From IMG/VR virus record IMGVR_UViG_2895442618_000001, positions 1-64,000 of that record: a stretch of 64,000 bases of DNA. The stretch is one strand, 5' to 3'. A program made the translations under genes and the position numbers. This document shows, in pieces, positions 1 through 64,000 of this stretch. Within the stretch, counting starts at the first letter, position 1. Every line of letters starts with the position of its first letter. This DNA comes from a virus. Its lineage: Duplodnaviria > Caudoviricetes. The notes below the pieces were generated by a model. That model did no database searches. It was not told the origin of the DNA and worked only from the letters and a program-made list of their open reading frames with translations.

Positions 1-170
1 CGGATGACCGTAGGAGCCTGACGAGCACCCGGCATATTGGCCAACGTTGAGCGATGACCGTAGACATCTGTACCCACCCGGCGTCATCATGAGGCAACAG
101 CCAGGCCAAAAGGCCGGGCCCGGCCAGCGCGGCGAACGTCTGGACGGGCCCATTTGATCGCACGTCGGAG

Positions 171-446
171 GTGCGACCCTTGACCGATGCTACGGGCGCG
201 GATCAGCCCGCCCAACCCCCCAAACTGCTGCATTACGAGACGTGGGCCGACGAACGCGGCTATCACGCCCGCTTCGACGAACTCCTCCCGGACGGAGCTC
301 TCGGATACGGCTGCGTACAAGAGGTGCAGGCACCCACCGAGACTGAGCTAACACAGGAAGCGGTGCGTAACCGGGTCCGGGTGTGGACGTGGCAGACCTC
401 CCGCTCCGGTGACGAGGTGCCGTTCACGACGGGGGACATGTCTTGA
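171..446 (+). CDS. hypothetical protein
   Basis: ORF with GGAG upstream; its stop overlaps the start of the next ORF. Confidence 0.5.
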   Translation: MRPLTDATGADQPAQPPKLLHYETWADERGYHARFDELLPDGALGYGCVQEVQAPTETELTQEAVRNRVRVWTWQTSRSGDEVPFTTGDMS

Positions 447-1123
447 GCGGCTACACGACGGTGCCGTACACGATCGCGTACGCCAACGAGATGGTCACCG
501 ATCCGCTCGGCTTCGAGGTCCTCGGAGGCAAGCTCCGGTTGACCTACCGGCCGTCCAAGCCCGGCGACTGGGTGAAGGGCCCGGCGGCGCCGTCGTGGGA
601 CCTCGGCATCCTGCGCGCCCGCGTGCGGGATCTGCTGAGCGACAAGCCCGCCCAGCGTGGACCGGAGCGGATGCGCAAGCTCAACACCCGCCGCCAGTGG
701 CGATGCATGGACAAGCTGCTGTGCCAGGTGTGCGGCGAGCCGGCGACCGACCCGGACACGGGCCTCATCCCGTGGCTGCTCGCCCATACGGTGTTCGAGG
801 CCACCAGCGAACAGTCCGGCCGCACCAACGCGCCGCCAACATGCTGGTCCTGCATTCCCAAAGCGTTGGAGCAGTGCCCGATGCTGGCTGTCCACCCGAT
901 ACTGTGCACGGTCGCCTCGATCAGCCCCGCCGGTGTGCTGGCCGACATATACCAGCCCGGGAGCGCCCACCAACCGGTCCTCATGGACCACAACGTGTTC
1001 GTCCCGTGGGAGTGGCGCGAATACCATCCGGGCGCGCTGGCCGTCGCCCAGGTGGTCGAACTGCACGGCATGAGACCAGTGGGAGGGCCTCGTGCATCGG
1101 TACGCCCGCACATCCCGCTGTGA
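443..1123 (+). CDS. Cys-rich hypothetical protein of actinomycete mobile elements
   Basis: 226 aa; CQVC and CWSC motifs; coupled to the upstream ORF. Confidence 0.7.
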   Translation: MSGYTTVPYTIAYANEMVTDPLGFEVLGGKLRLTYRPSKPGDWVKGPAAPSWDLGILRARVRDLLSDKPAQRGPERMRKLNTRRQWRCMDKLLCQVCGEPATDPDTGLIPWLLAHTVFEATSEQSGRTNAPPTCWSCIPKALEQCPMLAVHPILCTVASISPAGVLADIYQPGSAHQPVLMDHNVFVPWEWREYHPGALAVAQVVELHGMRPVGGPRASVRPHIPL

Positions 1124-1445
1124 CGTCCGCTGGTGCCGCGCCCCGCACCGGCCCGGAGACAGGCCGGACCACGTGGTCTGTCTCGGCGCCTGGGAACTCG
1201 GCGAGGTCACCGTGGAGGTGTGCGTCACCCGCGTAGACCAGGGCCCGCCGGTCGTCCGCATCGCACGCCACTACGCGGGCGGGCCACGCCTGGAGAGCGA
1301 CCTCGACACCGGCCTCGCCGCGGAGCTGGCCGACATCCTCGACCTGCTCACCCGCGGCTTCTACCGCGAGTTCGGCGCGGTGCTGAAGGAAGCCGCCGCC
1401 GGCGCCGCAGCGGAGGCCAGCAGGGAAGACACGGCCGCCCCGTAG
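1092..1445 (+). CDS. hypothetical protein (start uncertain)
   Basis: ORF filling the gap in a co-oriented run; C-rich zinc-like N-terminus. Confidence 0.5.
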   Translation: MHRYARTSRCDVRWCRAPHRPGDRPDHVVCLGAWELGEVTVEVCVTRVDQGPPVVRIARHYAGGPRLESDLDTGLAAELADILDLLTRGFYREFGAVLKEAAAGAAAEASREDTAAP

Positions 1446-1461
1446 ACAGCCAGGAGGACCT

Positions 1462-1713
1462 ATGGCCGACGCCATCCTGAATCTGATCGGCAGTCTCCTC
1501 GGCAACCCGGCGGCCTGGGCGCTTGGTGGCGGCTACCTGGTCGTCAACGTCGCCTCGTGCATCTTCAAGCCGTACAAGGTGTGCAAGAAGTGCAACCGCT
1601 CCCGGGAGACGCATTCCACGATCTTCCCGGGCACGTTCGGCTGGTGCAGGGCGTGCAAGGGCGTCGGTTACCGCTTACGAGTCGGGGCTCGGCTCCTCGG
1701 CAAGAAGCTGTGA
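1462..1713 (+). CDS. small membrane-anchored DnaJ-type zinc-finger protein
   Basis: GGAGGA RBS; hydrophobic N-terminus; CKKC and CRACKGVG. Confidence 0.7.
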   Translation: MADAILNLIGSLLGNPAAWALGGGYLVVNVASCIFKPYKVCKKCNRSRETHSTIFPGTFGWCRACKGVGYRLRVGARLLGKKL

Positions 1714-1776
1714 GGTAAGCGGATCCACTTCCGCCAGGCGACAGACAGGATGCGTTGGGGTCGCTACGGTCCGGGT

Positions 1777-1923
1777 ATGGCCAAAGGAGAAGACGACGAC
1801 CCGCCACCGATCTGCGGAACCTGCCTCGGCGCCGGCGGCGAGTGGATCGAGCTCAACGGCAAGAAAAACCAGGAGCGCAAGTGGGTGAAGTGCGCGGCAT
1901 GCAACGGGACCGGCCGTAGGTGA
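1777..1923 (+). CDS. 48-aa DnaJ-type zinc-finger microprotein (cassette copy 1, gene A; not in ORF track)
   Basis: MAKGEDDDPPPICGTCLGAGGEWIELNGKKNQERKWVKCAACNGTGRR; paralog at 48540-48686. Confidence 0.8.
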   Translation: MAKGEDDDPPPICGTCLGAGGEWIELNGKKNQERKWVKCAACNGTGRR

Positions 1924-2237
1924 CCGACCCCATCACGTGCCCTGAGTGCCACGGCCGTCGTGGGCAACTGGTCGGCACGTCGTTCCTCGCGTGCCAGTTC
2001 TGCGGCGGCCGTGGCTGGGTCGGCGGCGACAACGAACCCGCCGAACGCGACGACCGCCCACCGCCACCCCCGCCGCCCGCCTGGGAACACAAGGTGTGGG
2101 CAGACCCGGCTGTCCGGGGGGGCCTGCCCTGCCGGTACTGCCTCGGCACACAGCAAGTGGCCAACGTCAACGAGGCCGCCGGGACCCTCGTGATGGCGGC
2201 CTGCCCTGGCTGCGCATCTGCCCCCTCTGACAGCTAG
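1920..2237 (+). CDS. DnaJ-type zinc-finger protein (cassette copy 1, gene B)
   Basis: CPECHG, CQFCGGRG, CRYC, CPGC; GTGA overlap with gene A; paralog at 48683-48991. Confidence 0.8.
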   Translation: MTDPITCPECHGRRGQLVGTSFLACQFCGGRGWVGGDNEPAERDDRPPPPPPPAWEHKVWADPAVRGGLPCRYCLGTQQVANVNEAAGTLVMAACPGCASAPSDS

Positions 2238-2911
2238 GCGGGCACTTTGGGCAAGAGCAGGTCCAGGCGGTTTCTCTCCGCAAGGTATCGCCGAAGCCGC
2301 CGGGGAGCCTCAGGATCGTCGTTGCCCGCCACGTTGAACAACGGCTGCTCATCCAGGATGGCCGCCGCTTCAGCCGCCTCCACAGAGGCCCGCGAAGGAT
2401 GCTGCTCATAGGTCGTTTCGACCCAGAATTCCATCCACGGAGAAACCTTGGCATGTGCGCGCTCGCGGGAGGTCGCGCGGTTCGTCACTCCCACGTACAG
2501 CAGGAGACCGTTCTCATCCCAGTGCCGATACAGCACTTCTCCGCGCGGCGTCGGCTTCAGGCTTTTCTTCGTCGGTACGACGTCCGGGAGTGCGTGACCG
2601 GGCGTGTCGTACAGTTCGAGAGTCGTTACGAAACGGCCATTCGCGTAACGCTTCCGCCGCCGCACCAGGTAGCCATGGGATTCGAGTTCAGCGAAGGCGG
2701 CGCGCATGGCTTGCCGCCCTTCACCTGTGACTAAGCCCCGGGCATCGCGCGCACGCCTCGACATTTCGTCAGCGTTCGCCTCCCAGTCGTCCGGCCTGGT
2801 CAGCAACTCACACAGAAGACCCCGGGCCACGAAACTCAAGCGTTCATCCAGGAGCGTTGCCGTCGGGATCGTGATGCCGTCCACAACGGGTGCGGAGCGA
2901 TGAATCTTCAT
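2234..2911 (-). CDS. HTH-domain/GIY-YIG endonuclease fusion
   Basis: N-terminal replication-type HTH (LSFVARGLL...AFAELESHGYL); C-terminal LYRHWDENGLLLYVGVT...R...H GIY-YIG motif. Confidence 0.7.
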   Translation of the reverse strand: MKIHRSAPVVDGITIPTATLLDERLSFVARGLLCELLTRPDDWEANADEMSRRARDARGLVTGEGRQAMRAAFAELESHGYLVRRRKRYANGRFVTTLELYDTPGHALPDVVPTKKSLKPTPRGEVLYRHWDENGLLLYVGVTNRATSRERAHAKVSPWMEFWVETTYEQHPSRASVEAAEAAAILDEQPLFNVAGNDDPEAPRRLRRYLAERNRLDLLLPKVPA

Positions 2912-2927
2912 TGTGATCACTGCCTCG

Positions 2928-3710
2928 TTAGTCGGGGATCTTGAATGTGTAGGACCAGACGAACCTGCTGGCCGGGTGGACGCCCTTCGCGTACTCGATG
3001 ACACGCCCCTCGGCTGTCCGCGTGGTGCGCCACTGCTCGACGACTGGCTCGCCTGGCGGGAGATCCAGAGAGACCATCTCTTCCACGGTCGGCATCCGAG
3101 CGAAGAGCTCCTCGGTCATCTCGTCAGGGGCGAGACCACGTTCGGCCAGGATGGCGAAACTGCCGCCAGAGCCGGCCATCCCAGGCCGCGAATCGATGAT
3201 GGCGGTTCCCTCCACGTCTTCGCGACGGTAGTAGCTGGTCACTAGGTGCGTGGGTTTGCCATCGCGGAACATGATGCGGTCTCGCTCATAAACGTCCGCT
3301 CCAACCTCTACGCCGAGTGCCTGAGCAACTCGCTCATCCGCTGAGAGCAAGGTGACCTCTTGTGTCTGGGTTCCTTGCTGCTCAGCAGGTTCACCTTCGT
3401 GGCGTTCATCTCGGTACACCTCAACCGTGGAGTTCGCCCAGTTGCTCTTGGCGTACCTGTCTTGGCCAACGCGCCGGACAGGGTGGGCCTCGCGAACGTA
3501 GGCGCCCGAGCCGTAGCGAGTGACAATGCGTCCCTCGTTGCTGAGTTGGGCAATGGCTTTAGCGGCTGTGTTCCGGCTGACACCGTACTGCTCCGCGAGG
3601 TCACGCACCGTTGGCAGCTTCGCGCCCGGCTGGAGAGTGCCGTTGGCAATGGCGGCGCGGAGGTCGTTTGCGATCTGGGTGGCCGGCCCAGTCTGTGCTT
3701 CGGGGCTCAT
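2928..3710 (-). CDS. GntR/HutC-family regulator (KorSA/KorA-like)
   Basis: wHTH LQPGAKLPTVRDLAEQYGVSRNT plus UTRA domain; TATCGT-N6-ATG suggests a leaderless transcript. Confidence 0.9.
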   Translation of the reverse strand: MSPEAQTGPATQIANDLRAAIANGTLQPGAKLPTVRDLAEQYGVSRNTAAKAIAQLSNEGRIVTRYGSGAYVREAHPVRRVGQDRYAKSNWANSTVEVYRDERHEGEPAEQQGTQTQEVTLLSADERVAQALGVEVGADVYERDRIMFRDGKPTHLVTSYYRREDVEGTAIIDSRPGMAGSGGSFAILAERGLAPDEMTEELFARMPTVEEMVSLDLPPGEPVVEQWRTTRTAEGRVIEYAKGVHPASRFVWSYTFKIPD

Positions 3711-3729
3711 GGCTCAACGATAACGGATT

Positions 3730-3817
3730 GTCGTAGGCCAATTCCAAGGTTGCGGATGCGTCATACGCCACTTGCCTTGACAGTACCCATGCGTCGTACG
3801 ATGCTTTGTCGTACGAC
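3730..3817. promoter_or_regulatory. four candidate GntR operators in the divergent promoter region
   Basis: GTCGTAGGCC 3730, GTCATACGCC 3760, GTCGTACGAT 3793, perfect palindrome GTCGTACGAC 3808; TTGACA nearby. Confidence 0.65.
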
Positions 3818-3881
3818 GCTTTCTCGGGGTTCCGCGAGGATCCCAGAGGACGTGCCTGTTTGTCCGTTTCCGGAGGTTGCT

Positions 3882-4109
3882 TTGACGAGCCGTCGCACGC
3901 GCGGGCCCTGGATGAAGACCAGTGCCGTTGCGCTCCAGTGTGGTGTCACCTCCTGGACGGTCCTCGCCTGGGTGAAGGCAGGCAAGCTCCCAGCCAGCAA
4001 GACCCCCGGCGGGCACTACCGATTCGACCCCACCGACGTGGATGCACTGCTTACCGACGACGAGGGTTCCGCCTCTTCGTCCGCTCTCGAAGACGAGGTC
4101 GCAGTCTGA
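3882..4109 (+). CDS. excisionase-like/MerR-type HTH protein
   Basis: TSAVALQCGVTSWTVLAWVKAGKLPASKTPGGHYRF; GGAGG before the TTG. Confidence 0.85.
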   Translation: MTSRRTRGPWMKTSAVALQCGVTSWTVLAWVKAGKLPASKTPGGHYRFDPTDVDALLTDDEGSASSSALEDEVAV

Positions 4110-4474
4110 TGAACGCGACCTTCCCCGACATGCGAAAGGCGGCCCTCATCCGCCAAGACCTGGGCCGCCCGCATGTCCCCACCCACCTCCAGGATGGAAG
4201 GAACGCCCCCATCATGGCACAGCCGTCTTACGACATCACCCCCTTCTCCCCCGCTATGGCGGCGGCGACCGCGCGGGTCTGGTGCGAGGAGGCCGCTTCG
4301 ATGGCGGCGACTGCGGTTGCCGTCTCCGACATGGCCGCCATGCTCGCGCAGGCCGCCGACAACCTCCTCGGTGCGGCGGCCGGCGTCCCCCAGCAGCACG
4401 AGTCGCAGCCGCTCCCCGCGGGCGTGTACGACCTGTCCGCCTACCGTGCTCGCCGTCAGGCGGTGGCCCGATGA
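4109..4474 (+). CDS. hypothetical protein
   Basis: TGATG coupling to the xis-like gene. Confidence 0.65.
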   Translation: MNATFPDMRKAALIRQDLGRPHVPTHLQDGRNAPIMAQPSYDITPFSPAMAAATARVWCEEAASMAATAVAVSDMAAMLAQAADNLLGAAAGVPQQHESQPLPAGVYDLSAYRARRQAVAR

Positions 4475-4665
4475 AGACCAGCGCTGCGACGACCCGCACC
4501 GCCGCCGAGATCAAGGCAGCCACCGACGAGGTGTACAAGCTGATGGCGCACCAGCCCGCCTCCCGCAGGTTCGTGGACAAGCCCAGGCTCAACACGGGCG
4601 GCTGTACCGCCCCGTCCTGCTCTAACCGCCGCTGCACCTGCTCCCAGACGAGGAGCTCGCGATGA
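4471..4665 (+). CDS. small Cys-rich hypothetical protein
   Basis: ATGA overlap; CTAPSCSNRRCTC tail. Confidence 0.55.
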   Translation: MKTSAATTRTAAEIKAATDEVYKLMAHQPASRRFVDKPRLNTGGCTAPSCSNRRCTCSQTRSSR

Positions 4666-4963
4666 CTGGCCCGGCTGCCGTACGGACCCGCTCTGCGGCG
4701 GCCGGGTCTCCCCTGCTCCCCCCGTCTGTGGTGAGGCGCGGCTGCACATCCGCGCCTCTCGCCGTTGTCTGTGGCCCACAGGCGAGGGGGCACCACCTGT
4801 ACACCCGACGCCTGTCCGGTACCCACGCCGGCACTCCCAGCGAGCAAGCGCCGGGCGGGCACGAACCCCGTCCGGCGAGTGGACGTGTCCTCCGAATCCA
4901 ACTCGCCACGTCGCCGGACGGGGCCACATCTACCGACCTACGACGTGAAACGGACCCCCTGAC

Positions 4964-6415
4964 ATGACGCCCTCAAAGGACGGGCTGGCAGCCAACCCGC
5001 TGTCCGAGAACCTCGCACAGCTGAACAACTTCACGGACGCCAACGTCAAAGCGCTGGGCCAGTCAGTTGCGCGCGAAGAGTCCGTGGTCGGGCCAACCGC
5101 CGACGCCCCGAAGACAGCGGAGCCTGTGAACGCCGTCGCCCGTGCGGCCCGTGCCGAGCGCATCGTCGCCTCCGCCGCGGCCAAAGCGCAGCGTGACGCG
5201 ATCCGCGACCAGGCCCGCCGTGACCGTGAACGGCGCGCCGAGCAGTGGGCGGCCGAACGCGAGCAGCTCCGCACCGAGCGGAAGCGCGCCCGCAAGACCG
5301 CCGCCGCTACCGCCCGCACCACCGCCTACGAGGTGTGGCGGCACCGGCTGACCTCCTGGTGGCACGCCTTCGTGATGGTCGGCGCGATCGTCGGCGTCAA
5401 CATCGTCGCCGTCGCCGGCCAGGTGACCGCATTCCAGGCCGCCCCGTTCTCGTGGCCGGCGGCGGGCGCGCTCGGCGCCGCCGCGGTCATCGAGTCGATC
5501 GCCATCTACATCGGCTGGCACGCCCACATCGCCCTCATCGAGGGCGACTCGGTGTTTCGGCTGCGTGCCGCCTCCTACGGGATCGCGGCCGGGGTGGCGG
5601 CGCTCAACTACCACCACTACGCCGCCGACTGGTCTTTGGACGATCAGGCTGTCATGTTCGGCGGCGCGTCCCTGCTGTCGCCGTGGCTGTGGGCAATCCA
5701 CTCCCGGCACGTGCACCGCAAGGACCTGCGCGCCAAGGGGCTCATTGACCCGCGCGCCCCGAAGTTCGCGGCGCTGCGGTGGATCCTGCACCGGGCGGAA
5801 ACATGGCGGGCACTGAAGTGGGCGGTCCGCCACGGCGAGCAGTCCCCCACCGCGGCGATCCTCGCCATCCAGATCACCGAGACGGGCAAGCCCGCCGAGC
5901 GGCTCGCGCGCCGGGCGAGTGTCGAGCTCGACGCCGGCCGTGAGGCTCTCGTCCGCGCGCAGGCCGCCGCTTTGGCTGCCACCGAAGCGTATGCGGCGGT
6001 GTTGGAGCGGCGTGTCAGCGAAGTGTCAGCGATCGCGCCGCCCGCGCCTCTGGAGATCGAGCCCGCGCCTGACAGTTCAGCGGACGCTCAAGAGGACGCC
6101 GCGGCTGTCAGCGAAGTGTCAGACGAGACACCCCGCGAACGCCCAGACGCGCAGGACAACAAGGAAGCCGAGAAGTGGATCCGCGCCGCCATGCGCAAGG
6201 GGAAGACGCCCAAGCAGGCTGACATCGCGGCGAAGTTCGGATTCTCCAACGGATGGGCCAACCTGCGTGTCAAAGCAGCACGCGCCGACCTGACCGCGGA
6301 GGGCTACCGATTCCTGCCCGGCAACCGCGTCATCCCGCCCATTGAGGCCGCCGCTTCCCCCACTGCCGCGAATGTCAGCGATGCCAACACCGAAGTGTCT
6401 GGAGACCAGTCATGA
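4964..6415 (+). CDS. Spd-like membrane/coiled-coil spread protein with C-terminal HTH
   Basis: Coiled coil, about four TM segments, C-terminal KQADIAAKFGFSNGWA; lies upstream of traB. Confidence 0.65.
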   Translation: MTPSKDGLAANPLSENLAQLNNFTDANVKALGQSVAREESVVGPTADAPKTAEPVNAVARAARAERIVASAAAKAQRDAIRDQARRDRERRAEQWAAEREQLRTERKRARKTAAATARTTAYEVWRHRLTSWWHAFVMVGAIVGVNIVAVAGQVTAFQAAPFSWPAAGALGAAAVIESIAIYIGWHAHIALIEGDSVFRLRAASYGIAAGVAALNYHHYAADWSLDDQAVMFGGASLLSPWLWAIHSRHVHRKDLRAKGLIDPRAPKFAALRWILHRAETWRALKWAVRHGEQSPTAAILAIQITETGKPAERLARRASVELDAGREALVRAQAAALAATEAYAAVLERRVSEVSAIAPPAPLEIEPAPDSSADAQEDAAAVSEVSDETPRERPDAQDNKEAEKWIRAAMRKGKTPKQADIAAKFGFSNGWANLRVKAARADLTAEGYRFLPGNRVIPPIEAAASPTAANVSDANTEVSGDQS

Positions 6416-6576
6416 CCCGCATCAAGAAGCCCGCCATCTACCTCGCTCTCGCGTTCGCCGCGTTCTACCTGTTCACCAAGCCCGCCTCTGCGGCGGACGC
6501 GGTCAACGGGATCTTCGACGGCATCCTCGCCGGCGCCGATCGGCTGTCCGTGTTCTTCACCAACGTCCTCACCTGA
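6412..6576 (+). CDS. small membrane protein (not in ORF track)
   Basis: MTRIKKPAIYLALAFAAFYLFTKPASAADAVNGIFDGILAGADRLSVFFTNVLT; ATGA overlap. Confidence 0.75.
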   Translation: MTRIKKPAIYLALAFAAFYLFTKPASAADAVNGIFDGILAGADRLSVFFTNVLT

Positions 6577-6592
6577 TCGGAGGGAACCAGCC

Positions 6593-6913
6593 ATGAACAC
6601 ACTCACCTTCGTCGCGGTCGTGCTGCTGGCGCTCCCTGCCTGCCTAGTACGTGAGCCCACGTCGGCGGCGCGGACGCCCTCCCAGGTGATCGCGCGCGTG
6701 CTGGCCGCCCGCTGGTGGGAGCCCGCCGCATGGCTGGCGTGCGTCGCCATCGGGCCTTTCGTTGTGGCTGGCTGGTGGGCCGGCCGGGCTGCCGTGTTCA
6801 ACGTGTCCGCCCTGGCTGCCTTGCTGCTGGCCAAGGTCGCCACCACCACCTCGGCCGATGGCCGTACCTACCGCCTCACCCGCACGGACGGAATGCGAGC
6901 ACTTGTGTCATGA
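6593..6913 (+). CDS. membrane protein
   Basis: Hydrophobic segments; stop overlaps the traB start. Confidence 0.65.
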   Translation: MNTLTFVAVVLLALPACLVREPTSAARTPSQVIARVLAARWWEPAAWLACVAIGPFVVAGWWAGRAAVFNVSALAALLLAKVATTTSADGRTYRLTRTDGMRALVS

Positions 6914-9093
6914 GCGCTGAGAAGCGTGTCGACCACCTGCGCCTGGTTCCCCGCAGTAATGCCACACCCGACCTGCCGCCGTCCGCCGACGAGCCGGCAG
7001 ACGTGGAACCGCAGCAGGAAGGCGAGGATATGGGCTCTGACCTGGAGCCGATGGTTTACGAGGGTGAGATCATCTCGGAAGCTCCCGAACCGTCCAACAG
7101 GCTGCTGCCGTCGGTGGTGGTCGACCGGGTCACCGTGCTTCGACCCGACGCGCGTAAGCAGGTCGCCCGAGTCGTAGCGCGCAACAGCGTTACCGTTGCG
7201 CAGGGCTGGCACTCGTGGCTGGTCAGAGCATGGGACGCCCTCACCGGCGGCGTCTACCGGCGTCAGATCCGCGCCGCCGAAGCGGCCGGCGACCGGGAGG
7301 CGCTCGACCACTGGCTCGTCCGCAGGCGCGAGGCCGCCCGCGACAGGCGGGAACGGCTCATGGAGTTGCCCAAACTCGGCCTGCAGGTGGCCATCTTCGC
7401 CGCGGGCGGCTGCCTCGCCCTCGTAGTGCTGATGGTCATCGTCTCCACTCTTGTGCTGGTCACAGGTGCCGGCGAGTTCACCGACGTGTTCGTGTGGGTC
7501 GGCGATGTGCTGCGCTGGGTGTTCACCGCGGTGGCGTTCCTGTGGGTGCCTTTCCTGGTCGTGTTGCCGTTCCTCGTGGTGATCGCAGCGTGGCGGGAAG
7601 GCCGCCGTAAGGGTGAGACGCCCAAGTGGCTGGTCGCCGACTCGGGCTTCGATACTGGCGGCTCGCGTGACCTGATCCCCGACGAGGGCGCGATTCTCAA
7701 CGCGCTCCGCAACTTGGAGATCTCCCCGCTGAACAGGGCATTCAAGGCAGGGTGGCGGCCCCGGTTCGTACTGCCTACCGAACGCGACGGCAACGGCTAC
7801 CACACGCAGCTGGAGATGCCGCCGGCCGTGCCCGTTTCGATGGTGGTCGAGAAGAAGAAGACGCTCGCGCACAACCTGGTGCGCTTCCCCATCGAGGTGT
7901 GGCCGACAGAGCCGCGCGGCATGCCGGGCGTGCTGGACTTGTGGGTCGCCGACCAGGGCGCCCTGTCCGGCCCGGTCGACGACTGGCCCCTCTTGCACGA
8001 GGGCGCCGCCGACTACTTCAAGAGCGTCCCTGTCGCCGTCGACATCCGCCGCCGCAACGTCAATGGGCGCCTGTTCGAGGCCAACTACGCCATCGCCGGG
8101 ATGATGGGGTCCGGCAAGAGCACCCTCATCATCACGCTGCTGCTCGGCGCGCTGCTGGACCCGCTGGTCGAAGCCGACGTGTTCTGCATGGCCGACAACG
8201 CCGACTACGACCCGATGAAGCCGCGCCTGCGCACCCTCAGGACCGGCACCAGCGAGGACGTCGCCGAACACTGCCTGGCCACGATGAGCGACATCTACAA
8301 CGAGCTCAGCATCCGCGGCAAGGCACTGCAGGAGCACGGCGTCCGAGCCGCCAACCGGAAGATCGCAGAGAAGGACGAACGTCTCCGCCCCCGCATCATC
8401 GTGGTTGACGAGTGCCAGGCGCTGTTCATGCATGAAACGCTCGGCCGGAAAGCTCTGGAGACCGCGGTCAAGACGGAGAACGCCGCCCGCAAGTACGGCG
8501 TCACCATCATCTACGCGACGCCGGAACCGTCGTCGGATTCGCTGCCGCGCCGGCTCATCTCCATCACCTCCAACCGGGCGTGCTTCGCCATCGGCGACCA
8601 GACCAGCAACGACGCCGTTCTCGGCACCGGCTCCTACAAGGCGGGCATCTCCGCGGTCGGGCTGGAGCCCAAGACCGACGAAAGCCTGGGCGACGTCGGC
8701 ACGTTCATGGGGCGCGGCTTCACCCCGAAGCCGAGCCTGCTGCGCGGGTACTTCGTGTCGCAATCCCAGGCGGTGCCGGTGGTGCAGCGGGCGCTGCAAA
8801 TCCGCGAAAAGGCCGGGTACGGCTCGGCCGGGCCCGCGACGATGCAGCACCGGGACCTGATCGACGACTTGGACGAGGTGCTCGGGCAGGACCGTATCCG
8901 GCTCGCGGATGTCCCTGGCCGTCTCCGGAAGTTGGCGCCGCACTGGCTGCCGTACCAGAGCCTGACAGGCACTCAGCTTCGCGACATCTTGACCCGGGAG
9001 CACGGGGTGAAGGTCCCCAACTCCGGCAACGTGCTCTACCTGGACCCTCCCGAGGTGCGTCGGGTTCGCGCTCTGCGCGAGGCGGGTGAGTGA
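6910..9093 (+). CDS. traB: FtsK/SpoIIIE-family conjugative DNA translocase (TraB/TraSA-like)
   Basis: N-terminal TMs, Walker A GMMGSGKS, Walker B IIVVDECQ, C-terminal wHTH; start trimmed to the ATG at 6910. Confidence 0.88.
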   Translation: MSAEKRVDHLRLVPRSNATPDLPPSADEPADVEPQQEGEDMGSDLEPMVYEGEIISEAPEPSNRLLPSVVVDRVTVLRPDARKQVARVVARNSVTVAQGWHSWLVRAWDALTGGVYRRQIRAAEAAGDREALDHWLVRRREAARDRRERLMELPKLGLQVAIFAAGGCLALVVLMVIVSTLVLVTGAGEFTDVFVWVGDVLRWVFTAVAFLWVPFLVVLPFLVVIAAWREGRRKGETPKWLVADSGFDTGGSRDLIPDEGAILNALRNLEISPLNRAFKAGWRPRFVLPTERDGNGYHTQLEMPPAVPVSMVVEKKKTLAHNLVRFPIEVWPTEPRGMPGVLDLWVADQGALSGPVDDWPLLHEGAADYFKSVPVAVDIRRRNVNGRLFEANYAIAGMMGSGKSTLIITLLLGALLDPLVEADVFCMADNADYDPMKPRLRTLRTGTSEDVAEHCLATMSDIYNELSIRGKALQEHGVRAANRKIAEKDERLRPRIIVVDECQALFMHETLGRKALETAVKTENAARKYGVTIIYATPEPSSDSLPRRLISITSNRACFAIGDQTSNDAVLGTGSYKAGISAVGLEPKTDESLGDVGTFMGRGFTPKPSLLRGYFVSQSQAVPVVQRALQIREKAGYGSAGPATMQHRDLIDDLDEVLGQDRIRLADVPGRLRKLAPHWLPYQSLTGTQLRDILTREHGVKVPNSGNVLYLDPPEVRRVRALREAGE

Positions 9094-9146
9094 GGTGGCC
9101 AGCACCACCGCGAAACTCGCTCTGGAGCCCTTCAAAGCGGGGGCAC

Positions 9147-9269
9147 CTAACACCTGCTCACCGGCTAACCCGACTAACAATCCGCAGGTCAGCGTCATAG
9201 TTAAGCCCCTCCGATACGAGAAGGGGATCACTAACCCGTTTTCGCTGACCCAACTCACGAACTAACCCG
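9147..9269 (+). repeat. candidate clt (TraB recognition) 8-mer repeats
   Basis: CTAACCCG exact at 9165, 9231, 9262; variants at 9147, 9174, 9245; directly 3' of traB. Confidence 0.6.
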
Positions 9270-9372
9270 CAGCGGTGCTGCGGAGACCTCTTCCTGATCT
9301 TTCAGGAGGGATGTCCGGAGCGTCTGCTCCACCGGAAAACCTTCACTACCGATCATCAATGAGAGGAATCAG

Positions 9373-9615
9373 ATGCGCAGCAGGATGAAGCCCGAACAGC
9401 TCGCCAAGGTGAGGGCCGCCGCCCAGAACACCAACACGCTCAACACGCTGGCAACCCAGGCCGTGGGCGGCGGCAACGCCACCCGCGTGCAGCAGCAGAA
9501 AGCGCAGCGGGACCTGACGAAAGCGGTCGGCGCCAAGAAGGCCGCCAAGTTACAGGAGCAGGCGATACAGCGGGCCGGCGCCAGCCGCAAGGGCCTCGGC
9601 CGGCTCTTCGGCTGA
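9373..9615 (+). CDS. hypothetical protein
   Basis: GAGAGGA RBS; basic 80 aa. Confidence 0.65.
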   Translation: MRSRMKPEQLAKVRAAAQNTNTLNTLATQAVGGGNATRVQQQKAQRDLTKAVGAKKAAKLQEQAIQRAGASRKGLGRLFG

Positions 9616-9629
9616 CAGGGGACTGAACC

Positions 9630-9893
9630 GTGAACGCGTACCGCGAATCCCAGATGAGCGTCGGCAAGGCCGCTGCTCTCGTGCTCGCCCTCGTCGCGGG
9701 CGCCGGCCTGTCCGGGGCGTTCGGCGACGGCAAGACCTCGCACGACGTCAGCGACACCAAGCCGCTCTTCGGCATCGGCCAGGAGAAGCCCAAGCACTCA
9801 AAGCCAGCCAAGCGCCAGGACGGCCCCCCTCCCATGACGTGCCAGGGGGACCAGTGCTGGTGGACCGACATGGGACGGCCGGGCAGGCGCTGA
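9630..9893 (+). CDS. small secreted/membrane protein
   Basis: Hydrophobic N-terminal segment. Confidence 0.55.
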   Translation: MNAYRESQMSVGKAAALVLALVAGAGLSGAFGDGKTSHDVSDTKPLFGIGQEKPKHSKPAKRQDGPPPMTCQGDQCWWTDMGRPGRR

Positions 9894-9979
9894 CGTTGCG
9901 GCTCCCGCCCGGCTCCACCTCTCTGGGACCGGGCGCGGGGCCGGAGCAGCCAGCTCCACCCGATGCGAAGGAGATCCCC

Positions 9980-10126
9980 ATGGGCGACCAGAAGAACACC
10001 GACCAGCCGTGCCCTGGCCACGTCGTCAAGTGCGGCTCGTGCAAGGGATCGGGCCGCGACTCACTTGTCCCGCTGATCAAGGAGTGCGGCGTGTGCAAGG
10101 GCGTCGGCAGCGTCCTCCTCAAGTAG
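9980..10126 (+). CDS. DnaJ-type zinc-finger microprotein
   Basis: AAGGAG RBS; CGSCKGSG and CGVCKGVG. Confidence 0.7.
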   Translation: MGDQKNTDQPCPGHVVKCGSCKGSGRDSLVPLIKECGVCKGVGSVLLK

Positions 10127-10199
10127 CCCTCCTGCCCGGCCCCGTCTTCCCTCCGGGGCCGGGCCACCCTTCACACCCATCGAACAGAGAGGAAACCCA

Positions 10200-10379
10200 G
10201 TGAAGAGCGAGATCAAGTACAAGACCGCTGGCGGCAACACCGTCACCTGGAAGAAGCTCCCACACGACCCCAACTGGCCGTATCGGAGCGGCAAGTACGA
10301 ATGCGGCGGCTGCGGCGAGGACACGAACGGCCACTACACCGACGCCGACAAGCACGCCCAGAACTGCCGGGCGCTATGA
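10200..10379 (+). CDS. small zinc-binding protein (not in ORF track)
   Basis: MKSEIKYKTAGGNTVTW...CGGCGE...HAQNCRAL; GAGGA RBS. Confidence 0.65.
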   Translation: MKSEIKYKTAGGNTVTWKKLPHDPNWPYRSGKYECGGCGEDTNGHYTDADKHAQNCRAL

Positions 10380-10522
10380 ACCGGTGCCCGCGCTGTTCGA
10401 CGGCGCTCGACGAGGGGCCGGTCGTCTACCGCTGTGCGCGTTGTCGGCGCACGGTGTGGGCGGCTGAGCTGGACACCGAGTTTCACGCCCCCGCCCGCCC
10501 GGTCGCGGTGGGTGCCCGGTGA
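10376..10522 (+). CDS. small zinc-ribbon protein
   Basis: CPRC...CARC; ATGA overlap. Confidence 0.65.
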   Translation: MNRCPRCSTALDEGPVVYRCARCRRTVWAAELDTEFHAPARPVAVGAR

Positions 10523-10917
10523 GCGCCGCACTCGCAGAGTCGGCGGAGGAGATCGCCGACCGGCTCCACGACCGCGACCTCGACGGCGCCCGCAAGCTGT
10601 TCGACACGCTGGCGGTCGACGACGCCACAGTGTCTCGTCTCGTCCGCCAGCTCGCCAAGACGGTCACCATCCTGGCCGGGATGGTGGTGTGGGGCTACGC
10701 CCTCGACGTCTGGGCCAACCCGCGCCGGGACGTGGATGAGCGGGCGTGGCGGTGTGGCGGCTGCCGTATGACGGCCAGCCACTACACGACCGACCGGGCC
10801 GCCACGGCGTCGGCCGGGAAGCACGTCGCCGAGCATCACGGCGGCAGGCTCGCGGTCGTCTCGTATCTGGCTGAGGCGTACTGGGATGCCGTCGAGGCGG
10901 CGGAGTACGGGCGCTGA
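10519..10917 (+). CDS. hypothetical protein with C2H2-like motif
   Basis: CGGC...HVAEHH; GTGA overlap. Confidence 0.65.
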   Translation: MSAALAESAEEIADRLHDRDLDGARKLFDTLAVDDATVSRLVRQLAKTVTILAGMVVWGYALDVWANPRRDVDERAWRCGGCRMTASHYTTDRAATASAGKHVAEHHGGRLAVVSYLAEAYWDAVEAAEYGR

Positions 10918-11002
10918 GGCTGCGGATCCCCGCCCGACCCGTCGTGCGGGCGGGGTGTCCGGAGCAGAGCGCTCCACACGAGACGCGACCACGGAGGACG
11001 AC

Positions 11003-11212
11003 ATGGCTGAGGCCGTAGACGGGCGTCGAATCCTGAACGAGATGCTCGCCCGAGGCACCACCGTCAAGGAACTGAAAGACCGGGCGTACGCGCTGGACCA
11101 CCGCCATCAGGTGGCCGCCGCAGACCTGCTCAACGACGAGGCCGACAAGATCAAGGCCGACATGCTCAGCAAGGGGCTCGACCCGGCGGTGATGCATGTA
11201 CGGCGCGGCTGA
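11003..11212 (+). CDS. hypothetical protein
   Basis: GGAGGA RBS. Confidence 0.6.
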   Translation: MAEAVDGRRILNEMLARGTTVKELKDRAYALDHRHQVAAADLLNDEADKIKADMLSKGLDPAVMHVRRG

Positions 11213-11307
11213 GAGTCGCCGCTGACGTTGCGGGTGGCCGCCCAGCCCACGCGGTTGGGCGGGTGCCCGGAGCGTCCGCTCCGCTCATCCACCAGAAAGG
11301 CAACACC

Positions 11308-11610
11308 ATGAACAAGTCCCAGCTCATCGACGCCGTTACCGAGCGCGCCGACCTCAGCAAGGCGGACGTGGCCGCCGCCATCGGGCACGCCCTGGCCGTC
11401 ATCCAGGAGGTCGTTGCCAAGGGCGACGAAGTGCAGATCACCGGGTTCGGCACCTGGAAGCGCGCCCAGGTCAAGGGCGGCACCGTGCGGAACCTCGCGA
11501 CCGGGGAGCCGGTCACGTACGGGGACACGTGGAAGGTGTCGTTCTCTGCGGGCGCCGGATTCAAGGCGGCGGTGAAGGCGGGCCCGAAGCAGGTGTCGGC
11601 CGCCGCCTAA
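11308..11610 (+). CDS. HU-family DNA-binding protein (divergent)
   Basis: MNKSQLIDAV...VQITGFGTW...RNLATGE. Confidence 0.9.
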   Translation: MNKSQLIDAVTERADLSKADVAAAIGHALAVIQEVVAKGDEVQITGFGTWKRAQVKGGTVRNLATGEPVTYGDTWKVSFSAGAGFKAAVKAGPKQVSAAA

Positions 11611-11676
11611 TCCCGCACGGTGGCCCGGTCCTGGCGTGGCCGGGCCACCACATCACGACAGACGAAGGAGGAACAG

Positions 11677-11841
11677 GTGCGCACACCAGAGCCTCATGTC
11701 CAGCGTTCCACCTGCCAGAAGTGCAGGCGCGAGGCGACGTTCACTTGGCCCGCCGGGCTCACGGAGGGCCTGCACACGGAGGTCACTATGTGCTCCTGCG
11801 GCCAGGGCCACGACTGGACCTTGAACGTCCGCTTTCGGTAG
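11677..11841 (+). CDS. small zinc-binding protein
   Basis: AAGGAGG RBS; CQKC...CSCGQGH. Confidence 0.55.
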   Translation: MRTPEPHVQRSTCQKCRREATFTWPAGLTEGLHTEVTMCSCGQGHDWTLNVRFR

Positions 11842-11880
11842 CCCCCCCGACCACCGCCATCAATCAACGGAAGGGGCCCC

Positions 11881-12111
11881 ATGGGGCTGTTCAGCAGCAA
11901 GAAGAAGAGCGACCCCGCCCCGCCGCCACCCGTACGGCGGGACAAGGTGCAAGCGGCGCTCAAACTCGGCATGACGTGGTACGGCGGCGACCCCGACGGC
12001 GACGACTTCGTGACGAACCGGGACCGGTACTACCGGGCGTTGAAGGGGTGCACCCGGGCGGAGGTCGACTACGTGGAGGACGCCCTCAGGCGACACGGCT
12101 ACCCGCCGTGA
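11881..12111 (+). CDS. hypothetical protein
   Basis: RBS; MGLFSSKKK start typical of small actinomycete ORFs. Confidence 0.65.
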   Translation: MGLFSSKKKSDPAPPPPVRRDKVQAALKLGMTWYGGDPDGDDFVTNRDRYYRALKGCTRAEVDYVEDALRRHGYPP

Positions 12112-12200
12112 AGCTGTCGGGCGGCTCGTACATAGGCCGCCGACAAGGCGCGTGCGCGGATCGGCGTACGCGAAGCAACGGAAGACGAAAGGTGAACAGT

Positions 12201-12398
12201 ATGAGCCGACCCAAGGACGCCAAAGAGCTGCTCGACCGGCTGGGCGCGAAGTGGTCGCCCGACATGGACGACTTCCTCGCCGGAAAGGTCGACCTGTCGC
12301 AGATGCGGTGTGCGGTCTGCCAGAAGAAGCCGTGCGTGTGCCCGGAGTTCGGGTCGCCCGAGTACTTCGCGCTGCTCGACAAGCGGCGCGGGAGGTGA
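12201..12398 (+). CDS. small Cys-rich protein
   Basis: CAVCQKKPCVC; AAAGG RBS. Confidence 0.6.
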   Translation: MSRPKDAKELLDRLGAKWSPDMDDFLAGKVDLSQMRCAVCQKKPCVCPEFGSPEYFALLDKRRGR

Positions 12399-12562
12399 CC
12401 AGCGTGCCCAGAAGCGACGACGACATTCGGGCCAGCCTCTACACGACGATCGAGAACGACCACCTTGACTACTGGGTCACCGAGGAGCCGTGCGACTGCC
12501 AGTCCGGCGGCACCAAGTGGGAGAAGAACGGCAAGGCGTGGCGGCCGAACAAGAATCCGTAA
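12395..12562 (+). CDS. hypothetical protein
   Basis: GTGA overlap with the previous ORF. Confidence 0.5.
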   Translation: MTSVPRSDDDIRASLYTTIENDHLDYWVTEEPCDCQSGGTKWEKNGKAWRPNKNP

Positions 12563-12580
12563 CCAACTGACCGCACGAGT

Positions 12581-12615
12581 GAGCCCCGGCCGCGCTTCCC
12601 CGCGGGCCGGGGCTC
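12581..12615 (+). terminator. GC-rich hairpin terminator
   Basis: GAGCCCCGGCC...GGCCGGGGCTC after the operon. Confidence 0.6.
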
Positions 12616-12706
12616 TCGCATGTTGTTCCTACTCACTGACAACCATCGGTCACCGAGCGTCGTCTAACGGTCTGTTTCGAGTCCCTCACCAACCGGAAGG
12701 CCCACG

Positions 12707-13105
12707 ATGCGTACTCTCCTCGCTGCCGCAGCTCTCGCGGCCACGTTCACGGCCGGCTGCTCCTCTCCCGCCGCGCCTGCCCGGGAGCCTGCGGCGACCA
12801 CGACTGCACTGGCATACACGGCGACGCCGACCCCCACACCAACGCCGACGCCGTCGAAGACCGCGCCACGCGCACCCATCCACACGCCGACGCCGGCGAG
12901 GACGAAGACGCACCGCAAGGTGATCAAGCCCAAGCCTCGGCCGACGCCGACGCGCACGAGGAAGGTGGCACAGCCCGCGGTCAGGTCCGGTGTCCACCCC
13001 GGCGCGTTCTGTGCTCCTCAGGGCGCTCTCGGCAGGACGAGCGCGGGCACTCTGATGAGGTGCTCGTCGAAGGGTGGCGATCAGGCGCGGTGGCGTAGCG
13101 CCTGA
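12707..13105 (+). CDS. Pro/Thr-rich lipoprotein
   Basis: Signal peptide with TAGC lipobox; PT repeats; C-terminal GAFC...C. Confidence 0.75.
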   Translation: MRTLLAAAALAATFTAGCSSPAAPAREPAATTTALAYTATPTPTPTPTPSKTAPRAPIHTPTPARTKTHRKVIKPKPRPTPTRTRKVAQPAVRSGVHPGAFCAPQGALGRTSAGTLMRCSSKGGDQARWRSA

Positions 13106-13225
13106 CCACGCACATGAAACAGCCCCCGCCCCGGTCCGCGAGAGGACCAGGACGGGGGCGTCAATTTAGTTGAGGCCGGGGCTCGCGTGACGACCGCTTG
13201 AGGTGGCCGTCAGTACCTTCCTTCC

Positions 13226-13384
13226 ATGAGCGAGGACCCGCGACAGCTCTGCCGTACTCCGGAGGAGTCCTTCCAAGCCGGATGGGACGACGGAGCCGAT
13301 GACCCACCGCTCACCGACGAGCAGTGCCTGCGCCTCGCCGCGCTACTCGGCCCATACATCCGCCGACTAGCAGGTCATGCCTGA
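13226..13384 (+). CDS. small hypothetical protein (not in ORF track)
   Basis: MSEDPRQLCRTPEESFQAGWDDGADDPPLTDEQCLRLAALLGPYIRRLAGHA; TACCTT-N6-ATG. Confidence 0.55.
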   Translation: MSEDPRQLCRTPEESFQAGWDDGADDPPLTDEQCLRLAALLGPYIRRLAGHA

Positions 13385-13450
13385 GGCCACGCGGCAGGCT
13401 CCTCGCCCATCATCTCCATGGCCCGCCGGTCCAGCCGCTCGAACAGCGCC

Positions 13451-13672
13451 TCAATCTCGGGCGGGAGCATCCTCATCCCCGAGCGGATACCGGGCGAGCA
13501 CCCGGTCTATCGCCCACGCCCGGCCAGGGTTGACGACCTCGATGCCGACCACCCGGCCCTCAGCGTCCACGTCCACCGACGTCAGGTCCTCAACGGTCCG
13601 GGTGTCCGCGACGGGCTCACCGGAGATCGTCACGTACAGGGCGTCGGCGTCCAGGTCGTAGTCGAACCGCAT
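13451..13672 (-). CDS. DUF2283-like protein
   Basis: MRFDYDLDADALYV...VDVDAEGRVVGIEV; GGGAGG RBS. Confidence 0.8.
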   Translation of the reverse strand: MRFDYDLDADALYVTISGEPVADTRTVEDLTSVDVDAEGRVVGIEVVNPGRAWAIDRVLARYPLGDEDAPARD

Positions 13673-13878
13673 CGCGCCTCCCGAACTCGAAAGCAACTCT
13701 TTCCAGTTTGGAAATAGTTGAAAGGGGTCGGGCGGCCATGCCTGGCGACCCGACCCCGTACGTTGCACGGAGGTCCACACGGGCACGTCTGCCCGGCTTC
13801 GCCACCCTCGACCGGAGCCCGTCGACGCCGACCGTGGCGACCGGAGTCTTCACGATTCGAAGACCCCGCCTCCCCGCG

Positions 13879-13953
13879 TACCTGCACCAGGACTCGAACC
13901 TGGGAACCTCCGCATTATGAGTGCGGCGCTCTCACCGACTGAGCTATGCAGGC
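13879..13953 (-). tRNA. tRNA with CAT anticodon (elongator Met or Ile2), CCA not encoded
   Basis: GCCTGCA acceptor, GCTC/GAGC D stem, CCGCA-CTCATAA-TGCGG anticodon arm, CCAGG-TTCGAGT-CCTGG T arm; lacks initiator features. Confidence 0.92.
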
Positions 13954-14319
13954 GTTCGGCCTGGGGTCCTGATCGGAGCCTGTCCGCGCTCCCGGGTGAT
14001 CAGTCCGGGGTTACGTGGCCGGTTCTCCTCGCAGGCGCTGGGTCCTGGTGCACCATCCCCAACCAGCTTGCGCTCCCCAGGGTGCTTCCACGGTACAGGA
14101 GCCTGCGGTGCCACCTCGACCAGGTTTGCCATAGTCATATCGCCCACCAATTCCGCATCGGCCTGTACAGATTTCAGCGATTAGGCGGCTTCAAGTAGAC
14201 AAGGTGCACAATGGTTTGCGGCTGGCATGTCCTGATTCGCCAGAGAGGCGTAGGACCTGCCGCGCCGCAGACGCTGGCCCTACCCGAGGGTCGGCAACTC
14301 CCGAGAGGGTGCACTCCTC

Positions 14320-15561
14320 ATGTTCATCAGCAAGTTCGCGGCGACTGTCGCCGCTGGCGTGCTGGTAGCGACTGGACTGGCCACCAGCGCAACCGCCGCC
14401 GCCCCTTTCAGAGATTCGGTGCAGATCAGCAACAACCTCGACTCCGGGACGCATGGCCCGTGGGCGTGGGACCTGCTGCGCCGCAGCGTCACCATCACCA
14501 AGACCATCGAAGGCGCCAACAACGCGCCGGACACCTACCGTGTGGTGCTGTCCGACTCGGGCGCTTTCACCACCATCAAGGGAGCCAAGTCGCCGCAGGC
14601 GGGCGTCACCATCTCCCGCGCGGTGACCGGGTCGTTCTCCGGCTCGTACACGTTCACGGTGACGTCTACGTCCGCTCCGAGCGCCGCCGGGGTGGACAAC
14701 TCCTACGACTACGGCTGCTCGATCGGCGGGTCGTGCACGAAGCCAGCAGAGACGAGCGCCTGGCCAAAGCTGTACTTCAACGACCCGCAGGCGGAAGTGA
14801 CGCCGAACCACGACTGGCAGTGGACGTACCGCACCTGCGCCGAGACGTGGCGGAACGCCGACCCCGCCGTGGGCGGCAACTCCGGCGACATCACCGGCGC
14901 CCACTGCGACGCCCAGGTGACCGCGCTCGCGCCGACCGTGACCCAGCCCGACTGCGGCACCACCCGGGGCGAGCTGGTCATCCCCGCCAAGAAGGGCGTC
15001 CGCTACGAGGTGCGCGGCAAGGCGTGGCGTGCCGGCACGTTCAAGGTCCGCCCTGGCTCGTACCGGGTGGTCGCCGTGGCGAAGGACGGGTATGTGCTGC
15101 GTGGTGACCGGCGGTGGCGTCTGACCGTGGACGAGGCGAAGGCGTGCCCGACGCCCACGGCCACCCCGACGGTGACGGTGAGCCCGACTCCGACTGGCGA
15201 CCCCGACGACCGTGAGGCCACCCCGAAGTCTCCGACGCTGACGCAGGCCACCTGCGACGACAAGACCGCCTCCGTCTCCATCCCCGAGGTCCCGGGCGTG
15301 GTGTACAAGACGTCCAGCGGCAAGACGGTGGAGCAGGGCAAAACGTACAGCGTCGACCCCGGCTCGGTGACCATCACCGCTGAGGCGGCGGACGGCTACA
15401 CGCTGGCCGACGGCGCTGAGTCGGAGTGGACGCTGGTCCTGTCCGAGGCTCCCACGGACTGCCCGACTGCTACGCCGACGACCACCACGCACGTCACGGT
15501 CGTCAACAACATCCCGGTGCCCGCCCGCGTGGACACCGGTCTCGGCGGTCTCGCCAAGTAG
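14320..15561 (+). CDS. secreted Thr-rich surface protein, probable class F sortase substrate
   Basis: Sec signal peptide, repeated beta domains, terminal PARVDTGLGG motif. Confidence 0.75.
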   Translation: MFISKFAATVAAGVLVATGLATSATAAAPFRDSVQISNNLDSGTHGPWAWDLLRRSVTITKTIEGANNAPDTYRVVLSDSGAFTTIKGAKSPQAGVTISRAVTGSFSGSYTFTVTSTSAPSAAGVDNSYDYGCSIGGSCTKPAETSAWPKLYFNDPQAEVTPNHDWQWTYRTCAETWRNADPAVGGNSGDITGAHCDAQVTALAPTVTQPDCGTTRGELVIPAKKGVRYEVRGKAWRAGTFKVRPGSYRVVAVAKDGYVLRGDRRWRLTVDEAKACPTPTATPTVTVSPTPTGDPDDREATPKSPTLTQATCDDKTASVSIPEVPGVVYKTSSGKTVEQGKTYSVDPGSVTITAEAADGYTLADGAESEWTLVLSEAPTDCPTATPTTTTHVTVVNNIPVPARVDTGLGGLAK

Positions 15562-15569
15562 TCCCCCTC

Positions 15570-15611
15570 GGGCTGGACCGTCGCACAGGCGGTCCAGCCC
15601 TCTTTCTCTTT
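15570..15611 (+). terminator. intrinsic terminator between substrate and sortase genes
   Basis: 11-bp stem GGGCTGGACCG/CGGTCCAGCCC followed by TCTTTCTCTTT. Confidence 0.75.
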
Positions 15612-15621
15612 GGAGCCCCTC

Positions 15622-16200
15622 ATGCGTCGTCTCGCCCTTGTAGCCGCCTGCCTGGTCCTCGCGTCCGCCTGTGGCGCGAACGGCTCTCCTGAGCCGTCTC
15701 AGCCATCTCTACTCGCGGCTCCTCCGTCTACCTCAGCCACACCCGGCACGCTCACCCAGCGAGTCTCAGAGCCCTCACGGATCCGCATCCCCAGCATCGG
15801 AGTGGACGCCCGCATCGTGAAGGTCGGACTCAAGGCCAACGGCGACATGGAGACGCCGTCGTTCGGCCGCGCCGGGTGGTACTCCAAGGGTCCGAAGCCC
15901 GGCGAGGACGGCCCCGCCGTCGTCATCGCCCACGTGGACTCCAAGACCGGCCCCGACGTGTTCGCCAAACTGAAGCAGGTGAAGAAGGGCGCGAAGATCC
16001 AGATCACCGACAAGGCGGGCGTCACGTACGAGTTCGTCGCACAGCGCTCCCAGCAGACCGCCAAGACCGCGCTCCCGGCCAAGCAGATCTGGGGAAAGAC
16101 GGACGGCCCGGCGCTGCGGCTCATCACATGCGGAGGAGCGTTCGACAAGGCGTCAGGGCACTACCTGTCCAATGTCGTGCTGTGGGCCGACGAGGCCTGA
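15622..16200 (+). CDS. class F sortase
   Basis: Lipoprotein-like signal; RIRIPSIGVDA, AHVDS (His), LITCGG (Cys), YLSNVV. Confidence 0.92.
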   Translation: MRRLALVAACLVLASACGANGSPEPSQPSLLAAPPSTSATPGTLTQRVSEPSRIRIPSIGVDARIVKVGLKANGDMETPSFGRAGWYSKGPKPGEDGPAVVIAHVDSKTGPDVFAKLKQVKKGAKIQITDKAGVTYEFVAQRSQQTAKTALPAKQIWGKTDGPALRLITCGGAFDKASGHYLSNVVLWADEA

Positions 16201-16212
16201 GTCCCGACAGCA

Positions 16213-16253
16213 CGAAACGGCCCGCCGCTCCCGAAGGAACGGCGGGCCTTTCG
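16213..16253. terminator. bidirectional terminator
   Basis: GGCCCGCCG...CGGCGGGCC flanked by GAAA/TTTC between convergent genes. Confidence 0.7.
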
Positions 16254-16283
16254 TATCACCCCGGGGAGGGGGTGGTCCCTACA

Positions 16284-16640
16284 TCAGCGGACGCTCGACG
16301 CGACCGGCCCCGACGTCGGGGTCACATTCGCCCTGAGCACCAGCGCCAGCACGATGGACAGCACCGTGACCGTAGCGCCGATCTGATCGGCGGTGAACTC
16401 CAGCCCAAACCCCGCCACGGCGGCCATCACCGTGGACACCGCGCCGGTGAGAGCCGACACCACGAACGGGCGGGTCATCACGGCGACGACCGCGGCCAGC
16501 ACGCCAGTGGCGATCGTCGAGATCGCGGCGACCTGTACCTGCGACAGGTCCAGCCCGTAGGCGACCAGCAGAGCAACCAGCGAGTTGATCGTGTAGACGA
16601 TCACCGCGGGCTCCTGGCCGAAGATCGTTACCTTCTTCAT
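16284..16640 (-). CDS. holin
   Basis: 118 aa, several TMs, FGQEPA...RANVTP; follows the endolysin. Confidence 0.8.
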   Translation of the reverse strand: MKKVTIFGQEPAVIVYTINSLVALLVAYGLDLSQVQVAAISTIATGVLAAVVAVMTRPFVVSALTGAVSTVMAAVAGFGLEFTADQIGATVTVLSIVLALVLRANVTPTSGPVASSVR

Positions 16641-16751
16641 GGCGCTCCTCAGCGCTCAGAGGGATGCGAAAGGGCGGCCCGCATCTGGCGGGACCGCCCC
16701 GGGACTGAGAGACGCGCCTCGGAGACCGCTTCTCAGTGACGATCAGTCGGG

Positions 16752-17495
16752 CTACTTGCCCACGTCCAGCCGCACGCTCACGTTCTCGATCTCCGTACGG
16801 ATCCGGTCCAGCAGCGCGTCAGCGTCAATCGCGGCATCACGGGCGGCCAGAGCCTCCGCGAGAGTCTTGATCGTGGCGTTCATCGCGTCCAGCTTCGCCT
16901 CGATCTTCCGCAGGTGCTCCCCGTGGTTGACCAGGACGTTCCGGGCCTGCCACTCCGGGTTCTCCTTCGAGCCGTACGTGACCGGGATCTCGTACGTCCA
17001 CACGTCCTTAGCGGACACGTCGTCCTCCTCGTAGTCGGGGTTCCAGAAGCCGGCGATCACGTCCGCTGACCGGACACGTCTCTTGCAGGCGTCTCCCGTG
17101 TTGCCTTCGATGGTTTGCACCCGGCCGTCCGGCAGGACCTTCTCCACCAGGCCCACGTGGTCGATCGCGGCGATCCGGTCAGAGAACGCCCAGTCGAAGT
17201 AGATGACCGCGCCCGGCTTGCAGTACTTCTTGATGTTGGCGACCGTGCCGGCGTGCCAGCGGCCGAGCCGTTCGCCGTCCTCAGCGCTCCACACCGTGTA
17301 GGCCCTGTCCCCGCGCGGCAGCACCGCGTCCGTGTTGTCGGACCTACGCGCCCACCACGTGATGCTCATCTGGCACCACGCCACCGCGAGGAACTCGGCG
17401 CCGTTGCGTTTGGCGTAGTCGCGGGTGATCCGGTTCGGCCTGCCCGTCAGCCCGAGATCCTCGCGGGCGGTGGCCAGCATGGCTTTGGCGGTCAC
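16752..17495 (-). CDS. CHAP-domain endolysin
   Basis: AWCQMS (Cys), DHVGLVE (His), TIEGNT. Confidence 0.9.
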   Translation of the reverse strand: MTAKAMLATAREDLGLTGRPNRITRDYAKRNGAEFLAVAWCQMSITWWARRSDNTDAVLPRGDRAYTVWSAEDGERLGRWHAGTVANIKKYCKPGAVIYFDWAFSDRIAAIDHVGLVEKVLPDGRVQTIEGNTGDACKRRVRSADVIAGFWNPDYEEDDVSAKDVWTYEIPVTYGSKENPEWQARNVLVNHGEHLRKIEAKLDAMNATIKTLAEALAARDAAIDADALLDRIRTEIENVSVRLDVGK

Positions 17496-17650
17496 TCGCC
17501 CTCCTCGTCGCCGGCGCCCCGGTAGACGCCGTCCTCATCCGCCGGCCCGTACAAAGCCTGTAGGACCTGCTCTTCGTCGTCTTCGGTGGCGCCCCAGTGG
17601 TGGAGGTCCACGCCGTCCTCGGTGAACTCGGCTTCGGTCTTCGCCTTCAC
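17492..17650 (-). CDS. small acidic protein coupled to the endolysin
   Basis: MKAKTEAEFTEDGVDLHHWGATEDDEEQVLQALYGPADEDGVYRG; GGAGG RBS. Confidence 0.65.
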   Translation of the reverse strand: MKAKTEAEFTEDGVDLHHWGATEDDEEQVLQALYGPADEDGVYRGAGDEEGE

Positions 17651-17967
17651 CGCGCCTCCTGCTTGTGTTCGCGGCGCTTTCGGCGCCAGGTCCGGATGAT
17701 GATGGCCAGCCGCCATCCGAGCACGATGGGCACGCCGGCGAACGCGAGGGACCGCAGGGCGCGGATCACGTCGGAGTCGGGCACCCACACCCGCAGCGCC
17801 CACAGGCACAACACGGCGGCGAGCACCCCCTGGAACGCCATCACATGCCGACCGGCCGGGGTTTCCCACCAGCGGGCCAGCATCGCCTGAGCCACCACAC
17901 ACGCCACCGCGATCAGCGCAGTCACGATCAGGAAGACGCTGCCGACCAGGTACAGCTCGTCATGCAC
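17647..17967 (-). CDS. lysis-cassette membrane protein
   Basis: Three TMs and a basic C-terminus. Confidence 0.7.
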   Translation of the reverse strand: MHDELYLVGSVFLIVTALIAVACVVAQAMLARWWETPAGRHVMAFQGVLAAVLCLWALRVWVPDSDVIRALRSLAFAGVPIVLGWRLAIIIRTWRRKRREHKQEAR

Positions 17968-18157
17968 GAGAGCCACCCCCGAACGCCTCGTCGAGGAGCT
18001 GGCCGAAACCGTTCGCCTCCCGCAACTCGCGCAGCCTGCGCGCGATCGACCTGGTGCGTACGGCCCGCTCCCGCGCCTGGCTGAGCTCCTGCTGAGCCCG
18101 GAGCTTCGACTCCGCAGCCTCACGCTCGGCGCGTCTGATCTCTTCCTCTGGCGTCAT
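17960..18157 (-). CDS. small coiled-coil protein of the lysis cassette
   Basis: Coupled ORF; LREANGFGQLL. Confidence 0.7.
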   Translation of the reverse strand: MTPEEEIRRAEREAAESKLRAQQELSQARERAVRTRSIARRLRELREANGFGQLLDEAFGGGSRA

Positions 18158-18444
18158 GAGTGAGCCTCGCTCTGGCGCTTCCTGATCTCCTCCAGCAGCG
18201 CCATCGCTGTCTGGCTACTTTCGGCCGCGGCCTGCAACGCCGCCCTCGTCTCCTCGGCATGCGCCTTCCGCGTCAGGTCGTGGGCGGCTCTCTCCGTCTC
18301 GTAGAGCTTTCGCCACTGCTCCAATTCGCGGACCAGCCGATCCCCCGAAGGTTTGGGGACCACCCAGCCCTTGAGGAAGAGGAACAGCGTGATCCCGGCG
18401 AGCCCGGCGTTGAGGATGAGGCCGATGACGTTCGGGTCCTGCAC
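18154..18444 (-). CDS. membrane-anchored coiled-coil protein of the lysis cassette
   Basis: N-terminal TM followed by a coiled coil. Confidence 0.7.
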   Translation of the reverse strand: MQDPNVIGLILNAGLAGITLFLFLKGWVVPKPSGDRLVRELEQWRKLYETERAAHDLTRKAHAEETRAALQAAAESSQTAMALLEEIRKRQSEAHS

Positions 18445-18557
18445 GCATGTACCTCAGTTCCTTGATCAGTGGGTATCGAGGGGTGGCCGCCCGCGTTCCC
18501 TCTACCGACGCGTCCAGCGCACCCTCAAGGCCGGGGTCGATACGCGGGCGGCCACGT

Positions 18558-18956
18558 TCAGAACTCGATGAAGCCGGCGCCGCCCAGGCTGTCGAGTAGT
18601 TGGAGAAACGACTGGTAGATCGAGCTCGTGGACGCGACGTGCGCCTGAGCCCACGTCTGGTTGTACGACGACGGCGCGTCGGACAGGTCCACGTCGGGGG
18701 TGACCACGCTGGAGCCGACGCCCGGCATGCGTTTGACCTCGCCGTCGGATGTGGCGACGTAGAAGTCGCCGGACGCGCATCCGATCTGGACGTGGCCTGA
18801 CGGGACGGTGGGGACGCTCATGTCGGCCAGCAGCCATCCCTGCGACGCTTTGGTGACGCCGGGGCGTTGCCGTAGCTGGGCTTCGAGGTGGTCGACGCGG
18901 GCCGCGAGTTGCCGGATCTGCTCGAACAGGTCGTCGGGGAAACGGTCGGCCATCAC
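18558..18956 (-). CDS. tail-tip region protein
   Basis: Position after the tail protein; N-terminal coiled coil. Confidence 0.65.
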   Translation of the reverse strand: MMADRFPDDLFEQIRQLAARVDHLEAQLRQRPGVTKASQGWLLADMSVPTVPSGHVQIGCASGDFYVATSDGEVKRMPGVGSSVVTPDVDLSDAPSSYNQTWAQAHVASTSSIYQSFLQLLDSLGGAGFIEF

Positions 18957-20785
18957 GCATCGCCTCCCGTAAGGCTAGGGCCGCCGACGTCCAGCCCTTC
19001 GAGGATGAGTTTCGCTTCTTCTTTGCCCTCGTCGCGGCCTACGGGGGTGATCTGCAGGCCGATGATGCGGCGGGTCCGCCAATGCGGGCGGTGCCATTCG
19101 TTGTCCAAGTAGATGCGGCACCAGTCGCCCAGCTTGTTCGGGTGGAGCGACGGGTTGGCGCCGAGCACCACCGTGTACTGTTCCACCCGCAAAGCCCCGG
19201 GGGCGACGCTCGCCCAATAGGCGGCGTAGTCCTCCAGGGTCTCCTGGTCCACAACGTCGCTGTAGGACAGGGTGCGGTCGATGCGGGGCCAGCCCGCCAT
19301 CAGATGGTCGGCCGCCTCGTAGACGGCTGACATGAGCGGCTCGGCTGTGACGGACGCGTCAGCGTCGGCGGCCGGGGTGCCGCCGCGGGCCCGCCACCGG
19401 GTCGCGCCGCGCAGCGCGTCGATCTCGTCCTGCCATTCGATGACGTCGCCGCCGTTGAACCCGTCCGCGAAGACGTGCTCCACCGTGTCGCTGGCGAGCG
19501 TCGGATACCCCCAGCGGATTTGGCGGACGATCGTCCCTTCGGCGATGCCGACGTCGATGGTGTACTCGAACCCGTTGTTCACCTCGGACAGCTCTTTGAT
19601 GCGCTGCCCGTAGGTGCCGCCGTCGTCGCCGTACTGCCGATCCCGCAGCACTCCCGACATGCCGGCGGCGACCGACAGGCCGATGTTGGAGAACGGCTGG
19701 CCTTGCAGGTTGGACAGCAGGCCGCGCAGGATGTCGATCTGGTCGACCTGCTCGAAGAACAGTTCCTGCTGCATTTCGACGGCGGACAGCCAGCCGTCAA
19801 GAGTGGTGCCCTGCAATTGGATGGAGGGCGTGTCTCGGCCGGACCGGGACGGTGTGGCTCGGGTGATCCAATACTCGCCCCAGATGTCGCCTCCGCGCAG
19901 CACGTCCACGACGATCACGCCGGGGCCTGCGGACAGGACTGTGGAGTCGCGCGGGATGACCTCCGCCACCAGGTCGGCGGTGCGCCGGTTGGGGATCGGG
20001 ATCGTCGCCGAGAACGTGCCGGGTGCGCTGATCCGCTTGTCGAACGTGACGTTCTCCAAGTCGAGGAACCCGAGGAACTGGCCATCTCGCAGGCGCCGGG
20101 CCCGGTAGGAGTACAGGGCGGTGCCGCGGGCCGGCGTGTACGGCGGATAGTCCGGGATCTCTGGCTCTTGCGTGACCGCCGACGCGATCGAGATGGACAC
20201 GCCGATGTCGCTGCGCGTGTCGGCCGGGGAGACGCTGAACGACTGGACACCGGAAGCGGCCGACGAGTTGATGACTTTGCTGGCGGCGGCGGACGAGATC
20301 AGCCCGACCGCGTCCGCGGCGGTGCCGCGCAGCACATACCCGGACGGCGCCGACCAGCCCAGGTGCTCGTCGTCCACCGCGGCGACCCGGATCTCCAGGT
20401 GCGGCGCGCCGGCCGGTGTCACGTTCGGGGTGGGTGCCGACTGGGACGACCCGCCGGACGAGATGACGATGTTGGGTGCGGTGCTCTGGTCGGCGTCCTG
20501 GACGGCGATGATGTGGACGGTGCCGTCGGCGTTGCTGGCCTGCCCGAACGTGTAGCTGTCCGGTTCGCCGATCCCGGCGATCCGGCGGGAGACGCGGACG
20601 AAGAACCCGTTCCCGCTGCCGGTCGCCTGGGAGGTCCAGCCTTGCTGCTGTGTGCCGCCGAGCCCGACCGTGTTGGTGTGGATCGCCCACAGGTGGTCTC
20701 CCGCGGCCACGCCTGGCGGCTTCAGGACGAAGATTTCGCCGCTGGAGTCGCCTGCTGCGCTGGAGGAGCGGACAGTGATGGTCAA
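18953..20785 (-). CDS. minor tail protein (Tal-like) with N-terminal accessory beta domain
   Basis: C-terminal 400 aa typical of actinophage tail proteins (F.KRISAPGTFSATIP, GWPRID); N-terminal domain shared with other ORFs. Confidence 0.8.
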   Translation of the reverse strand: MTITVRSSSAAGDSSGEIFVLKPPGVAAGDHLWAIHTNTVGLGGTQQQGWTSQATGSGNGFFVRVSRRIAGIGEPDSYTFGQASNADGTVHIIAVQDADQSTAPNIVISSGGSSQSAPTPNVTPAGAPHLEIRVAAVDDEHLGWSAPSGYVLRGTAADAVGLISSAAASKVINSSAASGVQSFSVSPADTRSDIGVSISIASAVTQEPEIPDYPPYTPARGTALYSYRARRLRDGQFLGFLDLENVTFDKRISAPGTFSATIPIPNRRTADLVAEVIPRDSTVLSAGPGVIVVDVLRGGDIWGEYWITRATPSRSGRDTPSIQLQGTTLDGWLSAVEMQQELFFEQVDQIDILRGLLSNLQGQPFSNIGLSVAAGMSGVLRDRQYGDDGGTYGQRIKELSEVNNGFEYTIDVGIAEGTIVRQIRWGYPTLASDTVEHVFADGFNGGDVIEWQDEIDALRGATRWRARGGTPAADADASVTAEPLMSAVYEAADHLMAGWPRIDRTLSYSDVVDQETLEDYAAYWASVAPGALRVEQYTVVLGANPSLHPNKLGDWCRIYLDNEWHRPHWRTRRIIGLQITPVGRDEGKEEAKLILEGLDVGGPSLTGGDA

Positions 20786-20815
20786 GAGCCGCCCCCCTGT
20801 CCAGGTTTGCGCAGG

Positions 20816-21880
20816 TCAGAGCCAGGAGTCGCGGTATAGGCAGACGGCTGGGCTGTCTCCGCCGGAGTTGGCGCTGTACTTCAACGTGTTGGTGCCGCGG
20901 GCCAGCACCCACTCCGTCACGGGGACGGACACGCCGGTGAGTGTCCGCATCTGGGAGTCGGATCCGACGGTGACGGTGCCGACGTCGGTGTCGATCACCA
21001 TCTGTTCGCTGTCATCGAGGGTGATCGAGAACTGCAGCACCCTGTCCAGCGTGAGGTTGGTGAGGGTGGGGTCCACGACGGGGCCCGGGATGCGCACGAT
21101 CGGGTGGGTGGCGACGTTGCCCGCGTTCGACACGACGATCTCTTCGTCGAGTAGCAGGTCAACGCCGGACCGGGAGAGGCTGTACCGTCGCGGATCCGCG
21201 CACACGATCATCACCGAGACGGTGGGGGCGCCCACGCTGTACAGGTCGTCCATGGCGACGTCGCGGTCCACGATCGCGCCGAACGCCAGCTGCGCGTCGC
21301 CGAAGCCTTTGATGACGAGCGGCCATTCCGTCTCGTCTTCCAGGACGCCCGTCACCTGGTCCAACTGGCTGAGAAGGTCGTCGATCTCGGTTTCGTTGCC
21401 GATGCTGTTCGGCTGCAGCCGGATCGTGACGACGCGCTGCTGCGCCAGCCTGCGGGCGGGCCATGCGCCGTGCCGGGACGGGCGTTGCACGTTCAAGTTG
21501 TCGAGTTGGGGAAGCGACCGCCAGCCGGTGATCTCCTGCACCGTGAACGGCGTGCCCGGCCCCCACACGGTGCCGTTCCACTCGATCTGCCCGTCCGCGC
21601 CGGTCAGATTGTCGCCCGGGTTGGTGGGGACGACCGCGACGATCGCCGGGAACTCCCACTCCAGGCTGAACGCCGGAAGTCCGACCGGGAGCGAAACCCT
21701 CGGGAACTCCCACCCGAGCGCAAACGAGCCGAGCGGGATGGTGACAGACGGGGACACCACCTGCAGGGACGGGAACTCCCACCCGAGCGAGAACGACGGC
21801 AGATCAGTGGCCGCCTGCCAGTAGGTGAGCCGCCCGACGTTGGTTACCGGGATCGGCTGGGAACGGCCGAGACGAGCCAC
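20816..21880 (-). CDS. distal tail (Dit-like) protein with N-terminal repeats
   Basis: GADGQIEWNG...ITGWRSLP...ADPRRYS...GTNTLKY. Confidence 0.8.
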   Translation of the reverse strand: MARLGRSQPIPVTNVGRLTYWQAATDLPSFSLGWEFPSLQVVSPSVTIPLGSFALGWEFPRVSLPVGLPAFSLEWEFPAIVAVVPTNPGDNLTGADGQIEWNGTVWGPGTPFTVQEITGWRSLPQLDNLNVQRPSRHGAWPARRLAQQRVVTIRLQPNSIGNETEIDDLLSQLDQVTGVLEDETEWPLVIKGFGDAQLAFGAIVDRDVAMDDLYSVGAPTVSVMIVCADPRRYSLSRSGVDLLLDEEIVVSNAGNVATHPIVRIPGPVVDPTLTNLTLDRVLQFSITLDDSEQMVIDTDVGTVTVGSDSQMRTLTGVSVPVTEWVLARGTNTLKYSANSGGDSPAVCLYRDSWL

Positions 21881-21895
21881 ACGCCCCCCTCAAGA

Positions 21896-22591
21896 TCAGT
21901 AGAAGGCGGCGCGCTGAATCGCCTGACCGAACACCAGCGGCTTCGAGGTGTGGAACGGCATCGTCGCGACCGCGACCGTGAGCCCCATGTGGGCGCCCGT
22001 CGCCGACGAGATCGTGAAGTTCTGGATGCCCGACGCCGCCCCGGACGACAACTGCTTGGTCGCCAACGTCGCCGACGTGAACGTGTTGGACTGGCGATCG
22101 ACCCGCTCCGTGTAGGTGGCAGGCGGCGTCCACGTCAACGCCCCGCCGATCACGGCCTTGCTCGCCGCCCACCGCAATTCCAGGTCGTCCGCGCCGGTCG
22201 GCGTGATCGACGGAGACGGGATCGACGTGCTGGATGTGCTGGACGCGCTGGACGCGCTCACCGGCGTCGTCGTCGCAGCCGACATGACGGCCGCGATACC
22301 GACCACACCGTCAGCGTTGGAGCTCTGAACGAAACCGTACGAGGCCGGCTCGGAAGCGCCTGCGATCTTCCACCAGACTTTCGTCCCGGGATCGCCGCCG
22401 ACCCACTGCTGCTGCCGCAGCAGAGTCCACGTCGTACCCCCTGTCGGGGTCGTCATGGCGGCGAGCGTGCCGACGTCGGCCGTGTGGAACGCCAGCAGCA
22501 GATCGCCCGCTTCGGTCCCGGTCGGCTTATTGCAGGAGATCGACGCGCCCGAGTTCGCCGCTGAGGCGACCGCCCGTAGCGAGGCGGACAC
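21896..22591 (-). CDS. virion accessory beta-domain protein
   Basis: KPTGTEAGDLLLA...WWKIAGASEPASY...PSITP domain. Confidence 0.7.
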   Translation of the reverse strand: MSASLRAVASAANSGASISCNKPTGTEAGDLLLAFHTADVGTLAAMTTPTGGTTWTLLRQQQWVGGDPGTKVWWKIAGASEPASYGFVQSSNADGVVGIAAVMSAATTTPVSASSASSTSSTSIPSPSITPTGADDLELRWAASKAVIGGALTWTPPATYTERVDRQSNTFTSATLATKQLSSGAASGIQNFTISSATGAHMGLTVAVATMPFHTSKPLVFGQAIQRAAFY

Positions 22592-23086
22592 CTACTCCTC
22601 CCACACCACATAGGTGTAGGCGTTCACTGCGGCGGCGGCGGTCACCCGAACCCGCAGGAACTTCGACACCGGAACCCGGAACTCGCGCCCCAACGGCCAC
22701 TGCTTCACATACAAGGTCGTTGGGCTGATCAGCTGAAGGTCGCCGGTACGGGTCGCCGTGATCGTCCCCTCAGAGCTGGACGTGTAGCCCGTGGCACTCG
22801 TCCCGAGCGTCATCAGCGACGCAGGAGCGCCCGGGTCGTCATACGGCTGCACACCGGCGGCGACGTGCGCCGTCACCGTGGCTGCGACATCCGTTTGGAT
22901 CAGCTCGCACCGGATCGGCTCCGCCGCGGTGCTGCCGTCGAAGCTGATCCCCCACTCCACGACCTTGATCGACCGGGTGGACGGGGTGGCGATCTGCAGC
23001 AGCGTCTTCGCCGCCGTACCCGTAGTGACAGGCGAGGGTGCCGCCGTCGTGGCCATCGCCGCGTTCGACGCCCAGTACAAGGCCAT
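22592..23086 (-). CDS. minor tail protein
   Basis: Position in the tail module; Thr/Ala-rich beta protein. Confidence 0.65.
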   Translation of the reverse strand: MALYWASNAAMATTAAPSPVTTGTAAKTLLQIATPSTRSIKVVEWGISFDGSTAAEPIRCELIQTDVAATVTAHVAAGVQPYDDPGAPASLMTLGTSATGYTSSSEGTITATRTGDLQLISPTTLYVKQWPLGREFRVPVSKFLRVRVTAAAAVNAYTYVVWEE

Positions 23087-23151
23087 GACCGGCCCCTTTC
23101 AATGCGAAAGCCCCGCACGCCGGCGGGGCTGAAGATCGGATATGAGGCGGG

Positions 23152-23628
23152 TCAGAGGAGCGGGCCGACCACGTTGAGCTTGATCACACCGTCGGTGTGG
23201 ATGTTGACGCTGAACGTGCCGTCCTGGGAGCTGTACTCCTGGATGAACGACCGGAAGACGATCGCCCGGTTGGACAGGCCCGTCGCATAGAACAGGCCAC
23301 CCTTCGCATCCGTGATGGTGCTGCTCGGCCAGGAGATGTTGTCGAAGTCCCAGCGCACATATCCCGGGCTACTGGACAGCTCCTCGAACACGACGCTCGT
23401 CAACGCCAGCCCGCCCGCGCTGTACCCGGCGCCGGACACTTCACCGCTGGAAAACGGCGACGACCCGTACGCCGGGTTCGCCTGGGAGGCGTCCGGCGTC
23501 ACACTGTCCTGAAACAGCGCAATCTTGAAAGCGCCCGCCGTCGTGTCCCCCAAATTCAGCGCGATCGCATTCGTCAGCGCCTTGACCTGGGTGTCCACGA
23601 ACAGCAGATCGCGAGTGATGGCCACCAC
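23152..23628 (-). CDS. minor virion protein (paralog of 47669-48130)
   Basis: FKIALF...EVSGAGYSAGG...W.SSTIT.AKG. Confidence 0.7.
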   Translation of the reverse strand: MVAITRDLLFVDTQVKALTNAIALNLGDTTAGAFKIALFQDSVTPDASQANPAYGSSPFSSGEVSGAGYSAGGLALTSVVFEELSSSPGYVRWDFDNISWPSSTITDAKGGLFYATGLSNRAIVFRSFIQEYSSQDGTFSVNIHTDGVIKLNVVGPLL

Positions 23629-23849
23629 TAGCTCCTAAGGTTGATCGAAACGTCGCGGTGGTAGCCGCCGTGCTCGTCGGTACGTTCGGTCACGTCGTTG
23701 CCCGCCTGATCACGCACCGTCTTGCGGGTCGGCGAGTCCTCCAGCACCTGGTCGCGGGTCTGCCACGACCAGCCGGCGGGCCGGACCTGGACCCCTTTGG
23801 CCCGCATGTACTGGCCGAACGTGATCCCGGACGCGGGGTCCCAAGACAT
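23628..23849 (-). CDS. small protein (paralog of 48136-48423)
   Basis: FGQYMRAKGVQ...DQAGNDV. Confidence 0.7.
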   Translation of the reverse strand: MSWDPASGITFGQYMRAKGVQVRPAGWSWQTRDQVLEDSPTRKTVRDQAGNDVTERTDEHGGYHRDVSINLRS

Positions 23850-23895
23850 GACGAAACCGCCCTCCTACCTGGTAAAAGAAGCGATGGGAGGGCGG

Positions 23896-26800
23896 TTACC
23901 GCCCGCGCGCCCGGACCTTCATCGCCACGGATTCGGCGAACATGTTGGCGTCCACGTCGTTGTTCACAGTCTGGTTTTGGATCACCACGGCCGGGCCGGC
24001 CGCCATGCCGTCGCGGCCCCACGTCCCCGAAGAGCCGTGCACCCGCTCAGCGGGTGTGGACGAACTCGGAGCGGGCGCCGACTGCTGAGGCGCGGACACC
24101 TGCGAATAGTTGACCGGCCGCGACGTCACGAACGCCGACTCGTGCGTCGACACGTATCCCGGACCGTCCAAGCCGTACGAGCCCGCGACCGAGTACTCCT
24201 CCCGGAACCCGTCAGACGACTTCGGGCCGGACCCGGCGACCATGCCCGGCTTGGTGTCCTTCTTCCCTGACGACGACTTGCTCGACGCGGACGACGCCGC
24301 CTGCTTGGCCGCGCCGACCGCCGCCGCCAGCGCGTCCACCGACGACGTCAACCCGTCCACGCTGGTGGTCACCGACCCGGTCATCACCGTGACCGCGTCC
24401 GACGTGACCGTGCCCAGCCGGGTCATCGTGTCGCCCACGATCGCCGACCCCGCCAACCACGACTGATTCAGCTGGTCAGCAGAAGAGCCGACCTTGGAGA
24501 TGCTGGACGTCAGCGTGCCCGTCTCGCCCATCGTGTTCTGCAGAGACCCCATGACGCCGGTCAGGCCGTCAACGATCCGAAGGCCGGAGTCGTCGATCGT
24601 GACCGACAGATCCGCCATCCCCTGCGCTGCCTGGGCGTTGTTGAGCTGCAGGCCGAAATCGTTCGCGACCTGCGCCAACAGGCCGATCGCGCGATCCCTG
24701 TACCGATCCTCATACGGGATGAACGCCTCTTGATCGGCGCCCTCCCCATACAGGATCGTCGGCCCGGTGGCCATGTTCGGAGGGGTTGACCTGCCGCCGG
24801 CAGCGAACTTCTGCAGCCCACCGCGGGCGTAGGCGAAGATGCCGCCAGCCCGGGCCGGCATGTTCTGCTTGGCCATCAGGCTGACCGCGAGCTGCCGGTC
24901 GCCGACCTTCTTCACGAATCGTTCGAACGACTCCTGGGCCTCTGTCGTGTCGAGGCCGAGTTTGATGTAGATCTGCTTGTTCTTGAAGGCGTTCAGGACG
25001 TCCTGGAAGTCCTTCGCGCTCTTCATGGCTTTCTCGGCGTCCTCGCGGGAAATGCCGTACGCCTCGGCCAGCTTCAGCACCTGCTCGCGGGCCTCGCTGT
25101 TCTTGCCGGCGAGGTCGCCGAGCTTCGGCAACTGCTCCAAGATCTTGAGCGTGGCGTCGCTCGTCTTGCCCGACAGGGTGGCCGCCCCGTCAGCGGCGCC
25201 CTTCACCGCGGTGATGTACTCGGAGAACTTCTGCCGCGCCTGGATGACAGCGTCCCGCTGACGGTCCGTCATAGTCGCGCTGACCTGCAGTTTGCCGTTC
25301 GCCGCGTTGATCGCCTGCTCAGCCGCGTTGTACGCGGTCTTCAGGTTCTGCATCGCAGTCAACGCGTCGGTGCGCGACGAGAAAGCGTCGAGCGAGGAGT
25401 TGAAGCCATCCATCGCCAGCTTGCCCTTGTCCACCCCGGCCGCAGCCTCTGCGGCAGCGTTGCCCGCGACGCGCAGCGACTGGTTGTAGGTGGGGAGCAG
25501 CTGGTTGAGCTTCTCCACCGGGATGCCCTGCGCCTGTGCCTGCTTGGCCAACTCCTGGAAGGCCCGGGCGGCGGTGTCAGCGTTGCCGCTGGTCACCATG
25601 CCGGCCAGGACCTTGTCCATGTCGGAGAACTTCTGCTCAAGGATGTCCACCGACGAGTCGATCCCGGGCAGGATCGCGGTCAGCTCCGACAGCGGGTGCA
25701 GCCAGAACATCTCGCCGAACGAAGGGTCCTGCAGTTCGCGGAGTCCGTCGCCGAACAGTTCGGCGGCCTTGCTGGCGTCGTCGAACGTGCCGCCCCACTG
25801 CTCGCCCAGGTCGCCGGCCCACTTGCCGGTCTGCCCAAGTTCGGTCAGGGCGAGGGTGAGTTCTCCCATCCCTTCGGAGTGGCCGGCCAGGTCGTTCATG
25901 GCCGAGCCGAGAAGCTCGAACCCGATCACCCCGGCGGACACGCCGACGGCGGCCTTACCGAACGCGGCCACCTTGCCCTGGGCCTTACCTGCCGCCGTGC
26001 CGGTCGCCGAGATCCCGCCAGCGAGGCCCTGCCAGGCAGCGGCGGCGTTCATGCCCATGCTGGCCAGCTTGATCGCGCCGATGGCGATGGCGATGGCCTG
26101 GATGCGTTCGGGATCCATCCCGGAGATGATCTTGGCTAGGAGGCTCAGGCCCGAAAACGCGCCGGTACTCAGCGGCGCCACCGCTTCGCCGATGCTGACC
26201 AGCGCCTTCGCCACATCCTTGATCAGCGCCCAGACTTCGGGAGCGGTCTCCTTGACGTCGGCCATGAACTGGTGGAACTGCTGATTGCTTTCGAGACCGG
26301 CTCCCCAGTCCGCGAACGCATCCGACAGGTGCTCGATGTTGCCGAGCAGTTCCATCCCGTACGGGAGGACCGCCTTGATGATCCCCGCGAACCCTGTGAA
26401 GGTGTCGATGCCGATCCGCCCCATGGTGGTGATCGCGCCAGGGATGTTGGTGTTCAGGTCGAAGAGGAACGCCTGCCAGAACTGGCCCCGCAGGGCAGCC
26501 TCGGCATCCTGGCCGAACTGGAGCAGGCCGGCGCTGGCCGACTTGGCGAGCGGGCCCGCCTCCTTCAGCCCGAGCCTCATCAAATCGAGACCCTTGTTGA
26601 TCACCGGGAAGACGTCGGGCTCCAAGGACCGCTGCCAGGCGATGTACTCGTCCTTGAAGCTCTTGATGTTCTTGGCGAGTTCCTTCTCTTCCTTCGACAG
26701 GTCGGCGAAGGCGTCCTTCAGCTTGGCCGCCGCCCCGCCGCCGCCGGCCATGGCGGCCTGCTGCTGCAGGTGCAGCAGTTTGAGCTGCTGCTCCGCCTGG

Positions 26801-27930
26801 GCGACCTTGTCCTGCGTCTGCCGCAAGTTGTCGAGAGCGTCCTGGTACTCCTTGGTGCCCTTGACCCCAGCCGCGTTCGCTTCCGCGGTGTCCTTGCGGG
26901 CCCGCTGGGTCTTGACCTCTTGCTCACGGGCGCGCTGCTGCGCCATCTCCAGCGACAGCTGGGCGCGCTCGATCTCCAGCGCGGTCGCCTTCGGGTCTCC
27001 CTGCAGCTCGGCCAGCCGGGCTTCGGCCTCGCGGACCGCGAGGGCAGCGTCCTTCTGGCTGAGGATGGACCTCTCCAGCGAGAAGTTCATATCCTCCAAG
27101 GCCCTGCGCCCGGCCTCGCGCGCCCGGGTCAGGTCCTCTTGGGCGGCCCGCTCCTCGTTCTGCGCGTCCTTCAGCCGACGCTCAGCCTGCTCCAGCTGCA
27201 GCGCCTGCTGGGCGGCCTGAGCAGCACTCTGCCCGGCCCCGCCGGTCGCGCCCCCCGCCGCCTTGGCTGCCGTCTCCTGCGCCTTGAGTGCGTCGTTGAT
27301 CCGGCCCAGCGCGGGCACGGCGACGGCGCCGAAGGCCGCCGCCCCTGCCCCGGCTGCCGCGAACGCGCCGCCGAGAGCGGTCACGCCGACGGCGATCGTG
27401 GTGACTGCCGGAAGGGAAGCCAGCGCTCCGCCGATCAGCGCAATGTTGCGTAGCGCACCCGAAACGTCGGCGTCCACCCGCACGTCGGCCGTACGCCCGT
27501 TGACCCGGGAAATCTCGGCGTCGACCGCGCGGAGTTCCGCCAGCGCCTCACCGATGTCGGCGCGGATGTTGATGTCGGCCTCGTTGCGCTGAAGCTGCTC
27601 CAGTTCGCGTTCGATCTCGCGGATCTGCGTCATCGCGTCGGCCGCGGAGATGTCGATGCCGATCTTCTTGTCGCCGAGCGACTCCATCTGCGAACGCAGC
27701 TGCGCGAACTTAATTTCAGCGGCCGTCGAGTCCGCATCGATCTTGATTTTCGGGAGCGCCTTCGTGGCTGCTTCGAGGCGGCGGCGCATCCGGTCGGCCG
27801 ACGCGCCCGTCTCGGTCATCTGACGCGAAAGGTTCTGCGTCTCGCCCTTGGCTTCCCGCATCCCGGCGACGAATCCGGAGACGCGCGCCCTCAAGTTGAT
27901 CGAAATCGAGCGCTCGGCCACCCTGCTCAC
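23896..27930 (-). CDS. tape measure protein
   Basis: 1344 aa, Ala/Gly-rich and helical; follows the tail chaperones. Confidence 0.93.
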   Translation of the reverse strand: MSRVAERSISINLRARVSGFVAGMREAKGETQNLSRQMTETGASADRMRRRLEAATKALPKIKIDADSTAAEIKFAQLRSQMESLGDKKIGIDISAADAMTQIREIERELEQLQRNEADINIRADIGEALAELRAVDAEISRVNGRTADVRVDADVSGALRNIALIGGALASLPAVTTIAVGVTALGGAFAAAGAGAAAFGAVAVPALGRINDALKAQETAAKAAGGATGGAGQSAAQAAQQALQLEQAERRLKDAQNEERAAQEDLTRAREAGRRALEDMNFSLERSILSQKDAALAVREAEARLAELQGDPKATALEIERAQLSLEMAQQRAREQEVKTQRARKDTAEANAAGVKGTKEYQDALDNLRQTQDKVAQAEQQLKLLHLQQQAAMAGGGGAAAKLKDAFADLSKEEKELAKNIKSFKDEYIAWQRSLEPDVFPVINKGLDLMRLGLKEAGPLAKSASAGLLQFGQDAEAALRGQFWQAFLFDLNTNIPGAITTMGRIGIDTFTGFAGIIKAVLPYGMELLGNIEHLSDAFADWGAGLESNQQFHQFMADVKETAPEVWALIKDVAKALVSIGEAVAPLSTGAFSGLSLLAKIISGMDPERIQAIAIAIGAIKLASMGMNAAAAWQGLAGGISATGTAAGKAQGKVAAFGKAAVGVSAGVIGFELLGSAMNDLAGHSEGMGELTLALTELGQTGKWAGDLGEQWGGTFDDASKAAELFGDGLRELQDPSFGEMFWLHPLSELTAILPGIDSSVDILEQKFSDMDKVLAGMVTSGNADTAARAFQELAKQAQAQGIPVEKLNQLLPTYNQSLRVAGNAAAEAAAGVDKGKLAMDGFNSSLDAFSSRTDALTAMQNLKTAYNAAEQAINAANGKLQVSATMTDRQRDAVIQARQKFSEYITAVKGAADGAATLSGKTSDATLKILEQLPKLGDLAGKNSEAREQVLKLAEAYGISREDAEKAMKSAKDFQDVLNAFKNKQIYIKLGLDTTEAQESFERFVKKVGDRQLAVSLMAKQNMPARAGGIFAYARGGLQKFAAGGRSTPPNMATGPTILYGEGADQEAFIPYEDRYRDRAIGLLAQVANDFGLQLNNAQAAQGMADLSVTIDDSGLRIVDGLTGVMGSLQNTMGETGTLTSSISKVGSSADQLNQSWLAGSAIVGDTMTRLGTVTSDAVTVMTGSVTTSVDGLTSSVDALAAAVGAAKQAASSASSKSSSGKKDTKPGMVAGSGPKSSDGFREEYSVAGSYGLDGPGYVSTHESAFVTSRPVNYSQVSAPQQSAPAPSSSTPAERVHGSSGTWGRDGMAAGPAVVIQNQTVNNDVDANMFAESVAMKVRARGR

Positions 27931-27977
27931 CCCCGCCCGTCAGGTCACGAAATGAGCCGAATGGCGGCAATGAGGCG

Positions 27978-28217
27978 TTGGACCGTGGCATCATCGCCAC
28001 GGATCGGGGGATCTCACGAAGGGACTTCGAGATGCTCCGCAACAGCGACCACATGGCCGGCGGGCCCGGCGACCCGAAGACCGGCCGGGAATGGTGGAGC
28101 TACTTCAAAGGCTGGCCGCTACGCGTGGTGCTCTCGGTGCTCGCGTTCTTCTTGTTCGCGCTCGTCGTCACCGTGCTCGACCAGCACGTGTACTGGTTCC
28201 ACGCGCTGTTCAGGTGA
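27978..28217 (+). CDS. small membrane protein inserted antisense in the tail operon (moron)
   Basis: One TM; fills the gap between chaperone and tape measure genes. Confidence 0.6.
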   Translation: MDRGIIATDRGISRRDFEMLRNSDHMAGGPGDPKTGREWWSYFKGWPLRVVLSVLAFFLFALVVTVLDQHVYWFHALFR

Positions 28218-28635
28218 CCTGCTCGACGTGCCGCAACAAAGCCTCCGGCCGGACCGTCGGCTTCTTCGCACGCTCCTTGTCGTCCTTCAGCAACTCGTCG
28301 CACCCGTAGCAGCGCGCCGGATCCGGCACGTGGTAGCTGTGCACCGGTTCGCCGTCCCGCATCGCGGTCGTGTCGGCGAGCTGCAGCCCGCACCCGGGGC
28401 ATTTGCCCGCCACCCACCGCCGCCACGCCTGCGCCCACGACACGTCCTCGGGTAGCCAGCGCGGCTCCCACGTGGTCTCGCTGCGGACCAGCAGGCCGTC
28501 CTCGTCGTAGAAGTACTCCGTCGTCGCCTGTGTCTGGCGTCCCAGCAGTTCACTGCGTGGGACGCCCCACATGGCGGCTACTTCGAGTTCTTCCTGGAGT
28601 TCTGGAGAATCGCGGAGGCGGCGAAGGAGAAAGGG
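28210..28635 (-). CDS. tail assembly chaperone frameshift extension (gpGT-like C-terminus)
   Basis: -1 frame after C-CCT-TTC reads PFLLRRLRDSPELQEELEVAAMWGVPRSELLG. Confidence 0.8.
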   Translation of the reverse strand, partial: PFLLRRLRDSPELQEELEVAAMWGVPRSELLGRQTQATTEYFYDEDGLLVRSETTWEPRWLPEDVSWAQAWRRWVAGKCPGCGLQLADTTAMRDGEPVHSYHVPDPARCYGCDELLKDDKERAKKPTVRPEALLRHVEQVT

Positions 28636-29132
28636 ACATCCACATCCCGCTTGTTCACCGAGAACGCGGCGCCGACGAGGCTGTCCCACTGCGCCTGCGT
28701 GAGCACGTCAGCGATCTGACCCGCCTCGTCCGCGGTCATGGTGGGCTCGACCGCGCACGCAGCGACGAGGGCGACCGAGAACTGCTCCCAGTCGACCTCC
28801 GCGCCCTTCTCCTTGTCCTCGTCGGACGGAGGGCACGACGCCACCAGGTCGGAGTACTGCTTGCGGGGCAGGCCGCGGAACTTGAACACCGTGGTGTGCT
28901 CGCGCATCCGCTCCCGCAGCTCCATGATCTGCTGCGCGATCTGCGTCGCCATGGGATTCGCGCCGCCGGCCAGTGTCCCCTCGGCGGGCTGGTCCCGAGC
29001 GATCTGCAGGTCTCGTTCCAGGTCCTCGAACTCGGCCTGCAGATCACCTGCCAGGCAGATCTGGACTGTCTTCTCGGGGCGCTTGACCTGGCCGATGATG
29101 TCCGCGATCGCGGACGGTCGGGTCGAGGTCAT
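28578..29132 (-). CDS. tail assembly chaperone (gpG-like)
   Basis: Between major tail and tape measure genes; slippery site near its 3' end. Confidence 0.85.
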   Translation of the reverse strand: MTSTRPSAIADIIGQVKRPEKTVQICLAGDLQAEFEDLERDLQIARDQPAEGTLAGGANPMATQIAQQIMELRERMREHTTVFKFRGLPRKQYSDLVASCPPSDEDKEKGAEVDWEQFSVALVAACAVEPTMTADEAGQIADVLTQAQWDSLVGAAFSVNKRDVDVPFSFAASAILQNSRKNSK

Positions 29133-29617
29133 GCCGCCACCGTGGATTCGACGCTGTACGTGCCGGAGGCGTACAGCTTGAGCTGGACCTTCTCGTAGCT
29201 CTCCCGCTCGGGGGCGAGCGGGCGGCGCTCGCCGCAGGTCACCTCGTACACCTCGACCTTCTGGTCTGCGGCGTACGCGGTCGACGCCGTGACGCCTCGC
29301 CGCACCACCAGGAATCCCGCGGTGCCGCGGGTCATGACGGACCACATGCGGTCCGCGGCGGTGGTCGAGTCGCGGTAGTAGGTGAGCTCGATCTGCGCCT
29401 TCGACCGGCCCGGCGACTCGAAGTCCTGCGTACTCGCCAGAACGTTGCCCTCAACGGTGCCCTCATCGAAGGAGATGTCGAGACCATCGTCAGTGACGGT
29501 GTTCTCCAGGGCGACGATGCCAGAGTCGGTGAGCTCGGCGACCGTGGGCGCGGTGATGGACGAGATGGTGGGCACGAACGTGGCCTTGGTGTTGCCGTCG
29601 GTAAGCCGCTTAGCCAC
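29129..29617 (-). CDS. major tail protein
   Basis: FVPTISSITAPTVAEL...GFLVVRRG...YAADQKVEVY. Confidence 0.85.
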   Translation of the reverse strand: MAKRLTDGNTKATFVPTISSITAPTVAELTDSGIVALENTVTDDGLDISFDEGTVEGNVLASTQDFESPGRSKAQIELTYYRDSTTAADRMWSVMTRGTAGFLVVRRGVTASTAYAADQKVEVYEVTCGERRPLAPERESYEKVQLKLYASGTYSVESTVAA

Positions 29618-29834
29618 CGGGCTGCTCCTTCACATCCTGGGCAGCCCGAGCCGCCCTCTGGGTGGACTTGGGGGCGCCGGTCTTGTCCGGCGATTGCGCA
29701 GGCGACTCGTCCTGCTGAGAGGGGGCCGGTTCGGGGAGGATCGTGTAGCCCTCGCGGTGCTCCCAGAACTTGCGCGCGGTCGCGTCGATCTCGAACTCGT
29801 TGCCGTACGGGTCGCGAATCGTGAGCGTCGCCAT
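29610..29834 (-). CDS. small structural-region protein
   Basis: Coupled ORF with a low-complexity tail. Confidence 0.6.
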   Translation of the reverse strand: MATLTIRDPYGNEFEIDATARKFWEHREGYTILPEPAPSQQDESPAQSPDKTGAPKSTQRAARAAQDVKEQPGG

Positions 29835-29838
29835 GGGC

Positions 29839-30165
29839 TCAGATCCGCTCAACGGTGAAGGTCACGGACGTGGTGGACTCCCACCCGAGCGCGATCAGCC
29901 CATCAGTGGGGCTGATGTACTCGTTGAAGCTGAGCGGGATGACCTTCGTCGCGGCGGCCGCGATCGTGATCACCTTGTCGGGCAGGTCGCTGCCGTACGC
30001 GGACGTGCCGTGGACGGTGATCGTCAGGTCCACGTCGGCGCCGGCGCCGTTGGTGACGCGGAGGATGACATTCCTGTCGGGGGTGATCTTGTCGCCGGAG
30101 GCTGCGGTACGAGACGTCGCGACCAGGCCATCGGTCGTGATCGCCTGCGCGGAGTAGGTAGCCAT
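29839..30165 (-). CDS. virion structural protein (capsid-decoration-like)
   Basis: 108-aa beta protein; GAGGAG RBS. Confidence 0.65.
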   Translation of the reverse strand: MATYSAQAITTDGLVATSRTAASGDKITPDRNVILRVTNGAGADVDLTITVHGTSAYGSDLPDKVITIAAAATKVIPLSFNEYISPTDGLIALGWESTTSVTFTVERI

Positions 30166-30186
30166 GCGGGCTCTCCTCAGGGCATG

Positions 30187-30208
30187 AAAAAAGCCCGCCG
30201 TGGCGGGC
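30187..30208 (-). terminator. intrinsic terminator/attenuator
   Basis: GCCCGCC-AC-GGCGGGC-TTTTTT on the minus strand. Confidence 0.7.
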
Positions 30209-30227
30209 CGAATGGATCAGAAGAGGG

Positions 30228-30638
30228 TCAGGTGGGGTCTGACCTGGTCAGGTATTGGGCGGTGGCGAAGAACAGCGCAGTTCCGTCGTCCTCGCGGCGA
30301 ACGGGCTGCGAGCCTTCCTCGATCGCGGGCCACACCCGGCGCCCCGAAACCGTGGCGACGGTGCCCAGGACGGCAGCGGCCATCTTGTCCGCCACCCACG
30401 CGGCCTGATCACGCGTCGCACCGACGGACGTGATCTGGTAGCGCAGCTCGTTCGGGCCGTCGTTGGTGAGGTCGCGGTGGAAGCCCGACTTCATCCCGGT
30501 GTCGAAGTACGCCACCGCGTAGGGGGGCTCGGCGTCAGGCGATGCCTGAGCATCGTGGATCTTCAAGGTGTCCGGCACGGCCGCCCGCCAGGAGGCCAGA
30601 AGGGCATCTACGAGCGGCCTGGAGGGAAGCGGCGTCAC
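30228..30638 (-). CDS. tail terminator (DUF3168-like)
   Basis: PPYAVAY...YQITSVGATRDQAAWVAD. Confidence 0.75.
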   Translation of the reverse strand: MTPLPSRPLVDALLASWRAAVPDTLKIHDAQASPDAEPPYAVAYFDTGMKSGFHRDLTNDGPNELRYQITSVGATRDQAAWVADKMAAAVLGTVATVSGRRVWPAIEEGSQPVRREDDGTALFFATAQYLTRSDPT

Positions 30639-31021
30639 AGGAGGCTCCGCACGATCTCATCCAGGCTCTTGTAGAACTTCGGCTCCTCCGCAACGGCTGC
30701 GCGGGCGCCATCCCAGTGGGGCGGCTGGTTACGGCTGCCATGCTCGAAACCTGGCCCCATCCCGCCCTGAGGCATCATCGACTCAGGGCCGACCGTCCAC
30801 TCGATCGCTTCCGCGGCAGGAACCTGCTCCGTCGTGATCGTCTTCGGATACCGTTTGCCGTGCTTGCGCGCGGTCTCCTTGGCGTTCTTCCGCCACTGGT
30901 CACGCAACGCCTCTGCGTGCCGCTCAACCACCGGGTAGGTCTTGCTGGCAGCCTCATGTTCGGCGTTGTCGAGGTACTGGACGAGGTCAAGAAGTTCCGA
31001 GCCGTCAATGTCGGCCATCAC
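30635..31021 (-). CDS. HK97 gp10-like tail component
   Basis: GFEHGSRNQPPH motif and position. Confidence 0.7.
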   Translation of the reverse strand: MMADIDGSELLDLVQYLDNAEHEAASKTYPVVERHAEALRDQWRKNAKETARKHGKRYPKTITTEQVPAAEAIEWTVGPESMMPQGGMGPGFEHGSRNQPPHWDGARAAVAEEPKFYKSLDEIVRSLL

Positions 31022-31428
31022 CCCTCCTTGTCCTCCACGAGCAGCCGCCTGGCGGTCGCGGTTCCGGCGAGGGAGATGTCAATGACTTCGAGGTGCCGCC
31101 CGATCAGCCATGTGTCGTCGGACGCTGTGACGGTCAGACGGTCCTCTCGGGCGATCACCTCTGTGGTGTCCCACGGGAGTACGGCGGTGTACTGGTGCAG
31201 GGTGACTTCACGCTCGCCCCACTCGGTTTCACGGCCCGCGCCTTGTCCTGCCCGGCCGCCGGACTTGACCCGGCACACGCCCGTGTAGACCGTGGTCCAC
31301 GCCTGTTCGAGCTGCCCGGTCTCGTCGTTGAGCACCGGGTCGCCGTCTTTGCGTTCCACCGTGCAGGTGTCGCGCATCAGCATGAGCGCCGCCGTCCGGC
31401 CCCGGGCGAGCACCCCTGAGACGCTCAC
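31018..31428 (-). CDS. head-closure protein (DUF6093-like)
   Basis: LARGRTAALMLMRDTCTVER...VYTGVCRV...TARR. Confidence 0.8.
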   Translation of the reverse strand: MSVSGVLARGRTAALMLMRDTCTVERKDGDPVLNDETGQLEQAWTTVYTGVCRVKSGGRAGQGAGRETEWGEREVTLHQYTAVLPWDTTEVIAREDRLTVTASDDTWLIGRHLEVIDISLAGTATARRLLVEDKEG

Positions 31429-31997
31429 CGCGGCCTCACCACGTACGCACCCGGAGCAGACCCGAGGAATCCGGCCAGAGACGCGCACTCGCCAGGGAGC
31501 AGCCCGGACGCCGTCTCCACCGCTTCGGCCGCGTACGTCACCGAGTAGTCGTCGATCGACTCGGACCGGATTCCTGCTTCCATGCCGGCGGCGTCGTCCG
31601 TTGCGGACAGCCGTACAGCGACGGAGCAGACCAACTCCAGCAGTTCGTCCGGGATGGTGGTGAACCCGTGCGTGTAGGTGACGTTGACGTCTCCGCACCA
31701 CAGCGGGATGCAGTGGATGCGCTCCATGCCGTCCCACCGCCACCCGGAGAGCGTGTCCCCGCCGTCCTCCGCGAGCCGGGCCACGGTGGACACGGCGGTG
31801 ATCGGCCCGCCCGGGAGCAGGACCTTCCCGCCGTCCACACGCCGGCGCACAGTCGAGGTGGTGGAGGAGATGGGGCGGCCCGCTTCCCGCCGCAGCCGGG
31901 CGGAGGCGCGGGCCAGGAACTCCATCTCCCTGCCGTCAGGCAGGGTGTAGCCGAGCCTGGCGGCGTCAGCAGGGGATGCGAGCGGAAGCGGTGGCAT
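31425..31997 (-). CDS. head-tail adaptor
   Basis: LASPADAA...VTYTHGF...RSESIDDYSVTY. Confidence 0.8.
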   Translation of the reverse strand: MPPLPLASPADAARLGYTLPDGREMEFLARASARLRREAGRPISSTTSTVRRRVDGGKVLLPGGPITAVSTVARLAEDGGDTLSGWRWDGMERIHCIPLWCGDVNVTYTHGFTTIPDELLELVCSVAVRLSATDDAAGMEAGIRSESIDDYSVTYAAEAVETASGLLPGECASLAGFLGSAPGAYVVRPR

Positions 31998-32026
31998 GAC
32001 GCCTCCTCAGGATGAAGTCCGCTCGA

Positions 32027-32629
32027 TCAGGTCGCGACAACACGCGGCACGTTGACGACCGCCGTCGGGGTGGCGATTGTGGCTGGGGCGGTGGTCGTCA
32101 GCGACGAGCCCGAGGTCTGGGCGATGATCTTTTCGCCCGTGAACCATCCTGCGGACGCGCCAGCGATGCCGAGGCTCGCGCCGACCAGGGACGGCAGGTC
32201 GGTCGCCTTGACCATGATTCCGGCGTAATGGACTCCGGTCTCTTCGATGGTCTGCGCGCTGGACAGCGCCAGCGTCTTCACGGTGTTCGCCGCCCAGGCC
32301 GTGGTGGTCTGGTCCGCGGTCTGGGCCAGGAGCGCGCCCTCGGTGTCGTACAGGGCGAACCACCAGTTGGTAGGCGTGTCCGCCGCAGTCGCACCTGACT
32401 TGAAGGTGAGGTTGGTGACGACATCACCGGCGCGCAGGTAGAGGGCCACCGACAGCATCACCTGCGTGGTCAGCGGGTCCAGATCGGTGTCGCAGGCGCG
32501 GCGCGACAGGTTCGCCCGGTACAGGTCGCCCGAGGTGAAGTCCACGCCGGGCTCGCCCTGGTAGAGGTCGTCGGCGTAGTAGCCGAAGTCGTCACGGAGG
32601 ATGCCGGTATAGCGGCCGTGAACCGTCAC
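32027..32629 (-). CDS. structural-region beta protein
   Basis: Coupled ORF in the head module. Confidence 0.65.
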   Translation of the reverse strand: MTVHGRYTGILRDDFGYYADDLYQGEPGVDFTSGDLYRANLSRRACDTDLDPLTTQVMLSVALYLRAGDVVTNLTFKSGATAADTPTNWWFALYDTEGALLAQTADQTTTAWAANTVKTLALSSAQTIEETGVHYAGIMVKATDLPSLVGASLGIAGASAGWFTGEKIIAQTSGSSLTTTAPATIATPTAVVNVPRVVAT

Positions 32630-32988
32630 TGCTCGCTCTCCTTCTCGTGCTTGTCGATGAGGTCGAGCAACTCGACCCGGGTCTTGGCGTCGGCGTCGTC
32701 CTTGGTCATGCCGAGTTCAGCGACCGCGTAGGCGACGAGGGTGTCCTTGTTGGCGTTCTTGCCGGGCCGCTGCGAGCCTTCCGACTGGTCGGCGACCTGC
32801 TCGGGCGCTTCGACCGGCGGCTCGGTGTGCGCTGGCGCCACGGCGTCCACTCGGTAGCCCTTACGGCGGAAGTAGGCGACTGCGCGCACGTTGGCCGCGT
32901 CGTCCACTTCGGCGGATCCGTTGGCGAACGCCACGCCCGCGACTTCGCCAGTGAAGCCGCGGACGGGAGTCGTGATCCGATAACGCAT
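32626..32988 (-). CDS. hypothetical head-region protein with C-terminal HeH-like motif
   Basis: KNANKDTLVAYA...KTRVELL. Confidence 0.65.
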   Translation of the reverse strand: MRYRITTPVRGFTGEVAGVAFANGSAEVDDAANVRAVAYFRRKGYRVDAVAPAHTEPPVEAPEQVADQSEGSQRPGKNANKDTLVAYAVAELGMTKDDADAKTRVELLDLIDKHEKESEQ

Positions 32989-32990
32989 CG

Positions 32991-34055
32991 TTACTGCACC
33001 TTCACGTTGCGGAGCACACCGCACGCCTTGGTCGACCGCAGCACAGCCGCCAGGGGCCCCATCTCGACCTCACCCGACTTGACCGCGCCAGCGCGGTCGT
33101 AGTCCGGCATCCACGTCTGCAGCAGAGGGATACCGGCCGGGCTCGCGGCGTGGAAGGCGTCCAGGCCGAACGAAACGGCGTACAGGTCGGTCAGGCCGGC
33201 GATGCTGCCGCCACCACCGCTGCCGTCAGCGTCGCGGCTCTCGATCGGGATGATCGGGCTGGAGCCGTCCACCCGGTCGCCGATGTCGACCAGCGTCCAC
33301 GGACCGTACATCTCGATGTGACGGCCCAGGTCGTCCTGGGTGGCGGTGTAGGCGCCCGCCCGCCGGGCCAGAGCCCGCACGCGGGTGATCGACTGAGTGT
33401 TGCCCAGAATCGCCTTCACACCGGGCGGCAGCGCGCCGGGCTGGTTGAGGTCGCCGCCGCCGACGCGGGACGGAACGATCCGGGACAGAAAGTCGTCCAG
33501 GTAGTCCAGCGCCGTCATCGCCTTGTCCTGGTCGTTGACGGTGGAGATCGTCCAGTCCAGGTAGCCAGCGGTGACGCTGTTGTCGTTCGGGTCCCACTCG
33601 GTGTCCGTACCAGTGAGGATCTTGTCCAGGCCGTCGAAGCCGCGGTCATCCACAGCGGTGTCGCCCCGGATCAGCTCCTGCTGGAACCGCATGCGCACCG
33701 AGGTGAGCAGCTCGTTCATCTGGAACGTGATCTCGTTCGTGGCCGCCGGGCCAAGGTTGGAGAACACGCGGTCCAGGGTGAACGCGCCACCGAGCGGCTT
33801 CAGGTCCACCGAATACCGCTGCCGGGTGGCCGCAGCAGCCGTGTACTCGGTGTTGTAGTCGCGGAAACCCGCCTGGCGCGGCGTGGTCAGCCGCGTGTAA
33901 CCGTAGGTCAGGGTGCCGCCGCCGGTGCCAGGGGTGGCGACGTTGTCGAACACCATCTGGTCGGCGAGCCACGAGTACCGGCGCAGCGAGTCGATCACGC
34001 TGAAGTCGACGTCGGTCTGCGTGTTGACCTGCGCCTGAGCAAGGGTGACAGGCAT
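32991..34055 (-). CDS. major capsid protein
   Basis: 354 aa after the scaffold; TYGYTRL...LKPLGGAF..DR...GFDGLDK. Confidence 0.85.
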   Translation of the reverse strand: MPVTLAQAQVNTQTDVDFSVIDSLRRYSWLADQMVFDNVATPGTGGGTLTYGYTRLTTPRQAGFRDYNTEYTAAAATRQRYSVDLKPLGGAFTLDRVFSNLGPAATNEITFQMNELLTSVRMRFQQELIRGDTAVDDRGFDGLDKILTGTDTEWDPNDNSVTAGYLDWTISTVNDQDKAMTALDYLDDFLSRIVPSRVGGGDLNQPGALPPGVKAILGNTQSITRVRALARRAGAYTATQDDLGRHIEMYGPWTLVDIGDRVDGSSPIIPIESRDADGSGGGGSIAGLTDLYAVSFGLDAFHAASPAGIPLLQTWMPDYDRAGAVKSGEVEMGPLAAVLRSTKACGVLRNVKVQ

Positions 34056-34064
34056 TCAGTTCTC

Positions 34065-34859
34065 CTATTTCTTGTCGTAATGCCTGGTGATCGCTTCACC
34101 GAGGCTCTTGGGACGGGCGGGCTTGACCGGCTTTGCGCCGCCGTCGCCCGAGCCCTTGAACCGCTTGCGTTCGCCTTGCGCGGGCACAGCCAGATAGGGC
34201 TTCTTCTCCAGCAGGTCGGCGATCGCGTCGTCGATCTGCTCGGTGTCGACGTTGCCGTCGGCATCCACCTCGAACTTGGAAAGATCGAGAAACTTGAGGG
34301 CGTCCACCGGGTCGGACAGCTTGCCCGCGGCGGACGCTCGTACTTCGGCCTTGATGATCCGTTCGTTGGCCTTGGCCGTCGCCTTCGCGTCGGCCTCCCG
34401 CTGAATCTCCTCCGGATCGATGTCCGGCTCGTCGTCGGCGGGCTTCTCCTCCGGCTTCGCCACCTTGGCCTTGGCGCGCTCAGCAGCCCGGCGCAGCTTC
34501 GCCAACTCCGCTTCCGCGGCGTCGGCTCGCGCCTTCTCGGCGCGGGCACGCTCGGCGGCCTGCTTGCGCTTCTCCTTCTCGGCCAGGTACGCCTTCTCAC
34601 CGGCCGGACCGAGGGGCTTGTCCTCGTCGTCGGGCTTGTCGGGCTTGTCGTCCTTGGCGTCGTCGCTCTCGCCCGAGTCGCCGTCTTCGGCGTCGTCGTC
34701 CTGGCCTTCGTCGGCCTTCGCGTCGTCCTCGGTGGCGACGTCGTCATCGTCGTCTTCCGCCCCGCCCAGAACGGGCCAGATGGGCTTCCCGTTGCGGAGC
34801 AGCCCAATGGCCTGAAGGCCGGTACGAGGGTGGAAAGGAAGCTCGGTTTCGAGCGTCAT
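34065..34859 (-). CDS. capsid scaffolding protein
   Basis: Acidic N-terminus, LGPAGEKA coiled coil, LLEKKPYLA. Confidence 0.85.
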   Translation of the reverse strand: MTLETELPFHPRTGLQAIGLLRNGKPIWPVLGGAEDDDDDVATEDDAKADEGQDDDAEDGDSGESDDAKDDKPDKPDDEDKPLGPAGEKAYLAEKEKRKQAAERARAEKARADAAEAELAKLRRAAERAKAKVAKPEEKPADDEPDIDPEEIQREADAKATAKANERIIKAEVRASAAGKLSDPVDALKFLDLSKFEVDADGNVDTEQIDDAIADLLEKKPYLAVPAQGERKRFKGSGDGGAKPVKPARPKSLGEAITRHYDKK

Positions 34860-34952
34860 GCATGTCTCCCGGAAGGGACGGCCCTGGCGTTGCGCGAGGG
34901 CATGCGGAATCACCGGTGACGCGTTGCGCGTACCGGCAGGTGGGGGAAGGGG

Positions 34953-35921
34953 TCAGGAGGTACGAGTCAGATAGCCGAACCGTTCGAGCAGGCGGATCGC
35001 CTCATCGCGGTCGCCGCCCGCGTCCGCCAAGAGCTGCTCGGGCATGGGCCTCGGGATCGTGGAGCGGCGGTAGCGTTCGCCCGGGAGGCGGACGTACTTG
35101 CCGAGCCGCCGGCCGGCCACCCCTCGTACGGTGGTGCCCTCGGTGGTGATCAGCTTCCCGCCCGCGGTCTGCATGCCGCGGCGAGCGTTGACGATCTGCC
35201 CCATGTCGGCGCCGAGCCTGATCGCCTCAGCTCCGGCTTTCCCGAATCGGCGGTCCTGTTCCTCGGCGGACATCTGCTCGAACAGGTCCATCGGCGACGG
35301 AATGTCTACATCGTCGCCGGTCACAGGCATCATGCCGCAGTCACACGCGGGGTGCCGGGCGAACCCCGTGGAGTGAGAATAGGTGCGCCCGGCCAGGATG
35401 ATGCACCTGGAACAGGCCGGCAGATCGACCACTCGCACGTACATCACCCACGCGCGGTTCGCGGTCATGCCCACCTCAACAGCGCCACGGCCTGCGTCCG
35501 CGGCCTGCGTCGCGGCAATCATCGCCACGTGCGCAGTCGCCTGCCTCATCGCCTCCTCGGGGCTCACCCCCGCCACCAAGAGGCGTTTGAACAGCACGAT
35601 CGGCTGATACAGGAGGCTCTCCAGCGGGCGGCCATCCGAGGCGATCCCCGAGAACGCCGCAGCGACCGGTTCCAGACCCGACGGCGGCACCCCCTGAGCG
35701 GCGGCCAGCGCCTGCAGGTAGCCAGGCGCGAGCGCCGCAGCCTCCAACTGGGCTCTGGCCATCGTCTCAACGATGGACGGCCCCACGCCTGACTGCCACG
35801 ACTCGGTGAGCCGCTCCTGGTCAAGCCGCCGCCACAGTCCGAGGATCGCCGCGATCGCGGCCAAGACGATGCTCTTCTGCCGCTGCTGGTACGCCCGGGC
35901 GATCTCCTCCGGCGCCGCCAT
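34953..35921 (-). CDS. minor capsid/head morphogenesis protein
   Basis: ACSRCIILAG...FARHPACDC; between portal and scaffold. Confidence 0.85.
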   Translation of the reverse strand: MAAPEEIARAYQQRQKSIVLAAIAAILGLWRRLDQERLTESWQSGVGPSIVETMARAQLEAAALAPGYLQALAAAQGVPPSGLEPVAAAFSGIASDGRPLESLLYQPIVLFKRLLVAGVSPEEAMRQATAHVAMIAATQAADAGRGAVEVGMTANRAWVMYVRVVDLPACSRCIILAGRTYSHSTGFARHPACDCGMMPVTGDDVDIPSPMDLFEQMSAEEQDRRFGKAGAEAIRLGADMGQIVNARRGMQTAGGKLITTEGTTVRGVAGRRLGKYVRLPGERYRRSTIPRPMPEQLLADAGGDRDEAIRLLERFGYLTRTS

Positions 35922-35924
35922 CGG

Positions 35925-37457
35925 CTACGCGTCCGGTTCAGACTCGACCGCGAACGGGTCGTCTCCAGGGGCGGCCCGTAGCGCCCGAGGCGGCTGGGCG
36001 CCGCCGTTCAGCATCTGATTGACCGGGTCCATTTCCGCCTGTTCCTCGACCATTGCCATGACGCGGTCGACCTCGGGCGGCTCCAGCCCGTACTGTTCGG
36101 CAATCCAGCGCAGCGGGAAGCCCATGGACTTCATCTTCATGAGCGCGTCGACCTTCTGGCCGATCGCCCTGAACTGCGGGTCTGCCCACATGACGACGCT
36201 GCGACGGCAAGCCTTCGCCTTCTCTTCGTCGTTCATGGCGCTGGCCATCAGGGAGTGGATCTCCCGGATCGGCGAGTTGCAGTAGGTGATCCGTTCGCCT
36301 GTCTTGGCCACCAGGCCGGTTTCCGCGGCAGTCAGTGCTTCAGCGCTGAGGTTGGCGACCTTGCCGATCAGATAGTGAGGTGGGGTGCGGGTTTGTGCGC
36401 TGATGTGCTCGATCGCCCGCTCGATCACGTTGCTGTATGCGGACAGGTCCGCGGCTGGCCACGAGCCGATGCTGGCGTCGCCCGTCAGCCACAGGATCCG
36501 CTCGTTGATCAGCGTGTCCAGTTCCAGCGGGCGTTCGCCGACCTTCTGCCCGTTCTCGTCGAGGATCGGCATCTTGGGCACGTCCGCGCCCATGACGACC
36601 CGCTGCGGCAAGCTGGCGAAGTCGAGGGCGTTCATCAGGTACGCCCACGTCAGGTTGATGGCGTCCTGCATCGCCATCACGCCGGCGATATCCGAGAGCG
36701 GGTCATCGTCGAGCAGCGTCTGGTTCCGCAGCTCCACCATCGGGACGCGCTTCATCGGGTTCGGGATCGGCCATGTGTCGTCGTTCGGGCCTTGTCGCGG
36801 CTGCCACCCCTCCGGGCCCGCCGACCTGACGACGTCGCTCCCCGCGGGGACGATCAGCCCCGAAACGCTGTACCCGTTACGGGCGTAGCGCGGGCGGGCG
36901 AACTTCCACACGAACAACTTCTCGTACAAGGTGGCGTACTCGCGGGTGTCGTCAGACCACAGCTTCAGCGCCGCGATCCGCTCCCCGGTGTCGGAGTCGT
37001 ACGCCACGATCGCCTGATCGGGACGCTCCCACGTCACCCGCGGCTCGTCGTCCTCGGTGCCCCACACCAGGCAGTAGGCGCGGGCCGCCGCCAGCATGAC
37101 GACGAACGCCTCCGAGGAGCCGCGCTCGCAGTCGGCGAACCGCCACGCCTCCGCCAGGTCCGCATCCGTCTCCTGCTCACCCGGCAGCCGGATGCCGAGC
37201 ACGTTCATCCGCTCGGCGGGCGCCGCCGCAACCGGGGCGGTCCAGTTGTCGGAGAACCCCTTGAACCGGTCAGCGAAGTAGTCCCGGAACTCCGGGGAGG
37301 CGTAGCACAGCTTGTGCTTGCCCTTGTAGTAGTCCAGCCGCCTGGTTGTCTCCGTCTCCCGCCGGCGGAGCTCGTCAGCGAGACGGTTCAGGACGTTCAC
37401 CGCCCGGCGTGCCTCGTCCGTGTTCGGCCCGTCCACGACAGGCAGGGGCATGGCCAC
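35925..37457 (-). CDS. portal protein (SPP1 gp6-like)
   Basis: RRLDYYKGKH...NW...PQRVVMG...TPPHYL. Confidence 0.9.
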   Translation of the reverse strand: MAMPLPVVDGPNTDEARRAVNVLNRLADELRRRETETTRRLDYYKGKHKLCYASPEFRDYFADRFKGFSDNWTAPVAAAPAERMNVLGIRLPGEQETDADLAEAWRFADCERGSSEAFVVMLAAARAYCLVWGTEDDEPRVTWERPDQAIVAYDSDTGERIAALKLWSDDTREYATLYEKLFVWKFARPRYARNGYSVSGLIVPAGSDVVRSAGPEGWQPRQGPNDDTWPIPNPMKRVPMVELRNQTLLDDDPLSDIAGVMAMQDAINLTWAYLMNALDFASLPQRVVMGADVPKMPILDENGQKVGERPLELDTLINERILWLTGDASIGSWPAADLSAYSNVIERAIEHISAQTRTPPHYLIGKVANLSAEALTAAETGLVAKTGERITYCNSPIREIHSLMASAMNDEEKAKACRRSVVMWADPQFRAIGQKVDALMKMKSMGFPLRWIAEQYGLEPPEVDRVMAMVEEQAEMDPVNQMLNGGAQPPRALRAAPGDDPFAVESEPDA

Positions 37458-37463
37458 CGGGCG

Positions 37464-39122
37464 TCACCTCCGTCGTGTTGATGACGCCGTGTAGATCAGG
37501 TTCTCGGTGGGCTTCTCGACCGTGAACAGCCCGGCGGCGGTCGCGTCGCCGTACGCCTCGTGCGCGAGCACGGAGCAGACGGTCAGGTCGATCTTCTGGG
37601 TTTGGCTGGCCTTCGCCAGCACGTACCGCTGGCCCGGCCGCGGCGCCTTGCGGGTGTTCCGGACGTGGATGGCGGTGATCGGGCAGCCGTCGTGCCGGAA
37701 GCTCGAATCAGCTTTCCCGACGTCCACGTGCAGCCGCTCGCACGCGGCGTGCATCTGCACCGGCCGGTAGGTCGCCCACCGGATCACGATCTTGTCGCCG
37801 TACTTCTCCGCCCACGCGTCGATCTCGGACGTCCACCCGGGCGGGTCGATGTAGGCCCGCACCACGTTGAACCGGGTCATGAGCTCGTCGAACGCCGCCG
37901 CCACTTCAAGCCGCGGCACCTGCCCGCCGTACGCCGCCGGGTCCCACACGGTGGGCCGCCGGTCGGGGCCGAATGTGGGCGTGAACTGGAAGCCGTCGCT
38001 GGTCTCGGCTCGGATCCCGGTCCAGTCGTCGACGTCGCTGCCGTCCATCCCGAGCACGATCGCGGTACCGTCCGGCACCTCGCACGGTTCGGCCCGACCA
38101 TCCCAGACGTCGCCGTCGATGAAGTGGCCGGCGCCGTAAACGATCCGGTTGCCGAAGAACCGCTCCGCCTGGGCGGGATCCCGCTCGATCAGGTCCGCGG
38201 CCTCAGCTTCGATCGAGTCGAGGTCGACGTGGCCGCCGTTCTCCTTCAACGCCTCGCCGTACACGATGCGGTGGATCCTGCGCCGCTCCGCCTTGTTCCG
38301 ATACGACAGGTGCCCTGGCGGCTGCACAAACTGGCGGTAGATGTCCTGCGCCGACGACTCGAACTGCTGCTGAGCGACCGAATTCTCCGACGGGTCCCAC
38401 GCGTTCGTCGTCAGCGACGCCCGCCCGCCCATACCCGCCAGGCCGCGGTACTGGGTGTCGGCAACCCTCGTCATCTTGTTGGTCGTCGTCCACAACCCAA
38501 CCTCGTCCTGCGGGACGAACGTGACCCGCTGACCAAGCCGCGACTGCGCGGAGGACGTCACCGTGTCCACTCGGCCGCCGCCCGGCAGGCGGATGAACTC
38601 CTCGCCCGTCTTCGGGATCAAGTCCGCGAGCGGCCCCAGTTCGATCATCGGCCGGAGCGCACCATAGATGTTGTCCGTCTGCTCCTCGGACACGGCGGTG
38701 ATCTGGATGAGCGGCGTCGGCCACGGCATGCCCATCGGCTCGCCGCGCTCGTACGGGTACTCCCACCCGCAGCCACACCCGAAGTCGGCGCACGCGTACC
38801 CATCATCACGGCCCGCCCAGCCAGCGAACAGCGCAGGCCCGACACCCTCCACACACACATGCGCGGCGGTATGCGGTCCCTTGCCAAGCTTCTGCGGACC
38901 AGCGAGCAAGCCACGCCGGTACACGAACGCCGGGCCGAGAACCGGATCCTCCGGCTGCCACACCGCATCCCCGCGCACCAGATAGAACGCGGCGAAGTAG
39001 CGGAGCTGGTAGTCGTACAGGTTGAACGGGTCGCCGCGACGGAAACCGTCCGGGATCACACAGTGCGCCTCGATCCACGCCGGCGCGACGAGCAGAGGCC
39101 GCGGGCTACGCTCCCCCGCCAT
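37464..39122 (-). CDS. terL: terminase large subunit
   Basis: GPQKLGKGP Walker A, QDEVG Walker B, LGMDGS nuclease, KIDL. Confidence 0.9.
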   Translation of the reverse strand: MAGERSPRPLLVAPAWIEAHCVIPDGFRRGDPFNLYDYQLRYFAAFYLVRGDAVWQPEDPVLGPAFVYRRGLLAGPQKLGKGPHTAAHVCVEGVGPALFAGWAGRDDGYACADFGCGCGWEYPYERGEPMGMPWPTPLIQITAVSEEQTDNIYGALRPMIELGPLADLIPKTGEEFIRLPGGGRVDTVTSSAQSRLGQRVTFVPQDEVGLWTTTNKMTRVADTQYRGLAGMGGRASLTTNAWDPSENSVAQQQFESSAQDIYRQFVQPPGHLSYRNKAERRRIHRIVYGEALKENGGHVDLDSIEAEAADLIERDPAQAERFFGNRIVYGAGHFIDGDVWDGRAEPCEVPDGTAIVLGMDGSDVDDWTGIRAETSDGFQFTPTFGPDRRPTVWDPAAYGGQVPRLEVAAAFDELMTRFNVVRAYIDPPGWTSEIDAWAEKYGDKIVIRWATYRPVQMHAACERLHVDVGKADSSFRHDGCPITAIHVRNTRKAPRPGQRYVLAKASQTQKIDLTVCSVLAHEAYGDATAAGLFTVEKPTENLIYTASSTRRR

Positions 39123-39576
39123 CGATGGCCTTCAGCCGATCCCTCACGGAACGCCCCGGCGCCGCCTTCACAGTCTTCGTAGCGCGCTTCTCCGCGACCT
39201 CATTCGCCGAGAGACGCCACCGGTTGCGCAGCATCCCCTGCGTGGAGAGCCCCAGCGAGTCGAAGTACTGTCGGACCACCTTCTGCAATTCGATCGACGA
39301 CTTCGGCTGCTCCGCGCGGGCGAGCATGCGCACGCACATCGCGACCTCGTACAGCTGGCCCATCTTCTCCCACATGAGCGCCTGCGGGCGGGACCAGAAG
39401 TCCGCCCACAACTCCCACTCGCGGCCGTCCGGCTCCAGTAGCGGCCATTCGGGAGGTTCGCCCTCGCGGCCTTCGGAAGGAAGGGTGGTCCACGTGGCTG
39501 CGTCCGCGGGCCTGCTTCGACGTAGCGCGTTCGGATCCGGTGCGGGCCCGGACGCTGCATGTCCGCCTCTTGGCAT
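39106..39576 (-). CDS. terS: terminase small subunit
   Basis: MPRGGHAASGPAPDPNALRR...LGLSTQGMLRNRW; overlaps terL. Confidence 0.85.
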   Translation of the reverse strand: MPRGGHAASGPAPDPNALRRSRPADAATWTTLPSEGREGEPPEWPLLEPDGREWELWADFWSRPQALMWEKMGQLYEVAMCVRMLARAEQPKSSIELQKVVRQYFDSLGLSTQGMLRNRWRLSANEVAEKRATKTVKAAPGRSVRDRLKAIDGGGA

Positions 39577-39679
39577 GGTTCATTCACTCCTCAGCCGCGT
39601 TGCGCGACATCGGGCGACGGTCACATTGCGTCACCATCTTGAGGTTGATCAAGGACTCTCTGACCTGGCAGACCTTCGA

Positions 39680-39840
39680 CGGCTCTCCCCCGCGGTCCTC
39701 TAATATGTGTCCGATTTGGGGGTTATGCCCCATATGTCCGATTTGTGGTGATTCCCGAAATGTCCGATTTGAGGGTGCGCCCGGAACTCTGTGTAATCAT
39801 GATCATGAGCGCTGTTTATGCCCTAATGTCCGATTTCGTG
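39680..39840. repeat. putative packaging (cos/pac) region with four TGTCCGATTT repeats
   Basis: Repeats at 39708, 39735, 39761, 39827 in an AT-richer non-coding gap upstream of terS. Confidence 0.55.
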
Positions 39841-39942
39841 AATGTCGACATGACCCAGAGGAATAGGTATTGCATGATCACCAGTAGTGGCGTGTATGTG
39901 ATCACTACTCGTGCAGCGGGGGCGGGCATGCAGGGATATCGA

Positions 39943-41668
39943 TCACGCGTCGTCCTCATCAGCGTGGGCGTAGCCATGCCGCACGATGTCGGAGCCTGCC
40001 GTGATCAAGCCGATCGCTTCTATCCACGAGATGCCCTCGCTGTGGGCGTAGATCAGAGTGACCGAGCCGTCGTCCTTCACGACCTTGACAAGGGCTACCG
40101 CTGAGGTGGCCAGGTCTCCAGGGTCGAGGTCGAGGGTGAGGCCGAGGCTGTCGAGGATCTGGCCGGCGGGCTGCTCCACTCGCTCCTCCTGGTTCAGCAT
40201 GCGCGTCAGGTAGGGCAGGTCTGCTTGTGCTGCCAGGTAGGTGCACCACAGATCAACGGTGGCGGCGAGGATCTGTGTGCGCTGTGGATCCCGTGCTCGG
40301 AGGGCTGCGGTGTACCAGTCCATGCGCTACCCCTCGTGCTGCGTGGACAGGTGGTCCACAGCTACAGCCCACAGGCCTGGAATGGTGGCGACGTTGGCCA
40401 CCTCCGGATCCGAACAGATGCTGCCGGCCCGGTCGTAGTAGGCGAGCGGCCGTCCGCCGTCGTGGTGGTCGCGGCAGTGGAGTCCTACTCCGCCGTTCTC
40501 GTCACCGCTGAGGTAGAAGCAGGGATGCGTGAGGGCTTCGAGGAGAGCGTCGACGGGGAGCTTCACGGCTGGCGCTCCTCACCTCGGTAGGCGAGTAGCA
40601 CGCATTGCGCGCCGGAAGGCCCATCCTCGGACGGGGCGTCTGGCACAACCCTGGTCGACAGGTCTGCATCGAACTCGACGACCGCGCCATCATCGAAGGT
40701 CCAGTGGACTCGGACGGCAGTCATCTCTTCCTCCCACGCGCGCGGGAGCGGCGGTGGTACTCCGTCTTCACCCTGCGGGAGTGAGGGTGCGGGAGGTCGA
40801 ACAGCAGGCGGTACGAAGGCCACGGGACGCGCCCACGCAGGCTGACCCGGTTCGTTCCTGCCGAGCGCAGCATGCGAACGGGGATGGCCACGTACCGCTC
40901 GGACGTGGGTACCAGCAGAGACCTGGACTCGGGCAGAGGCTTGGTCGTGAACTCCAGATCGGCTACCTGTTCGCCGAGATCGGCAGGTGCAGGTAGGGCG
41001 GGAACCCAGGAGACCTGAACGGTGGTCATCGGTCACCTGCCGGAGAAGGCCAGCCGGGGCAGGAGAAGCGGCCAGACACGGGGACGTCGCCGTCCCACTC
41101 GTGGGCCGTGTGCTCCTTGCTCATCGACCAGTCTGGGCAGGCGGCCTCCGATACGGGCGGAGTCCAGCCGAGAGCGATCAGCGCAGCGCGTGTTTCGTCG
41201 GGCATGACCACCTCGAAGTGGGCGTCCTTCACGCCGAGCTCGGTCACCTCGATGGCGTGGATGGCGAGTTCCGCTTCCACGCGGGGCAGGCTGTCGCGCG
41301 GGTCCACGTCGATGGTCATGCGGCGGATGGCCTGGCTCAGGTCATGCCCGTCAAGGGTGACCGTGTAGACGAATGGGCCGCCGGACAGGGTGAGCTTGTG
41401 CTGAGGCGGCAGGTGCAGAGGCATGTGTTTCTCCCGGGGTGTGGCGAGGCCCCCGAGCCCGGAAGTTCTCGGGGGCCTCTACCTCCCGCCGCGAACCGGG
41501 AGGATCTTGATGGGTTCAGGTGGTGAGCAGTTCTCCGCCCGCCAACACGAGGAAGGCGACGCCGAGACAGAACAGCGCCGACACCCACGACTTGTGGATG
41601 AAGCCGACGACGGAGGCGGTGAGGAAGCAGACGAGGGCGAGCAGGGTGAAGAGATCGGAGGCGTTCAT
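39943..41668 (-). CDS. cluster of six small phage ORFs (39943-40323, 40327-40566, 40563-40724, 40721-41029, 41026-41424, 41516-41668 membrane protein)
   Basis: Co-oriented, mostly overlapping start/stop codons; no recognisable domains. Confidence 0.55.
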
Positions 41669-41748
41669 GTGCTTCTCCATTCCTGCGATTACTACAGACG
41701 GTCACCGATCATGGTTCTCCCGCCGGTGACGAGTTGTACCGAGCGTGA

Positions 41749-42114
41749 CTATCGGGCGTTCCATCCGCCGGGTTGATCACGTGCCGTCCGCCTCGAATGG
41801 TGAGACTTTGTGAGCGCCCTCAGGTTGCTCGGGTCGTGACCGCGCGGACCGTTCGGTCCGAGCCCGTCGATGTGGTCCACGTCCGTCGCGGCGGGGCGCT
41901 GCTCGTACGGCAGAGCCTCGCAGTCCTCGCACTCACAGCGGGGATGGTTCTTCAGGTAGGCCGCTCTCGTACGCTGCCAGGCCGCGTCATAGCCGCGCTG
42001 TGAGGCGCTGCCTCGCTGCCGTTCCGCCTCTCGCCTGCAGACAGCGCAGCGACCGCCCGAAGTGAGTTCGGCGCACGAAGGCGTAGAACAAACTGTTAAT
42101 GATCTACGAGGCAC
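41749..42114 (-). CDS. packaging-associated HNH endonuclease
   Basis: RGSASQRGYDAAW...ATDVDHIDG...NLRALTKSHHSRRT. Confidence 0.85.
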   Translation of the reverse strand: MPRRSLTVCSTPSCAELTSGGRCAVCRREAERQRGSASQRGYDAAWQRTRAAYLKNHPRCECEDCEALPYEQRPAATDVDHIDGLGPNGPRGHDPSNLRALTKSHHSRRTARDQPGGWNAR

Positions 42115-42116
42115 GG

Positions 42117-42989
42117 TCACCCCAGCAATAGGAGTTGGTCTCCACCGGGACCGGCATTGGCCCACTTGCGGGAGTTGCACCTCTTGTGCGCGAGGCGGAC
42201 GTTGGCGGTTTCATGAGTCCCGCCTCTCGACAGCGGGATGATGTGATCCAGGCTCCACTCGCCCGCTCTGACGCGCTTCCTGCAGATCTGGCAGACGCCC
42301 TGGTCTCGCTGGAAGATGTACTGCGGATCAACCACTTCGACGAATGCTGCACGCAGGCGGCGACGGCGGTTGAACTTCACCTTCCGCATGATGGCTGCAC
42401 GACGGGCGCGATACTCGGGATCCACCTTCGCCCGCTCCTTGTTGCGCTCATATTGACGCTTCCTAGCAACCTTCCCAGTGGGAGTAAGCCGCCATCGTCG
42501 ACGAGTCTGCAAGTGCCGTATGCGGGCTTCGGGGTCCCGCTTGAAGAGCGGAACGTATTCGGGGTGGCGAGCCTTCCAGATGCCTATGGCCTTCCGCTGG
42601 CAGTCCTTGCAGTCCCACTGTCCCCCCTTGTGGAAGGACTTGATACTGAGGACTGCACGACACGTCCGGCATAGGCGGAGACCTAACTGGCGGAGTTTTA
42701 CGTGGAAGATGCGCGCGAACGGGCGCTCTGCGCCATTCGCCTTGAAGTACTGGTAGCAGGCAGGGCACCGGCCGAGTTGAATCCTGGTGGACATCTCCAA
42801 GCAGCGCGAGCACTCGCGGGGCTTGATAGTGCTAGGTCGCGGAAGCCTCTTCCCATCGATGACTTCCTTGGGCCGCTCTACGCCACGGCGGCTGAAGTAC
42901 TTCGCGCACCGTGGACAGCGGCCCTTGCGCGTCGGGAAGTGCTCCGCCTGGCAGGCAGGGTTAACGCACACGTGTGTACTCTGTGACAC
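42117..42989 (-). CDS. multi-zinc-finger HNH endonuclease (homing-type)
   Basis: Several CxxC pairs; CQIC...SLDHIIPLSRGGTHETANVRLAHKRCNSRK. Confidence 0.85.
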   Translation of the reverse strand: MSQSTHVCVNPACQAEHFPTRKGRCPRCAKYFSRRGVERPKEVIDGKRLPRPSTIKPRECSRCLEMSTRIQLGRCPACYQYFKANGAERPFARIFHVKLRQLGLRLCRTCRAVLSIKSFHKGGQWDCKDCQRKAIGIWKARHPEYVPLFKRDPEARIRHLQTRRRWRLTPTGKVARKRQYERNKERAKVDPEYRARRAAIMRKVKFNRRRRLRAAFVEVVDPQYIFQRDQGVCQICRKRVRAGEWSLDHIIPLSRGGTHETANVRLAHKRCNSRKWANAGPGGDQLLLLG

Positions 42990-43140
42990 GTCGATCTCCT
43001 CAGTAGATCGGCCACGCCCCGGGAGTGTTGGTAGCACTCGCCGGGGTTCACTTTTCGGTTGTGTTGGTCAGGCTACACCGGTTGAAAGCGTAGAGTCCTA
43101 GCCTCGTGACGGATCGCGTTCGGTGCGGTACGACCGGAGC

Positions 43141-43683
43141 ATGCGGTACGGGCAAAGGGGTGGGTACACGCCCGCGGAACAGGAGCGGCGGGAGCGTGTA
43201 CGGCTGCAGGCGGCCGAGTGGTTCGAGGCCGGGGAGCCGACCAGGACGGTCGCGGCGCGGTTACGGGTGCACGAGCGGTCGGTGACCCGCTGGCGGAAGG
43301 CATGGCGAGAGGGCGGCAGGCCGGCGCTGCTGTCCAAGGGGCCGGTGTCGAGGGAGAAGCTGTCGGCCGCTCAGTGGGCGCGGCTGGATGCCGAGTTACG
43401 ACGGGGCCCGCTGGCCTGGGGATATGCCGAGGATCAGTGCTGGACGCTGGGCCGGATCAAGACACTGATCGGGCGGCTGTTCCACATCGGCTACACCATC
43501 GAGGGCGTGGGCAAGCTGATGCACCGCCACGGCTGGTCGGTGCAGGTCCCGGCCCGGCGCGCGATCGAGCGGGACCAGGAGGCCATCGCGTTGTGGAAGG
43601 CCGAGGTGTGGCCCGCGGTAAAAGAACCGCGGCGGACCTGGGCGCCTACCTCTGCTTCGAAGACGAAGCCGGGCAGGGGCTGA
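43141..43683 (+). CDS. IS630 transposase orfA (wHTH)
   Basis: RERVRLQAAEWF...WTLGRIKTLI...LMHRHGWSVQVP. Confidence 0.9.
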   Translation: MRYGQRGGYTPAEQERRERVRLQAAEWFEAGEPTRTVAARLRVHERSVTRWRKAWREGGRPALLSKGPVSREKLSAAQWARLDAELRRGPLAWGYAEDQCWTLGRIKTLIGRLFHIGYTIEGVGKLMHRHGWSVQVPARRAIERDQEAIALWKAEVWPAVKEPRRTWAPTSASKTKPGRG

Positions 43684-44219
43684 GGCCGCCGAAAGGACGC
43701 ACCTGGGCACCGGTCGGCGCCCGGCCGGTGGTGACGGTCCGCGGCAGAGGCTCGGGCCGGGTCAACATGGCCGGCGTCCTGGCCTTCCGGGACGGTGAAC
43801 GGCCGCACCTGTTCTACCGCCTGCACGTCTACCACGGCCGCAAGGGCGAACCCAAGACCTTCTCCTGGATGGACTATCGGGACCTGATCGTGGCCACCCA
43901 CCACCATCTGGGTGCGCCGCTGGTGTGGTGCTGGGACAACTTGAACGTGCACCTGGCCGGCCAGCTCGCCGACTTCGCCGCCGAGAACGCCGACTGGTTA
44001 CGCATCGTCCAGCTTCCCGCCTACGCTCCCGAGCTCAACCCCGCCGAGGGTGTGTGGTCGCTGCTCCGCCGGGCCCTGGCCAACTTCGCCGTCACCGACC
44101 TGCCCGGGCTCGTCCGGATCATCAAACGCAAGCTGAAGAAGATCCAATACCGGCCTCACCTGCTCACCGGCTGTCTGACCCAGACCGGGCTCACCCTCGA
44201 TACCCCGGCAAAGCCATGA
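43620..44219 (+). CDS. IS630 transposase orfB (DDE), joined by probable -1 frameshift at GTA AAA G
   Basis: FEDEAG, WDNLNVH, ELNPAEGVW catalytic triad; frame is -1 relative to orfA. Confidence 0.85.
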   Translation, partial: KRTAADLGAYLCFEDEAGQGLRPPKGRTWAPVGARPVVTVRGRGSGRVNMAGVLAFRDGERPHLFYRLHVYHGRKGEPKTFSWMDYRDLIVATHHHLGAPLVWCWDNLNVHLAGQLADFAAENADWLRIVQLPAYAPELNPAEGVWSLLRRALANFAVTDLPGLVRIIKRKLKKIQYRPHLLTGCLTQTGLTLDTPAKP

Positions 44220-44294
44220 CCGACTCTACGAATTTAATGTGTGTATCGGACGACTCCGACATATTCGAGCACACGGTCAACGACTTGCGCGGGC

Positions 44295-44651
44295 TCATGA
44301 GTCCGCGACGCTGAGCCACCCTTCGATGGCCGTCTTGGTCGCCGATGGGGAACCGCGACTCACCCTGATCTTGTAGAACCAGACGCCCGGCGACTCGGTC
44401 ACGCCCGAAGGGAAAGTGAGCGTGATCAGCCCGTTCGCTGCGTCGTCGATGGTGACGCCGTCGCCCTCGGTCAGGGTGAACACGCCCGTGCTCGCGTCGT
44501 CCTCCACTGCCTGGCTGGCCTTGATGACGGCGAACACGTCAGCGCCGGTGAGCCCGAGAGCGTCGCCCGCGTCGTCGGTGATACGGAAGGAGGCGGACTC
44601 GTCGTCGTCCTCGGTCAGGGTCAGGTTGACGAAGTCGGGCACAAGAACCAC
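44295..44651 (-). CDS. BppU-N-like baseplate/adaptor protein
   Basis: NLTLTEDDD...DALGLTGA...DAANGLITL...YKIRV. Confidence 0.65.
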   Translation of the reverse strand: MVLVPDFVNLTLTEDDDESASFRITDDAGDALGLTGADVFAVIKASQAVEDDASTGVFTLTEGDGVTIDDAANGLITLTFPSGVTESPGVWFYKIRVSRGSPSATKTAIEGWLSVADS

Positions 44652-44657
44652 CCCCTT

Positions 44658-47603
44658 CTACGCGCGTGATCCGCCGAGCTGGTTGGTGGTGACCTTCGAC
44701 CCGCCGAGCCCTTGCCCGTCCACCCTTGAGCCGCCAAGCTCGTGGCGGGCCACGAGCGCGCCGCCGAGTTCGGGAGGCAGGTCCGGGGCCACGCCTGTGG
44801 ACACGGATGGTGTCGGGATGGACGCCACCGCAGCCACGACGGGAGGCCGTGCGGTGGTGGAGATGAGCGCGGCCGGGATGGACGCGTACGCCTCCACCAC
44901 CTGTGGAGTAGCAGCAACGAGGGTCGTGGTGGTGGGTGTCGGGACCGCAGCAGTAGCGAGGATCAGAGTGGGTGTGGCCGTGGAGCTGGTGCTCACGGCC
45001 GGCCCGGGGATGCTCGCTACGGCGTTGATGGTCGCGGGTTGGGCGTTGGCGTTGCCGCCGGCTTGGACGGTGGGCGACGGGATCGACGCGCTCGCCTGGA
45101 TGGTGCCTGGGGTTGCGGTGGCTCCCGTGGCAACGTCCGGGGTTGGGATGGCCGTAGAGGCGTCCACAGCGCTCGGGGAGGCGGTGGACGACGCGGAGGC
45201 CGTGGGAGCGGCTACGGACGCCGTAGCGGCGACTACAGGCGCGCTCGCGGTGCTTCCCGCCGAGACGCCCGGGGCAGGGATCGACGCCGCGGCGTGGACG
45301 GTGTCCGGTGCTGCGGTCGTGGAGCTGCCCGACTGGACGGCCGGAGACGGGATCGACGCAACCGCTGTGACCGTGTCGGGGGTGGCGGTCTGCCCGTACG
45401 CCACGGTGGGTGTCGGGATCGTGGCCGTCGCGGTGACGGTCGCGGGCGTGGCGACCTGGCCGGTGGCGACCTCGGGCGTCGGGATGGCCGTGCTGGCTGT
45501 GATCGTGCTGGGCGTTGCGGTTGAGCTCGCCGAGACGGTCGCAGCCGGCACGTCCGCCGACGCTTGGACCACGGTGGGGCTCGCCGTTGAGCCTGTCGTG
45601 GTTGTGGCCTCGGGGATGGTGGTGGTCGCCGAGACCACGGCCGGGCTCGCAGTCGCCCCAGAGGACGTGGTAGGCGCTGGGATCGATGCCGTGGCCTCGA
45701 CGACGTTCGGGGCGGCTGTCGAGCTTGTGGAGATGCTCGCGGCCGGGATCGTGGCGGTGGCCGTGACCGTGCTGGGGGACGCCGCGGTGACCGCCGAAAC
45801 CGCCGGAGATGGCACGGTGGCGGTCGCCTGGACCGTGGCTGGCGACACGCTCGAACCGGCGCTCACCGCAGGGTCCGGGATGGACGCCGACGCTGCCACG
45901 GCATCCGGGTGGGCGACCTTCTCAGCCAGCACCACCGGATCTGGGATCGACGCGGATGCGTCCACCGTCGCCGGAGATGCAGTAGCGGCAGCGCTGACGG
46001 CCGGGCTGGGGATGGACGCGGACGCGGCGACCACGCCAGGGCTCGCGGTCGACGACGCCGCCACACCAGGAGCAGAGATCGACGCAGCAGCAGCGACAGT
46101 GGACGGTTGCGCGGTCGCGCCCGCCGAAGGCGACACAGCCGGCAGGGACGCTGTGGCGGCCACCACGCTCGGCGAAGCGGTAGACCCGGTGCTGGGCGTA
46201 GGGGCGGGAACGGACGCCGTGCCGGCGACGACAGCCGGGGTGGCGGTCGCGTCGACTGCAGCAGCGCCCGGCGCGAGAACGACCGACCAGATGCCGATCG
46301 GCCCCGTAGCGCCACCGAACGCGCGGGTGCCGGTAGCGCCCGGCGTCTCAATCAGCTGGTCGGCTTCGGCGTTGTAGGCGAAGCTTGATGAGGGGGTGCG
46401 CAGCGTCATCCCGGCCGGCGCGGTCAACGTCTGCACCGACTCGTCCGCGTACAAGCAGACCAGCATCGAGTCCGGGACCGTCGTCGTCACCGACGGGGCG
46501 GTAGCGGAGCCGGCAGAGCTTTGGGAGAACACCTCGGGGGCGGTCGCGCCCCGATAGCAGAGGATGTCCACGATGGGGCCGTCAACGCCCACCCACGTCA
46601 GGTCCGGGGCGGAAGCTCCCACGGTCGTGGTCCAGGCGTTACCGGCGAAATCGGAAGCGGTGCGGTCGTCGCCGAGTTTGGTCCAGCCGTCCGGCCCCGT
46701 GGGCGGGGCCGTGGCTTGGATGATGGCGAGGAGGATGTCGCCCTGCTGGGCACCCTCGGGCAGGACGCCGGTGAACGACGTCGCATGCGAAGCCGAAACG
46801 AACGTGACCTCGCCCGCCGACGTGTCCGGGGTGGGGATGCTGGCCGTCGCAGCTACCACGGCAGGGGTGGCGGTCGCCGACAGGTCCGCCTGCACGGACG
46901 GGCCCGGGATCGACGCCGTAGCAGCCACCACGGCCGGGGTCGCGGTGGCGTCCGTCCCGCCAGGCTGCCCAAGCGTGATCGAGAAGCCGATCCGGTCCGC
47001 TGGCGCGGGCGACACGGTGAAGTTCGCCGTGCCCGTGGCCGCGCCTGAGGCGAGCGACCGGGTGGCCGTCGAGCAGGCGGCGTTGGTGAACACCACGTTG
47101 ACGTTGGCGTCGCCGCGTTCGGTGTGCGACGCGGGCGCGGTGAACGACATCGCTGACGAGCCGCGTGCTGTGCCCACCCGGATCAGCAGGTCCGTTGTGC
47201 CGTTCGGGGTGACGGACGGGGTGGTGAGCGTGGTGCTGGTACCGGAGATCGCTGAGGCGTTGACGATGGTCGAGGCGTCCGCGCCCGACACCGACAGGAC
47301 GATCACCGCGCTGCCGCCGCCTGAACCCTGCGAAAACGTGTAGTTGGTGCCCTCGGAGCCGCCAGCGGTCTTGTACCAGATCTTCACCCCGGCGAGGTTG
47401 CTGGCGTCGCCCCACTGGCGGGAGGTCAGCAAACTCCAGGCCGTGCCACCGCTGGGCGTGCCCATGTTCGCGAACGTGACCAGGTCTGCCGACTGGACCG
47501 CGAACACCACATCCCCGGACGCTGTCCCGGCCGGGACAGCGCACGTGAACGTGGACGACTGCGACGTGGTCTGAGTGTGGGAGCGGTAAGCGGCGACCAC
47601 CAC
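44658..47603 (-). CDS. 981-aa fibre-like virion protein: two accessory beta domains plus about 22 tandem 22-aa repeats
   Basis: Repeat consensus TAxPxxVxAxAxIPxPxVxxGx; C-terminal LGG x4. Confidence 0.8.
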   Translation of the reverse strand: MVVAAYRSHTQTTSQSSTFTCAVPAGTASGDVVFAVQSADLVTFANMGTPSGGTAWSLLTSRQWGDASNLAGVKIWYKTAGGSEGTNYTFSQGSGGGSAVIVLSVSGADASTIVNASAISGTSTTLTTPSVTPNGTTDLLIRVGTARGSSAMSFTAPASHTERGDANVNVVFTNAACSTATRSLASGAATGTANFTVSPAPADRIGFSITLGQPGGTDATATPAVVAATASIPGPSVQADLSATATPAVVAATASIPTPDTSAGEVTFVSASHATSFTGVLPEGAQQGDILLAIIQATAPPTGPDGWTKLGDDRTASDFAGNAWTTTVGASAPDLTWVGVDGPIVDILCYRGATAPEVFSQSSAGSATAPSVTTTVPDSMLVCLYADESVQTLTAPAGMTLRTPSSSFAYNAEADQLIETPGATGTRAFGGATGPIGIWSVVLAPGAAAVDATATPAVVAGTASVPAPTPSTGSTASPSVVAATASLPAVSPSAGATAQPSTVAAAASISAPGVAASSTASPGVVAASASIPSPAVSAAATASPATVDASASIPDPVVLAEKVAHPDAVAASASIPDPAVSAGSSVSPATVQATATVPSPAVSAVTAASPSTVTATATIPAASISTSSTAAPNVVEATASIPAPTTSSGATASPAVVSATTTIPEATTTTGSTASPTVVQASADVPAATVSASSTATPSTITASTAIPTPEVATGQVATPATVTATATIPTPTVAYGQTATPDTVTAVASIPSPAVQSGSSTTAAPDTVHAAASIPAPGVSAGSTASAPVVAATASVAAPTASASSTASPSAVDASTAIPTPDVATGATATPGTIQASASIPSPTVQAGGNANAQPATINAVASIPGPAVSTSSTATPTLILATAAVPTPTTTTLVAATPQVVEAYASIPAALISTTARPPVVAAVASIPTPSVSTGVAPDLPPELGGALVARHELGGSRVDGQGLGGSKVTTNQLGGSRA

Positions 47604-47668
47604 GACCCCCAGACACGCGAAAGCCGCCCGTAGGCGGCGAGGTCAGGCGGCGGGCGCGCAGGTCACGG

Positions 47669-48130
47669 CTAACTGTTGAGCGTCACCGTGAAGATCCCGC
47701 TCGCGTTCCAGGTGATCGCAAGCGTTCCGTTCGAGGTGGAATACCCGCTTCCCAGGTTGACGAGCACGACCGCGTTCTTACCGGTCAGACCGTCCGCGTA
47801 GATCAGCGCACCCTTAGCGCCCGTGATCGTCGAGGACGTCCACGACGAGTCGGCGGCGTCGAACTTCAGCACCCCGGACGCGCCCGTGAGCGCGGCGGTT
47901 CCGAGGACCGCGCCGCCGGCCGTGTAGCCGGTGCCGGAGACTTCGTTCGACGCCCACACGCCGGCGCCGTACGCGGCAGATGCGGCCACCGCATCGAAGT
48001 CGGGGACGACGCTGTCCGTGAAGAGGGCCACCTTGAACATGTCGTCGTCGTCCAGGTCCAGCCCGATCTGGGACGCGCCCAGCGTGGCGACGAACGTCGA
48101 AGTGAAGAAGCCGCTCGAAGTAATCGACAT
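47669..48130 (-). CDS. minor virion protein (paralog of 23152-23628)
   Basis: FKVALF...EVSGTGYTAGG...WTSSTITGAKG. Confidence 0.75.
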   Translation of the reverse strand: MSITSSGFFTSTFVATLGASQIGLDLDDDDMFKVALFTDSVVPDFDAVAASAAYGAGVWASNEVSGTGYTAGGAVLGTAALTGASGVLKFDAADSSWTSSTITGAKGALIYADGLTGKNAVVLVNLGSGYSTSNGTLAITWNASGIFTVTLNS

Positions 48131-48135
48131 GATGA

Positions 48136-48423
48136 TCAGCCCCTCGACTGCTCGTTAGCGCCGCTGCTCGTGGTCGTGGCGACGGTGGCGCGGATGGTTT
48201 CCGTGGACTTGATGTGCACGGACTGTTGGTCGTTGCCGTGCTGGATGACGTCGTTGCCGAGCTGGTCGGTGACGACTTTGAAGCGGCGGCCGTCTTCGCC
48301 GACGCCCTCGCGCACCTGGTCGTGGGTGGCGTTCGTCCATCCGCCGGCACGGGTCTGGACGCCCTTCTCGCGGAGCCACCTGCCGTAGGAGCCGTGGAGG
48401 GAGGGGTCGTACTCGTCGGCCAC
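48136..48423 (-). CDS. small protein (paralog of 23628-23849)
   Basis: YGRWLREKGVQ...DQLGNDV. Confidence 0.7.
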   Translation of the reverse strand: MADEYDPSLHGSYGRWLREKGVQTRAGGWTNATHDQVREGVGEDGRRFKVVTDQLGNDVIQHGNDQQSVHIKSTETIRATVATTTSSGANEQSRG

Positions 48424-48539
48424 GCGACCACCTCCTCAGGCGTGCGAAAGCCCGCCGTGGTGGGCGGGTCTCGGGGTGGTACAGGGCTAGAACCCCAAAG
48501 ACCACAGACGCGCCGTGCGTATCCGGCTACCGTCCGGGC

Positions 48540-48686
48540 ATGGGCAAAAAGGACGACGACGAAGCCCCACCGATCTGCGGCGTGTGTCTCGGCGCGCAGG
48601 GGGAGTGGATGGAGATGAACGGCGAGGAGAACAAGCAGCGGAAATGGGTTCCGTGCTCGGCGTGCGGCGGGACAGGGCGCGGATGA
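48540..48686 (+). CDS. 48-aa DnaJ-type zinc-finger microprotein (cassette copy 2, gene A)
   Basis: MGKKDDDEAPPICGVCLGAQGEWMEMNGEENKQRKWVPCSACGGTGRG. Confidence 0.8.
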   Translation: MGKKDDDEAPPICGVCLGAQGEWMEMNGEENKQRKWVPCSACGGTGRG

Positions 48687-48991
48687 CCGACCCGATCACC
48701 TGCCCCGAGTGCCAGGGCAGCAAGGGCGAGCTGGTCGGCCCGCTGTTCCTCGCGTGCCGCTTCTGCGGCGGGCTCGGCTGGGTCGGCGGCGACAATGAGC
48801 CGGCGGAAGCGTGCTCCAAGCCGCCGCCACCGGAGCCGACCGCGACGAACCACCGGGTGTGGTCCGATCCTGTGGTCTCGGCTGCGTTCCCGTGCCGTCT
48901 GTGTTTCGGGTCGCGGAAGGTCGCCCACTTCGATCGGGAGGCGGGGACGCTCGTTCAGGTGCCGTGCCGGTGCGCGGGCGGAGAGGCGTAG
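48683..48991 (+). CDS. DnaJ-type zinc-finger protein (cassette copy 2, gene B)
   Basis: MTDPITCPECQGSKG...CRFCGGLGWVGGDNEPAE; ATGA overlap. Confidence 0.8.
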   Translation: MTDPITCPECQGSKGELVGPLFLACRFCGGLGWVGGDNEPAEACSKPPPPEPTATNHRVWSDPVVSAAFPCRLCFGSRKVAHFDREAGTLVQVPCRCAGGEA

Positions 48992-49158
48992 CTACGGCAG
49001 CGCGCTCAGGTCTCCGAGGTCAGCGAGGAACTGCGGATGCCGGAAGAGGACGTGGCAGTCGCACAAGAGGCGGCCGTCCGACTGGACGTAGGATCAGCGC
49101 GAGGCGTGGTTCTCTGCCGGGACGGAGCGGGAGATCTTCCAGCCTGTGGCGAAGTCCA

Positions 49159-49419
49159 TCAGTCCACGCCCCACGGCTGGAGAGTCCCGTCGTGGGCGAT
49201 GTGGAGCACCCGGTCCCGCCGGGCTGTGAGGCAGTCGTCGCACACGTTCACGTCCAGGCGGGAGCCGTCCATCGGGTCGAACACGGTGGACCCGTAGTGG
49301 CCAGTCGTCGTGAACGTGGTCGCCCCGGACGGCTGGTTGATGCACGCTCCGGGCAGGGCCGACGTGAGGGGCTTGCCGCAGGCCAGGCACGGGAGGGTGA
49401 GGTCCGAGCGGTCGGGCAT
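49159..49419 (-). CDS. small zinc-binding protein
   Basis: CLAC...GHYGSTVFDPMDG...CDDC. Confidence 0.65.
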   Translation of the reverse strand: MPDRSDLTLPCLACGKPLTSALPGACINQPSGATTFTTTGHYGSTVFDPMDGSRLDVNVCDDCLTARRDRVLHIAHDGTLQPWGVD

Positions 49420-49474
49420 GAGGGGCTCCCGAGGATGAGGGGTTGATGTCCGGGCGGGCAGCCAAGCATGCGGC

Positions 49475-49517
49475 TTGACATCCTCCCCCGCCTGGCGGCG
49501 GGGAATTCCAACGGCAA
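49475..49517 (-). mobile_element. IS200/IS605-type right end (3' part of omega/reRNA)
   Basis: GGAATTCCCCGCC-GCCA-GGCGGGGGAGGATGTCAA hairpin ending in TCAA just after the tnpB stop. Confidence 0.75.
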
Positions 49518-50729
49518 CTACCTCACGGGGAGGATGTCGTGTTGAGGTTCGCGGTTCACCGGCCCGCCCAACGGCGGGCCTCCCCGCGCAGACACGGCAT
49601 GCCCTGCCGCGTGTTTGATGTTCCTGGCCGCGTTCACGTCGGCGTTGCAGGCGTATCCGCAGGATCGGCAACGGAAGTCGGCTTGGCTCTCGCGCGACTT
49701 CGCGTCCACGATCCCGCACGCCGAGCAACGCTGACTCGTGTACGCGGGGTTGATCTTCACGATTCGGCCCGGGGCCTTGTGTTCCAGCCGTTCGACCAGT
49801 TGTCCCCAGCCCGCCGCGAGGATGCCTCGGTTCAGCCCGGCCTTCTGCCGGACGTTCCGGCCCGGCGCGTCGATGGTGCCTTTGGCCGATCGGGTCATGT
49901 TGCGGATCTTCAGGTCTTCGACCGCGATCACGTCGAAGCGGCGTGCGAGGTCGGTGCTGGTCTTCTCAATCCAGTCCTTGCGGCGATCCGTGTCCCGCGC
50001 CTTCAGTTTCGCGATGGCGGCCTTCACCTTGCTCCGCCGGTTCGACCCGCGCTGGGCACGGGCCAGTTTGCGGAGCAGTCGCAGGAGGCGGGCCTTCTCG
50101 GTGTCACGATACGTTGGCGCATGCAGCAACTCGCCCGTAGACAACGCGGCAGACACAACAACGCCACGATCAACGCCAACAACGTCACCCGTGCCGGGTG
50201 CTGAGATCGGTTCCGGTATAGCCGCGAAGGCGACATGCCAGCGACCTGAAGCGTCTCGGGTGATCCTGAACGACTTGACGTCTTCGGGGACGGCACGCGA
50301 CCAGCGGAAGCGGACCCAGCCCACTTTGGGGACCTTGACCTCGCCGACATTGCGGGAAACGCGGCGGACATCCCACTTACCGTGGCGTCCGGCTCCACGC
50401 TGCCCAACTATGCGAAATCCTTCCATCCGCCCGCGCTTGCGCCATGTCGGCTTGCGGTGACTGCCACCGAAGAAGTTGGCCATAGCCTGCGCGAAATCCT
50501 TCAGCGCCTGCTGCTGCACCATCTGGCTGCCTGCGCGCAGCCACTCAAACTCTGCGCGGGCCTCGGTTAATTGGCGACACTGCTCGGCGAACCCGGGCGC
50601 GCTCTTACGTCCTGGCCTCCAGTGGGAGCACTGCTCAAGCGCCAGATTCCAGACGAACCGGGCATGCCCGCAATGCTCCAGCAACGCCACCTCTTGGGCA
50701 GGCGTCGGCGTGAGGCGGTAGCGGGACAC
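49518..50729 (-). CDS. tnpB: TnpB RNA-guided endonuclease
   Basis: RuvC-I GVDRG, RuvC-II AVEDL, zinc finger TSQRCSAC...CRSC, RuvC-III NADVNAA all intact. Confidence 0.95.
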   Translation of the reverse strand: MSRYRLTPTPAQEVALLEHCGHARFVWNLALEQCSHWRPGRKSAPGFAEQCRQLTEARAEFEWLRAGSQMVQQQALKDFAQAMANFFGGSHRKPTWRKRGRMEGFRIVGQRGAGRHGKWDVRRVSRNVGEVKVPKVGWVRFRWSRAVPEDVKSFRITRDASGRWHVAFAAIPEPISAPGTGDVVGVDRGVVVSAALSTGELLHAPTYRDTEKARLLRLLRKLARAQRGSNRRSKVKAAIAKLKARDTDRRKDWIEKTSTDLARRFDVIAVEDLKIRNMTRSAKGTIDAPGRNVRQKAGLNRGILAAGWGQLVERLEHKAPGRIVKINPAYTSQRCSACGIVDAKSRESQADFRCRSCGYACNADVNAARNIKHAAGHAVSARGGPPLGGPVNREPQHDILPVR

Positions 50730-50744
50730 GGCAGGCTAACCCTT

Positions 50745-50771
50745 CTTTAACCCAACTGTCTTGGGTTAAAG
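50745..50771. promoter_or_regulatory. operator-like dyad between tnpB and the HTH gene
   Basis: CTTTAACCCAA-CTGTC-TTGGGTTAAAG, perfect 11-bp arms. Confidence 0.7.
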
Positions 50772-50791
50772 CTTACCCTAATCTGTTGGGT

Positions 50792-50983
50792 GTGGAGGAC
50801 TACCTGACCACCAAGCAAGCTGCCGTGATCCTCGGAGTGGACGAGCGGACGGTGTACTACTACGCCCGCGATCACGAGGACTTCCCCGAGCCGAAGCGGT
50901 TCGGACGGGCGCTCATGTGGCAGGAAGCGCCGCTACGCGAGTGGCGGGCCAAGCACCCTGCGCGCCCCCGCGAGGAGACTTGA
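50792..50983 (+). CDS. AlpA/Xis-type HTH regulator
   Basis: YLTTKQAAVILGVDERTVYYY...FPEP..FGRALMW; TAATCT-N7-GTG suggests leaderless. Confidence 0.85.
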   Translation: MEDYLTTKQAAVILGVDERTVYYYARDHEDFPEPKRFGRALMWQEAPLREWRAKHPARPREET

Positions 50984-51037
50984 GTGGTGCACCGGGCGAA
51001 CGACCGGCGTGCAGTCAGAGTCGCTCGCCCGGAGTCT

Positions 51038-52599
51038 TTATTCGGCTCTCGCCTGGTCTCTCTCCCGTACGAACCACAGCAGGGCGCACCACAGCAACAC
51101 CTGCACGAGAGTCGTCCCGGACAGGACAGGCCAACCCTCTGGGGCGAACGCCCGATAGTTCCAGGCAGCCAACTCCAGAGGGATCATCCCTTTGAGGACC
51201 ATTGCCGCTTCGCTGCCAGCAGGGTCGGCGTATGCCCGCCAGGCACGGTGGAGGGCGTTCATGACCGCGCCCGCGAGGTGAGCACCAGCCGTCTGACTGC
51301 CGCCTCCTCGTACACGATCACCCGGTCCTGTCCTTCAGAGAGGATCCGGGATCGGGCGGGATCAGCGGCCACGCGCCGGGTCGGCTGCCAGCGCCGCATC
51401 CACTCGGCCACCTCGTGCAGGTGGGCGGCGGTGAGCGCGGCCATCAGCCCTGCCCCTCGTCGCCCTGGTGCTCGCTTCCGGATGCGTCGTCGCCGGGCTC
51501 GCTCACCTCTTCGGTGGTCGCTTCCCGTACCGACAGGGAGACGACATGCCGGGTGTCGTGGGAGTGGTGGCAATCCACCGTGGTCTTGTCGCTGACACCC
51601 TCAGCGTCGAGGGCGCGAACGAAGTCCCTGAGCGCCCACACCGTCATGCTGCCCTGGTAAGGCGGGCGGCTGCGGATGTACAGGGACGCTGAGCGGGTTC
51701 GCTTGACCTCGGCCATCAGACCCGCGCCTCCTCGCTGGGAGGCTCCTCTGGCGAGCAGGTGCACGGCCGCTTGCCGCACTCTTGGCACCGGCCAAGCCGG
51801 GCACACATCTCCCGCGCAACCCGCTCAGGATCTACGCCCGGAACGTTGAGACGGACCTCATGGGTCCGGCTCGGCTCGACGGCGGGGGCTTCGGCGTACC
51901 CGTCCACAACCTCGACCGTCTCGTCAGTGATGATCACCGACCGGGCACCGCACTCCTGGGCGAACTCCCGCCACCGCCGCGCCATGACGTCGGCTACGTG
52001 CGGTGACATGAGGTTCGGGTCGTCGTAGCGGCACTGATCCACGACCAGCGCGAACGGCTCCTCAAGGTCGTCGCCGACCATGACGGCAGGGAGGGGCAAG
52101 ATCTGGATGCGCATCAGGCGTCCACCTCGCCGGGCGTCCACACGCACTTCTCCGAGTCCCACACCATGCCGAGCGTCCTGTTGTTCAGCCACTCGGCGCG
52201 GCGCTCGCCGTACACCTTCAGGACGCGCTCAGCGTCCCAGCCTTCGACGGTGAGCGACGCCTTTCCCTTGGCGTAGCCACCCATCCAGCGATGCTCCACG
52301 TGATTGGGTCGCGCGTCGAAGTCGCGCCGCCGCCCTTCAATGGGGCGCGGGTTGGTGAGGGTGAGCATGTAGTCAGGGCGGTGTCCGTGGCCGGACATCG
52401 GCACCTCGTGATCTCCGTCAGGCTCGTCGGGCCACCAGGTGAGCGAATACCAGACGCGCGTCTCGACAGGTCCCTCGTGCAGCTCGAACTCTTCGACCCG
52501 GTCGGCCAGCTCGTACGCTTCGGCGTCCTCGCGCCTGGCGAAGACGTGATCGATTTCGTAGTCCGAGTAGGCGCCACTCGTGGCTAGGTACACCTTCAT
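51038..52599 (-). CDS. cluster of five small phage ORFs (51038-51262, 51259-51444, 51444-51716, 51716-52114, 52114-52599)
   Basis: Chained TGATG/ATGA overlaps; no recognised domains. Confidence 0.6.
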
Positions 52600-52819
52600 T
52601 GGTGCTCTCCAAGGGGGTTCCAGGGGGTCTACCGCGCGACCGGACCTGACCCCCCAGCTAGGCCCGGCCGCACGTCTTTGGTTGGTCGCCCGACCCCGCG
52701 ACCCTCACGACACGAGGGCCGGGCGACCAGGGTGGGGCTCGACGCTGAACCATCGGGGAAGAACAGCGGAGCCGACGCACTCCTCACGGGAGCGCGCGTC
52801 TCAGGGTTTCTAGCGGTGT

Positions 52820-53047
52820 CTAGGCAGCGACGTTGTCCGGCCGGCGCGCGTGCTTCCGAGTCGCGTACTCGGCCTTCGCAACGGCCAGCTGCGTGAAAAG
52901 CATCTGACCGCGCTCGTCCCGGCCTACAGGCTCCAGGTGTCCGCGCTTCACCCACTGGCGGACAGCCGGCGGCTTCACACCGCACAGCGCCGCAGCTTCG
53001 GCAGTGGTGACGTACACCTCTTCGGGGTCGTAGTCGGCCACGGCCAC
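52820..53047 (-). CDS. MerR/Xis-type HTH protein
   Basis: VTTAEAAALCGVKPPAVRQWVKRGHL; GGGGAGG RBS. Confidence 0.8.
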   Translation of the reverse strand: MAVADYDPEEVYVTTAEAAALCGVKPPAVRQWVKRGHLEPVGRDERGQMLFTQLAVAKAEYATRKHARRPDNVAA

Positions 53048-53061
53048 CTCCCCCGCACACG

Positions 53062-53098
53062 AAAAAGCCCCGGCCTGGAATCTCTTCCTGACCGGGGC
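53062..53098 (-). terminator. intrinsic terminator downstream of rsr
   Basis: GCCCCGG...CCGGGGC-TTTTT on the minus strand. Confidence 0.7.
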
Positions 53099-53157
53099 AC
53101 ACGTCTCCGAAAACCGAGAGTAACGCGTCACGCCGCTGATCCACAAGTCGGCGCTGG

Positions 53158-54753
53158 TCAGAACGGCCAGTCGCACGACCTCCCCGCCTCAAGCAGCGGG
53201 ATCAGCTTGAACGTGGAGTCGGAGAACCCGCCGAGCTCGTGCCGGTTCCCGGCGCCGGTCGGCATCGCCGCGTGCTGGTAGCCGACCAAGTTAAACCCGT
53301 ACATCGGGATGTGCTTGGGCGCGGCGTCGGTGACGTTCCCGGCGTAGTAGCCGCTCATCGTCTGCATGTCCGACAGGATGATGACCCTGTCGTGGCCGGA
53401 GTAGGTGCGCTGCACGGACGCGGCGATCTGCGTGCCGTGGCCCACCTCGCCCGTCCGCGCGGCGAATCGCTCCAACTCCCGCAGCACAGACGCGCCCTTG
53501 CCGACCTCGTGCTTGAACACGCTGTCAGCGAAGCCGTACAGGTCCACGCCGCCCTTCACTGCCAGCGACACCCCGAACAACGCCGCGGCCTGCGCCGGCG
53601 AGACGGACGACCTGCCGGAGATACGGCTACCGGTCATCGACGCCGACGTGTCCACGAGCACGAGCGTGCGCCCCTTGAACGCGGGAACGTTCGACGTGGC
53701 CAGGGTGAGCGCCTTGTCGAGCGCGTGACCCCACCGCAGCGACGGAGCATTCAGATACGCCGAGAAGAACCGGAACGGAAGCTGCCGGGAGCGGGCAACC
53801 TCCTCCGGGTTCACCAGCTTGGCGATGATCTGGTCGGCGATCTCGTCGGGGATGCCGGCCTGGTCGAAGTTGCGAAGGTTCCTCAACAGCGCCATGTAGC
53901 CCATCGACGGGATAACCGCCGTCCACGCCTGCGCGTCCATCGGCCCCTGAAGCCAGCCCGCGAGCGCCTCCCACGTCATGCCCGCGTCGGCGAGCGTGGC
54001 GTTGACCGCGGACGGCACGCCCACGGCAACGATCGCGCGGCGTTCGGCGACCGGCATCGACATGAGGTGTGCGCGGCGCCGCAGCATGGCGAGCGACTCG
54101 GGAATGTCGTTGTCGCGGCCGTGGCGCCGGTCGAGCGCGTGCCGGAAGAGGTCGCCCTGCCAGCGCTTCGCCGCGTCCGGCGACGGGTGAACGAGGTCGA
54201 TGACGTCGCCGAACCGGTAGCCCTTGGAGTCGGTGTCGTACTTGAGCAGGTTGCGCTCGTTGTACATCCGCTGGACGGCGTCGGCGATGCCGCGCTTGAC
54301 CGGCTTCGGGATCGCACGCCCGTACGTGGACGTCCAGTAGGCGAGCGCCTCCCCTGGCTCGTCTGGGCGCTGGAGCACTGTGTTCACGAGCTGCCGGTTA
54401 AGGCCCTGCTCGCCCGCGGCGAGACGTGCCTTGACCGCTTCGAGCGCGGCGACGATCGGCGCGGACCGCATGTTCGCCTCGCCGCGCAGCCACGGCAGGA
54501 ACCGGGCCAGCCACTCGCCGTCCTCGATGGCCACCTGGTGGACGAGAGCCCGGAACCGGTTGTCCCGGCCGCCGGCCTTCTCGTAGAAGGTGTCTTCGCC
54601 CACCATGTTCGACACGGCGAGCAGGAAGAGTTCTCCCTTTGCGTCCCTGATGTATCCAGGGGCTCCCTCGTGGGTGCGCCCGGATGGGGTCCGTTCGGTC
54701 TTCACCGGGCTGAACACGGCCGGGCGGGTGGTCGTGCTGTTGAACTTCGTCAT
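53158..54753 (-). CDS. rsr: Ro60/TROVE-domain RNA-binding protein
   Basis: THEGAPGY..DAKGELFLLAV, ANMRSAP, MGYMALLRNLRN, RQLPFRF, vWA MIDAS LVDTSASM, ILSDMQ. Confidence 0.95.
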   Translation of the reverse strand: MTKFNSTTTRPAVFSPVKTERTPSGRTHEGAPGYIRDAKGELFLLAVSNMVGEDTFYEKAGGRDNRFRALVHQVAIEDGEWLARFLPWLRGEANMRSAPIVAALEAVKARLAAGEQGLNRQLVNTVLQRPDEPGEALAYWTSTYGRAIPKPVKRGIADAVQRMYNERNLLKYDTDSKGYRFGDVIDLVHPSPDAAKRWQGDLFRHALDRRHGRDNDIPESLAMLRRRAHLMSMPVAERRAIVAVGVPSAVNATLADAGMTWEALAGWLQGPMDAQAWTAVIPSMGYMALLRNLRNFDQAGIPDEIADQIIAKLVNPEEVARSRQLPFRFFSAYLNAPSLRWGHALDKALTLATSNVPAFKGRTLVLVDTSASMTGSRISGRSSVSPAQAAALFGVSLAVKGGVDLYGFADSVFKHEVGKGASVLRELERFAARTGEVGHGTQIAASVQRTYSGHDRVIILSDMQTMSGYYAGNVTDAAPKHIPMYGFNLVGYQHAAMPTGAGNRHELGGFSDSTFKLIPLLEAGRSCDWPF

Positions 54754-54758
54754 AACGC

Positions 54759-54797
54759 AACGAGCCCCTCTCGAATGTCGATCGAGAGGGGCTCGTT
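54759..54797 (-). promoter_or_regulatory. perfect 16-bp hairpin covering the rsr ribosome-binding site
   Basis: AACGAGCCCCTCTCGA-N7-TCGAGAGGGGCTCGTT ends 5 nt before the ATG. Confidence 0.75.
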
Positions 54798-54805
54798 CAA
54801 GAGAT

Positions 54806-54950
54806 CGCGCCCGAGATCAAGGTCGGCGTAGGTGACTGTTTGTGTGCTCTGCCAACTGAGCTACACCCCGCGTAGTGCGGGGTGACAGGACTTGAACCTG
54901 CGACTCCACCCTCCCAAAGGAAGTAACCCATGCCTGCGCACCGGGCACGC
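54806..54950 (-). ncRNA. yrlA: YrlA-type Y RNA with circularly permuted tRNA-Pro-like domain (copy 3)
   Basis: Terminal Ro stem GCCCGGTGCG...TTGATCTCGGGC; T arm, loop-closed acceptor CACCCCG/CGGGGTG, then D arm. Confidence 0.9.
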
Positions 54951-54965
54951 GCTCTGAAGTTGTAT

Positions 54966-55095
54966 CCCTCCCGAGATCAAGGTGACGGCGGTGTTTGGCT
55001 TGTCCCGCGACGCTCGGCCAGAGCCGAGCACAGGAGTCGAACCTGTCTTGTCAGTTATTGAGACTGAAGTAACCGCAGTCAGCGCACCGGGAAGG
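54966..55095 (-). ncRNA. YrlA-like Y RNA (copy 2) with anticodon-like arm, T arm, closed acceptor and degenerate D arm
   Basis: TCCCGGTGCG...TTGATCTCGGGA; ACAGG-TTCGACT-CCTGT; GCTCGGC/GCCGAGC. Confidence 0.85.
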
Positions 55096-55112
55096 TGCAT
55101 ATCCAGTTGTGA

Positions 55113-55186
55113 GCTTCAGAGATCAGAACGGCGCCGGGTCGGTTTCATTTAGCAGATGAAGGAACCGGAGCCCTCGCACCTGAAGC
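55113..55186 (-). ncRNA. minimal Y-RNA-like element (copy 1)
   Basis: GCTTCAGGTGCG...TGATCTCTGAAGC; shares GGTGCG, GGTT(A/C)CTTC, CGCCG and TGATCTC motifs with copies 2 and 3. Confidence 0.75.
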
Positions 55187-55274
55187 ACTCCCCACCGTAG
55201 CGGTAGGCGTGACGCGTCACAGCCCATTTTCGGGCGGGTCGGGAAAAGTGATGCGATCGCCCCGAGCTATGACA

Positions 55275-55478
55275 TCACGCAGCCCTCCGGGATCGGTAGG
55301 CGCGCATCCCGGCGGCGTGCTGGCACGCCTTGGAGCAGTAGATCGCGTCCGCTCTCGGGTGCGCTCGACCTCGTCCGTCGTCCTGCCACACGAACTCGCG
55401 TCCGCAGTCCGGCAGAGCGCACGTCTTCGCGTCGGGGACCTCTCCCCTGCCGAGGCAGGTGGGGCACTGGGCGCTCAT
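55275..55478 (-). CDS. small zinc-finger protein
   Basis: CPTCLGRG, C..PDC, YCSKACQ. Confidence 0.7.
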   Translation of the reverse strand: MSAQCPTCLGRGEVPDAKTCALPDCGREFVWQDDGRGRAHPRADAIYCSKACQHAAGMRAYRSRRAA

Positions 55479-56245
55479 GACGCCTTCTCCAGGACGAGTG
55501 CGTCGTACTCGTCCTGCGTCATGACGACTGGCCCGCCGCGAGATGCTCCGCAATCACGGTTGCGGCACTCGATCTTGTCTTCGCCGTCCATCTGGGAGAG
55601 CGTCGCCAAATGGCATTGGGGGCACCTCAGGGGCTTGCTGCGTCGGCGGGGCCGGGCCTTCGCCGCCTGGTCGATGCGGCGGGTCCAGCGCAGCACACCC
55701 TCAGCGAACTCGGCTGCGAGCTCGGGGTGGGCGAGGATGCCGTCCAGATGCTTCGACAGCCAGCCGACTGCGGACGTGAGCGCCGACGCGGACGCTCCTC
55801 GGTACGGGGCGGTGAGCCAGTCCAGCTGAGACGCCCGGTAGGTGGTCTCGTGGTGTCGCAGCCAGCCCAGCAGATCGTTCAGGTCGTCGTACGCGGACGA
55901 CGGGGAGGGCGGTTCCGCCGAACCAGAGACGCGTTCTGATTCGCCGCGGGCTTCGTAGCCGTCGCCGTAGAGCAGGCGGAGCGTCATCAGCTCGTCAAGG
56001 TCGGCGAGCGCGGCGCGGACTTTCGCCTTGTCGTTCTCGCAGACGAGCGGGGCGCCGGGCCAGAAGCGGACGTCGGGCTGCTCAGGTTCGGCAGGCGGTT
56101 CGCCCTGCTGGCCGGCTGCCAGCCACGCCTCTACTGCGGCGGCGTGCGCCTCGCGGGCCTTGTGGTACGCCCTCCATGCTTCTCGGCTTCGGTGGTTACA
56201 CGAGCCTACGCAGGCCCCTTCGGGCGAGATGGACGGATCGAACAC
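55475..56245 (-). CDS. phage protein with C-terminal zinc ribbon, possible late transcription regulator
   Basis: CPQC...C...C; position at the end of the early region; function inferred. Confidence 0.6.
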   Translation of the reverse strand: MFDPSISPEGACVGSCNHRSREAWRAYHKAREAHAAAVEAWLAAGQQGEPPAEPEQPDVRFWPGAPLVCENDKAKVRAALADLDELMTLRLLYGDGYEARGESERVSGSAEPPSPSSAYDDLNDLLGWLRHHETTYRASQLDWLTAPYRGASASALTSAVGWLSKHLDGILAHPELAAEFAEGVLRWTRRIDQAAKARPRRRSKPLRCPQCHLATLSQMDGEDKIECRNRDCGASRGGPVVMTQDEYDALVLEKAS

Positions 56246-56371
56246 TGTGGTGCCTCCCCCGAGGTCGGTACGCTAGCGGGAGAAGCTTCGGCTGTGGCGG
56301 CTGAGGTGTGGCGAGGGTAGTGGGGTCGAGGGCGGTCTTCCGAGTGACGGCGGAGGGCCGCTCTTCGCGTC

Positions 56372-57628
56372 TCAGCGTCTTCGGCGGGCGGCTTGTTCCC
56401 GGCCCTGCTTGGCCAGCCACTCGCCCACGTCTACCAGCTGGTCCGGGTCCAAGCGGACGCCGACCGCGAGCAGGTAGGACTCACCCGAGCGCGGCCCGTG
56501 CATCAGCTCGACGCCGGGCAGGCGCGGGTGGCGGGAGACGAGGGCGGGATTCGGGTCGTACACAATGCGATCATTATCGCAGGTGAGACGTTGCCGTATG
56601 TCCAGACGGGCGGATCGGCAGCAAGAGCCTCAAAGCCACCTCACCCACTCGGCGATCGTCACGGGCTGCCACCACGTGGTCTCGCAGTCTGGGCACTGGT
56701 GGATGGCGAGGCGGACACTGTGGCCGATTTCGGGCCATGAGATCGCCTCAGGGTCAACGTAGGGCCGGTCCACGCACTGGTGTTGGCAGGTGAGCCATGC
56801 TGCGGTCAGTTGCTCACCGCATCCTTGGCAGAGCCCTGCAACGACTTCGCCGGCGGAGACGACCTCGACGACGTCGTCATGGGCGCACTCTGGGATGGTG
56901 GGTGCGGGGCGCCCTCGCAGCGCGTCAGTGATCCTTGAGCGGCGGAAGCGGCGGCGGGCGCGCGCGGCGGCTGCGCGGATCATGTCCTGGGTGATAGGCG
57001 GACCATGCTTCGATGCGGCCAGCGCGTCGAGTGCGTCTTGGACGTTGCTTTTCACGGCATGGAGCGTGGCGTCGTTGTCCTCGATCCGCTGCCGGTAGGC
57101 GGGCTTGGCTTTCTCCCAGGCGGCGCGCTCGGCTTCGAGGGTGGCCCACAGGTGTTCGAACGCGGGCAGGGCGTCAGGCATGGCGATCAGAGCTCCCGTT
57201 TTCGTGCGCCTCAAACAAGTCGCCTTGCCCTTCGCAGTCTCCTCCGTCTCTCCGGGAGAAGCGGGGAGAGTGCGGGGTGATGATGCCCAGCTTGGCCGCG
57301 CACTCCGGCCCGTACCCGAGTTCGCGGCTCTTGGGGTCCCACAGGAGCTTGCCGCAGCGGGCGAGGCAGTACATGGGCGGGAGGGGCGGGGCTTCGAGGT
57401 CGAGCAGGGTCAAGGCCGCTTCTGTCTGATCTGCGCTGCGGTCTTGAAGTCCTTGGTTGCCTGCTTCCAGCGGCGTTCCGCTTCGTTCCACGACTTTTCA
57501 GCCTGCTCCCAGTTCGCGATGGCCCGCTGGGCGCTGCGCTTGACGTCGCGACAGACCCAGATCGACACGGCGAGGGCCACCACGGATAGCGCCAGGGTCC
57601 CGTACGGGAGCCACACGAGCCAGTTCAC
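56372..57628 (-). CDS. four small ORFs (56372-56563; 56630-57181; DUF6011-like 57174-57413; membrane/coiled coil 57410-57628)
   Basis: Overlapping starts and stops; CGKLLWDPKSRELGYGPEC matches the DUF6011 pattern. Confidence 0.65.
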
Positions 57629-58089
57629 GTCTCCTCCTCGGGTGGTGCTGGCGTCTCTGCCTCGTCGAGGATCGCCAGCGCCTGGCGGTAGCGGCGAGCC
57701 AACGATGCGGCCTGTCTCGGCTCCAAAGTGGCCAGACGGTCAGGCGCGGAGTTGTGGCCGATGTCTGCTCTCTTGACCAGCCTGCCCATCGGGTGCGCTG
57801 CGGCTCGGCGGATGAAGTCGGCGTAAGCCTCGCCTTCGCGGCGGGTCACCGAGAGGATCGCGTCCACGGTGTCCGCTTCCACTCCAGCGGCGAGAAGGTC
57901 TTCCGCTGTCACGTCGGTGTCTTCGATGACGTCGTGGAGTATCCCCGCGATGCGGGCCTGCTCGCCGTGTTCGGTGAGCGCGTCGGCGACGGCCAGAGGG
58001 TGGTGGATGTACGGCACTCCTGCCTTGTCCGTCTGGCCGTGGTGGGCCTTCTCGGCGAGACGGTAGGCGTCCTCAAATGTGAAGGTCAT
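57625..58089 (-). CDS. RelA/SpoT-type HD hydrolase (small alarmone hydrolase, Mesh1-like)
   Basis: AHHGQTDKAGVPYIHHP, LHDVIEDT, VKRADIGHN. Confidence 0.85.
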   Translation of the reverse strand: MTFTFEDAYRLAEKAHHGQTDKAGVPYIHHPLAVADALTEHGEQARIAGILHDVIEDTDVTAEDLLAAGVEADTVDAILSVTRREGEAYADFIRRAAAHPMGRLVKRADIGHNSAPDRLATLEPRQAASLARRYRQALAILDEAETPAPPEEET

Positions 58090-58324
58090 CGGCGGTCACC
58101 TCCTTCGCCTTGCGGGCTCTCCACGTACGCGCACACCAGCCGCACACGTCCCCCGCCTCCGGGTACAGCCTGCCCTGCCCGCGCCGCGGAGGCTCCCCTG
58201 AGCGTCGCAGAGCAGGGCACGACGGGTAGACGTGATCGGTGTACTCGCCTACGTACCACTCGGTCACGGACTCGTAGCCGGCGAACGGGGCTTCGAGGTC
58301 TATGGCCAGGGCGGGGTCAGCCAT
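58073..58324 (-). CDS. hypothetical protein
   Basis: H..PSC...CGWC motif. Confidence 0.55.
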   Translation of the reverse strand: MADPALAIDLEAPFAGYESVTEWYVGEYTDHVYPSCPALRRSGEPPRRGQGRLYPEAGDVCGWCARTWRARKAKEVTADDLHI

Positions 58325-58347
58325 GGTCGGTCTCCTGGTCGTTGAGG

Positions 58348-58569
58348 TCAGAACCATCGGAGGACATGCGTCTCGCCCTCCCGCTCGTCGTGGGTGAGGA
58401 TCTGCCTGCCCGCCGCCTGCTCTGCCTCAACGTAGGCGTAGATCTGGAGCGCCCTGTTGACGATGTCCACCTCCGACAGGTTGGTGCGAGCGGCCAACTC
58501 GCCGAGCGCTCGTGACGACCGGGCTGTCAGCTTGGTCTTGATCTCCCGATAACGGAGGTCATCAGGCAC
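58348..58569 (-). CDS. ribbon-helix-helix (CopG-like) protein
   Basis: IKTKLTARSSRALGELAARTNLSEVDIVNRALQIY. Confidence 0.7.
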   Translation of the reverse strand: MPDDLRYREIKTKLTARSSRALGELAARTNLSEVDIVNRALQIYAYVEAEQAAGRQILTHDEREGETHVLRWF

Positions 58570-59370
58570 GGTCCATCCCCTTGATCTCATCGATGACGGC
58601 TTTCAGCACGCCTTGTACGGTGACGCCGTCGCCCAGGTGTTCGGCGTGGCGGTCCTCGAAGCGGCGCCGCCACTCTCGGGTGATCACCATGTCGTCGAAG
58701 TGGCGGGCGATCCGGGTCCGCTCGCCTGCCGCGTCTTTGCGGTCCTGGTCGTCGGCGATCAGATCCGCTGTGCCCCGGTCTCCCATCGCCCGCGTGTATC
58801 CCTCGTCATAGCCCTCCCGGTACACCCGGTCGAGGATCTGCCGGATGACGAACACCCGCTCGTACGGGGAGGTGTCGTTGAGGGTGGCGAGCTTGCGGAT
58901 CGGGACGGTGAAGTCAGGCATCGGCGGACTCCTCGGGTAGGGCGGCGCGGAGGCGGTTCATCGCGTCCCGTTCCTCTTCGGTCATGTCGACGCCTCGGTA
59001 CGTGTAGGCGCGCAGGTCTTCAGCGGAGACGACGACCAGGCCCGCGCCGGCGAGGGCGTCTACGGCGGCTTCTACGGTTGCCCGTACCAGGTCCTCGCGG
59101 GAGGCTCCGGACACCCAGGCGCATTCGTGAGCCCGTACGGCGTCGCGTAGGGCTTCCTCGGGGATCTCAGGCACTCTGCACCTCCTTGATCGGGGTGAGC
59201 CGGTACCGCCACACCACGGGATCGTTCCGGGCGACGTCCTGCTCGCCTCGGTCGCCGCACGGCTCGCACACCAGAGAAGTCTTCCGTTGGATGCGCTTGA
59301 AGTAGAAGACGAACGCCTGCGTGGCAGGGCTGTTACGACACCATTCACAGGTGATCGGAGTCTCAGGCAT
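58562..59370 (-). CDS. three small ORFs (58562-58921, 58914-59174, 59167-59370)
   Basis: 8-nt ATGCCTGA/GTGCCTGA start-stop overlaps. Confidence 0.6.
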
Positions 59371-59746
59371 CGGGGTCTCCGTTCGCGATCTCCAGCAAAA
59401 CGCGGGCGTGGCACCAGTCGGTCTCTCCCGGCTCGGGCAGTGGACACCAGCACGCGAGATCCTTGCCCGCCAGTTCGCGCCGGATCTCGTCCTTGCTCGG
59501 GTAGCCGGACATGCCGCCGCTGTAGGCGACGGCAGCCTGGAAGTCCACCACGGCGTAGCGGCGGCGGGCGGAAGTGGGGCTTGAGAACGGCTCGCCGTCG
59601 CAGTCGAACCGAACGGAAGGGTAATCAGTCCAGCGGAGCGGATTTCCCCACTTCGTTGGGCGGCCTACGTACACGGCTCCCTCGGGCATGGTCCAGCCCT
59701 TCGTGCGTCTCCTCTGGATGCGCTTGGGCTCTCGGGTCTCAGGCAC
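59363..59746 (-). CDS. DUF4326-family protein
   Basis: RIQRRRTKGW...VYVGRPTKWGNP...ELAGKDLACWC...CHA. Confidence 0.85.
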   Translation of the reverse strand: MPETREPKRIQRRRTKGWTMPEGAVYVGRPTKWGNPLRWTDYPSVRFDCDGEPFSSPTSARRRYAVVDFQAAVAYSGGMSGYPSKDEIRRELAGKDLACWCPLPEPGETDWCHARVLLEIANGDPDA

Positions 59747-62310
59747 GCCCCATCACCCTCTCAAGATCCGCTTTCGCCTGGTCGCAGGTCTTCTCGATGG
59801 CGGAGCCGTACACGTGGCTCCGGTTCTGCAGGACAGCCGCCTCGCATCTCTTGCATGTCCACCGGGAGGCGCTGGATGCGAAGGGCGGGTCCCACTCCAT
59901 GGTGTGGCCGAGCGCCTCAGCGTGCTGTACGGGGGATTGGGAGGTCACCGCTCCGTCTCCGTCTCCTCGTGCACCGTCCACTCGGGGACGTCCCGGGACA
60001 CCACGACGGCGTCAACCGGGAGCCCTTTGCGCTTCTGCCACGCTCGGGTGTCGCTCACGGTCGCTCGGGCCGCCGCCAGTCCGGCGTTGCCGAACCCGGT
60101 CAGGTCGTAGACCGTGGCCTGCTTGTCGTCGCGGGTTTCCGGGTCGTAGGCGTAGCCGGTGAAGCGGCAGGCGTACTCGGTGTTGACGTCGGCCACGGCT
60201 CAGCCCTCCTTCGGGGAGTCCGGGAAGACCGCCCCGAGCTTCTGGACAAACTCCTCAAGCACCTGCTCGGCGCGACGCTTCAGCACGTCGGCGTCGTCGT
60301 CCTTCAACGCCTGCGTGTCCAAGCCGGGCAGCTTCGTCCTGAGGGTGTGATCGGGGTCTTCGCGGCGGATCTTCCAGTCGATAGTGAACAGGCAGAGGCC
60401 GCCCACGTAGCCGTTCAGGCTGCTGTACGGGGCGTTCACCCAAAGGATGCGGGGCATCGGGCATCTCCTTGTCGATGAGGGTCTTGTGGATCTGAGCGCC
60501 CTCTCCGCGTTCTGAGCGCGTGCCCGGCCGTACCGGGAGAGGGCTGGGAGGGTCAGTCGTCGGTGTCTTCGGCAGGGGCAGGCTTGCTACCTCGGCGGCG
60601 GTGCCACTCCAGGAACCAGTCGCAGGTACACACGTCGTCGTGGACACCCATCGCGAAGATGAGGTCCGTGTCGCTCATCGACGCGGGATCGGGCGGGGAC
60701 TCGCTCATGGTCGGTTCTCCGGAGGTTGAGGAGTCCCGGAAGGGACTCCGGGACAGAAGGTCACTCGTCCACCACGGAGCCGCCGCCATCGACGTACTCC
60801 CAGATCCACTCCTTCCACTCCTCGTGGACGCGCTCCTCCTGCTGCTCCGAGGTGAGAGCGTTCCACTCGCTCACAGGAATCCCCGTGTCGATCACGTCGC
60901 TGCGCTCGGCGTTCGCCAGGCCGATGCCGAGCGTCACCGCCAGCTTGATCGTCGGCTCGTTGTCCATATCTGACTCCTTGGTCATCGTCGGGGGGTTGGG
61001 GTCCGCTCTCCCGGTAGAAGAGACACCGGGAGAGCGGGAGGGGTCAGGTGTCGAGCGTGAACGCCGGGTCCCACAGGCGACCTGCGTGCAGGTCCACCAG
61101 CTCGGCCGCCCATTCGTCGCCCGCCCGCGCCGCCTTCAGGTGCTCTTGCGCCTGCCCCCACAGCCGGTCCATCAGGCCGGGAGCGAAGAACACCACAGCG
61201 GCGGCGCGCTCGTACCCGAGCGGGTTGGCGTCGGACACCGCCGGCCACCACAGGACGTGCGTGTCGCCCTCGCGGGCTTCGACGCGCTCGGTCGCCGTGG
61301 CGAGCGCTGCGTCGATGCCCCGGATCTTGCGGGCGATCCGTAGGTAGGCGTCAGCGTCTGGGTTGCCGGTGGCGACGAGCTTGCCGAGCATCGCGGTCTC
61401 CTACGTCGAGGGCGGGCATTGGGGTCAGGAAGAGGAGGGGGCCCCTTGCGGGGCCCTTGGGGTCAGCGGGTGGACAAGAACTCGGCGAGGGCGTCCATCG
61501 GCGAGGAGGGTGCCTCAGGACTGGGGTTGGCCAGCGTGGGCAACTCGACCACGACGATCTCGCGGTGCAGCCACGCCACCAGCGCGTCGCTGTCGGTCTT
61601 GCACAGGTCGATCCAGCGCGGACCCGCCTCGGTCTGCACCACGTAGGCGGTGGTCGCGGTCTTGGGGCAGCGCAGGCACGGGTGGCCTTCAGCGGCGCGG
61701 GTGGCGCGCTGGTCTGCGGTGTCGTTCGCGGGCGCCGGAGGCAGGTCGCTCCAGTTGATGGCCATGGCGGGTCAGCCCTGGAAGTACGCGAAGTCGAAGG
61801 TGCAGTCGTTGCCGTCGTTGTCGAGGACCTCGATGTTCCAGGCGACGTCCTCGGACGCCTTCATGAGCACCTTGCCGATCGTCTCGACGCCGGAGGCGGG
61901 CAGGTGGCGGACGACCTTGACGGTCTCGCCGCTGCCCTTGGCGCGGGTCTCGTAGGACAGCGTGAAGACCTTGGCGTAGCGGCCCTGGCGGTCGCGGTTG
62001 AGGGTGCCGAGGTTGATCTCGCGGACGGCGGTGGTCATGTCGTCTCCTCGTTGCTGGGTTTGGTCTACGTGCCCGTCCGGGTCTCGCACCCGGATGACTG
62101 CTGGTCGGGCTGGGCGGCCCCGGTCTCCCGGGGCCCTTGGGGTCTTCAGTCGGTCCACTCGGGGCAGAGGGCGGGCCTCTCCTTCCGGACCGCCGCCCAG
62201 AACTGGTCCTCGCTCTTGGAGTCCATGCCGGCCGAGTAGTCGATCAGCTCCTGGAGGGTGATGTTCGGGTTGTCGGCGAGGAGGGCGGCGGCGGTGAGGC
62301 GGGCGGTCAT
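59739..62310 (-). CDS. array of small early phage ORFs (59739-59948, 59945-60196, 60200-60457, 60553-60708, 60761-60985, 61044-61391, 61463-61765, 61772-62038, 62146-62310)
   Basis: Co-oriented, with RBSs and GC hairpins between genes; no recognised domains. Confidence 0.55.
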
Positions 62311-62346
62311 CTCGTGCTCCCTGGTCGGTGTCCCTTGCTGATAACC

Positions 62347-62385
62347 CCAACGTATTGGCCAACCTGTTGGGTGTCAATAGGTTGG
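62347..62385 (-). promoter_or_regulatory. consensus sigma70/HrdB promoter overlapped by three CCAA-N4-TTGG operators
   Basis: TTGACA (62377-62372)-N17-TACGTT (62354-62349); dyads at 62347, 62359, 62374. Confidence 0.8.
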
Positions 62386-62454
62386 CGGGGCGAATGCCAG
62401 CAGCCCCAACGCGGTGGCCTTCCCGGTGGGCTTTCGGTGTGCGAGGATGAGGCC

Positions 62455-62733
62455 ATGAGCAAGAGCGACTACACACCCGACGACCGCGAAGCCAAGACCT
62501 TCGCCCGCTTCAAGCGGCACTACGAGGCGCACAAGGCGCTCCTGCCCGAGGTCAAGGAGATGGCTGCCCACGCGCTCAAGCAGGGGGCGACCACCGGCCA
62601 GCTCGCCAAATGGACGGGCCTCACAGACGAGTTGTTCCGCCGCATCGCCCGAGCCGAAGGAGTCGAACGGCACCGCCCGCCCACTGTGGGACGGGATGCC
62701 ACGCCCGCACCTCCCGCCGGCGAGTCGGAGTAG
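62455..62733 (+). CDS. small divergent DNA-binding (repressor-like) protein
   Basis: Helical, with an HTH-like ATTGQLAKWTGLTDELFRRI; divergent from the operator-laden promoter. Confidence 0.65.
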   Translation: MSKSDYTPDDREAKTFARFKRHYEAHKALLPEVKEMAAHALKQGATTGQLAKWTGLTDELFRRIARAEGVERHRPPTVGRDATPAPPAGESE

Positions 62734-62737
62734 CTGT

Positions 62738-63348
62738 TCACCTCTCGCCCTTCCCGTCCAGGTAGTCGATCCGCCAGGTCGGGTGGCACGGGATGATCCG
62801 CTTCGGGTCGTCGTCGAGCCGGACACGGAGTGCCGCATCCTTGAAGCCCACGATGGTGCCCGCCTGCCCTCGGAACTTGATCCGGGCGCCGCGCTTGGCG
62901 GGCACCTGGTAGTAGCGGCGGATGTAGTCGGCGCTGCCCTTGGTCATCAGGGAGCCTCCCCGATCTCGTCGTCGCGGGGATCCCATGCCTCGTTCAGGTC
63001 CCGTTCCGTGGACGCCCACACGTTGGTCGGGCAGGGCCACGCGAACCCGCACTCGCCGCACAGGCCGGACGTCGTCCCGTGCGGCCCTTCACTCTTGGAG
63101 TGGGCGTCGGCGATCCTGCCGAGCCGGCCGGACGGGTCGACGAGCACGATCCGTGTTGATCCGTTGTGCCCGTGGACGTGCTTGACGTCGTCGATCCGGT
63201 TGTAGTGGACCGTGGATGGACGCTCACCGCGCCAGCGGAGCGCTACCGCCCCGTCCGGCCACAGCACGCCGTCGGCGACCTCGCCTGTGCCGGACACCCC
63301 GCTGACGTCCTCGTCGCGGACCAGCTTGAACAGCATCGGCGCGGCCAT
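62738..63348 (-). CDS. two conserved-looking phage ORFs (62738-62947, 62947-63348)
   Basis: YIRRYYQVPAKRGARI; FKLVRDEDVSGVSGTGEVADGVLWPDG. Confidence 0.7.
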
Positions 63349-64000
63349 CAGGAAGCCTCCTTCCGTTGGGAGGCGTGACGGCGGCGGAAAGTCTCGTACC
63401 GGTCCCGCAGCGTCGACGTACGCCGCGTCTTGGCCACTGCGATTGCTTGCAGCCAGTCCACCGCCGCGCCTGTCGGTTCGATGCCGTCCAGACGCATGCG
63501 CCGCACCGACCAGGCCAGGCGGTGGGCGGCAGCCATCAGCGGGTTCGACGGCATGCGATCCCAGGTGGTGGTGCCTTCGGCGTCGGGGACGTGGCGGACG
63601 GTGATGGGGCGGCGCCGGAGCAGGTTGTTCACCTCGTCGACCGCCTGCCGGTCGCGGCACCCGCCGCTTGCTGGCTTCCGGGTGCGGGCCATGTGCTGCA
63701 CGGCGGCGATCACTTCCTGGTTGTCGAGCAACAGCGTTACGGGGCCTTCTCCGGAGCGGCGCAGCGCAAATCTGACGGCCTGCATCTCCGCTGTTTGGCT
63801 GTTCATGCGCGGGCCGTGGCACGTCCCGACAGTGACGTGGCCGTCGCCGGAGACGGCAGCGAACCCGGCGTGCTCGCATTCCGGGGTGACCGACCCGTCG
63901 GTGCCGATCACGTTGCGCTGCCCGGTGAATCCGTCCAGGCGGAAGCGTATGGGGCGGGCTACCTCGAATGTCTCGGGCGCCTGATGCGGCGCTGTCCAGC
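63348..64000 (-). CDS. RNase H-like protein (5' end lies beyond the window)
   Basis: GTDGS, TAEMQAV, LLDNQEV motifs; frame stays open to the window edge. Confidence 0.7.
   Translation of the reverse strand, partial: WTAPHQAPETFEVARPIRFRLDGFTGQRNVIGTDGSVTPECEHAGFAAVSGDGHVTVGTCHGPRMNSQTAEMQAVRFALRRSGEGPVTLLLDNQEVIAAVQHMARTRKPASGGCRDRQAVDEVNNLLRRRPITVRHVPDAEGTTTWDRMPSNPLMAAAHRLAWSVRRMRLDGIEPTGAAVDWLQAIAVAKTRRTSTLRDRYETFRRRHASQRKEAS

Follow-up and report, generated by a model that had tools for sequence, protein, structure and literature searches.

Candidate anticodon stem-loop mimics in an array of Y RNA genes upstream of rsr in a phage-like region

What binds the tRNA-like module of bacterial Y RNAs is a question that has stood since 2014, the published contact site being the D/T elbow. 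The array of three Y RNA genes described here (Y1, Y2 and Y3) raises it again in another form, as each RNA carries a hairpin resembling a tRNA anticodon arm: are these hairpins anticodon stem-loop mimics, and what kind of protein might read them? The genes lie in one array on the minus strand, 53-433 nt upstream of the rsr start codon, in the window (the whole stretch of 64,000 nt that was analysed), and PHROG matches indicate that their surroundings are phage-like. The features concerned are the following:

53158..54753, minus strand: rsr, a Ro60 orthologue of 531 aa (Pfam TROVE, E 2.6e-14; PHROG 850 'RNA-binding protein', E 1.3e-47)
54761..54795, minus strand: strong hairpin separating the rsr start codon from the Y RNA array (sequence; weak Rfam hairpin match only)
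54806..54952, minus strand: Y3, a YrlA-type Y RNA of 147 nt, which resembles a circularly permuted tRNA-Pro(UGG) and has an Rsr-type terminal stem (Rfam, tRNA alignment)
54846..54901, minus strand: Y3 T arm (54901-54885), loop-closed acceptor hairpin (54884-54864, CACCCCG/CGGGGUG) and D arm (54861-54846) (sequence, Rfam, fold, tRNA alignment)
54907..54923, minus strand: Y3 anticodon-arm homologue CUUCC-UUUGGGA-GGGUG, 4/5 pairs (alignment to the genome's own tRNA-Pro(UGG))
54966..55095, minus strand: Y2, 130 nt, with terminal stem, anticodon-type stem-loop, 4-nt variable stretch, T arm, closed acceptor-like hairpin and degenerate D region (sequence, fold)
55012..55046, minus strand: Y2 T arm ACAGG-UUCGACU-CCUGU (55046-55030) and closed acceptor-like hairpin (55029-55012) (sequence, fold)
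55051..55067, minus strand: Y2 anticodon-type stem-loop UCAGU-CUCAAUA-ACUGA (sequence, RNAfold)
55113..55186, minus strand: Y1, a minimal Y RNA of 74 nt, with an Rsr-type terminal stem and a single anticodon-type stem-loop (sequence, fold)
55144..55160, minus strand: Y1 anticodon-type stem-loop UUCAU-CUGCUAA-AUGAA (sequence, RNAfold)
55209..55220, minus strand: palindrome GTGACGCGTCAC, about 25 nt upstream of Y1 (sequence)

The three Y RNAs of the array

The ends of Y1-Y3 pair in the predicted folds to give a terminal stem with the Rsr-type motifs 5' GGUGCG and 3' YUGAUCU, and the anticodon-type hairpin directly follows GGUUCC in Y1 and GGUUAC in both Y2 and Y3. A 5-bp stem with a 7-nt loop is predicted by RNAfold inside the whole of Y1 and the whole of Y2. 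Y1 (fold of -27.9 kcal/mol, z -2.5) has all the features of a tRNA anticodon arm (5-bp stem, 7-nt loop, Y32-U33, purine 37), and its loop CUGCUAA is an exact copy of that of the genome's own tRNA-Ser(GCU). On both strands of the 64-kb window, perfect 5-bp hairpins closing a 7-mer identical to a genuine anticodon loop of this genome occur only in tRNA-Met, in Y1 and at 60712-60728. The Y2 loop, CUCAAUA, is a single substitution (A37 to U) away from the CUCAAAA loop of the genome's tRNA-Leu(CAA), and that of Y3, UUUGGGA (54918-54912), is again an exact copy, of the genome's tRNA-Pro(UGG) loop. The first-pass annotation had read the three hairpins in just this way, and both the position and the sequence that it gave for the Y1 hairpin (55160-55144) and for the Y2 hairpin (55067-55051, a CU-CAA loop with a non-canonical U37) proved correct; its tRNA-Pro(UGG) loop on a weaker stem was likewise recovered in Y3, where four of the five pairs form and a tetraloop fold is favoured.

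The permuted module of T arm, closed acceptor stem and D arm is present in Y3, has a degenerate D arm in Y2 and is entirely missing from Y1. The best permuted tRNA matches of Y3 are Pro(UGG) (44), Pro(CGG) (38) and Pro(GGG) (32), in that order; a stretch of it is 85% identical over 46 nt to the tRNA-Pro(UGG) of the genus, and the match spans anticodon arm, variable loop, T arm and acceptor. Y3 also matches the Rfam YrlA model (RF02553), at model positions 23-87 only and below the gathering score of 69 (34.4 bits, E 1.6e-5), while Y1 and Y2 gave no match to that model. In its minimum-energy fold the Y3 hairpin has a tetraloop (CUUCC-UUUG-GGAGG), which is more stable than the 7-nt-loop form (CUUCC/GGGUG, with one U-U mismatch), and the Y3 clade offers no covariation to choose between the two. 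Given the weak stem and this competing fold, the anticodon-type loop of Y3 may not be displayed at all, being perhaps partly paired or buried.

Gene models for tRNAs (ARAGORN, Rfam RF00005) applied to the whole window called tRNA-Met at 13878-13953 alone and did not recognise Y1-Y3, and an Rfam scan of the whole window at the gathering threshold returned nothing but this tRNA-Met. A blastn search of the array against phage records found only tRNA-like fragments. The genes have no open acceptor end with a 3' CCA, as the acceptors of Y2 and Y3 are loop-closed and Y1 is without one.

Stem, register and loop signature in related Y RNAs

The comparison set comprised approximately 217 related Y RNAs from 94 genomic loci, together with 35 Y RNAs from 43 viral contigs, all gathered by regular expressions rather than by a covariance model. 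The arrangement of Y RNA genes next to rsr and on the same strand is repeated at the homologous loci examined, and both 5' GGUGCG and 3' YUGAUCUCGG are conserved throughout the roughly 217 parsed copies. An anticodon-type stem-loop recurs in more than 100 related Y RNAs and is the only module in 55 minimal ones. As the MAFFT alignment was anchored on UACUUC and set two hairpin registers out of phase, stem pairs were counted in a fixed register, with slid-partner and random-window controls. The same register shift led RNAalifold to mis-draw the anticodon-type hairpin of the Glu-type set; in that set it recovered the terminal stem (which covaries at a few positions), the T arm, the acceptor hairpin and the D arm.

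Counted in this way, stem cells at the anticodon-arm register are paired in 87% of cases across 82 unique tRNA-like Y RNAs, compared with 55% in random windows and 37-56% with slid partners. Covariation is visible in the same RNAs both at pair 30-40 (CG 53, GC 17, UA 3) and at pair 31-39 (AU 34, UA 21, GC 4, CG 3). Among the 156 relatives with a T arm, the spacing between the conserved UAC and the T stem is most often 21-22 nt (77 cases), as a 17-nt anticodon arm and a variable loop of 4-5 nt would give. Seven nucleotides is the modal loop size in minimum-energy folds, found in 35/55 small and 53/94 tRNA-like Y RNAs, and the loops carry a tRNA-like signature (Y32 87%, U33 87%, R37 93%, A38 90%) around positions 34-36 that are near uniform in composition. 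The check proposed by the first-pass annotation was whether homologues vary at 34-36 while keeping 32-33, 37-38 and stem pairing, the opposite outcome being loops of any length and sequence that lack a YU-NNN-RA bias. It is the first pattern that the relatives display, with the 7-nt length kept as well, and the accompanying view of the hairpins as anticodon stem-loop mimics that differ within the array (Ser-GCU, Leu-CAA-like and Pro-UGG) is supported.

Loop identity is not strictly maintained, since many relatives have degraded loops (C37 or U37, pyrimidine-rich); the small Y RNAs of Streptomyces have pyrimidine-rich loops lacking R37. Orthologues of Y1 in L005-L012 have stem and motif in common, and their loops include CUUCCCA, CUGCUGG and one of 12 nt. 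Those of Y2 (L013, L035, L037) read UCUCA-CUGCUAA-UGAGA, with a covarying stem. Between close relatives the triplets change fast while the stems stay unchanged.

Loop identity compared with genuine tRNA loops

For the tests of loop identity the hairpin list was limited to 7-nt loops, and a loop was called genuine when it is that of one of this genome's tRNAs. Twenty of the 82 distinct Y RNA loops are genuine; the expected number is 4.0 +/- 1.8 under a position-independent null and 9.2 +/- 1.8 under a triplet shuffle, and 0/5000 samples reached 20. The excess is found separately in the RNAs that consist of a stem-loop only (12/33, with 3.2 to 7.2 expected) and in the tRNA-like RNAs (15/41), and hairpins outside the expected register, taken as an internal control, gave 0/17. 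Among the distinct CU-NNN-AA loops 17/20 are genuine (chance 24/64, P 1.8e-5), and, as in real tRNAs, G36 tends to occur together with G37 (odds ratio 18.8, P 3e-5), both P values overstating independence because the sequences are related, each distinct loop being counted once. A further 27/82 loops are one mismatch from genuine. No triplet is repeated within an array in 34 distinct arrays, 2.25 repeats being expected (P 0.09, not significant).

The notion of every Y RNA as a direct copy of a single tRNA was dropped. When the best-matching tRNA was chosen by the D, variable and T regions only and the same anticodon was demanded of the loop, body and loop agreed in 5/90 cases. Concordance of the two is confined to the Glu type (about 11/24 with Glu loops), the Pro type and a single Ile type.

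The genome has a second rsr locus, with Y RNAs of another subfamily bearing Tyr-GUA, Arg-UCU and Pro-CGG loops, and in that subfamily 6/14 loops are genuine, where 0.6 to 2.2 would be expected. Near the 5' end the RNAs of the second locus have GGGUCGAAU, which fits the motif GNCGAAN0-1G; those of the window read GGUGCG(A/C) with purines and have no exact GNCGAA. Homologous rsr-Y RNA modules are carried by 43 viral contigs, where 7/15 distinct loops are genuine. Streptomyces phage Quantum has a Cys-GCA loop as well as a Gln-CUG-type loop on a Gln-like D arm, some Y RNAs of phage GiJojo are without a clean 7-nt loop, and a Ro-like gene sits inside the tRNA gene clusters of the lytic phages GiJojo and Neville. 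By our own reading, the complement of the 5' probe used for M. smegmatis YrlA (probe from PMC4201824), UUACCA-CUUCUAA-UGGAA, would give an Arg-UCU-type loop. All-against-all clustering of the ORFs around rsr revealed no neighbour that is kept from one lineage to another (9 loci of one genus make up the largest cluster), and neither rtcB nor a toxin gene was among the conserved neighbour clusters. With no other conserved neighbour, the rsr-Y RNA module appears to be self-contained and mobile.

Possible partners of the stem-loops and relation to known systems

Taken from sequence comparison and predicted folds, the most probable reading (about 0.78) is that Y1-Y3 are Rsr-associated Y RNAs whose anticodon stem-loop mimics engage anticodon-reading proteins. 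Each RNA would consist of the terminal Rsr-type stem and an effector module that opens, after the conserved GGUUAC, with the mimic. This module would be the stem-loop alone in Y1, and in Y2 and Y3 the stem-loop would head a circularly permuted tRNA body and be followed by variable loop, T arm, loop-closed acceptor stem and D arm, as if the Rsr-binding stem had been inserted between tRNA positions 26 and 27. Across relatives, selection would have kept the stem, the 7-nt loop, Y32-U33 and R37-A38 and would have favoured the triplet-flank combinations of real tRNAs. That the copies are of varied anticodon stem-loops points to anticodon-reading proteins as likely partners, and the stem-loop would thus be part (in Y1, the whole) of the module by which the Rsr-Y RNA particle engages readers of the anticodon loop. 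Modification enzymes, synthetases and tRNA-targeting nucleases are candidates, which the RNA may tether, titrate or be cut by.

A more specific proposal is that the Rsr-bound stem-loops serve as decoys, baits or sensors for toxins that target tRNAs, anticodon nucleases among them, with one loop per target tRNA and variation driven by an arms race. The loops do copy those of real isoacceptors and differ within arrays, the array lies in a phage-like region, modules of this kind are found on viral contigs, the Ro-like gene of GiJojo and Neville lies among phage tRNA genes, and the module seems able to move on its own. Phage tRNAs have been reported to counter anticodon nucleases (PMC10264068, PMC11555353), and in Salmonella an operon shared by rsr, yrlA and RtcB responds to tRNA damage (PMC7790460). 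Most of the loci examined, however, come from assemblies of bacterial genomes, degraded loops with U37 or C37 are common, and a stoichiometric decoy must compete with abundant cellular tRNAs. The fast change of triplets on constant stems would suit such a conflict, but unconstrained sites would show the same turnover at this divergence (Rsr 55-84% identical), so that it is no proof of diversifying selection by itself. We consider this proposal possible but improbable, and hold slightly less to its extension to Rsr-Y RNA arrays of actinobacteria and phages at large, in which chosen anticodon stem-loops would be displayed on Ro60 in modular fashion as decoys for, or cleavage sensors of, tRNA-targeting toxins and defence nucleases, with the triplet setting which enzyme is countered or sensed and arrays diversifying by loop change. 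Far less likely than either is that Y3 is a processed, ProRS-chargeable tRNA-Pro-like RNA. In favour are its D and T arms, which are like those of a tRNA, the G35-G36 of its loop and a 7-bp acceptor stem with C1-G72, a pair characteristic of bacterial tRNA-Pro; against this, the nucleotide after the 3' strand of the acceptor is a C where the genome's tRNA-Pro has A73, the anticodon stem is weak, and the parts needed for such processing and charging are absent from Y1 and Y2. To call the Y RNAs non-chargeable, as the first-pass annotation did, would be premature all the same, since in M. smegmatis RNase P cleaves YrlA and CCA is added to it (PMC4201824).

The anticodon likeness could also be without meaning. 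Published work takes the hairpin 5' of the T arm for the equivalent of a variable arm, labelled V by Chen 2014 (PMC4201824), with the Rsr-binding stem replacing the anticodon stem. The crystal structure of Salmonella YrlA places the Ro-proximal stem in the anticodon-stem position, and for Y3 the Rfam YrlA model has GUGG paired with CACA immediately behind the D arm, a pairing that fits that fold together with a tetraloop hairpin. The variable arm of class II tRNAs has a loop of 3-5 nt and lies 1-2 nt from the T stem. The Y RNA hairpin differs from this in its modal 7-nt loop and its 4-5-nt spacer to the T stem, and in the Glu-type RNAs the D stem and the closing helix are about 11 alignment columns apart, compared with 1 nt in tRNA and in Salmonella YrlA. 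Nor would a variable arm predict the loop signature, the genuine-loop matches, or homology to tRNA-Pro and tRNA-Glu running across the arm, and we find this reading unlikely. We think equally little of the hairpin as a relic, that is, an anticodon arm from a tRNA or tRNA-dimer ancestor kept as a stable hairpin whose loop has no role. Y RNAs have been suggested to derive from a dimeric tRNA (cited in 10.1101/312249), a likeness to specific tRNAs persists in Y3 and the Glu-type RNAs, and one-mismatch loops are as common (27/82) as decay would have them. Minimal Y RNAs, on the other hand, retain this arm alone (55 cases) with loops enriched for genuine ones (12/33 vs 3.2 to 7.2), and the flank signature and the G36-G37 rule persist between lineages in which Rsr is only 55-60% identical. 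The stems, moreover, are peculiar to Y RNAs (UUC...GAG) rather than copied from those of tRNAs, so the loops are not accounted for by recent copying either.

Salmonella YrlA in its published structure 'lacks the anticodon loop', the mimicry described being that of D arm, T arm and acceptor (10.1101/312249, PMC4201824), and the view of YrlA as an elbow and acceptor mimic without an anticodon loop, which the first-pass annotation had put forward, agrees with Chen 2014 (PMC4201824) and Wang 2018 (10.1101/312249). We found no description of anticodon-loop display by Y RNAs in the literature, though Sim et al. 2020 (PMC10870794) may mention it. The RNAs described here share with YrlA (RF02553; S. 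Typhimurium, M. smegmatis, mycobacteriophages) the rsr-adjacent same-strand genes, the terminal stem with Ro60 motifs, the presence of several Y RNAs per locus, the permuted module leading from T arm through loop-closed acceptor to D arm, and the UA conserved 5' of that module. What sets them apart from YrlA as published is a hairpin that matches real anticodon arms in register, size and loop signature, and often exactly in sequence, that varies in identity and that stands alone in minimal Y RNAs. Yrn1 of D. radiodurans can, according to its authors (Chen et al. 2014), be drawn with a potential 'anticodon arm' on a 5-bp stem, but this has a 6-nt loop and lies between the T and D arms (in the other orientation), with no anticodon identity or comparative support reported. 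Phage-encoded tRNAs by which tRNA-targeting defences are evaded or compensated (PMC10264068, PMC11555353) are also phage-borne, and anticodon loops matter there too in a conflict over tRNA cleavage; those tRNAs are functional and chargeable, whereas the present Y RNAs go undetected as tRNAs, have a closed acceptor or no body, and carry an Rsr-binding stem. The TYMV TLS, and tmRNA with SmpB, are further non-tRNA molecules that mimic the anticodon domain and elbow (10.1101/312249), but with free CCA ends and with roles in translation or replication, while here the mimic would be tethered to a Ro60-binding helix and come in many isoacceptor types.

If the preferred reading of anticodon stem-loop mimics engaging anticodon readers holds, the module of a large actinobacterial and actinophage group of Y RNAs includes (and in minimal Y RNAs is) a selected copy of a real anticodon stem-loop that varies in isoacceptor, which narrows the candidate partners to readers of the anticodon loop. 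The 74-nt Y1 and loop swaps would be simple reagents for finding them, and partners that are tRNA-targeting nucleases would tie Ro60 particles to the conflict between phage and host over tRNAs. As the Ro-binding stem would lie at the 26/27 junction of a permuted tRNA that is complete in other respects, the finding also bears on the origin of Y RNAs from tRNAs.

Two further elements flank the array. The hairpin at 54761..54795, whose position is conserved in L005-L014, is a candidate for a terminator-like or translation-occluding element. The palindrome GTGACGCGTCAC also precedes the first Y RNA in L007, L011, L013 and L035-L038, and is a candidate operator in the promoter region of the array.

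The rsr locus and its Y RNA array

The rsr gene, a Ro60 orthologue, is preceded by three Y RNAs, all on the minus strand, and the locus comprises the following features:

53158-54753, minus strand (54753-53158): rsr, 531-aa TROVE-domain protein (Pfam TROVE, E 2.6e-14; PHROG 850, E 1.3e-47)
55186-55113, minus strand: Y1, small structured element upstream of rsr
55095-54966, minus strand: Y2, small structured element upstream of rsr
54952-54806, minus strand: Y3, small structured element upstream of rsr
55209-55220, minus strand: palindrome GTGACGCGTCAC, ~25 nt upstream of Y1
about 55112-55096 and 54965-54953, minus strand: spacers between the Y RNAs, UCACAACUGGAUAUGCA and AUACAACUUCAGAGC, highly conserved in genus-level arrays
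54761-54795, minus strand: strong hairpin of about 14 bp that separates Y3 from the rsr start codon, its position kept in relatives

All three Y RNAs start with GGUGCG and end with YUGAUCUC, the ends being paired in the predicted fold. The Rfam YrlA model gives Y3 a weak match of 34.4 bits (gathering score 69), spanning model positions 23-87 with the T arm, the closed acceptor and the D arm; Y1 and Y2 have no match to this model, and neither ARAGORN nor Rfam calls a tRNA at the array. Conservation of the spacers suggests that they are processing sites within one precursor. The hairpin preceding rsr could end Y RNA transcription or hide the rsr ribosome-binding site. The palindrome, also found upstream of the first Y RNA at other collected rsr loci (L007, L011, L013 and L035-L038), looks like an operator in the array promoter. 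No conserved neighbour of the arrays other than rsr was found.

The source genome is that of an actinomycete (11 Mb), the nearest named Rsr relatives belong to Nonomuraea and Streptosporangium, and genes adjoining the locus match phage families. The sole true tRNA gene in the window, tRNA-Met(CAU) (13878-13953, minus strand), is a possible integration site of this prophage-like region.

Anticodon-type hairpins and their conservation

The first-pass annotation had described a different anticodon-like loop in each Y RNA (Ser-GCU, Leu-CAA and Pro-UGG), an observation confirmed here, with the three hairpins lying where it had placed them, directly 3' of GGUUCC in Y1 and of GGUUAC in both Y2 and Y3. 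The hairpins of Y1 (UUCAU-CUGCUAA-AUGAA) and Y2 (UCAGU-CUCAAUA-ACUGA) are present in the minimum-energy structures of the whole RNAs. The minimum-energy hairpin of Y3 is CUUCC-UUUG-GGAGG, the alternative with a 7-nt loop (CUUCC-UUUGGGA-GGGUG) containing one U-U mismatch. When compared with the source genome's own tRNAs, extracted with ARAGORN, the Y1 and Y3 loops are identical to those of tRNA-Ser(GCU) and tRNA-Pro(UGG), respectively, and the Y2 loop differs from that of tRNA-Leu(CAA) by one substitution, U37. Perfect 5-bp hairpins around a genuine loop (a 7-mer identical to an anticodon loop of these tRNAs) occur three times on both strands of the window: in tRNA-Met, in Y1 and at 60712-60728. 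The last (CGGUU-CUCCGGA-GGUUG, plus strand, Arg-CCG type) is probably a chance match.

When the genus was searched with the array at the DNA level, almost all of its genomes returned their tRNA-Pro(UGG) gene (85% identity over 46 nt), the match covering the hairpin, variable loop, T arm and acceptor 3' strand. In the alignment of Y3 with its own genome's tRNA-Pro(UGG), the two share the loop UUUGGGA exactly, the variable loop reads GAGUC against AAGUC and the T arm is nearly identical; Y3 continues with an acceptor pair (CGGGGUG/CACCCCG) closed by a short loop, after which comes a D arm. With Y3 treated as a permuted tRNA, the match scores are 44 for Pro(UGG), 38 for Pro(CGG), 32 for Pro(GGG) and at most 31 for all others. 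Judged by this alignment and these scores, the Y3 hairpin is an anticodon arm by descent.

Homologous arrays were collected from 13 genus-level loci, 80 loci of Streptosporangiales, Lentzea, Streptomyces, Catenulispora and others, and 43 viral contigs, and about 217 Y RNAs were parsed by their end motifs. Three main types can be distinguished: small one-hairpin RNAs (Y1-like), tRNA-like RNAs (Y2/Y3-like) and RNAs with the T arm directly after the motif. Where a T arm is present, its stem most often lies 21-22 nt from the conserved UAC, a sharp peak that corresponds to a 17-nt anticodon arm plus a variable loop of 4-5 nt. At the expected register, pairing reaches 87% of the stem positions in a set of 82 unique tRNA-like RNAs (random windows 55%, slid partners 37-56%). 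Covariation is seen in the two pairs next to the loop (30-40: CG 53, GC 17, UA 3; 31-39: AU 34, UA 21, GC 4, CG 3), the outer three being kept as UUC/GAG. Loop length and sequence do not vary freely: positions 32-33 and 37-38 are kept along with stem pairing (C/U at 32, 87%; U33, 87%; purine at 37, 93%; A38, 90%), while 34-36, the anticodon triplet, vary with near-uniform composition. The comparative check set out in the first-pass annotation thus comes out in its favour.

Genuine identity of the loops

Of 82 distinct loops, 20 match a genuine anticodon loop of the source genome exactly, a number reached in none of 5000 trials either of a position-independent model (4.0 +/- 1.8 expected) or of a triplet shuffle keeping the flanks (9.2 +/- 1.8 expected). 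The excess is seen in each class alone (12/33 hairpin-only and 15/41 tRNA-like RNAs), and none of 17 parser hairpins off the expected register is genuine. Distinct CU-NNN-AA loops exist as real loops in 17 of 20 cases, compared with 24/64 by chance (P 1.8e-5), and G36 is associated with G37, as is the rule in real tRNAs (odds ratio 18.8, P 3e-5); these P values are too optimistic because the sequences are related, an effect limited by counting each distinct loop once. Flanks also track the triplet as in real tRNAs: UU-NGG-GA (Pro), UU-CAG-GU (Leu) and UU-UUG-GU (Gln), along with AU-GGU-AA (Thr) and UU-CGC-AU (Ala). At the level of sequence comparison, these patterns show that the anticodon stem-loop is selected to be tRNA-like and to have a real identity.

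Loop identity is not strictly kept. On the same stem, Y1 orthologues carry the triplets GCU, UCC, CCA, CCU, GUU and GUC, and a loop of 12 nt occurs in one of them; U37 or C37 is present in some loops, and the loops of small Streptomyces Y RNAs are rich in pyrimidines. Body and loop identity agree in the Glu type (about 11/24 with CUCUCAA or CUUUCAA), the Pro type and one Ile type, not in general. Triplet turnover is what would be expected of neutral sites at such divergence and so is no proof of diversifying selection.

The viral contigs repeat the pattern: 7 of their 15 distinct loops are genuine, and five different stems, which covary, carry the Ser-GCU loop. In Streptomyces phage Quantum the Ro-like gene is preceded by three Y RNAs, of which one has a Cys-GCA loop and another combines a loop of Gln-CUG type with a D arm resembling that of tRNA-Gln. 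The source genome itself holds a second rsr (TROVE) gene on another contig, likewise accompanied by an array of three Y RNAs:

G000:C21 (locus L003), about 2640-2200, minus strand: second Y RNA array, classic GNCGAA/GGUUAUC subfamily

Its loops CUGUAAA, CUUCUAA and UUCGGGA are exactly those of the genome's tRNA-Tyr(GUA), Arg(UCU) and Pro(CGG), so that the two arrays, with three different loops each, bring the genome to six anticodon-type Y RNA loops. In the family's genomes, this subfamily has 14 distinct loops, of which 6 are genuine where 0.6 to 2.2 would be expected. The M. smegmatis YrlA probe printed in PMC4201824 reads, by our own reading as RNA, UUACCA-CUUCUAA-UGGAA, so that this YrlA, which has been validated by experiment, seems to share the feature.

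Possible roles and relation to known Y RNAs

Mimicry of tRNA by Y RNAs is already known, and the anticodon stem-loop is a variant of it. Chen et al. (PMC4201824) mention an 'anticodon arm' for D. radiodurans Yrn1 only, with a 6-nt loop, and according to Wang et al. 2018 (10.1101/312249) the YrlA of Salmonella 'lacks the anticodon loop' and has its Ro-proximal stem at the anticodon-stem position. In contrast, the actinobacterial hairpin, rather than the Ro stem, would correspond to the anticodon arm, as argued by the gap of about 11 alignment columns between D stem and closing helix in the Glu-type set, the 4-5 nt separating the hairpin from the T stem, and its 7-nt loop. In the papers covered by full-text searches, neither mimicry of anticodon loops nor an array with varying anticodons is reported.

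The comparative data thus support the earlier interpretation in its anatomical part, that the hairpins are anticodon stem-loop mimics, and extend it to a large family. From the selected stem-loops we infer that one or more proteins reading anticodon loops would engage the Y RNAs while these sit on Rsr. The Rsr-bound loops might act as decoys or baits, as the first-pass annotation proposed, a candidate function to which we give about one chance in five; it is compatible with the phage context of the array, with Ro-like genes within phage tRNA clusters, with published phage tRNA counter-defence (PMC10264068, PMC11555353) and with the link of Salmonella rsr-yrlA-rtcB to damaged tRNAs (PMC7790460). 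Possibly the hairpins instead tether modification enzymes or synthetases, or are purely structural. The finding opens the partner of YrlA-type RNAs to experiment.

In the lytic actinophages GiJojo (L158, PP725410.1) and Neville (L160), the Ro-like gene lies within or beside a tRNA gene cluster, with a nucleotidyl transferase gene also nearby in Neville. No clean anticodon-type loop was found in GiJojo. Immediately upstream of the GiJojo Ro-like gene, an annotated 'tRNA-Arg(cct)' overlaps a Y-RNA-like element, GAUGCGUAG...GUUACUUC; the Rfam tRNA model detects neither it nor the annotated 'tRNA-Trp(cca)' (9796-9870 and 9110-9187), and the former, at least, is therefore probably a Y RNA mis-annotated as a tRNA. 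Gordonia phage Neville has a further Y-RNA-like 5' motif, GAUGCGAAG...GUUACUUC (L160 1893-1930), which starts 30 nt before the annotated start of the Ro-like CDS (1923) and spans it; this start may have been placed too far upstream, as reported for a gene at the M. smegmatis rsr locus.
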